DNA of 24,000 nt, taken from contig NZ_JAAOMA010000010.1 of the NCBI RefSeq assembly GCF_011602385.1, positions 10,003 to 34,002 on the forward strand. The letters run 5' to 3'. Made by a program: the position numbers and the translations under genes. This document shows, in pieces, positions 1 to 24,000 of the stretch. This DNA comes from Chromobacterium fluminis. Lineage in GTDB: Bacteria; Pseudomonadota; Gammaproteobacteria; Burkholderiales; Chromobacteriaceae. Position 1 is the first letter of the stretch, and the number at the start of each line of letters is the position of its first letter. The notes under the pieces were generated by a model, which saw only the letters and a list, made by a program, of their open reading frames with translations, ran no database searches and was not told the origin of the DNA.

Positions 1-1
1 G

Positions 2-760
2 GCCAGAGAGCTACGCCATGCCATAGCGCAGGGCGAGCTGCGGCTATACCTGCAGCCCAAGGTCAGCCTGGCCGATGGCAAGATCTGCGGCGCCGAGGCC
101 TTGGTGCGCTGGCAGCATCCACAGCACGGCTTGTTGGCGCCCAGCGCCTTCATCGATATCGCGGAACGGTCCGGGCTAATCCACCCATTGACCGAGTGGG
201 TTGTGACGGCAACGCTGGATTTACTACAAGCTTGGCAGGGGCAGCAGCTCATGCTGCCCATCGCCGTCAACCTATCGGTGCGCAATCTGCAGGACGACAC
301 CTTGCCGGACAAGCTGCGACTTTGGCAGGAGCAGCGTTCGATTCGCACCGGTTTGTTAGAGCTGGAAATCACGGAAAGCTCCATGATGTTGGATCCGGAA
401 TTGGCGCTGGCCTTGCTGAATGAACTACGATGCGCTGGCTCCGCATTGTACGTGGATGATTTTGGCACAGGCTATTCATCGCTGAGCTATTTACAAAAAT
501 TACCGGTGGATTACATCAAGATTGATCAGTCTTTTGTAATGAATATGTCGCAGGACAAAGACTCCGCCATGATCGTGAAATCCACCATCGAACTTGTGCA
601 CCATCTGGGACGGCTGGTGGTGGCGGAGGGCGTTGAATCCGCTGCGGATTGGCAAAGCTTGCGAGAGATGGGATGTGATTATGCGCAGGGGTTTTTCATC
701 GCCTCGCCAATGCCGGCAGAGGAGTTTGCCGCCTGGACTAGCTCTTTCCGGGCGCCATAG
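2..760 (+). CDS. EAL-domain cyclic-di-GMP phosphodiesterase, C-terminal portion (5' end lies outside the window)
   Basis: The frame of ORF 101..760 stays open back to nt 2 (ARELRHAIAQGELRLYLQPKVSLADGKICGAEALVRW...). EAL-family blocks are present: EALVRW, ELEITES, DDFGTGYSSLSYL, KIDQSFV, AEGVES, QGFF. Confidence 0.85.
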   Translation, partial: ARELRHAIAQGELRLYLQPKVSLADGKICGAEALVRWQHPQHGLLAPSAFIDIAERSGLIHPLTEWVVTATLDLLQAWQGQQLMLPIAVNLSVRNLQDDTLPDKLRLWQEQRSIRTGLLELEITESSMMLDPELALALLNELRCAGSALYVDDFGTGYSSLSYLQKLPVDYIKIDQSFVMNMSQDKDSAMIVKSTIELVHHLGRLVVAEGVESAADWQSLREMGCDYAQGFFIASPMPAEEFAAWTSSFRAP

Positions 761-848
761 TGTCGGGAGGCTGAGGGTAGGCGTATTAAGGTAAAACGGA
801 AAGAGGGCCGAGGTCGCCGTGGTCATCAGAACACGGAGATTTTGGGGA

Positions 849-875
849 TAAAAAAGCCCGCGCGTGAGCGCGGGC
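849..875 (-). terminator. Rho-independent terminator downstream of groEL
   Basis: Perfect 8-bp GC stem GCCCGCGC-gtga-GCGCGGGC (856..875). On the minus strand it is followed by TTTTTTAT. It lies 30 nt after the groEL stop codon. Confidence 0.8.
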
Positions 876-904
876 AAATGATGGAAGAGGACCAGGTCTG
901 CGGA

Positions 905-2524
<1,620 letters not shown>

Positions 2525-2550
2525 TTAACTCCTGTGATGATTGTGGGGAA

Positions 2551-2868
2551 TCAGGCAGCCTTACGGCCGGATTGGGAGGCGTCTTCAACGACTCCGAAGA
2601 CGTCTTCTTCGCGTAGCACCAAGTACTCCTGATCGTTTAGCTTGACGGTCTGGCCGCCGTATTTGCCGAACAGAACCAGATCGCCCACCCGCACCTGCAT
2701 CGGCAACAGTGTGCCGTCTTGCAGGCGCTTGCCAGGGCCAACGGCGAGAACTTCGCCTTGCTCCGGTTTTTCAGCGGCGCTATCGGGGATGACGATGCCG
2801 GAAGCAGTCTGGCGGACCTTCTCGATCCGCTTGACGATAATCCGGTCGTGCAGAGGACGGATTTGCAT
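2551..2868 (-). CDS. groES: co-chaperonin GroES (Cpn10) with a short C-terminal extension
   Basis: 105-aa [49 protein letters not shown]..., a typical GroES. It lies 29 nt upstream of groEL on the same strand. CAGGAG RBS present. Confidence 0.95.
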
Positions 2869-2981
2869 ATCAATCTCCTGTGCGATTCAGATCATTGGAA
2901 ACAGTAGGTAAGACCGAGTGGCAGGCGCGAAAAGGCCCGCTCTTACCGGTCAAAGTCAGTCGGAAAGGCTGACGAAAGACG

Positions 2982-3010
2982 AAGTAAGGGCGGGCCAAAA
3001 ACTTTTCAAG
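2982..3010 (-). promoter_or_regulatory. candidate sigma-32 type heat-shock promoter for groES-groEL
   Basis: The minus strand reads CTCTTGAAAAGTTTTTGGCCCGCCCTTACTT. CTTGAA matches the sigma-32 -35 core. After a 14-nt spacer comes CCCTTACT, only a partial match to CCCCATNT. This would give a leader of about 110 nt. No CIRCE element was seen. Confidence 0.35.
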
Positions 3011-3034
3011 AGGTTTTTTGCAGAAAAAATGGAA

Positions 3035-3694
3035 CTACAAAATGATGCGCTCGACACGGCCAAAACGGTACTCCGTTCTGGTCGCCTTGCCGCCATGGCA
3101 GGCGCGCGGCCTAAGGGGGCAGGGTGGTTTGCGCAGGCCTTCCTCGCCCAGGGTGTCGTCTTCGGCCAGGTCGCGCCATAGTCCGCCGTGTACGGGGCGG
3201 AACTGCCAGGAAACATAGCCTCGGCGGGAGGCCAGCCGCATCAGGTCCGGGCCGTCGGGCGCTTCCGCCAAGACACTTTCCTGCCCAGCGATAGGGGGCA
3301 GATCGCCGAAAGCCTGGCGGCAGGCCAGCTCTTCCCCAGCGGCCGCGCCTATGGTGTTGCAGCCGCGCCGCTCGTCGCGCAGCAGGTTCCAGGCGCCCAG
3401 CTGCCAGGCCGCGTCCAGAATATCTTCTTCTATCAGGGAGAGCGCCCCCCATCTGCGCGTCAGTTGCAAGGCCGACGCCGGCACTTGCCGAAGCAAGGGC
3501 TCGCCATTTTGGCCGCGGCCGGGCTCAGGGCGGCGGAAACCATGCCAATGCAGCATCAACAGCAAGGGCGTATCGGGAAAGGGGACCGCGCTGAGACTGA
3601 CCGCGAATAGCGGCAGACGCATATGGCGGATTTGAGCGGACAAGGTATCGAACAACTCCACGGCAACACTCCATGACAATGGACGCGAAGACAT
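3035..3694 (-). CDS. hypothetical protein (219 aa), family not recognised
   Basis: Longest ORF in this interval, on the same strand as and 64 nt downstream of the preceding operon. No convincing RBS and no motif I can name. The C-terminal 40 aa look low-complexity. Overlapping ORFs in other frames look like GC-driven shadows. Confidence 0.5.
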   Translation of the reverse strand: MSSRPLSWSVAVELFDTLSAQIRHMRLPLFAVSLSAVPFPDTPLLLMLHWHGFRRPEPGRGQNGEPLLRQVPASALQLTRRWGALSLIEEDILDAAWQLGAWNLLRDERRGCNTIGAAAGEELACRQAFGDLPPIAGQESVLAEAPDGPDLMRLASRRGYVSWQFRPVHGGLWRDLAEDDTLGEEGLRKPPCPLRPRACHGGKATRTEYRFGRVERIIL

Positions 3695-3758
3695 GCATTA
3701 ACGATAAAAAGATTGCCGGCACGAGGCAAGCGTCAACCTTGTGAATAGGGCTGGGCGT

Positions 3759-3986
3759 TTATTTCCATCCTTGCCGCCATTGCTCGTCGTCGCGCAGAGC
3801 CTGCCACGGCACGGTTCGCTGGCGCCGGGTGTACACCGCCTCCAGCGTTACCGTTTCTACCGGGCCGTCGGGCGCGAGCCGTCCCAGCGCCACCACCAGG
3901 AAGTGTTTCTCCTTGTCGCGCGGCGCGGCGGCGGTCCACTTGCTCAGCAGCAATTTTTCCGGATTGAGCCGCCTAGTTGTCGTCAC
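3759..3986 (-). CDS. TIGR02450-type tryptophan-rich small protein
   Basis: 75 aa with a GTG start. The pattern NPEKLLLSKWTA..P.DKEKHFLV...W..L.D...WRQGWK matches my memory of the Trp-rich TIGR02450 family. Overlaps the blc stop by 14 nt. Confidence 0.75.
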   Translation of the reverse strand: MTTTRRLNPEKLLLSKWTAAAPRDKEKHFLVVALGRLAPDGPVETVTLEAVYTRRQRTVPWQALRDDEQWRQGWK

Positions 3987-4509
3987 GATCCTGACTCACC
4001 CAAATCAACTTCTCCGCGGGTATGTCCAACTTGGCCGCCACCGCCAACAGAGCGGACTTGGCCTCGGGGGCGGGCTGCTTGTCGCGCGACAGCAGCCACA
4101 AATAGTCCTTGTCCGGTCCCACCACCACCGCCCAGCGATAGCCGGGGTCCAGCGCCGCCACGTGGTAGCCGCCGTAGAACGGGCCAAAGAACGACACTTT
4201 CAGCGAGGCGACATCGGTGCGGCCGTTGAACCAGGCCTTGCCCACGGCTTCGCGCCAACTGGCGGCGGCGGTGTCAAAGCCGCGGTTGACCACGCGGATG
4301 CTGCCGTCGGCATTGCGACTGTAATCGGCGCTCACCGCCTGCAAGCCCCGTTCGAAGCGGTGGTCCAGGCGGGCGATTTCATACCATCGCCCCTGATAGC
4401 GTTCCAGCTGGAAGCCTTGCACTGGGATGACGTCCGGCGGCGGCAGGGTGTTGCAGCCGGTAAGCGGCAATAGGGCAATAGCCAACAGAACGAGGGGTAT
4501 TTTCAACAT
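3973..4509 (-). CDS. blc: outer-membrane lipoprotein Blc (bacterial lipocalin)
   Basis: I trimmed the track ORF (3973..4701) to the ATG at 4509, giving MLKIPLVLLAIALLPLTGC (lipobox LTGC). RYQGRWYEIARLDHRFERGL and SFFGPFYGGYHVAALD..Y.WAVV.GPDKDYLWLLSR are near-identical to E. coli Blc blocks. Confidence 0.92.
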   Translation of the reverse strand: MLKIPLVLLAIALLPLTGCNTLPPPDVIPVQGFQLERYQGRWYEIARLDHRFERGLQAVSADYSRNADGSIRVVNRGFDTAAASWREAVGKAWFNGRTDVASLKVSFFGPFYGGYHVAALDPGYRWAVVVGPDKDYLWLLSRDKQPAPEAKSALLAVAAKLDIPAEKLIWVSQDRDDN

Positions 4510-4516
4510 ATCGGGC

Positions 4517-6046
4517 TCACAGTGTGTCGAGATTGGCTTGCAGCGCCGCCGCGTGAGCGGCGATAGCGGCTTGTTCGGCATCCGGCAGCTTGTCCAGCTG
4601 GCGATAGACCAGGCTGAGTCGCGGATTGGCCGCCAGCCGCGCGCGGTGGCGCTGGAAAAAGTTCCAGTAGAGGGCATTGAAGGGACAGGCGTCCCGGCCA
4701 ATGCGCAGCTTGGGCTGGTAGCGGCAGCCGGCGCAGTAATCGCTCATGCGGCCGATATAAGCGGCGCTGCCGGCGTAGGGCTTGCTGCCGAGCAGCCCGC
4801 CGTCGGCGAACTGGCTCATGCCCAGAGTGTTGGGCAACTCCACCCATTCGAAGGCGTCGATGTAGACGCCCAAATACCATTCATGCAGCGCCTGCGGCGA
4901 CAGCCCGGCGATCAGTCCGAAATTTCCGATCACCATTAGCCGCTGGATGTGGTGGGCGTAGGCGTCTTCCAGCGATTGGCCGATGGCGTGCGCAAGACAC
5001 CGCATGCCCGTTTCGCCATCCCAGAACCAGCGCGGCAGCGGCAGATCGTGCGACAGGGCGTTATTGTCCCGGTAGCTGGGCATCTTGGCCCAATAGACGC
5101 CTCGCACATATTCGCGCCAGCCCAGTATCTGCCGCACAAAGCCCTCTACCGCGGCCAGTGGCGCGCGGCCTGCGAGCCAGGCGGCGATGGCGGCGTCCAC
5201 CACCTCGCGCGGATTGAGCATTTTCACATTGAGGGCGAAGGAAAGCTGGGAATGAAACAAGCGCCGTGCATGCCGGCTCATCGCGTCCTGATAAGCGCCA
5301 AAGTGCGGCAGAGCCCGCTCGATAAAGTCGCTCAGCAGGGCCTGCGCCTCGGCGCGCTTGAGCGGCCAGCGCAGCGCTTCGGCCTGAGGCTGACCGAAGC
5401 TGCTCACGCCGGCCTCGTTTATGGATTGCCACAGCTTGCGGTGGTCATGCTCAGGGCGAGGGTCATGCGGTTCCGGCGGGCCGCCGGACCAGCGCTGACG
5501 GTTCTCGGCATCGAAATTCCAGCGACCGCCGGCGGGTTCGCCGTTTTCGCCAATCAAAATGCCGTGCTGGCGCCGCAGGTGACGATATAGGGTCTCCTGC
5601 CGCCATTGCCGCCGCGCGCCGAAAAACGCGGCGGCGTCGCCGCGAGCGGTGTAGAAATGCTCGCTGTCCGCCATGTGGCATGGAATGGATAAATCCGCGC
5701 CCCAGTTGGCGAGTTGATGATCCAGCCGCCACTCGTCCGGAGCCTGGTATTCCACCCTCGTCGCGCCGTAGTGGCGAATCAGCGCATCCAAATTGCCGAT
5801 TAACGATTGGCGGTTGCTTCCGTCGTCGATGGCGATGTAGCGCACTCGATGCCCCAAGGTCTTCAGCTGGCGGGCAAAATCACGCATCGCGGCGAAGATG
5901 GCCAGGATTTTCTGCGCGTGGTGGCGTACGTAATCCGTTTCCTGGCGGATTTCCATCATCACATGCACCACCTTGGGGTCGGGGGCGGTGAACCAGCTAT
6001 GATTGGGGTTGAGCTGGTCGCCCAGAATCAGCCGCAAGAGGGTCAT
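4517..6046 (-). CDS. cryptochrome/photolyase-family protein of the FeS-BCP / CryPro type (PhrB/CryB-like, probable (6-4) photolyase)
   Basis: Start trimmed to the ATG at 6046 (MTLLRLILGDQLNPNHSWF, the typical N-terminus of COG3046 proteins). It overlaps the upstream stop as ATGA. Four Cys are arranged as in the [4Fe-4S] site of PhrB: ...MRCLAH... and DYCAGCRYQPKLRIGRDACPFN (C-x2-C-x12-C). Confidence 0.88.
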   Translation of the reverse strand: MTLLRLILGDQLNPNHSWFTAPDPKVVHVMMEIRQETDYVRHHAQKILAIFAAMRDFARQLKTLGHRVRYIAIDDGSNRQSLIGNLDALIRHYGATRVEYQAPDEWRLDHQLANWGADLSIPCHMADSEHFYTARGDAAAFFGARRQWRQETLYRHLRRQHGILIGENGEPAGGRWNFDAENRQRWSGGPPEPHDPRPEHDHRKLWQSINEAGVSSFGQPQAEALRWPLKRAEAQALLSDFIERALPHFGAYQDAMSRHARRLFHSQLSFALNVKMLNPREVVDAAIAAWLAGRAPLAAVEGFVRQILGWREYVRGVYWAKMPSYRDNNALSHDLPLPRWFWDGETGMRCLAHAIGQSLEDAYAHHIQRLMVIGNFGLIAGLSPQALHEWYLGVYIDAFEWVELPNTLGMSQFADGGLLGSKPYAGSAAYIGRMSDYCAGCRYQPKLRIGRDACPFNALYWNFFQRHRARLAANPRLSLVYRQLDKLPDAEQAAIAAHAAALQANLDTL

Positions 6047-6201
6047 TGGGCCATGTCCTTCTGACGGCGGCAGCGTTCTGAGCAGTATTGGACGGCATCC
6101 CAATGGTTGCGCCATTTTTTGCGCCAGCTCATGGGATGACCGCAGGCGGCGCAGCGCTTGGATGGCAATGCCGCCTTATTGCCCTTGAATATCCGCGCCA
6201 T
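6043..6201 (-). CDS. DUF2256-type small Cys4 zinc-ribbon protein
   Basis: 52 aa: MARIFKGNKAALPSKRCAACGHPMSWRKKWRNHWDAVQYCSERCRRQKDMAQ. Has a CxxC...CxxC motif. Start and stop overlap both neighbouring genes. This family is commonly found next to photolyase-related genes. Confidence 0.75.
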   Translation of the reverse strand: MARIFKGNKAALPSKRCAACGHPMSWRKKWRNHWDAVQYCSERCRRQKDMAQ

Positions 6202-6635
6202 CACGCTACCTTGAGCTTTTTGCGCAGCCAGGCCACCGGCAGCCCAAGCAGGGGGATTTTCTCGAACAATTCTTCGGCCGCGTCCCAGTAATCGCGGTGC
6301 AGCGTGATCTTGCCGTCGGCATCGAATTGCAAATGGCTGCCGCCGTGAATGTTGACCTTGCGTCCGGCATAGGCAAAATCGAAATCCCAGGTGATGAAGG
6401 CCTGGTCGCCGTCGCGCAGCGCGTGGATGACCGTGAATCGGGGCTGCTCCAGCGTCTTGAACATGTGGTGAAACACCGCCTGGATTCTGACCACGCCGCG
6501 TACGTCGTTGAACGGGTCCTTGAAGCGCGCGTCTTCCGCGTAGAAATGACCAATGTCCGGCAAGGTTTGCGGCGTCAGCGTTTGATACCAGTCGAGCAAA
6601 GCTTGCCAATCGGCTTGAGAGGGGATGCGTTTCAT
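6201..6635 (-). CDS. NTF2-like (SnoaL-fold) protein
   Basis: Trimmed to the ATG at 6635 (MKRIPSQADWQALLDWYQTLTP...), which forms an ATGA overlap with the SDR stop. Size (144 aa) and the pattern FY..DA.F.DPF....G fit NTF2-family proteins of this cluster. Confidence 0.7.
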   Translation of the reverse strand: MKRIPSQADWQALLDWYQTLTPQTLPDIGHFYAEDARFKDPFNDVRGVVRIQAVFHHMFKTLEQPRFTVIHALRDGDQAFITWDFDFAYAGRKVNIHGGSHLQFDADGKITLHRDYWDAAEELFEKIPLLGLPVAWLRKKLKVA

Positions 6636-7411
6636 GGTCGTGCCAACCTCGCGAGCAAAGGCAGCCGCAGCCGGTAAGGCAGCAGCCGCAGTAGTTTGAG
6701 CCATACGGTGAAGCGCAGCGGAAAGTGGATTTCAAACGCGCCGCGGGCCAGCCCGCGCATGATGTCGCGAGCCGCCCGGTGCGGCGTGAGCAGGGCCGGC
6801 ATGGAAAAATCGTTCTTGGCGGTGAGGGGCGTGGCCACGAAGCCGGGATTGATCAGATAAACCGCCACGCCATGCGGCTTGAGTTCCGCGTAGAGGATTT
6901 CCGCCAGATTGATCAGCGCCGCCTTGCCGGGGCCGTACACCGCGGCGCCGGGCAGGCCGACATAACCCGCCACGCTGGCGATCAGCGCCACGCCGCCGCG
7001 GCCTTGCCGCGCCAGCGCCGGCAACACCACTTCCAGGCCGTGGTAGACGCCCAGCAGATTGGTATCGAGCAGACCGCGGGTTTCATCGGCGCGCAGATCC
7101 AGGCAAGTTTGCGGACGGTAGTCCGCCGCGCAGAACACCACGAGGTCGGGCAGCGCGCCGGCGGCTTCCAGGCGCGACCAGACAGCCCGCCAGGCGGCCG
7201 GATCGGTCACGTCCAGCGTTTCCACTTGCGCGCCCGGGCGCTCTGCCGCCAGCATGCGCATCGGCTCGGCGCGTCGGGCGGAGAGGATGACTTGGGCGCC
7301 GGCCGATAGCAGCTCGTCGGCCAATGCCGCGCCGATGCCGCTGGACGCGCCTATCACCCATACCCGGCGCGCGCGCCAATCGGCGATGCGAGGGTTAAGG
7401 CGGAGTGTCAT
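6632..7411 (-). CDS. short-chain dehydrogenase/reductase (SDR)
   Basis: 259 aa with N-terminal VWVIGASSGIGAALA (TGxxxGxG-type Rossmann motif), ASVAGYVGLPGAAVYGPGKAAL (catalytic YxxxK) and INPGFVATP. Confidence 0.9.
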   Translation of the reverse strand: MTLRLNPRIADWRARRVWVIGASSGIGAALADELLSAGAQVILSARRAEPMRMLAAERPGAQVETLDVTDPAAWRAVWSRLEAAGALPDLVVFCAADYRPQTCLDLRADETRGLLDTNLLGVYHGLEVVLPALARQGRGGVALIASVAGYVGLPGAAVYGPGKAALINLAEILYAELKPHGVAVYLINPGFVATPLTAKNDFSMPALLTPHRAARDIMRGLARGAFEIHFPLRFTVWLKLLRLLPYRLRLPLLARLARP

Positions 7412-7941
7412 GATCCTAACTCCGGTTTGTGGAAAAACAGCGTGACCTCGCCCAAGCGGAAACCAAACTTGCTCATGACCGCGCGGTTGAGCAAGCTGCG
7501 CTCGTCTTGCAGGAACATCCAGTCATCGAACTGGACCAGGTATTCCTCGCCCTCCACCGGCAACTTCAGCGTGTAGCGCCAGCGCAGCGCGTTGCCGGCC
7601 GTCTCGCCAATGGCTTCCCCCTCCACGTCGTCCGCCAGGCCGCGCCAGCGGCCCTGGCCGATGGACTTGAGCCGCCACACGCGCTGCTGACGGTTGCCGT
7701 CGCTGTAAAGAAAGCGCTCGGTCAACACCAACTCGTCGCCGTGGCGTTCGCCGTCCATGTCGACGGTGAAGCGTTTGAGCAGGCGGCCTTGCCGGTCCTG
7801 GTACATGCCCCAGGCCTTGGTGTGGCCAAGGAAAAACCGGCCGGGGTCTAGCAGCGGGCGGTTGGCGGCGTAATCTCCAACCGTTGGAGCGGCGCAGCCT
7901 GCCAGCAGGAGCAGGGCGACGAGCCAGAGGGGGGCGCGCAT
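7408..7941 (-). CDS. DUF3833-type lipoprotein
   Basis: Trimmed to the ATG at 7941: MRAPLWLVALLLLAGCAAP (lipobox LAGC). The body (FF.G...AWG...DR.G...R.F.V...G) matches my memory of DUF3833. ATGA overlap with the SDR start. Confidence 0.75.
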   Translation of the reverse strand: MRAPLWLVALLLLAGCAAPTVGDYAANRPLLDPGRFFLGHTKAWGMYQDRQGRLLKRFTVDMDGERHGDELVLTERFLYSDGNRQQRVWRLKSIGQGRWRGLADDVEGEAIGETAGNALRWRYTLKLPVEGEEYLVQFDDWMFLQDERSLLNRAVMSKFGFRLGEVTLFFHKPELGS

Positions 7942-7943
7942 GG

Positions 7944-9146
7944 CTACGTCCTTTGCAGCAGAAACTGCGACACGCCGATGCGTCCCGCATCGAAACCCGC
8001 TTCGCAGTAGCACAGGTAAAGCCGCCACAGCCGAATGAAGGCCTCGTCGAAACCCTGGCCGCGAATGGCGTCCAGTTGGGTCTCGAAAGCCTCGCGCCAG
8101 CGGCGCAGCGTTTCCGCGTAGTCCGCGCCGAAATCCAGGCGCTTGCGGCTGGTCAGCCCGCTTTGATGCGCCGCGCGCTCAAAACGCTCGCGGCTGGGAA
8201 GCATGCCGCCGGGGAAGATAAAGGCCTGGATGAAATCGGTGCTGGCGCGGTAGGCCTCGAAACGCGATTCATCAATGGTGATGCTTTGCGCCAGCGCTTG
8301 GCCGCCCGGCTTCAGGCAGCGACGCAGGGTGTCGAAATAGCCGCGCCAGTAACGCTCGCCCACCGCCTCGAACATTTCGATCGACACGATGGCGTCGTAT
8401 TGGCCGCTCAGGTCGCGGTAGTCGCGGTGTTCCAGTGTGACCAGCGGCTCCTTGGCCAGGCGGCGGCGCGCGAAGCTCAGTTGCGCGTCCGAGATGGTGA
8501 TCCCGTGCACGGAGACGCCGAGACGGGCTGCGTGTTCGGCGAAGCCCCCCCAGCCGCAGCCGATTTCCAGCACCCGCATGCCGGGGCGTAGTTGCAGCTG
8601 CTCGCAGATGCGTTGGTACTTGCGCGCCTGCGCTTCGGCCAAGGGCTGGCTGTAGTCGCCGTCGAACCATGCGCTGGAGTAAGTCCAGCTGGGGTCCAGC
8701 CACAGCTTGTAAAAATCGTTGCCGATATCGTAATGGGCATGGATGTTGCGGCGGCTGCCGCGGCGGCTGTTGACGCGCAGGAGATGGCGCAGCCTGTGCC
8801 ACAAACGCGCGGCCCAACGGCCCAGCTCCCCCAATGGCAAGGCGTCTTCATTGCGCAGCATCAGTTGCAGCAGCCCGGTCAGGTCCGGGCAATCCAACCA
8901 GCCGTCGCGATAGGCCTCGGCAAAGCCGATGTCGCCGCCGGACAGGATGCGGGCGCAGGAGCGCCAGTCCCGTAGCGTCAATTCCGCGCTGACGTGCGTC
9001 TGGGCCGCGCCGAACCATAAGGTCTCGCCATCTGGCGTGACCACTTTAAGGCTGCCATGGCGCAATTGAGCCAGCATGGCGAGCAGCGCGCGCCCCGCCG
9101 CCGGAAACGTGGGGTGGGACAAGGAGATAGGTTGGCTCGCGCTCAT
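7944..9146 (-). CDS. cyclopropane-fatty-acyl-phospholipid synthase family SAM-dependent methyltransferase
   Basis: Trimmed to the ATG at 9146 (ATGA overlap with the DUF1365 stop). SAM-binding VLEIGCGWGGFA is present. NIHAHYDIGNDFYKLWLD and the C-terminal R.WRLYL.YCEAGF are characteristic of the CFA-synthase family. Confidence 0.9.
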   Translation of the reverse strand: MSASQPISLSHPTFPAAGRALLAMLAQLRHGSLKVVTPDGETLWFGAAQTHVSAELTLRDWRSCARILSGGDIGFAEAYRDGWLDCPDLTGLLQLMLRNEDALPLGELGRWAARLWHRLRHLLRVNSRRGSRRNIHAHYDIGNDFYKLWLDPSWTYSSAWFDGDYSQPLAEAQARKYQRICEQLQLRPGMRVLEIGCGWGGFAEHAARLGVSVHGITISDAQLSFARRRLAKEPLVTLEHRDYRDLSGQYDAIVSIEMFEAVGERYWRGYFDTLRRCLKPGGQALAQSITIDESRFEAYRASTDFIQAFIFPGGMLPSRERFERAAHQSGLTSRKRLDFGADYAETLRRWREAFETQLDAIRGQGFDEAFIRLWRLYLCYCEAGFDAGRIGVSQFLLQRT

Positions 9147-9919
9147 GGTTTCAGCTCCTGGCCACGGCTGAGGGCGGTGGCGGGGGGATGTGGCTTGCGG
9201 AAAAAGGGTACGCGTTTTAGCCAAAGCTTCAGCGCCTGCCAGTGAATGCGGGCGATGACGCCCAGGGTGAGCAGAGGCTGGCGCAGCAAGGCGGCTGCCG
9301 CTGTGGCCGAGCTTAAGGGGTGCAAACGGCCGGATATTGAGGTGTGAAGCAGAGCGCCGTTGGCATCGTGATAATCGATCCGCGTCAGCGAGCGGCCCGC
9401 TTGTTCCACGAAGCGGAATCGATAATGGCCTTCCACTTGGCAAAACGGAGAGACATGCAGCAGTTTGCGGCAGACCAACTGGCTGGAGGCGCTAATCGGC
9501 CCTCCGTCGGTTTGGCTGAGCAGATAGCCATGTCTTTCGCCAAAGGTGTTGTTGACCTCGGCCAGCACGGCGATCAACTGGCCAGAGGCGTCGTGGCAAT
9601 GCCAGAAACTGACCGGGTTGAACACATAGCCGAACACGCGCGGAAAGGTTTGCAGCCAGACCTCGCCGTCGGCGGGCAGGCCGGCCTCGGCCAGCCGCGC
9701 GCGTATCCACGGCAAGAGCGGCGAGCCGTCGCGCGGGCCGTAGTCGCGTGTGCGCAGCGACAGCGGCCGGCGGCAGTCCACGCCAAACCATGGCCCGTGC
9801 ATGTTTTCCAGCGCGGACAGCTTGAGCCGCAAGCAAAACACCGGGTAGACGAAGCGATTGGCGGCCGGGCGTAAGCGATGGTGCATCACGTGTCCGGTCA
9901 GCAGATAGGCTGTGCTCAT
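9143..9919 (-). CDS. DUF1365 protein (UfaO-like position in the cluster)
   Basis: 258 aa: MSTAYLLTGHVMHHRLRPAANRFVYPVFCLRLKL... The pattern G.V.H.R..P..N.F.Y.VF matches DUF1365 as I remember it. ATGA overlaps at both ends. Confidence 0.8.
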   Translation of the reverse strand: MSTAYLLTGHVMHHRLRPAANRFVYPVFCLRLKLSALENMHGPWFGVDCRRPLSLRTRDYGPRDGSPLLPWIRARLAEAGLPADGEVWLQTFPRVFGYVFNPVSFWHCHDASGQLIAVLAEVNNTFGERHGYLLSQTDGGPISASSQLVCRKLLHVSPFCQVEGHYRFRFVEQAGRSLTRIDYHDANGALLHTSISGRLHPLSSATAAAALLRQPLLTLGVIARIHWQALKLWLKRVPFFRKPHPPATALSRGQELKP

Positions 9920-20154: not shown

Positions 20155-20730
20155 ATGGCTGCGCGCGCAATCGTCCGGGAGGGCGATACCACTTCACATG
20201 GCGGCACCGTGCTGGAGTCATTCCCCAACTTCAATATCTATGGCAAGAACGCATCCGGCATCGGCCACCGTGGCTACTGTCCGCAGTGCAGGACAGAGTT
20301 CGTCATCGTGGCCGGGGCGCAAAACGTCATCTTCATGGGCAAGAATGTGGCGGTGGAAGGGATGCTCACTTCCTGCGGCGCAGTCCTGATTGCCTCCCAG
20401 TCTCAAGCCACGGTAGATACCGACCCTGGCGCAGCCAAGAGGGTGCCCGGGCCGCTGAGCGCGATGATAGCGGCGGGGGCGCCCTTGCCGGCGGTTGGCC
20501 AGCATTGGATTGGTTTCTCGCTTCCCGCAGAGGAAAATTATGCAGACTTGGTTTGTTTGGTTAACTTCAGTGATGGTAGCTTAAAAGAGGTTAAGTTTGG
20601 TCAAGATGGCTGTGTCAGGATTGATGCTATTGCTGAGATCACCGGGGTTAAAGTCGAATTGAAAAATGATATCGATGTGGATAGTAGCGAGAGCATGACT
20701 CGCACCCTTGCCAATTTGATTGGAGTTTAA
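20155..20730 (+). CDS. PAAR-domain protein (T6SS spike-tip type) with a ~75-aa C-terminal extension domain
   Basis: I prefer the ATG at 20155 (AGGA 5 nt upstream). MAARAIVREGDTTSHGGTVL...GIGHRGYCPQC...VIFMGKNVAVEGMLTSCGAVLIAS shows the GD.T.HGG opening, His/Cys metal-site residues and the closing CGA.LI typical of PAAR proteins. Then come a Pro/Ala linker and a beta-rich tail (aa 116-191). The overlapping 229-aa ORF 19875..20564 is rejected. Confidence 0.85.
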   Translation: MAARAIVREGDTTSHGGTVLESFPNFNIYGKNASGIGHRGYCPQCRTEFVIVAGAQNVIFMGKNVAVEGMLTSCGAVLIASQSQATVDTDPGAAKRVPGPLSAMIAAGAPLPAVGQHWIGFSLPAEENYADLVCLVNFSDGSLKEVKFGQDGCVRIDAIAEITGVKVELKNDIDVDSSESMTRTLANLIGV

Positions 20731-20733
20731 CCA

Positions 20734-21579
20734 ATGACTGACGTGACTTATGGTCGAAGTAGAAGTGCAGGTACTTCAACGATTGGTGGGGTAAGTATCC
20801 CATCGCATAAAATAGAATACTTAGGGCAATATCAAGTCAATAGAAATCATGAACTCGAGTCGCCATTAAAGAGAAGCATTGCGGACATGAAAGGCGCAGC
20901 GGCACGCTTTGCGGCGGATGCTATTAATGATGCGAAAATAAGAGTTTCTTATGAGGGAAATATACAAAGGATGGCGCAAGCTGTTTTAGACGAGGTTCAT
21001 GCGGGCAGTATGACGGCCAAGGAAGGCATGGAGTTTGCTACCGATATGCGGAATAAGATTATGATGGAGCACCGAGCGGTCACTTCGGCACAAGGTGTTG
21101 CCGCAGCGGAAAAACATAAATTAAAAGGACGGACTATCAAGGAGTTATTGGATAAGACTGCTGGGAAAATATTTAATAAAGGTTTCGATAGTCTAACGTC
21201 TGTTGAACAAAATAAGGTTTACTATGCGATTATCGAATCTTCAGCACGACCAAGTGGCACAATAAATACAAGAGTGAAAGTAATAAATGTGATGGGGAAA
21301 GTGGGGTGGGTTGTGACGGCAACCTTGGCTACTTATGCGATTGCTAATGCAGGGGATAAAAAGAAAGAGATAGTGAGGCAAGGGGCTATTATTGGTGGAG
21401 GTATGGCGGGTGGCTATCTGGCAGGTATTCTTGTGACGCCAATATGTGGGCCGGGTGCGCCAATTTGTGCAATTGCTGTTGTCTTGGTAGGTAGTGTTAT
21501 TGGTGCGGGGGTGTCAGAGCACATAGTTGATAGTATTGATGAAGAAATGGAGGAGTTTGCAAAATGGAATATGCAATAA
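20734..21579 (+). CDS. putative PAAR-associated effector: helical domain plus C-terminal glycine-zipper hydrophobic hairpin (colicin-like pore-former candidate)
   Basis: GGAG RBS; the ATG is 3 nt after the PAAR stop. aa 217-260, GAIIGGGMAGGYLAGILVTPICGPGAPICAIAVVLVGSVIGAGV, form a 44-residue hydrophobic hairpin with a central Pro/Gly turn. An amphipathic helical region precedes it (KGRTIKELLDKTAGKIF, SLTSVEQNKVYYAII) and an acidic tail follows (IVDSIDEEMEEF). The CDS call is solid; the function is inferred. Confidence 0.6.
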   Translation: MTDVTYGRSRSAGTSTIGGVSIPSHKIEYLGQYQVNRNHELESPLKRSIADMKGAAARFAADAINDAKIRVSYEGNIQRMAQAVLDEVHAGSMTAKEGMEFATDMRNKIMMEHRAVTSAQGVAAAEKHKLKGRTIKELLDKTAGKIFNKGFDSLTSVEQNKVYYAIIESSARPSGTINTRVKVINVMGKVGWVVTATLATYAIANAGDKKKEIVRQGAIIGGGMAGGYLAGILVTPICGPGAPICAIAVVLVGSVIGAGVSEHIVDSIDEEMEEFAKWNMQ

Positions 21580-22028
21580 CTGCCTTCAGTTTGCTTAAGG
21601 ATGATAAGCCATCAAACGATGGGAATATTTATTACTTCCTATTGTTTGATGGAAATAAAACGGGAGTGAGGACGTATTGTGAATCGATTTTTGCGCAATA
21701 TCATCTAGTTAAAAGCAATAGATATTTAATAGTGTTGGAGAATAGCTATTGGGAGGGGGATGATTATGTTTTTTATCTGCTAGATGCCCGTTGTGAAGTG
21801 CTGGATTGTATGAATGTTATTTGGTTTGAGGGGGACCCTGGGCATATACAGCACTATCAGTTGAGTGATGATGAGTTTTGCTTTGAAAAGTATGAGAACA
21901 ATAAAAAGTATACGCTGAGGATTAGTGATGAGGGGGAGCTCCGTTACTCGGGGGCAGATTTCAAATATAGGGCATTGCTCGACTTCATTAAGCCGCGTAA
22001 ATTTCTGGCCCTGGCTGTGCAGGGGTAA
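21564..22028 (+). CDS. 154-aa soluble protein, paralog 1 (immunity or accessory candidate)
   Basis: The ATG lies inside the last 16 nt of the effector gene (GGAGGAG RBS 8 nt upstream). No signal peptide or TM segment. Clearly homologous to the next gene. Confidence 0.75.
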   Translation: MEYAITAFSLLKDDKPSNDGNIYYFLLFDGNKTGVRTYCESIFAQYHLVKSNRYLIVLENSYWEGDDYVFYLLDARCEVLDCMNVIWFEGDPGHIQHYQLSDDEFCFEKYENNKKYTLRISDEGELRYSGADFKYRALLDFIKPRKFLALAVQG

Positions 22029-22095
22029 TGCCTGCGCCCCTATTCATCTGCTGGGAATGGTAGAGTATGGCCTAGTGAGGGGGAGAGGGAGCTAG

Positions 22096-22560
22096 ATGGC
22101 AAATGCAATAAAAGAATTTGATGTGATAGAAAGCCCAAGAAAGCCAGGGTGTGTGATTGTTTACTTTGATCTTTTGCATAACGGCCAGAAAACAGGCGTC
22201 AAGGTAATGAGCGAGTCGGTTTTTGCTCAGTACTGGATGGAAGATTCTGAACGTTATTTTTTAGTATTTCAGAATGCTCCCTGGGAGGAAACTAATTATG
22301 AATTTTATCTTTTAACAAAAGATTTTCTGGTTTTGGATCGCGTGCATCTATTTTCGCCTGATGGCCGTGATGATGAATTGATTGATAGTTACGAGCTGAA
22401 GGATGGTGTCTTTTCCTTTAGAAAATACGAGAACGGTAATAGGTATAATGTGCTGATTGATAAGAAGGGAAAGATTCGATATGCCTTTAGTGATTTTAAG
22501 TATCGATTAATATCAGGGGCGCTAAAACCGGTCAAGTATCTGCAGTTAACCCCCTTGTGA
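22096..22560 (+). CDS. 154-aa soluble protein, paralog 2 (immunity or accessory candidate)
   Basis: GGGAG RBS. My hand alignment to 21564..22028 gives roughly 35-40% identity with two 1-aa indels (shared blocks GxKTGV, ESxFAQY, RYxxV, YxFYLL, VLD, FxKYEN, RYxxxDFKYR). Confidence 0.75.
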   Translation: MANAIKEFDVIESPRKPGCVIVYFDLLHNGQKTGVKVMSESVFAQYWMEDSERYFLVFQNAPWEETNYEFYLLTKDFLVLDRVHLFSPDGRDDELIDSYELKDGVFSFRKYENGNRYNVLIDKKGKIRYAFSDFKYRLISGALKPVKYLQLTPL

Positions 22561-22603
22561 ATTATCGGAAGGGGAGTATTTTTGGTTGTGCCAGGGAGGT
22601 GGT

Positions 22604-22975
22604 ATGGGGTTTTTGTCTCGATTGTTTAAGTGGAAGTCAAGACGAGCCGTGGAGAAGGTTGTGTTTGATGAGAGTAAAATTATCCATAGCCCATTGAAGG
22701 GTGAGGATATTGAGTTCCATTGGGCCGATCTGAGCGAGGTAAGTATCGAAACCACGGATCAAGGGCCGTTTGTAGATGACGTGTTTTGGGTGCTTGCTGG
22801 AGGTGGTCGGTTTTGTCGCATTTCAAGCAATGCGGAAGGCATGGAGGAACTCTTGGAGAAATTGGGTGAGTTACCTGAGTTTGATCACCAGATGGCTATC
22901 GTTGCGATGAGCGTAGCAACAAACGCAAGGTTTGAATGTTGGAAAAAGCAGGGATTGGTTCCTGTTGAAGCGTAA
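22604..22975 (+). CDS. hypothetical 123-aa protein
   Basis: I prefer the ATG at 22604 (GGGAGG 4 nt upstream) over the track TTG at 22586. MGFLSRLFKWKSRR... No TM segment or signal peptide. Low GC like the rest of the cassette. Confidence 0.65.
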   Translation: MGFLSRLFKWKSRRAVEKVVFDESKIIHSPLKGEDIEFHWADLSEVSIETTDQGPFVDDVFWVLAGGGRFCRISSNAEGMEELLEKLGELPEFDHQMAIVAMSVATNARFECWKKQGLVPVEA

Positions 22976-23047
22976 AGTGCTTAGTTCTGAAACCTATGCA
23001 GGCTAAGTGGCGCTAGAACGGCTTGTTTCTGCTGACCTTGTAATGAT

Positions 23048-23710
23048 ATGCGCATGAATCATTTCGCGGTTTTACTGTTTCTGCCAACATTGGCCTTGGC
23101 TGCTGAGGTGTTTAATGGTTATGAGACCTATTATAGCCGCTTGCCAAATCGCTTATTCCCGTCTCCTAGTGTCGAGCTAGAGCCTTTCAGCCTGGAGGGG
23201 GAACCGGAGGTCCGATATGTTTGGCAGGGCATGGCAGCGGGTCGCCATCATAAGGTAGAGCTGAAAGAGGGCAAGATCATCCTGGATGGGCGGACATGGT
23301 TGGCCAAGTCGATCAGAGCCTTTCCCGGCGAGGTGGTTAATGCAGGCGATCTGGGGAGAGAGGCCGTAGCCTATTTCGCCACCGGTTGGGCATGTGTGGA
23401 AAATACCCCAGCATCGGCCTCGGGTACGGCGGCGAGGCACAAGTCGGTCTACCTGTTGCGCTTGGGCAGATCCAAGCCTCAAGGATGGAAGCTACCCAGC
23501 CTGTTTGCATCCTGTCAGGGCCTTAGGTTTTTGAACGGCCAAGTACGGTTCGACAAGCTTGAGTATCGCTATCGGAGTGGCAAGGATGAGCCGGCTGGGG
23601 TGGTACTCCATGAGTACGCGATTAAGTCCGGCCGATTTGTGCCCTTGGCGGGCAAGCGTTTCGCCTTCTTTGTAGAGGAGGGGAATGTGTATAGATTTTT
23701 GCTTGATTGA
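23048..23710 (+). CDS. hypothetical periplasmic/secreted 220-aa protein
   Basis: Signal peptide MRMNHFAVLLFLPTLALA/AEV (alternative ATG at 23054). Intermediate GC (about 55% in 23221..23280). No recognisable family. Confidence 0.7.
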   Translation: MRMNHFAVLLFLPTLALAAEVFNGYETYYSRLPNRLFPSPSVELEPFSLEGEPEVRYVWQGMAAGRHHKVELKEGKIILDGRTWLAKSIRAFPGEVVNAGDLGREAVAYFATGWACVENTPASASGTAARHKSVYLLRLGRSKPQGWKLPSLFASCQGLRFLNGQVRFDKLEYRYRSGKDEPAGVVLHEYAIKSGRFVPLAGKRFAFFVEEGNVYRFLLD

Positions 23711-23898
23711 TTGCTGTGGAAGAGCCTGCACCAATCAGTTACGTGCCCCGTTTTCTATCACACCGATGCACGCAGTCCCCCGCATAGGTGTGCACATCGC
23801 TCCAGTTGCATGCTCCCCCGTTTCTAGTCTTCGCAAGCGCTCGCCATAGGCAAGGAGTGGCTTACGGGCTGTTGTTGTTTGGCGAAAGCGAAGTGCGG

Positions 23899-24000
23899 AT
23901 GGAAGGCGGCGGCTGTACCGCAATCGCCCGGGAGGGCGATATCACCTCCACTGTGCTTGGGTTTCGGTTCTACCGTCCCCATGACCGCATTCTCTCCAAA
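23899..24000 (+). CDS. start of a second PAAR-like ORF (runs off the window); possibly degenerate
   Basis: The ATG at 23899 opens MEGGGCTAIAREGDITSTVLGFRFYRPHDRILSK. nt 23920..23949 match nt 20167..20196 of the first PAAR gene at 26/30 positions. After an exact 9-nt gap (the HGG codons) another 10/14 positions match. Only 34 codons are visible. Confidence 0.35.
   Translation, partial: MEGGGCTAIAREGDITSTVLGFRFYRPHDRILSK

Follow-up and report, generated by a model that had tools for sequence, protein, structure and literature searches.

A probable orphan T6SS 'PAAR island' encoding a polymorphic cargo-effector module in Chromobacterium fluminis

Gene content of the PAAR locus

The PAAR locus lies at the right-hand end of the Chromobacterium fluminis DNA analysed here (24,000 nucleotides; hereafter, the window). 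It consists of six tightly packed genes, all on the forward strand, downstream of about 620 bp of non-coding DNA. This non-coding stretch runs from the end, at position 19534, of a BglG-type antiterminator gene on the reverse strand to the start of the PAAR reading frame at 20155, which has an AAGGAA ribosome-binding site 7 nt upstream; a longer version starting from an ATG at 20140 is possible. The segment just upstream of the gene (20055..20154, forward strand) is conserved at 88-98% DNA identity in the C. rhizoryzae locus L086, and the DNA on its 5' side is unalignable to that locus. A sigma-70-like site at 20080-20108 on the same strand is a promoter-like match, not above chance. Both in the window and in C. 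rhizoryzae, the cassette is flanked by a bgl/PTS operon.

The first gene (20155-20730, +) matches the PAAR profile PF05488 with a score of 71.1 bits (cut-off 27, E 9.5e-20), and its product matches phage protein families too. The gene is a mosaic, in which the N-terminal part is constant and the C-terminal part variable. The former (20155..20474, +; GC 0.58-0.63), delimited by the profile match and by identity to C. rhizoryzae, comprises the PAAR domain (Pfam match at nt 20179-20394) and a Pro/Ala-rich linker. The latter, a C-terminal domain (CTD) of about 80 aa (20475..20730, +), is delimited by alignment of CTDs and by the drop in identity and GC relative to C. rhizoryzae. Its consensus is WIGFxxPxxxxYxGLxCxAxFDDGSxLxGxFDxxNxVxF...SLTExLLxxIxG, and a sequence search of PDB with this domain gave weak matches only (E 0.02-0.9).

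The second gene (20734..21579, +) begins 3 nt past the PAAR stop and encodes the effector candidate, a protein of 281 aa. The third gene begins 16 nt inside the second and encodes I1 (154 aa; 21564..22028, +). I1 has no transmembrane (TM) segment or signal peptide, and its AF2 model (pLDDT 78.9, pTM 0.79) is all-beta, with 13 strands. The I1 family is rare, with 17 matches among 1.84e9 representatives. I2, the product of the fourth gene (154 aa; 22096..22560, +), aligns with this family throughout and is a paralog of I1 (39% identity across 152 aa, E 3e-35). The last two proteins, which have no counterparts at the C. rhizoryzae locus, are G5, a soluble protein of 123 aa (22604..22975, +; GC 0.45-0.51), or 129 aa if translated from an upstream TTG at 22586, and G6, of 220 aa (23048..23710, +; host-like GC of 0.55-0.61). 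None of the five proteins downstream of PAAR, G5 and G6 included, has a family match in four HMM libraries (Pfam, NCBIfam, PHROGs and PADLOC), and a Pfam scan of the 18 other open reading frames of the window found no T6SS core or adaptor family. The six are real genes rather than chance reading frames, as indicated by the 114 homolog clusters of the 281-aa protein, the conserved relatives of the 154-aa protein and a gene order kept in dozens of genomes.

This layout agrees with an earlier note on the same DNA, which had described about 600 bp of non-coding DNA, six packed co-directional genes led by a PAAR gene, the second 3 nt behind it and the third starting inside the second, two paralogous soluble proteins, five downstream products of no nameable family, and the absence of T6SS core and adaptor genes from the window. 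Three of its points required revision. The cassette was called low-GC, and a low-GC block that includes G5 is indeed present; it starts at about 20500, within the PAAR gene and at the boundary of its CTD, where GC drops from 0.63 to 0.44, and is over by about 23100, upstream of most of G6. Of the two further small proteins, G6 turns out to have an N-terminal signal-like hydrophobic segment (aa 4-24). The supposed second PAAR-like start is not a gene. Alignment to the PAAR 5' end shows it to be a decayed remnant (23886..24000, +) of the ribosome-binding site and about 20 codons, with a 9-nt deletion. Its reading frame of 42 codons opens at 23899 and extends 27 nt outside the window. It gives rise to a 30-nt direct repeat (20166-20195 and 23919-23948, 27/30 matching), and C. 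rhizoryzae has the same scar.

Related loci and exchange of the module

We read 94 loci, 76 from species-representative genomes and 18 from viral contigs, and also compared Chromobacterium loci. The 281-aa family is almost always encoded directly 3' of a protein that ends in the CTD, with a gap of at most 11 nt or an overlap. A Pfam scan assigned 48 of 52 CTD carriers to PAAR and the other four to Hcp. Ten VgrG carriers were also identified, and the two checked against Pfam are full-length T6SS VgrG proteins (Phage_GPD, T6SS_Vgr, DUF2345). In the VgrG carriers, the CTD follows a stretch that resembles a TTR motif by eye.

In almost all related loci, the gene of the 281-aa family is followed by a small gene with the same 16-nt start/stop overlap. 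Its product varies: other lineages have DUF7079 or a multi-TM protein in place of the I1 family, and the candidates in most loci are soluble and signal-less. A VgrG-linked subclade has downstream proteins with two to three TM segments, arrayed in triplicate. Arrays are seen elsewhere too, with four tandem I1 paralogs in C. rhizoryzae, at the same chromosomal site as in the window, and DUF7079 present in three copies in L063 and as a fused double form in L069; a C. violaceum prophage copy has a single I1. The window I1 is nearest to the fourth C. rhizoryzae copy (72%), not to the first. In L067 and L061, DUF7079 and a TM protein occur together, and L078-L083 contain displaced C-terminal fragments of the effector, each with its downstream gene retained.

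The Chromobacterium comparison bears on how the locus has evolved. DNA identity between the window and C. rhizoryzae is 97-100% over the PAAR domain and linker. It drops to about 60-70% beginning with the first codon of the CTD, with values of 43-70% across the CTD itself, and GC falls to 0.44 at the same place. On the other side, the flank at 23702-24000 is 94% identical, versus 71-75% across the cassette, and the PAAR scar is its right-hand boundary. The collapse of identity and GC exactly at the CTD boundary indicates that the cassette is exchanged horizontally between strains as a unit of CTD, effector and immunity gene. Recombination between strains would have its left crossover in the constant PAAR domain and its right crossover in the conserved flank with the old PAAR 5' scar.

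Several copies reside in phage DNA. The C. violaceum triad of PAAR, effector and I1 is part of a siphophage tail module, where it is flanked by the tape measure gene and the gene of the tail assembly chaperone, in an element that is viral according to IMG/VR, and another copy lies between the Q antiterminator and lysozyme genes of a lambdoid prophage. With the PAAR matches to phage families, these positions could suggest a phage function instead of a T6SS one, with a tail-tip PAAR and a membrane protein serving infection, lysis or superinfection exclusion. We consider this highly improbable. Genuine VgrG and Hcp proteins of T6SS carry this CTD as well; the Pseudomonas loci L002-L006 are flanked, according to their gene tables, by housekeeping genes, such as queA, tgt and secDF, and the window and C. 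rhizoryzae copies by the bgl/PTS operon; the prophage positions are classic moron sites; and no match was found in 50,697 deposited phage genomes.

The putative toxin and its partner proteins

The 281-aa protein has relatives in 114 homolog clusters, and its architecture was read from alignments and an AF2 model. The N-terminus (aa 1-40) is variable and disordered. It is followed by a helical domain (aa 44-180) with the motif MRNKIMxExRxxTSxxG and invariant polar residues D66, R70, Y73, R106, N107, S118 and K129. Such residues would be more in keeping with an enzyme, or with a site of specific binding, than with a simple pore. Hydrophobic and glycine-zipper segments occupy aa 188-261; hydropathy and zipper motifs place a GxxxGxxxG at 223 and a hydrophobic segment at aa 229-265, and an invariant C238-GPGAP-x-C245 turn lies within this TM/zipper region. 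At the C-terminus is an acidic tail, DEE(L/M)EEFxKW. The TM region is the best-conserved part of the family (entropy 0.65-1.0), and a hypervariable patch sits in the soluble helical domain. The model is of low confidence overall (pLDDT 58.5), with helices at about 80 and the TM tail below 50. No Pfam domain was found in the 114 clusters or across 76 members, and PDB contains no match by sequence or by fold.

Our favoured explanation, which we think probable, is that the region is an orphan T6SS 'PAAR island' encoding a polymorphic cargo-effector module. The PAAR domain would cap a VgrG spike encoded elsewhere in the genome; C. haemolyticum is reported to have a putative T6SS (Zwe et al. 2022). 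The CTD would be an effector-specific loading platform, a built-in adaptor predicted to bind the variable N-terminus of the 281-aa protein, which would ride the spike tip into a neighbouring cell. The hydrophobic segment, the GxxxGxxxG motif, the highly conserved TM region and the multi-TM downstream proteins, as with colicin-type immunity, point to a membrane-targeting toxin. Its C-terminal glycine-zipper/TM hairpin may insert into the cytoplasmic membrane and kill, most likely, by permeabilising or depolarising it.

I1 and I2 are putative immunity proteins, as suggested by the conserved position and 16-nt overlap, the tandem paralog arrays, the retention of the gene beside displaced effector fragments, and the occurrence of a distant I1 relative in a Tae4 effector island. 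The cognate one would be I1, whose translation is coupled to that of the toxin; in the cytoplasm, it would bind the variable patch (aa ~131-160) of the helical domain and hold the toxin in an insertion-incompetent state. I2 may be an orphan or second immunity protein against a related toxin allele, and G5 and G6 may be additional island cargo, perhaps orphan immunity genes directed at other effectors.

The same proteins can be seen as chaperones. Other T6SS effectors with TM segments require chaperones (Eag/DUF1795), the 281-aa protein has TM segments, and I1, I2 and DUF7079 are cytoplasmic; they might shield the hydrophobic tail before loading, with the effector directed at eukaryotic cells or needing no immunity. 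Where DUF7079 and a TM protein co-occur (L067, L061), they could be a chaperone and the true immunity protein. This is improbable, in our view, because divergent tandem paralogs and retention beside truncated effector fragments are typical of immunity genes, not chaperones, and most loci contain no other immunity candidate.

A stronger alternative, though still a less probable one than membrane disruption, retains the T6SS module and places toxin action in the cytoplasm. The helical domain would act enzymatically or as a specific inhibitor, the role of the zipper region would be limited to moving it through the target inner membrane or anchoring it there, and I1 or DUF7079 would block its active surface. 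To our knowledge, soluble immunity proteins that, like I1 and DUF7079, have no export signal are atypical for pore-forming T6SS toxins; such candidates prevail among the loci, and the invariant polar residues, the conserved motif and the hypervariable patch all fall in the soluble domain. There is a direct precedent in Tde1, whose N-terminal glycine zipper serves translocation (PMC10240207). However, the conservation of the TM/zipper region with its invariant Cys turn is greater than a generic helix for translocation would require, searches with the protein revealed no enzyme fold or family, and the subclade with multi-TM immunity candidates is closely related (63-71% identity).

Comparison with described systems

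Tse4, Ssp6, Tme1, VasX and Tse5-CT are glycine-zipper or otherwise membrane-disrupting T6SS toxins, and their immunity proteins are membrane or periplasmic. Such toxins (e.g., Tme; PMC7046647) are small and antibacterial, as the 281-aa candidate is predicted to be, and like it have hydrophobic glycine-zipper C-terminal regions. Their immunity proteins differ from I1 and DUF7079, both of which are soluble and lack an export signal. The 281-aa family showed no relationship to these toxins by sequence or by profile.

Rhs and CdiA-CT/CdiI are polymorphic toxins with displaced orphan modules. Their general plan recurs in the present locus: the N-terminal delivery part is constant and gives way abruptly to a variable toxin/immunity part, and there are orphan immunity arrays and remnants of earlier modules. 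In contrast, the variable part here comprises an adaptor domain and an effector gene of its own in place of a fused toxin domain, and the scar is a 5' rather than a 3' gene fragment.

In the same genus, the orphan PAAR operons CV_2124-2126 and CV_2664-2666 of C. violaceum are T6SS-associated and lie outside T6SS clusters; secretion of CV_2125 depends on the T6SS, and co-purification with VgrG3 is described for the PAAR proteins (PMC13324451). They too consist of PAAR, effector and a downstream gene, but the authors predict a cell-wall target and immunity proteins with signal peptides (PMC13324451). Homology of CV_2125 to the 281-aa protein looks unlikely, and the C. violaceum homolog clusters of the 281-aa family include no ATCC 12472 accession.

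TTR/Ig-like CTDs of VgrG and PAAR (EAEC VgrG1-Tle1; P. aeruginosa VgrG2a/2b-Tle4/Tle3; PMC7376260) are short beta-rich extensions, as here, which set the specificity for an effector encoded next to them, a layout similar to ours. The CTD has no match in Pfam, and no significant one by sequence in PDB, that would connect it with TTR domains.

Of the described systems, the one nearest to this locus is that of the Rte1/Rti1 modules (Kanarek, Fridman, Bosis & Salomon 2023, Nat Commun, PMC10435454), in which three-gene modules of a carrier with a C-terminal loading platform, a cargo effector and an immunity protein have been tested experimentally. The operon order is the same, from secreted T6SS carrier with its C-terminal adaptor to cargo effector to immunity gene; the unit is likewise fused to varied carriers (RIX, PAAR, VgrG); binding of the adaptor is predicted to involve the first ~25 effector residues (PMC10435454); and Rte1, too, has a glycine-zipper-like domain at its C-terminal end, and its immunity protein is soluble. 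In contrast to the 281-aa protein, Rte1 is ADP-ribosyltransferase-like and has about 380 aa, as estimated from the size of its model, and a sampled Rte1 sequence, NLPDQRMWSEVFPEN, is unlike the 281-aa family. Its adaptor is a TTR domain, whereas the CTD has no significant PDB match, the carriers here include Hcp, and three unrelated families occur downstream.

The reading of the locus as an effector/immunity module, put forward in the earlier note, is borne out by the encoding of 281-aa homologs directly 3' of PAAR, VgrG or Hcp in nearly every locus, which is the neighbourhood check it had proposed, by arrays of up to four 154-aa paralogs and by the PAAR mosaic. The soluble partner proteins, which in its view do not meet the usual expectations, fit known precedent, since carrier/effector/immunity modules are already described. 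The suggestion of an undescribed effector-immunity or loading system survives in part, in that the families are new and the CTD travels with the effector; the layout of the cassette is of a known kind (PMC10435454). What is new here is the protein families only, namely, the candidate effector, its predicted loading domain and the 154-aa immunity candidate.

The cassette and its boundaries

The cassette comprises six genes on the plus strand. The first (20155-20730) encodes a PAAR protein, and it is followed by the effector candidate EFF (281 aa, 20734-21579), which belongs to a homolog family without a Pfam domain; by the immunity candidates I1 (154 aa, 21564-22028) and I2 (22096-22560), paralogs with 39% identity; and by two genes outside the conserved module, G5 (22604-22975) and G6 (23048-23710). 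EFF and I1 are 100% identical to the NCBI entries HA052_09020 and HA052_09025 of Chromobacterium haemolyticum, respectively. On the 5' side, a minus-strand beta-glucoside-type operon (OprB porin, family-1 glycosidase, PTS EIIBCA and BglG-type antiterminator) ends at 19534, and approximately 620 bp without a credible gene separate it from the PAAR gene. The PAAR protein matches PF05488 with 71.1 bits (cut-off 27, E 9.5e-20), residues 14-85 covering profile positions 1-70 of 70, and scores 17.6 bits against the T6SS_PAAR_dom equivalog NF033420 of NCBIfam, below the cut-off of 124. On these scores it is assigned to the PAAR superfamily, outside the narrow NF033420 subfamily. EFF, I1, I2, G5 and G6 have no match in Pfam, NCBIfam, PHROGs or PADLOC, and a Pfam scan of the 18 other ORFs of the window detects no T6SS core or adaptor families. 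Given this layout, the PAAR match, the family blanks, the paralogy of I1 and I2 and the lack of T6SS genes among the scanned ORFs, the earlier note's description of a PAAR-led array, with five downstream proteins of no nameable family and no T6SS core or adaptor genes in the window, is therefore accurate. A putative T6SS was reportedly described in C. haemolyticum by Zwe et al. (2022).

C. rhizoryzae has a cassette at the corresponding chromosomal site, again between the bgl operon on the 5' side and, on the 3' side, the same 414-aa gene. Positions 20055-20474, which span the upstream region, the PAAR domain and the linker, are 88-100% identical between the two species, and 97-100% identical from 20115 on. 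From about position 20475, at the first codons of the C-terminal domain (CTD) of the PAAR protein, identity falls to 43-70% and then runs at ~57-82% through the effector gene; the drop coincides with a fall in GC content from 0.63 to 0.44. The cassette as such is 71-75% identical, and the right flank (23702-24000) is 94% identical. In these respects the locus resembles a polymorphic toxin locus, with a constant delivery part, an abrupt junction, a variable toxin/immunity part and paralog arrays. Its variable part consists of an adaptor domain, a separate effector gene and immunity genes, enclosed between the PAAR domain, which is constant, and the conserved flank. Judging from the position of the junction, the CTD is exchanged as one unit with the effector and immunity genes.

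The right flank also holds what the earlier note took for a second PAAR-like start. In the Logan contig L001, which reaches 1.3 kb beyond the end of the window, the ORF starting at 23899 has only 42 codons. At the DNA level it can be aligned to the 5' end of the PAAR gene, from the ribosome-binding site through the first ~20 codons, around a core 30-nt repeat that matches at 27 of 30 positions, and a 9-nt deletion has removed the HGG motif. The same remnant is found at the same place in C. rhizoryzae. It is a scar and not a gene.

G5 and G6 are both missing from the C. rhizoryzae locus. G5 (123 aa) lies inside the low-GC block, and G6 (220 aa) has host-like GC content and a signal-like N-terminus; we regard both as additional island cargo. 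A resemblance of G5 to the gene 3' of an Acinetobacter homolog (L075) was suggested by eye and not borne out by BLASTP (E 5).

Several features of the surroundings may be recorded here. A fragment of an EAL-domain gene at window positions 1-760 is 89% identical to a GGDEF/EAL gene that lies directly 5' of the PAAR gene in C. rhizoryzae (L086 6815-7573). In the window that site is non-coding (19535-20054), and ~15.5 kb of other genes separate it from the fragment; this displacement suggests that the left edge of the island has undergone a rearrangement or deletion. A second low-GC patch (12000-13300, 0.48-0.49 compared with ~0.60 in its surroundings) contains a pair of long ORFs that overlap in antisense, 12444-13265 on the minus strand and 12486-13232 on the plus strand, neither of which matches Pfam. 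The 414-aa protein 3' of the island in both Chromobacterium species (L001 3984-5228; L086 12116-13360) has no family match, and in L001 an AT-rich stretch of ~270 bp precedes its gene. Farther on in C. rhizoryzae (L086 14666-18867) there are an immunity gene of the CdiI_ImmP type and, in addition, a CBASS-like pair (SMODS/AGS_C and SLATT_6); this stretch looks like a hotspot for conflict systems in general.

Carriers and their C-terminal domain

EFF has 114 homolog clusters, all annotated as hypothetical and none with a Pfam domain. We scanned one genome per species with the effector family and collected 76 loci, from Pseudomonas, Stutzerimonas, Xenorhabdus, Providencia, Aeromonas, Enterovibrio, Iodobacter, Collimonas, Frischella and others; the family is also present in Chromobacterium and Burkholderia. 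At nearly every locus with a full-length homolog, no more than 11 nt lie between the end of the upstream ORF and the effector start, or the two genes overlap, and the product of that ORF ends in a stretch of ~80 residues with homology to the C-terminus of the window PAAR protein (consensus WIGFxxPxxxxYxGLxCxAxFDDGSxLxGxFDxxNxVxF...SLTExLLxxIxG). For EFF, the neighborhood survey proposed in the earlier note bears out the linkage to PAAR or VgrG, and shows one to Hcp as well. A Pfam scan of 52 carriers, i.e., CTD-bearing proteins upstream of an effector, found 48 PAAR and four Hcp proteins; VgrG carriers occur at ten further loci, two of them confirmed by Pfam, and these two full-length proteins consist of Phage_GPD, Phage_base_V, T6SS_Vgr and DUF2345 followed by the CTD. 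The Pfam scan assigned no family to the CTD in any carrier. In a search of PDB sequences with the CTD profile nothing was significant (best E 0.02-0.9), the TTR-bearing C-terminal region of VgrG2b being among the matches at E 0.44.

The Hcp carriers are from Xenorhabdus: a T6SS_HCP protein with the same CTD at its C-terminus stands directly 5' of an effector homolog at L052 7181-7975, L054 87-758, L060 7041-7871 and L071 87-758. The extension of these Hcp proteins would be an adaptor and not a toxin. The immunity genes of VgrG-type loci are followed by a conserved ORF of ~680-690 aa (L047 2544-4592, L059 3986-6043, L061 9564-11609, L064 2714-4759 and L067 10180-12261), perhaps another effector or spike gene.

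An arrangement of this kind has been described by Kanarek et al. (2023; PMC10435454), in which a TTR domain at the C-terminus of a secreted carrier (RIX, PAAR or VgrG) is the loading platform for the cargo effector encoded next, Rte1, whose first ~25 residues it is predicted to bind, and the carrier is needed for T6SS secretion and killing. The Rte1/Rti1 effector/immunity module, tested in that study, has the same architecture as the window cassette, but Rte1 is of a different family from EFF. As in modules of that type, the order of carrier with extension, effector and small downstream gene is conserved across genomes, and the same unit of CTD and effector rides on alternative secreted carriers. 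The CTD also co-varies with the effector, and the effector N-terminus is variable and disordered; both lend indirect support to the putative role of the CTD in binding that N-terminus and being needed for secretion. In our view the locus is probably a T6SS cargo-effector/immunity module that is borne on PAAR and has its adaptor built in. The earlier reading as an effector/immunity or effector-loading system was right in kind, but the system is not an undescribed one, its type being known (PMC10435454); what is new lies in the families of the effector, the CTD and I1, all three of them undescribed. Orphan PAAR operons of C. violaceum have been associated with T6SS (PMC13324451). The CV_2125 protein of C. 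violaceum ATCC 12472 is probably not an EFF homolog; no accession of that strain is found among the members of the EFF homolog clusters.

The effector candidate and its possible action

Family alignments and an AlphaFold2 model (pLDDT 58.5 overall) divide EFF into several regions. A variable, unstructured N-terminus (aa 1-40) is followed by a helical domain (aa 44-180, pLDDT ~80, in a model that is all-helical) with invariant D66, R70, Y73, R106, N107, S118 and K129 and the motif MRNKIMxExRxxTSxxG. Two glycine zippers, GMAGGYLAG at aa 223 (of the GxxxGxxxG pattern) and GSVIGAGVS at aa 253, accompany a hydrophobic segment (aa 229-265), and the chain ends in an acidic tail. GxxxGxxxG in hydrophobic helices is also the mark of glycine-zipper membrane toxins, a motif that is no evidence of common descent. 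Between the two zipper helices lies a turn that is invariant throughout the family, C238-GPGAP-x-C245 (window 21445-21468). Its two cysteines may lock the hairpin by a disulfide, which, if real, would hint at activation of EFF in an oxidizing compartment. Column entropy is at its minimum in the TM/zipper region and the MRNKIM motif, and at its maximum at aa 21-40 and 131-160.

No Pfam family is found across the 76 members of the effector family. The comparisons to colicins and to known structures suggested in the earlier note came back empty for EFF: the colicin pore domain PF01024 has no match at E up to 1 and is absent from the 25 families that the 76 members match most frequently, and the PDB yields neither a sequence match nor, with Foldseek, a fold match. 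Other assignments were considered and set aside. A HEPN-type Rx4-6H nuclease motif in MRNKIMxEH fails on its histidine, which is A, V or I in family members. JGI names three EFF homologs "mini-RNase III", which we treat as an annotation artifact because it has no Pfam support. Membership in the Rte1 family was likewise rejected: in a limited comparison, Rte1 residues 63-77 and the model size (~380 aa) are dissimilar, and the EFF model is all-helical, as opposed to an ADPRT-like fold.

The mode of action that we favor, at roughly even probability, is that EFF would insert into the membrane and then permeabilize it, because the zipper/TM hairpin is the most conserved part of the protein and one subclade of loci has TM immunity proteins. 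Soluble immunity proteins, as encoded at the other loci, are compatible with a membrane toxin provided that the cargo of the PAAR tip enters the cytoplasm, or that the toxin is kept insertion-incompetent by its immunity protein. Alternatively, the helical domain may be a toxin acting in the cytoplasm, with the zipper serving for translocation only. Such a use of the zipper has already been proposed for Rte1 and Tde1; the conservation of the hairpin and the TM immunity proteins speak for permeabilization, and we consider the cytoplasmic toxin the less probable of the two, at somewhat under one chance in three.

Putative immunity genes and possible spread by phages

The position directly after the effector is taken by three unrelated families. 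DUF7079 (PF23296, ~118 aa, soluble) is the downstream gene in most loci; a protein of 133-153 aa with two or three TM segments, sometimes in three tandem copies, follows the effector in a VgrG-linked subclade; and the I1 family does so in Chromobacterium. The stop of EFF and the start of the next gene overlap by 16 nt (window 21564-21579), and this overlap, in which the ATG of the next gene falls on the codon of a conserved Trp in the effector tail, is kept in nearly all DUF7079 or I1 loci; at most TM-protein loci the next gene begins 13-76 nt past the effector stop.

I1 and I2 are not divergent versions of DUF7079, as they lack a Pfam hit and hhalign gives a probability of 0.07%. Judged by eye from its alignment, DUF7079 looks mostly helical; I1, by contrast, has a confident all-beta model with 13 strands (pLDDT 78.9, pTM 0.79). 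Foldseek finds for I1 only a partial beta-propeller resemblance that is not significant (E 0.014 or higher, TM ~0.4). The family is rare: an exhaustive profile search of 1.84 billion representatives gave 17 hits, of which ~14 are real, all of ~150 aa and without Pfam domains, and a metagenome scan gave no matches. In L088 (992-3173; also in L089 and L090), a distant member is preceded by genes for a 192-aa protein, a Tae4 amidase and a 109-aa product, which suggests that orphan copies of the I1 fold are also present in other T6SS effector islands. DUF7079 has no mention in the searchable literature.

Some downstream genes are multiplied or combined. C. rhizoryzae has four tandem I1 paralogs, the fourth 72% and the first 35% identical to the window I1. 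There are three DUF7079 copies at locus L063, a fused double domain at L069, and DUF7079 together with a TM protein at L067 and L061; at L078-L083, DUF7079 stands beside truncated C-terminal fragments of the effector. Closely related effectors (63-71% identity) have different immunity families, and a comparison of effector regions with immunity type in the VgrG-linked loci gave no clear signal of region-specific co-variation. Translational coupling to the effector, divergence among tandem paralogs and persistence next to toxin fragments are all typical of immunity genes, and we assign the downstream proteins a putative immunity role. That they are chaperones instead we regard as a minor alternative, to be set against these hallmarks.

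The triad of PAAR protein, effector and downstream gene is also borne by phages. In C. violaceum (L084 9429-11286; also L085 and L091), PAAR, EFF and I1 genes sit within a siphophage tail module, flanked by the genes for a tail assembly chaperone and the tape measure protein; IMG/VR independently lists this element as viral (99.6% identical), and the triad looks like a T6SS weapon-plus-antidote moron. Another 17 IMG/VR contigs have the triad, with CTD, effector and DUF7079 in 16 of the 17 and no detected CTD in L108. In one of these contigs, L106, a second and unrelated prophage of lambdoid type, with a lambda-type integrase, Q antiterminator, DUF968 and phage lysozyme, a triad of PAAR-CTD, effector and DUF7079 (7416-9103) lies between the Q antiterminator and the lysozyme/lysis genes. 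Shiga toxin genes occupy the same site, between Q and the lysis genes, in lambdoid phages. At L107 the triad is near a Shedu gene and P2-like tail genes. Deposited phage genomes have no match to the effector, though IMG/VR proviruses contain it. Given these copies, one may ask whether the cassette has a phage function instead of a T6SS one; next to the Hcp and VgrG carriers of the same unit, we take this for a minor possibility. Under the T6SS reading, the prophage-borne copies suggest that phages carry weapon-plus-antidote kits from strain to strain.

A bolder reading, which we consider doubtful and offer as speculation, is that EFF founds a new class of toxins. Here the conserved glycine-zipper hairpin, with its Cys-GPGAP-x-Cys turn, would act jointly with the novel helical domain, and the toxin could be neutralized from the cytoplasm by any of three structurally unrelated solutions, namely the half-propeller-like all-beta I1, DUF7079 or the multi-TM protein; the CTD would be a universal plug for PAAR tip, VgrG shaft and Hcp tube, and temperate phages would have spread the kit as a lysogenic-conversion moron. 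If the CTD is such a plug, one cargo could be routed via topologically different T6SS loading sites.

The promiscuity of carriers (PAAR, VgrG, Hcp) and the three immunity solutions deserve the attention of specialists. If confirmed, the module would represent a widespread, unnamed T6SS effector family with a loading domain of its own, DUF7079 and the rare 154-aa family would gain a probable role, and the CTD would be a simple sequence marker for cargo effectors missed by current Pfam-based pipelines. Three unrelated immunity families and one adaptor on PAAR, VgrG and Hcp would make this a tractable system for the study of how cargo is matched to loading site, and of how immunity to one toxin evolves repeatedly.

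What the first reader, a model, noticed from the sequence alone, without database searches (positions are those of the whole stretch)
20734..21579. 281-aa protein resembles a colicin-type pore-forming domain (helical bundle plus 44-residue hydrophobic hairpin) without any translocation or receptor domain
aa 217-260 (nt 21382..21513) form a Gly/Ala/Ile/Val-rich stretch with GxxxG-type zippers, split by PICGPGAP. This is the length and shape of the helix-8/9 hairpin of colicins A/E1/Ia. Several blocks recall, from memory, colicin channel-domain blocks. The upstream KGRTIKELLDKTAGKIF recalls GKxIRsxxxAxxxxxK. SLTSVEQNKVYYAII recalls KxxKADRDAIxNA. The amphipathic MGKVGWVVTATLATYAIANAGD and the acidic tail IVDSIDEEMEEF recall ALIDDKFADALNNEI. 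If this holds, the protein is a free-standing pore-former delivered as PAAR cargo.
Basis: inference. Interest (0 to 1): 0.7.

Follow-up and report, generated by a model that had tools for sequence, protein, structure and literature searches.

The report
PAAR-loaded colicin-like membrane toxin cassette
This gene encodes an uncharacterised but very widespread bacterial "harpoon" (type VI secretion) toxin that rides on the spike-tip PAAR protein, most likely kills rivals by inserting a glycine-zipper helical hairpin into their inner membrane, and shows a distant, not yet proven, kinship to the channel domain of colicins.

Summary
The ORF (20734..21579, +, 281 aa) and its 44-residue uncharged Gly/Ala/Ile/Val hairpin split by PICGPGAP are real, and are conserved in more than 1000 protein clusters.

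**Delivery.** It is the middle gene of a low-GC cassette: PAAR, effector, then two tandem 154-aa soluble proteins. In 69 of 79 related genomes a PAAR protein lies directly upstream. In a Pseudomonas subclade a VgrG takes that place and carries the same ~75-aa C-terminal domain. One relative is a covalent PAAR fusion. I consider T6SS cargo delivery well supported.

**Colicin claim: partly supported.**
- Against: no member hits Pfam PF01024. No profile-to-sequence hit to colicin chains is significant. A confident AlphaFold model (pLDDT 88) has no Foldseek match to colicins.
- For: profile-profile comparison with colicin/pyocin channel domains gives 45-92% probability, always in one colinear register.

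**Best reading.** This is a new, unannotated family of membrane-inserting, probably depolarising, T6SS effectors, possibly very distant colicin relatives.

**Unlike colicins.**
- The immunity proteins are mostly soluble.
- The invariant residues are polar and lie in the N-terminal helices.
- The hairpin turn is an invariant C-G-P-G-A-P-x-C.

Toxicity and pore formation are untested.

The parts
20080..20108 (+). Sigma-70-like promoter match just upstream of the PAAR gene; a possible cassette promoter.
   Evidence: Consensus scan, 9 of 12 matches. The number of sites found in the region is not above shuffle expectation, so this is weak evidence.
20140..20730 (+). PAAR spike-tip protein, 196 aa. 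The PAAR domain is aa 14-85 (nt 20179-20394).
   Evidence: Pfam PF05488, E 9.5e-20. PAAR homologues lie directly upstream of the effector in 69 of 79 loci.
20506..20727 (+). C-terminal extension domain of the PAAR protein (aa 123-196), motif WIxFxxP..Y.GLxC...F.DGS...G.F...N. Proposed docking socket for the effector.
   Evidence: The same domain ends the VgrG proteins upstream of effectors in L040/L047/L058/L061/L063/L068. Pairwise BLAST E-values are 1e-13 to 7e-8. An HMM built from it finds it directly upstream of 60 of 67 full-length effectors. The docking role is inferred.
20734..21579 (+). Effector, 281 aa: a putative membrane-inserting T6SS cargo toxin.
   Evidence: There are no Pfam, NCBIfam or PDB sequence hits.
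20863..21000 (+). Long N-terminal helix (aa 44-89) carrying the invariant polar residues D66, R70 and Y73. It lies largely outside the colicin-aligned region (the global alignments begin at aa 76-82).
   Evidence: AF2 helix 44-89, pLDDT >80. Invariant columns in A4. The hhalign local alignment starts at aa 95.
21016..21534 (+). Region aligned colinearly with colicin/pyocin channel domains (aa 95-267, against colicin E1 channel residues 14-184).
   Evidence: hhalign 86.2%, P 5e-6; 45%; 76-87%.
21286..21351 (+). First, weakly hydrophobic helix (aa 185-206). The conserved charged loop aa 207-216 follows it.
   Evidence: Kyte-Doolittle 0.91, one charged residue. Conservation profile.
21382..21525 (+). 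Glycine-zipper hydrophobic helical hairpin (aa 217-264).
   Evidence: No charged residue in aa 217-260. Small residues at i/i+4 are conserved in 85-98% of 107 sequences. AF2 helices 209-238 and 243-280, pLDDT about 90.
21445..21468 (+). Hairpin turn C-G-P-G-A-P-I-C (aa 238-245).
   Evidence: C238, G239 and C245 are invariant in A2, and P240, G241, A242 and P243 are >=90% conserved. G239 and P240 are >90% conserved in the broad alignment A4.
21529..21576 (+). Acidic C-terminal tail D-S-I-D-E-E-M-E-E-F-A-K-W-N-M-Q. Proposed spike-loading motif. It also encodes the translation signals of the next gene.
   Evidence: Variants of the tail occur in the sampled loci from the 79-locus set, while the two Bryobacterales loci without a spike gene lack it. 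It is also absent from the PAAR-fused P0194 and from most distant relatives.
21550..21566 (+). Shine-Dalgarno GAGGAG (codons E273-E274) plus the ATG (inside codons K277-W278) of the downstream gene. The two genes overlap by 16 nt.
   Evidence: Sequence. The same -15 offset is seen in most of the 79 loci.
21564..22028 (+). Putative immunity protein 1, 154 aa, soluble, with no TM segment or signal peptide.
   Evidence: Translationally coupled to the effector. It is 40% identical to the gene at the same position in C. violaceum. It aligns full-length with the gene downstream of the effector in Bryobacterales. It belongs to no Pfam family. The immunity function is inferred.
22096..22560 (+). Putative immunity protein 2, a tandem paralogue (154 aa).
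   Evidence: 39% identical to protein 1, E 3e-35.
22586..22975 (+). Small soluble ORF (129 aa) at the end of the low-GC cassette. Function unknown; possibly an orphan immunity gene.
   Evidence: ORF list. No Pfam or NCBIfam hit. It lies within the low-GC stretch.
23048..23710 (+). 220-aa protein with an N-terminal signal-peptide-like segment. Possible periplasmic accessory or second immunity protein.
   Evidence: It has a homologue (27% identity, E 3e-7) directly downstream of the effector in Iodobacter L064. The link to the cassette is tentative.
20600..23000 (.). Low-GC cassette (about 39-47% GC against about 56-60% in the flanks).
   Evidence: Composition profile.

Best explanation
**What it is.** The gene encodes an antibacterial type VI secretion cargo effector belonging to a large, unannotated family.

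**In the producer cell (inferred).**
- The toxin folds as a soluble all-helical protein.
- It docks by non-covalent contact onto the ~75-aa C-terminal extension of the PAAR protein encoded 3 nt upstream, probably through its acidic D-E-E-h-E-E-F-x-x-W tail.
- The translationally coupled soluble 154-aa protein(s) encoded next keep it harmless.

**In the target cell (inferred).**
- The three C-terminal hydrophobic helices insert into the inner membrane. The key element is the glycine-zipper hairpin aa 217-264 with its C-G-P-G-A-P-x-C turn.
- They self-associate through the zipper faces and form an ion-conducting pore or leak that collapses the membrane potential.

**Relation to colicins.** aa 95-267 is colinear with the ten-helix channel domain of colicins and may be a very distant homologue of it.

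**Shown:**
- gene order and its conservation;
- the PAAR/VgrG shared domain;
- the natural PAAR fusion;
- conservation of the hairpin;
- borderline profile similarity to colicins.

**Inferred:**
- toxicity;
- the membrane as target;
- pore formation;
- the roles of the tail and of the downstream proteins.
For: **T6SS link.**
- PAAR (PF05488) lies directly upstream in the window and in 69 of 79 loci from Pseudomonas, Stutzerimonas, Xenorhabdus, Providencia, Aeromonas, Enterovibrio, Burkholderia, Pandoraea, Iodobacter and others.
- In the VgrG-linked subclade a complete VgrG sits upstream (Phage_GPD, T6SS_Vgr, DUF2345).
- Its C-terminus carries the same domain as the PAAR extension.
- P0194 is a PAAR-linker-effector fusion.
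- P0196 lies downstream of a VgrG fragment.

**Toxin-immunity logic.**
- A downstream gene starts at the same -15 overlap in most loci, but it belongs to different families.
- The families are:
  - DUF7079, 54 members in the clustering, E down to 4e-30;
  - an IMM1-type 154-aa protein in Chromobacterium and Bryobacterales;
  - tandem 2-3-TM proteins in the VgrG subclade.
- The cassette has low GC.
- The homologous cassette in C. violaceum is mobile and sits inside a prophage.

**Membrane activity.**
- The hairpin is 44 residues long and uncharged, and its glycine zipper is conserved.
- One subclade has membrane-protein immunity.
- There is a published precedent for soluble proteins that sequester the glycine zipper of a depolarising toxin before secretion: ExiAB for EsxX (PMC12744356).

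**Colicin link.**
- hhalign gives 86% / P 5e-6, 92% in global mode, and 76-87% with a trimmed 37-sequence colicin profile.
- The hairpin-free N-part alone scores 31.9, against shuffles of 15.6 +/- 2.3 with a maximum of 19.6.
- Decoy families score <=1.1%.
Against: - PF01024 does not hit any of 46 members at E<=1.
- Profile-versus-PDB searches find no significant colicin match.
- The narrow family profile gives only 1-5% by hhalign, and an untrimmed colicin alignment gives 45%.
- The immunity candidates in the window are soluble. Colicins, Ssp4 and Tme all have membrane immunity proteins.
- The invariant residues are polar and N-terminal (R70, Y73, R106, R114, K129). That pattern fits a binding or catalytic site better than a simple pore.
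- No experiment exists for any member, and no paper was found on the family or on DUF7079.
Confidence: 0.6

Rival explanations
1. The hydrophobic helices are only a membrane anchor or translocation device. The toxic activity resides in the conserved N-terminal helical domain, which would bind or modify a specific membrane-proximal or cytoplasmic target. The soluble downstream proteins would neutralise that domain in the cytoplasm.
For: - The only strictly invariant residues of 107 diverged relatives are polar and lie in the N-terminal helices: R70, Y73, R106, R114 and K129, with D66 and N107 above 90%.
- Immunity candidates in the main clade are cytoplasmic soluble proteins.
- In P0196 the domain sits N-terminal to a 1100-residue extension that ends in an Endonuclease_NS_2 nuclease. 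That suggests a carrier or translocation role there.
- A glycine zipper is required for membrane translocation of the T6SS DNase Tde1 (PMC10240207, listed).
Against: - No enzymatic family or fold matches the N-domain.
- Part of that same N-domain (aa 95-216) is the part that aligns with colicin helices 1-7.
- One subclade has 2-3-TM immunity proteins, which points to action in the membrane.
- Many distant relatives consist of nothing but this domain.
Confidence: 0.22
2. It is a genuine glycine-zipper depolarising T6SS toxin, but it is unrelated to colicins. The hhalign signal would then reflect convergent architecture: amphipathic helices followed by a C-terminal hydrophobic hairpin.
For: - Pfam, profile-to-sequence and Foldseek tests for colicin are all negative.
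- hhalign probability depends on how the alignment is built, ranging from 1% to 92%.
- Against the A/B/N/S4 colicin subgroup alone it is only 5-27%.
- The predicted helices are much longer than colicin helices.
Against: - The register is identical in all runs and spans 160-183 columns.
- The hairpin-free part still scores about 7 SD above block shuffles.
- Reversed and decoy controls score <=3%.
Confidence: 0.4
3. It is not a toxin. It would be a structural or co-effector accessory of the PAAR spike, for example a membrane-piercing or tip-sharpening helper, and the downstream genes would be unrelated.
For: Toxicity is untested. The protein always travels with a spike protein.
Against: - The polymorphic downstream genes are translationally coupled and swap family at a fixed junction, sometimes in tandem arrays. 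That is the signature of toxin-immunity pairs.
- The cassette is horizontally mobile.
- Members occur without any spike gene (L076/L078).
Confidence: 0.05

Closest known systems
Pore-forming colicin / pyocin S5 channel domain (Pfam PF01024; colicins E1, Ia, Ib, A, B, N, S4)
   Same: - All-helical, with a C-terminal ~40-residue uncharged helical hairpin followed by a short polar helix.
- The order of blocks is colinear.
- hhalign probability is 45-92% in one register.
- It can exist as a soluble protein that must later insert into the inner membrane.
   Different: - No PF01024 hit and no Foldseek similarity.
- The hairpin is a canonical glycine zipper with an invariant C-G-P-G-A-P-x-C turn.
- A third hydrophobic helix and an extra conserved N-terminal helix are present.
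- There are no receptor or translocation domains; delivery is by T6SS on PAAR/VgrG.
- Immunity is mostly soluble rather than a 3-4-TM protein.
Colicin-like T6SS effectors VasX / TpeX (PA5265) / TseVF and the BTH_I2691 family (Tke5)
   Same: They are T6SS-delivered, spike-associated, membrane-depolarising effectors described as colicin-like or pore-forming (abstracts and passages read).
   Different: - TseVF is 1197 aa and VasX/TpeX are, from my own recollection, of similar size; Tke5 carries an N-terminal MIX domain and TseVF a LysM domain. The present family is 235-281 aa.
- The present family is loaded through a dedicated PAAR/VgrG C-terminal domain.
Glycine-zipper depolarising toxins (Tse5-CT of P. 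aeruginosa; T7SS EsxX, TelE; CDI ionophore CdiA-CTs)
   Same: - Conserved GxxxG-type zipper in hydrophobic helices.
- Expected depolarisation.
- For EsxX, a soluble cytoplasmic immunity pair sequesters the zipper and separate membrane immunity proteins act outside the cell. That parallels the soluble and 2-3-TM downstream proteins seen here.
   Different: - Different secretion contexts: Rhs cage, LXG, CdiA.
- No sequence hit to any PDB chain, including deposited T6SS effectors.
- The helical N-domain with invariant polar residues is specific to this family.
Ssp4, Ssp6 (Serratia), Tse4 (P. aeruginosa), Tme1/2 (Vibrio), TpeV (V. cholerae)
   Same: They are small free-standing T6SS effectors that depolarise or permeabilise target cells, with the immunity gene directly downstream.
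   Different: - Ssp4 is 331 aa, has a beta-sheet, is proposed by its authors to be Hcp-delivered, and has the 4-TM immunity protein Sip4.
- Ssp6 is restricted to Enterobacterales.
- Tse4 is modelled as a beta-barrel.
- Tme has a DxxK motif, one TM helix and DUF1240 immunity.
- TpeV has 11 Cys and no TM region.
- None of these features fits the present family.

Membership tests
Colicin pore-forming domain (Pfam PF01024) | Match to the PF01024 profile at or near the gathering threshold | tested here: not met
   There is no PF01024 hit at E<=1 for the window protein or for any of 46 relatives. True colicin-like proteins found with the same tools all carry PF01024.
Colicin pore-forming domain (Pfam PF01024) | Profile-profile homology to channel domains of solved colicins | tested here: inconclusive
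   - hhalign gives 86.2% / P 5e-6 against 8 sequences.
- It gives 44.7% against 38 untrimmed sequences and 76-87% after trimming.
- It gives only 1-5% with the narrow family profile.
- The register is consistent, and the score is above shuffled, reversed and decoy controls.
Colicin pore-forming domain (Pfam PF01024) | C-terminal uncharged helical hairpin of about 40 residues (helices 8-9) | tested here: met
   aa 217-260: 44 residues, no charge, Kyte-Doolittle 1.71. It is predicted as two helices joined by a tight turn.
Colicin pore-forming domain (Pfam PF01024) | Ten-helix globular bundle fold similar to solved colicin structures | tested here: not met
Colicin pore-forming domain (Pfam PF01024) | Integral inner-membrane immunity protein | tested here: not met
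   The window's downstream proteins have no TM segment. 2-3-TM proteins occur only in the VgrG-linked subclade.
Colicin pore-forming domain (Pfam PF01024) | Voltage-dependent ion channel activity and depolarisation | not testable with these tools
   This needs electrophysiology or dye assays.
T6SS cargo effector loaded on PAAR/VgrG | Encoded directly next to a spike component | tested here: met
   - In the window the PAAR gene ends 3 nt upstream.
- PAAR is upstream in 69 of 79 loci, and VgrG in a subclade.
T6SS cargo effector loaded on PAAR/VgrG | The same toxin domain exists as a covalent ('specialised') fusion to a spike protein | tested here: met
   P0194 is PAAR (aa 21-88), a linker, then this domain (aa 187-408).
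T6SS cargo effector loaded on PAAR/VgrG | Cognate immunity gene immediately downstream | tested here: inconclusive
   A translationally coupled gene at a fixed -15 overlap is conserved in position. Three families are interchangeable at that position. Protection was not tested.
T6SS cargo effector loaded on PAAR/VgrG | T6SS-dependent secretion and killing | not testable with these tools
   There are no T6SS core genes in the window. The rest of the genome was not available.
Glycine-zipper membrane-depolarising toxins | Conserved (G/A/S)xxx(G/A/S) ladder on a hydrophobic helix | tested here: met
   Positions 223/227/231/235 and 253/257 are small residues in 85-98% of 107 sequences.
Tme family (Vibrio Tme1/Tme2) | DxxK motif followed by a single TM helix, with DUF1240-like immunity | tested here: not met
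   The family features come from PMC7046647. Here the conserved loop is N-A-[DE]-N-K-x-K-E between hydrophobic helices. The downstream proteins are DUF7079 or unassigned, never DUF1240.
Ssp4 / Ssp6 / Tse4 families | Sequence homology to the founding members | not tested
The published descriptions differ in length, beta content, Hcp delivery, immunity type and taxonomic range.

The most novel reading that the evidence does not exclude
The colicin channel domain may be one offshoot of a much larger, unrecognised superfamily of T6SS (and possibly other) membrane-insertion modules, with more than 1000 clusters spanning Pseudomonadota to Acidobacteriota. Three features would set the superfamily apart:
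- **A plug-and-socket loading system.** An acidic D-E-E-h-E-E-F-x-x-W tail fits a ~75-aa domain that is interchangeable between PAAR and VgrG C-termini.
- **Neutralisation in the cytoplasm.** Soluble proteins (DUF7079 or IMM1-type) sequester the glycine-zipper hairpin. The toxin would therefore be dangerous from the cytoplasmic face, with separate membrane or periplasmic proteins protecting against incoming toxin.
- **Reuse as a translocation device.** The module would carry other toxins across the inner membrane. [quoted passage not shown]
Probability: 0.25. Interest if true: 0.7.

Novelty: new variant of a known kind. Interest (0 to 1): 0.55.

Why it matters
- **A missing family.** Pore-forming T6SS effectors are few and each known one defines its own family. 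This family is among the most widespread: 1064 clusters at 50% identity. It occurs in Pseudomonas, Burkholderia, Xenorhabdus, Aeromonas, Chromobacterium and others. It is annotated everywhere as 'hypothetical protein' and has no Pfam model.
- **Origin of bacteriocins.** If the colicin link holds, it ties a classic soluble bacteriocin module to contact-dependent weaponry and gives a handle on where bacteriocin channel domains came from.
- **A loading rule.** The domain shared by PAAR and VgrG C-termini suggests a simple, testable rule for how cargo is matched to spikes. That would be useful for effector prediction and for engineering T6SS payloads.
- **Immunity.** The soluble immunity families (DUF7079 and the IMM1 type) would gain a function. 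They would extend the 'compartment-specific immunity' idea, so far shown only for a T7SS toxin, to Gram-negative bacteria.

Tried and rejected
**Searches that found nothing.**
- Single-sequence and narrow-profile searches (Pfam, NCBIfam, PDB phmmer/hmmsearch) gave nothing.
- tblastn against the phage collection found no match. tblastn against plasmids found only three Burkholderiales chromid or megaplasmid hits.
- A literature search for DUF7079 returned nothing.

**Structure work.**
- The first AF2 model, built from 46 close relatives, was poor (pLDDT 61), and its Foldseek search was uninformative.
- It was replaced by a model built from 107 diverse relatives (pLDDT 88).
- Model coordinates are not exposed to scripts. 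A direct superposition on colicin structures was therefore impossible.

**Known families checked and rejected.** I rejected identity with these on their published features:
- Tme;
- Ssp4;
- TpeX/VasX;
- TpeV;
- TseVF;
- Tse4.

**Immunity and tail analyses.**
- The window's 154-aa proteins are not distant DUF7079 members (hhalign 0.1%).
- A strict regular expression for the acidic tail produced false 'discordant' loci. On inspection these carry tail variants.

**GxxxG statistic.** The GxxxG count in the single sequence is not significant by shuffling. The case for the zipper rests on conservation across the family.
Full report
**1. Observation**

The ORF 20734..21579 (+) is open for 281 codons.
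- It starts 3 nt after the stop of the upstream gene, with a GGAG 8 nt before its ATG.
- Residues 217-260 (nt 21382-21513) read GAIIGGGMAGGYLAGILVTPICGPGAPICAIAVVLVGSVIGAGV. This stretch has 44 residues, none charged, a mean Kyte-Doolittle value of 1.71, and five GxxxG motifs.
- In this single sequence the number of GxxxG motifs is not beyond chance (5 against 2.8 +/- 1.5 in shuffles).

The protein is nevertheless real and conserved.
- It is identical to a Chromobacterium haemolyticum hypothetical protein and has 114 close relatives.
- A full-library profile search finds 1064 cluster representatives with E<=1e-3, 224 of them with E<=1e-30.
- Across 107 diverged relatives the zipper positions (223/227/231/235, 226/230, 253/257) are small residues in 85-98% of sequences, and G239 and P240 of the turn are more than 90% conserved. 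In the 46 closer relatives (A2) the turn C-G-P-G-A-P-x-C is invariant or nearly so.

**2. Surroundings**

The gene is the second of a co-directional cassette:

| Coordinates | Product |
|---|---|
| 20140..20730 | PAAR protein, 196 aa (PF05488, E 9.5e-20) |
| 20734..21579 | The effector |
| 21564..22028 and 22096..22560 | Two tandem 154-aa soluble paralogues, 39% identical |
| 22586..22975 | A 129-aa ORF |
| 23048..23710 | A 220-aa protein with a signal-peptide-like N-terminus |

- GC content falls from about 58% to about 39-47% from the 3' part of the PAAR gene to about 23000. That is typical of an acquired toxin cassette.
- The rest of the window holds housekeeping genes and no T6SS core genes: a GroEL paralogue, a cfa/DUF1365 cluster, a TetR regulator and a bgl operon.
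- The first 154-aa gene overlaps the effector by 16 nt. Its Shine-Dalgarno sequence (GAGGAG) is formed by codons E273-E274 of the effector, and its ATG lies inside the K277-W278 codons.

**3. Comparative context**

I retrieved 79 loci from species-representative genomes.

*Upstream gene.*
- A PAAR protein of about 181-220 aa lies directly upstream in 69 loci.
- In a Pseudomonas subclade (257-aa effectors) the upstream gene is instead a complete VgrG (Phage_GPD, Phage_base_V, T6SS_Vgr, DUF2345).
- The last ~75 residues of these VgrGs are homologous to the C-terminal extension of the PAAR proteins. The shared motif is WIxFxxP..Y.GLxC...F.DGS...G.F...N, and pairwise E-values are 1e-13 to 7e-8.
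- An HMM of this domain finds it directly upstream of 60 of 67 full-length effectors.
- One relative, P0194, is a covalent fusion of PAAR, a disordered linker and the effector. It lacks both the extension domain and the acidic tail.

*The acidic tail.*
- Variants of the tail (D/E-E-h-x-E-F-x-x-W) are present in every effector of the locus set whose C-terminus I inspected, except two.
- The two Bryobacterales loci have no spike gene nearby and no tail.
- Most distant relatives also lack the tail.
- I infer, but have not shown, that the tail plugs into the PAAR/VgrG extension domain.

Together these data strongly support 'T6SS cargo delivered on PAAR'.

**4. Downstream genes**

In most loci a gene starts at the same -15 overlap, but it belongs to interchangeable families.

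| Family | Features | Where found |
|---|---|---|
| DUF7079 (PF23296) | Soluble, about 118-130 aa, E down to 4e-30 | 54 members in the clustering |
| IMM1 type | 154 aa, soluble | The window; C. violaceum (40% identity); full-length alignable with the gene downstream of the Bryobacterales effectors |
| 2-3-TM proteins | 131-153 aa, often in tandem | The VgrG-linked subclade; L068 has both a DUF7079 and a TM protein |

- A conserved junction, swapping of families and tandem duplication are the signature of toxin-immunity pairs.
- Soluble immunity is unusual for membrane toxins, but there is a precedent. The T7SS glycine-zipper toxin EsxX is neutralised before secretion by the soluble ExiAB, which sequesters its zipper, and outside the cell by the membrane proteins ExiCD (PMC12744356).

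**5. Is it a colicin-type domain?**

*Direct tests are negative.*
- Pfam PF01024 hits neither the protein nor any of 46 relatives at E<=1.
- NCBIfam gives nothing.
- phmmer and two family profiles against all PDB sequences find no significant colicin hit. Colicin S4 scores E 3.9, over the hairpin only.

*Profile-profile comparison gives a signal.*
- I rebuilt colicin/pyocin channel-domain sequences from plasmid ColE1 and from PDB alignments. I later added 30 PF01024 proteins.
- With the narrow family alignment (Neff 2.9), hhalign gave only 1-5%.
- With a diverse 107-sequence alignment (A4) it gave:
  - 86.2%, P 5e-6, over 160 columns (aa 95-267 against colicin E1 channel residues 14-184);
  - 92% in global mode;
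  - 44.7% against the untrimmed 38-sequence alignment;
  - 76-87% after trimming that alignment to the channel domain.
  - GRTIKELLDKTA aligns with GKKIGNVNEALAAF (helix 3);
  - LTSVEQNKVYYAII aligns with FSKADRDAIFNALAS (helix 4);
  - MGKVGWVVTATLATYAI aligns with helices 5/6;
  - the hairpin aligns with helices 8/9.

*Controls.*
- Block-shuffled colicin columns give a maximum local score of 31.9 and a maximum global score of 20.9. The real scores are 40.6 and 37.7.
- With the hairpin removed, the N-part alone still scores 31.9 (49%, P 1.7e-4). Shuffles give 15.6 +/- 2.3 with a maximum of 19.6.
- Reversed profiles score <=3%.
- Unrelated decoy families (DUF7079 and the 2-TM proteins) score <=1.1% against either profile.
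- The positive control, E1-type against A-type colicins, scores 99.6%.

*Structure.*
- The AF2 model from the diverse alignment is confident: pLDDT 88.1, pTM 0.77.
- It has helices at 44-89, 95-116, 119-128, 135-147, 156-169, 175-204, 209-238 and 243-280.
- Foldseek against the PDB finds no colicin and nothing significant. The best E is 0.29 with TM <=0.26.
- In the hhalign register the three long C-terminal helices each span two colicin helices (H5+6, H7+8, H9+10). The model may therefore depict a more extended arrangement than the compact colicin bundle.

*Verdict.* Membership in PF01024 is not demonstrated. A distant relationship is plausible, at roughly even odds. Similarity of architecture is clear.

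**6. Mechanism**

My best-supported reading has overall confidence of about 0.6. Confidence is about 0.9 for 'T6SS antibacterial effector' and about 0.6 for 'acts by membrane insertion and depolarisation'.
- The effector is made together with its soluble partner protein(s).
- It is loaded on the PAAR extension through its acidic tail and fired into a neighbour.
- There its three hydrophobic helices insert into the inner membrane, oligomerise through the glycine zippers and dissipate the membrane potential.

*Shown:* synteny, the shared spike domain, the PAAR fusion, conservation of the hairpin, the polymorphic coupled downstream genes, and TM-protein immunity in one subclade.

*Inferred:* everything about activity.

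*Rivals.*
- (a) The conserved polar N-terminal domain (R70, Y73, R106, R114, K129 invariant) carries a specific binding or enzymatic activity, and the hairpin is an anchor or translocator. The soluble immunity proteins support this. So does P0196, a 1360-aa VgrG-linked protein with this domain at its N-terminus and an Endonuclease_NS_2 domain at its C-terminus.
- (b) It is a true zipper toxin but only convergent with colicins.
- (c) It is a non-toxic spike accessory. I consider this unlikely.

**7. Comparison with known systems**

- It is not Tme, which has a DxxK motif, a single TM helix and DUF1240 immunity.
- It does not look like Ssp4, which is 331 aa, has a beta-sheet, is thought to be Hcp-delivered and has the 4-TM Sip4.
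- It does not look like Ssp6, which is found only in Enterobacterales.
- It does not look like Tse4, which is modelled as a beta-barrel.
- It does not look like TpeV, which has 11 Cys and no TM region.
- It does not resemble TseVF (1197 aa) or the VasX-like TpeX, nor Tke5, which carries an N-terminal MIX domain.
- No paper on this family or on DUF7079 was found.

I therefore file it as a new variant within the known kind 'T6SS membrane-targeting, pore-forming effectors'. It has three distinctive features:
- a PAAR/VgrG-shared loading domain;
- mostly soluble immunity;
- an invariant Cys-flanked hairpin turn.

**8. Other things seen**

- In C. violaceum the homologous three-gene cassette lies inside a prophage tail module, between the tail-assembly chaperone and the tape-measure gene.
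- Relatives with an N-terminal PG_binding_1 domain exist.
- The 220-aa signal-peptide protein at 23048..23710 has a homologue directly after the effector in Iodobacter.

**9. Scores**

- Interest 0.55. It is a widespread, unannotated effector family with testable loading and immunity rules and a possible deep link to colicins. But it belongs to a known functional kind, and its activity is untested.

Noticed in passing
L080/L081 5429-7286 (C. violaceum contigs); homologous to window 20140-22028: The homologous cassette (PAAR, effector, 152-aa immunity) sits inside a siphovirus-type prophage tail module, between the tail-assembly-chaperone and tape-measure genes. It is a T6SS effector cassette carried as a phage moron. 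No match was found in the INPHARED phage collection.
   Followed up: partly
window 21550-21579: The ribosome-binding site (GAGGAG) and start codon of the downstream gene are encoded by the conserved E-E and K-W codons of the effector's acidic tail. The 16-nt overlap (offset -15) is kept in most of 79 loci, even where the downstream gene belongs to a different family.
   Followed up: yes
window 20506-20727; L058 about 5700-5935 and other VgrG loci: A ~75-aa domain (WIxFxxP..Y.GLxC...F.DGS...G.F...N) with no Pfam model ends both PAAR and VgrG proteins that precede these effectors. It is a candidate interchangeable cargo socket.
   Followed up: partly
L087 1832-5914 (P0196): A 1360-aa protein lies downstream of a VgrG fragment. 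It carries this domain at its N-terminus and an Endonuclease_NS_2 nuclease at its C-terminus, followed by a 144-aa gene. This suggests the domain can act as a membrane-translocation carrier.
   Followed up: partly
window 23048-23710: A 220-aa protein has a signal-peptide-like N-terminus (MRMNHFAVLLFLPTLALAAEV). A 27%-identical homologue lies directly between the effector and a DUF7079 gene in Iodobacter L064. It may be a second, periplasmic immunity or accessory protein.
   Followed up: partly
window 22586-22975: A 129-aa soluble ORF at the 3' end of the low-GC cassette has no family assignment. It may be an orphan immunity gene.
   Followed up: no
P0164, P0223, P0252 (broad family); P0165 looks similar by eye but has no Pfam hit: Relatives of 458-517 aa carry an N-terminal PG_binding_1-like domain ahead of this domain, which hints at a periplasmic site of action. 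The one locus examined, that of P0165 (L086), shows no T6SS gene on its short contig.
   Followed up: partly
P0205, P0218, P0224, P0242 and others (L088/L089): A subfamily of about 345 aa lacks the CGPGAP turn. It has a ~110-aa C-terminal extension and a 149-aa gene overlapping upstream. Its function is unknown.
   Followed up: no
PDB 9ki1_g: The best PDB sequence hit of the broad profile (E 0.014) is the glycine-rich region of a phage tape-measure protein. This is probably only shared glycine-zipper composition.
   Followed up: no
window 905-2518 (-): A 537-aa Cpn60/GroEL-family gene stands alone, with no adjacent groES-sized ORF in the >=120-aa ORF list. It is unrelated to the finding.
   Followed up: no

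Follow-up and report, generated by a model that had tools for sequence, protein, structure and literature searches.

A candidate family of soluble immunity proteins arrayed behind a putative hydrophobic T6SS cargo effector in Chromobacterium fluminis

Described systems and the Chromobacterium locus

The location of an immunity protein reports, as a rule, the site of action of its effector (PMC12669606). The described immunity proteins of T6SS pore-formers, such as Sip4 for Ssp4 (PMC12669606) and TpiX for TpeX (bioRxiv 10.64898/2026.08.24.746647), are integral-membrane or periplasmic and their toxins act from the periplasm, which agrees with what the earlier note had said of immunity to T6SS membrane toxins. 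A soluble precedent comes from the T7SS: TipE (DUF5085) neutralises TelE, a T7SSb LXG toxin whose glycine zipper destabilises membranes, by binding to it (PMC10434224). The two 154-aa paralogs studied here are encoded, as in the Sip4/TpiX class, beside a T6SS effector with predicted TM helices, but have themselves neither a TM helix nor a signal peptide. TsiV2, Tsi4 and Tmi are further immunity proteins of T6SS pore-forming effectors.

With TelE and TipE the locus shares a soluble partner of about 150 aa without a TM helix, a toxin with a C-terminal glycine zipper and a diverged paralog in the same locus. However, TelE-TipE is a T7SS pair of Gram-positive bacteria, the 154-aa fold is predicted to be all-beta, and the 154-aa family has no match to DUF5085 even at E <= 1. 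TipE is encoded by the third gene downstream and is uncoupled, whereas the first 154-aa gene, copy A, is coupled to its effector.

Chaperones are another kind of small soluble companion, and Ahmad et al. are said to have described, in 2020, Eag/DUF1795 chaperones that serve T6SS effectors with transmembrane domains. Eag genes sit upstream of prePAAR effectors, and Eag binds the N-terminal TMDs. The 154-aa proteins are likewise small, soluble, beta-rich and associated with a T6SS effector that has hydrophobic helices, but their genes lie downstream, the TM region of the effector is C-terminal and no similarity to DUF1795 was found. We know of no chaperone system in which orphan arrays are a feature.

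Arrays of cognate and orphan immunity genes are known from the auxiliary clusters of Vibrio cholerae, where they arise by sequential effector displacement (Kirchberger et al. 2017, PMC5361080), and Serratia Rhs loci with orphan immunity genes are a related case (PMC10539506). The Chromobacterium arrays resemble those of V. cholerae in having one effector followed by its cognate immunity gene and by diverged paralogs whose number varies, in the shuffling of types among strains, and in orphans accompanied by remnants of a displaced effector 3' end. They differ in protein family, effector family and genus, and here the effector is hydrophobic while the putative immunity proteins are soluble and cytoplasmic. 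In C. violaceum, CV_2125 of the operon CV_2124-2126 is secreted in a T6SS-dependent manner, and the immunity protein of this operon carries a signal peptide (PMC13324451), whereas the 154-aa proteins do not. No match between CV_2124-2126 and the present effector family was found.

The window analysed is a 24,000-nt stretch of C. fluminis DNA (contig NZ_JAAOMA010000010.1, positions 10,003 to 34,002, forward strand). It carries a low-GC island flanked by housekeeping genes (PTS EIIBCA, a BglG-type antiterminator, a GH1 glucosidase and an OprB porin), in which the gene order is PAAR, cargo effector, paralog A, paralog B. The features are as follows.

20500..23000, no strand: low-GC island carrying the module, GC 0.41-0.51 against about 0.60-0.65 in the flanking genome
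20140..20730, + strand: PAAR protein, 196-aa ORF, PF05488 PAAR_motif (E 9.5e-20, residues 14-85)
20734..21579, + strand: 281-aa cargo effector with four regions
21550..21566, + strand: coupling signal, SD GGAGGAG at 21550-21556 and ATG at 21564-21566, embedded in the effector's ...EEFAKW... codons
21564..22028, + strand: paralog A, 154 aa, soluble, all-beta, first position after the effector, proposed cognate immunity protein
22029..22095, + strand: spacer with decayed relic of a displaced effector 3' end, aligned with intact effector 3' ends
22096..22560, + strand: paralog B, 154 aa, soluble, with its own SD (GGGGGAGAGGGAG), proposed orphan immunity protein
22604..22975, + strand: 123-aa soluble protein, true start ATG 22604
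23048..23710, + strand: 220-aa protein on the island flank, signal-peptide-like N-terminus (MRMNHFAVLLFLPTLALAAEV...), 19-residue Kyte-Doolittle hydropathy (KD19) 1.75 at residue 6

Met6 at 20155 may be the real start of the PAAR protein, whose C-terminal extension of about 110 aa is presumed to be an effector-recruitment domain. Residues 121-194 of the PAAR protein also match a VgrG C-terminus in a Pseudomonas locus (L067), where the VgrG gene stands immediately before an effector homolog. Among 88 related loci, 67 have a PAAR homolog immediately 5' of the effector. Judged from its genes, the locus fits a T6SS PAAR-associated cargo module, with an upstream PAAR/VgrG whose extension could recruit cargo, and delivery of the effector would then depend on the T6SS. 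Elsewhere the module occurs as cargo genes among the clustered tail genes of a prophage, and on a Tn3-like element.

The effector and the slot behind it

The effector begins with a disordered N-terminus, followed by a helical domain (about residues 44-170) in which the motif MRNKIMxExR..TS..G is invariant. Hydrophobic glycine-zipper helices (about 185-265) come next, arranged around a CGPGAPxC turn that is likewise invariant, and the tail is acidic. The C-terminal part of the protein reaches a KD19 of 2.34 and has GxxxG motifs at 217-231 and 253-261. The protein database holds 114 homologs, and the toxin family is present in Pseudomonas, Xenorhabdus, Providencia, Aeromonas, Burkholderia, Chromobacterium and uncultured phyla. 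Read from the columns of the effector alignment (members about 35-100% identical), the invariant polar residues of the helical domain are D62, D66, R70, Y73, N76, R79, R106, N107, K108, E112, R114, T117 and S118, and the hydrophobic region, the CGPGAPxC turn and the acidic tail are conserved to the same degree as this domain.

No relative of the effector was found in Pfam, NCBIfam or the PDB, and profile searches against the PDB and Pfam gave nothing consistent and no enzyme family or fold for the helical domain. The AF2 model is all-helical but poor (pLDDT 57.9), and Foldseek searches with this poor model returned only matches with E >= 1.4. A description of the effector as colicin-like is unsupported because no similarity to a colicin pore domain was detected, and no test lent the label support. 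A further search with the effector gave matches in just three plasmid or chromid records, whose annotation is uninformative, and a literature search on the motifs CGPGAP and MRNKIM found no mention of them.

The two paralogs had been judged by hand to be clearly related, at roughly 35-40% identity, and BLASTP bears this out with 39% identity and 59% positives over 152 residues, one gap and E = 3e-35. The claim that neither has a signal peptide, lipobox or TM helix was equally sound: the maximum KD19 is 1.02 in copy A and 0.67 in copy B, and both N-termini are without a charged n-region, a hydrophobic h-region or a lipobox Cys. The several TM helices of immunity proteins to colicin-type or T6SS pore-formers are thus absent from both. 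The AF2 model of the 154-aa protein is globular and all-beta (pLDDT 86.5), and residues 2-12 form strands of the folded domain (pLDDT about 90) and are therefore not a cleavable signal. Copies A and B are predicted to be cytoplasmic.

The 154-aa protein family is tiny and previously undescribed. Its members gave no usable match in Pfam, NCBIfam, PHROGs or PADLOC; a Pfam scan of all 18 at E <= 1 returned nothing, DUF1795, DUF5085 and DUF7079 included, and no PDB relative was found by sequence or profile search. The earlier note had allowed that sensitive profile searches might place the proteins in a known housekeeping family; copies A and B matched no housekeeping, defence or chaperone family. 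Foldseek searches with the good AF2 model found no significant structural match in the PDB or BFVD. In the PDB, weak partial matches (E >= 0.02, TMq 0.38-0.47, about 130 columns) pointed to the propellers of neuraminidase and DET1/WD40, and the best match in BFVD (E 1.3e-3, TMq 0.40) is again a weak, partial beta-propeller resemblance. The twelve modelled strands could correspond to about three propeller blades. The family alignment is without any conserved stretch of 7-10 columns, and copy A had no tblastn match in the GenBank phage collection. Giant proteins of 3527, 4256 and 1625 aa were rejected as spurious members, only about 30-45 profile positions being matched; those of 3527 and 4256 aa are Ig/FN3/cadherin-repeat proteins.

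The effector reading frame ends at 21579 and paralog A starts at 21564, which gives the 16-nt overlap described in the earlier note. The ATG of paralog A is formed within the Lys-Trp codons of the effector (AAA TGG), and the SD GGAGGAG within its Glu-Glu codons. An identical overlap is found in 69 of 88 related loci, regardless of the protein family that follows. DUF7079, the partner of the effector family in Pseudomonas, Enterobacterales and Burkholderiales, occupies this slot in 67 of 81 loci (all 33 partners tested match PF23296), again overlapping the effector by 16 nt. DUF7079 is also small and soluble, but at about 118 aa it is shorter than the 154-aa family and has no detectable sequence similarity to it; remote homology between the two was rejected at an hhalign probability of 0.1%. 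DUF7079 presumably has the same function for the same toxin family as the 154-aa proteins. A literature search on DUF7079 found no mention of it in the library covered. In four Pseudomonas loci (L044, L061, L062 and L067) the slot is taken by a protein with 2-3 TM helices and the locus has no soluble partner. The substitution of DUF7079 or a TM protein in other lineages supports the view that this position behaves as an immunity slot.

Array variation, effector relics and the case for immunity

The search for the family at other loci that the earlier note had suggested found it after effector homologs in Chromobacterium, Undibacterium, MAG and IMG/VR loci. In a small Chromobacterium sample of seven loci (the window, L001, L002, L007, L089, L090 and L091), family members lie directly 3' of effector homologs in every locus that has the family. 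In Undibacterium (L093) an effector homolog (effector HMM E 7e-116) is followed by a family member, and the same pair is present in five MAG loci (L078, L082-L084 and L086; three Acidobacteriota, one Verrucomicrobiota and one unassigned). Seven further pairs in IMG/VR (L114-L119 and L121) came from a scan of viral contigs with the effector alignment as query. The adjacency of effector and family is kept in more than 20 loci across phyla. The module of L007 is prophage-borne, and L095/L096 has a family copy without an effector.

The Chromobacterium arrays contain one to four diverged copies, and the copies that accompany one effector gene, up to four of them, are 31-65% identical to each other. 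The closest relatives of copy A are the first-position copy of L089 (65%) and the fourth, orphan copy of L001 (71%). Copy B shares 84-87% identity with the copies that close the arrays of L089 and L090, a type ("type b") found at first position in none of the sampled loci. Type c is first in L001 and an orphan in L002, L089 and L091; type d is first in L002 and L091 and an orphan in L001; type e is first in L090 and an orphan in L089. In L002 and L091 the effectors are identical and so are the first copies, effectors 80% identical are followed by first copies 58% identical, and effectors 70% identical by first copies 65% identical. The correspondence is imperfect, since the effectors of L089 and L090 are 75% identical but their first copies only 37%. 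On these comparisons, the first copy differs in type according to the effector variant, and types found there turn up downstream as orphans in other strains.

Orphans are preceded by decayed effector 3' ends, for example ...MAIDCLDERLGEFANWQLQ* compared with the intact ...VVDSLDEELEEFANWQLQ*. In the window, the relic in the spacer runs into the first 16 nt of copy B, and its +1 frame reads ...GGEGARWQMQ*. A better-preserved relic (CTAGATGAAGAGTTAGAGG = LDEELE), with which the spacer can be aligned, lies 5' of the same paralog type in L089 and L090. Such relics are the signature of sequential displacement described for V. cholerae immunity arrays (PMC5361080), and it is seen here in the window and in related arrays.

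Taken together, we consider it probable that the 154-aa proteins are an undescribed soluble immunity family, arranged as a cognate-plus-orphan array behind a PAAR- or VgrG-loaded T6SS cargo toxin. The earlier note's suggestion of a new cytoplasmic immunity type thereby gains support from synteny, variable arrays, the tracking of effector variants by the first copy, orphan relics and substitution in the slot. Copy A would be the cognate immunity protein, made by translational coupling as the ribosome completes the hydrophobic C-terminus of the effector, and would neutralise the toxin in the cytoplasm by direct one-to-one binding. The likely contact is with the variable soluble segments of the effector (about residues 130-180, 201-210 and 261-270) that lie beside the hydrophobic hairpin. 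A partner bound there would prevent insertion of the toxin into the inner membrane, or its action at that membrane, from the cytoplasmic side. Copy B would be an orphan that survives from an older effector-immunity module, the effector of which was lost to displacement by recombination. We propose that it acts on an effector variant that this strain does not encode, and that it is retained because it protects against the displaced toxin variant when fired by other strains.

The earlier note had also offered a downstream-encoded chaperone, that is, cytoplasmic chaperones or holdases that shield the C-terminal helices of the effector until PAAR loading and give no protection from incoming toxin. 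The last 90 or so residues of the effector are strongly hydrophobic (the KD19 maximum lies here) and would need shielding in the producer, the partners are soluble, the conserved overlap would have the partner synthesised just as this C-terminus emerges, and an AlphaFold model of TelE/TipE places the soluble partner on the glycine-zipper region (PMC10434224). However, diverged copies are kept after the effector has been displaced, with the relics of the lost effector still upstream, and a chaperone for an absent effector would be of no use. A single effector gene with up to four copies of such low mutual identity also speaks against a chaperone, as does the absence of similarity to DUF1795, DUF4123 or DUF2169. 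Furthermore, the four Pseudomonas loci with a membrane protein in the slot have no soluble partner, and a soluble holdase is therefore not obligatory for the effector family. We regard this explanation as improbable, although the cognate copy may have a side-role as a holdase.

The four downstream genes that the earlier note had put forward for separate rescue experiments are not one family, the 123-aa and 220-aa proteins being unrelated to the paralogs. The 123-aa protein has no match to the 154-family HMM and none in Pfam or PADLOC; its gene is conserved after the type b copies of L089 and L090 and belongs to the island. Its reading as a truncated paralog was rejected for the window, and the miscalled "122-aa" genes of L002 and L091 are full-length family copies. 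Homologs of the 220-aa protein (218-220 aa) follow the arrays of L002, L089, L090 and L091. If the 220-aa or the 123-aa protein were the true immunity protein, the 154-aa paralogs would be unrelated island passengers; the secretion-signal-like N-terminus of the former would place it to meet a toxin inserting from the periplasm, and PAAR operons of C. violaceum are expected to have immunity proteins with signal peptides (PMC13324451). Yet both genes are missing from L001, from the prophage-borne L007, from Undibacterium L093 and from all Pseudomonas, Enterovibrio and Xenorhabdus loci, though effector and partner are present there, and neither overlaps or abuts the effector. From this distribution the 220-aa gene is not obligately linked to the effector, and the only gene invariably attached to it encodes a 154-family or DUF7079 protein. 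We therefore hold such a role for either protein to be very improbable.

Site of action and significance

It counts against immunity that a cytoplasmic protein would not be expected to protect against a toxin inserting from the periplasm, and that each of the characterised T6SS pore-formers compared has a membrane immunity protein (PMC12669606; bioRxiv 10.64898/2026.08.24.746647). A tentative reading, which we consider possible, is that the members of this widespread toxin family insert into the inner membrane, or otherwise attack it, from its cytoplasmic face, while the tip of the invariant CGPGAPxC hairpin crosses to the periplasm. They would therefore be neutralised by soluble cytoplasmic immunity proteins, which would have been recruited on at least two independent occasions (the all-beta 154-aa family and DUF7079), and a membrane protein on one.

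Alternatively, in one form of the third possibility raised in the earlier note, an effector that is no pore-former, the 154-aa proteins could be immunity proteins to a toxin that acts in the cytoplasm through its helical domain, the glycine-zipper hairpin only ferrying it across the inner membrane of the target; cytoplasmic immunity would then be expected, and the topological mismatch would be gone. The many invariant polar residues of the helical domain resemble an active site or a specific interface more than the lining of a pore, two unrelated soluble families occupy the immunity slot, which under the location rule points to the cytoplasm (PMC12669606), and the T6SS DNase Tde1 needs a glycine zipper to enter the target cytoplasm (PMC10240207). 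Tde1, however, has a short zipper at its N-terminus, against about 90 hydrophobic residues here, and the helical domain matches no enzyme family or fold. The equal conservation of the hydrophobic region, turn and acidic tail also stands against a purely ferrying role, and one subclade pairs with the 2-3-TM protein in the slot, which fits a membrane site of action. On balance we think a cytoplasm-acting toxin rather unlikely.

The locus is unusual in that the toxin looks membrane-inserting and its putative antidotes are soluble. The immunity reading would add an undescribed immunity family and, by association, provide a first functional hypothesis for DUF7079. A hydrophobic glycine-zipper effector with soluble immunities is also a test of the location rule used by T6SS workers: either the toxin attacks the membrane from inside, or the hairpin serves to bring in a new cytoplasmic toxin domain. 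If action from the cytoplasmic face were true, this would be the first T6SS membrane toxin with cytoplasmic immunity among the cases compared, and a rare instance of a single toxin family countered by three unrelated kinds of immunity protein. The Chromobacterium arrays and their relics offer a clean second example, outside Vibrio, of array growth by effector displacement, and how such weapons spread can be seen from the occurrence of the module on a Tn3-like element and in a prophage tail cluster.

The effector, its neighbours and the family of the paralogs

The module lies in a low-GC island (GC 0.41-0.51 vs about 0.60-0.65) flanked by sugar-utilisation housekeeping genes, and its open reading frames are laid out as follows.

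Open reading frames of the module (window coordinates)
20140-20730, +, PAAR protein, 196 aa
20734-21579, +, effector, 281 aa
21564-22028, +, copy A, 154 aa
22096-22560, +, copy B, 154 aa
22586/22604-22975, +, 123-aa protein
23048-23710, +, 220-aa protein

Copies A and B had been described in an earlier note as tandem soluble paralogs, the first coupled to the effector, and each part of that description holds. In a 152-residue alignment with one gap, the two are 39% identical (E = 3e-35). Copy A overlaps the effector gene end by 16 nt, its ATG arising from the Lys-Trp codons (AAA TGG) of the effector tail and its Shine-Dalgarno sequence, GGAGGAG, being coded within the preceding Glu-Glu codons; copy B has a purine-rich Shine-Dalgarno sequence of its own. 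Neither contains a hydrophobic segment (19-residue Kyte-Doolittle maxima 1.02 and 0.67), and both N-termini are free of signal-peptide or lipobox-like features. Of the four downstream genes mentioned in that note, only these two are paralogous; the third and fourth (123 and 220 aa) are unrelated to copies A and B. The public gene call for the effector is a 255-aa product from an internal start, even though its first 26 residues are conserved in the Chromobacterium homologs. A second GC dip (0.48-0.55) occurs at 12000-13300, flanked by genes for a TetR regulator and an OprB porin; here ORFs overlap on both strands (12444-13265, -; 12486-13232, +), neither with a Pfam match.

The 196-aa protein consists of a PAAR domain (PF05488, E 9.5e-20) and an extension of ~110 residues. 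The effector has no relative in Pfam, NCBIfam, PHROG, PADLOC or PDB, but 114 homologs of 250-282 aa were found in Chromobacterium, Pseudomonas, Enterovibrio, Citrobacter, Iodobacter and metagenomes, and relatives are encoded at 142 places when one genome is scanned for each species. Directly 5' of the effector, 67/88 loci have a PAAR homolog. In P. fluorescens PS691 (locus L067, 4-1362) the extension is fused instead to the VgrG directly preceding the effector, the final ~75 VgrG residues matching residues 121-194 of the window PAAR protein at 28% identity, so that it looks like a portable cargo-recruitment domain usable on either spike protein. From these two arrangements, the 281-aa protein is best read as a putative T6SS cargo effector, recruited via a modular PAAR/VgrG extension. 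Further along the PS691 locus, the transmembrane partner is followed by a 681-aa lipase-like gene with a GHRLGG motif.

In an alignment of its homologs, the effector is conserved over its full length: a helical domain, whose invariant polar residues include MRNKIMxExR..TS..G, precedes a hydrophobic helix (~185-204), a glycine-zipper hairpin (217-260; Kyte-Doolittle hydropathy up to 2.34) with a CGPGAPxC turn, and an acidic tail, ...D.ELEEF.KW. The AF2 model is all-helical and poor (pLDDT 57.9); Foldseek with this model found nothing (E >= 1.4), and colicin-type similarity was detected by none of the tests run. The CGPGAPxC motif (window 21445-21468, residues 238-245), at the hairpin tip, is nearly invariant from Chromobacterium to Enterobacterales, P240 being the sole variable residue in the sampled alignment. 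The spacing of its cysteines makes a putative disulfide staple possible, which would matter solely on the periplasmic side.

The family of copies A and B is small. A word-indexed search of 5.8 billion proteins gave five clusters, and an exhaustive HMM search of 1.84 billion representatives gave 17 matches, of which 14 (92-181 aa) are real; three giant proteins, two of them Ig/FN3/cadherin-repeat proteins, were discarded with ~30-45 positions aligned. Profile searches added a few members, including one from Undibacterium. No member matches any Pfam model, even at E <= 1. The AF2 model, from an 18-sequence alignment, is confident (pLDDT 86.5, pTM 0.83) and predicts twelve beta-strands plus, close to the C-terminus, two short helices, with the N-terminal residues within the fold. 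The only resemblance that Foldseek gave, to beta-propeller blades, was weak and partial (best E 0.02 in PDB, 1.3e-3 in BFVD; TMq about 0.4), and no known immunity or chaperone fold was recognised in either database.

The gene following the effector in related loci

In each fetched locus, the effector homolog was located and the next gene classified. The overlap is exactly 16 nt in 69/88 loci and is kept in Gamma- and Betaproteobacteria regardless of partner family. At 21550-21579 of the window and in related loci, the partner start codon lies in the context of the effector's invariant Trp codon (A/T-TGG) and the Shine-Dalgarno sequence in conserved Glu-Glu codons; this dual-coding constraint may explain the invariant ...EEF.KW tail.

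A downstream ORF is present in 81 loci. In 67 of these it encodes DUF7079 (PF23296, matched by 33/33 tested), a family unrelated to that of copies A and B (hhalign probability 0.1%). The earlier note had proposed searching for the 154-aa family at other PAAR loci, and members were indeed found: clear ones next to the effector in all four Chromobacterium loci fetched at the classification stage; a 150-aa member behind PAAR and effector genes (effector E 7e-116) in Undibacterium; distant ones at five MAG loci, three from Acidobacteriota, one from Verrucomicrobiota and one unassigned (hmmsearch 3e-7 to 2e-15), with effectors that share just 33-36% identity with that of the window; and members among 26 IMG/VR contigs, where the effector is paired with DUF7079 at 18 loci and with the 154-aa family at 8. 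One IMG/VR contig (L116, 1265-2396) carries a distant effector and two tandem distant copies, so tandem partner arrays occur beyond Chromobacterium; another (L103) carries two complete effector-DUF7079 modules (614-1860 and 3950-5112) about 3 kb apart. In four Pseudomonas loci the next gene encodes an unrelated 128-153-aa protein with 2-3 transmembrane segments (hydropathy maxima 2.1-2.7), and six-frame HMM searches found no soluble partner there; in a Pseudomonas MAG (L066) the next ORF is hydrophobic, 97 aa (2.13) and unclassified. On two metagenome contigs (L095, 4001-4396; L096, 1279-1674), a 131-aa member stands with no effector homolog nearby, preceded by two genes, one for a predicted membrane protein of 122 aa and one for a 314-aa product without family assignment, and may be a free-standing orphan immunity gene.

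Several modules sit in mobile or conflict-related settings. In C. violaceum (L007/L008, 4429-6286), a complete module of PAAR, 280-aa effector and 152-aa family member lies moron-like between the tail assembly chaperone (Phage_TAC_18) and tape measure genes of a siphovirus-like prophage tail cluster; an IMG/VR locus (L097) is probably the same element. The phage appears to carry a putative T6SS weapon together with its antidote. In a Chromobacterium fluminis assembly (L092, 50-5971), the module lies between Tn3 transposase/resolvase and integrase genes, downstream of a gene whose 242-aa product has HTH_37 and weakly matches PAAR. Here DUF7079 comes next, without overlap, although the effector shares 76% identity with that of the prophage, which means that closely related toxins have exchanged partner families. 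The C. rhizoryzae locus (L001, CP066126, 12666-16471) contains an immunity-like gene (CdiI_ImmP) together with a CBASS-like pair, SMODS/AGS_C + SLATT_6, and L091 (8793-10849) contains nSTAND/SLFN-helicase genes, which places the island in a defence/competition hotspot.

Partner arrays in Chromobacterium: immunity or chaperone

Copies of the 154-aa family per Chromobacterium locus
1 copy: L007
2 copies: window, L090
4 copies: L001, L089, L091, L002 (one truncated)

The '122-aa' gene calls at L002 9066-9536 and L091 7425-7895 are really full-length copies. By pairwise identity, the copies fall into discrete types, and the first, overlapping copy changes with the effector variant: L002 and L091 have identical effectors and identical first copies, while effectors 80% and 70% identical are followed by first copies 58% and 65% identical, respectively; the exception is a pair of effectors 75% identical with first copies only 37% identical. 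A type that is first in one locus is an orphan, or non-first copy, in another: type c leads the array in L001 and is found as an orphan in L002, L089 and L091, type d leads in L002 and L091 with an orphan in L001, and type e leads in L090 with an orphan in L089. Copy A of the window shares 65% identity with the first copy of L089 and 71% with the fourth of L001. Copy B is of type b (84-87% identity to the copies that close the L089 and L090 arrays), never seen in first position in the sampled loci.

Upstream of non-first copies, in the +1 frame, are decayed versions of the effector's last 15-20 codons. Type-c orphans are preceded by the relic ...MAIDCLDERLGEFANWQLQ* (the intact L001 effector ends in ...VVDSLDEELEEFANWQLQ*), type b of L089 by CTAGATGAAGAGTTAGAGG (LDEELE), and window copy B by the more eroded ...GGEGARWQMQ*. 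It follows that every paralog was once coupled to an effector that has since been displaced, and the arrays resemble the immunity arrays of V. cholerae, whose growth by effector displacement, with remnants left behind, has been described (PMC5361080). At L090 (15-389), a relic C-terminal fragment of a 154-aa family protein (...YELLVREGGWISYSLSGLKYRSCFDFIKPK, E 2e-8) adjoins an OprB porin gene ~4.4 kb upstream of the PAAR gene (start 4425), which suggests past island rearrangement.

From comparative genomics we infer the functions of the effector and both copies, and consider it likely that copy A is the cognate immunity protein and copy B an orphan one. Partners have been kept after effector loss, and the arrays stock partners matching effector variants of other strains; hence the immunity reading. 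The earlier note had also raised the alternative that the 154-aa proteins are chaperones shielding the hydrophobic hairpin, which makes no sense of the orphan copies. That a membrane protein can fill the slot, with no soluble partner in the locus, likewise fits immunity and not a chaperone. The choice is thus narrowed to immunity, cognate and orphan, with the chaperone disfavoured; holdase help from the cognate copy in handling the effector's hydrophobic C-terminus is compatible with this. Among seven Chromobacterium effectors, the most variable segments (residues 131-160, 171-180, 201-210 and 261-270; mean pairwise identity 0.38-0.55 vs 0.7-0.8 elsewhere) are soluble stretches beside the hydrophobic helices and, we infer, candidate specificity determinants.

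Site of toxin action and relation to known systems

The mismatch in topology that the earlier note saw with T6SS membrane toxins was justified. The T6SS pore-formers Ssp4 (PMC12669606) and TpeX (bioRxiv 10.64898/2026.08.24.746647) act from the periplasm, and their immunities, Sip4 and TpiX, are integral-membrane proteins, whereas copies A and B have no transmembrane helix. Two readings remain. The toxin may act on the membrane from its cytoplasmic face, or be intercepted there; the nearest precedent, from the T7SS, is TelE, a toxin with a C-terminal glycine zipper, bound and neutralised by the soluble, 151-aa TipE (PMC10434224). The transmembrane partners of the four Pseudomonas loci favour a membrane site. 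Alternatively, the hairpin may be an entry device that brings in a new toxin domain acting in the cytoplasm, much as the glycine zipper of Tde1 serves entry into the target cell (PMC10240207); the invariant polar motif in the helical domain favours this reading.

A PAAR-cargo effector with an immunity gene and orphan immunity genes is a well-known kind of system. In the C. violaceum PAAR operon CV_2124-2126, a middle protein without predicted domains is secreted T6SS-dependently according to 2026 proteomics (PMC13324451); its immunity protein is described with a signal peptide, unlike copies A and B. No mention of DUF7079 or of the effector motifs was found in the literature searched. What is new here is a putative 154-aa immunity family with its predicted fold, the pairing of a hydrophobic effector with soluble putative immunity proteins, and the finding that a single toxin family is combined with three partner families unrelated to one another.
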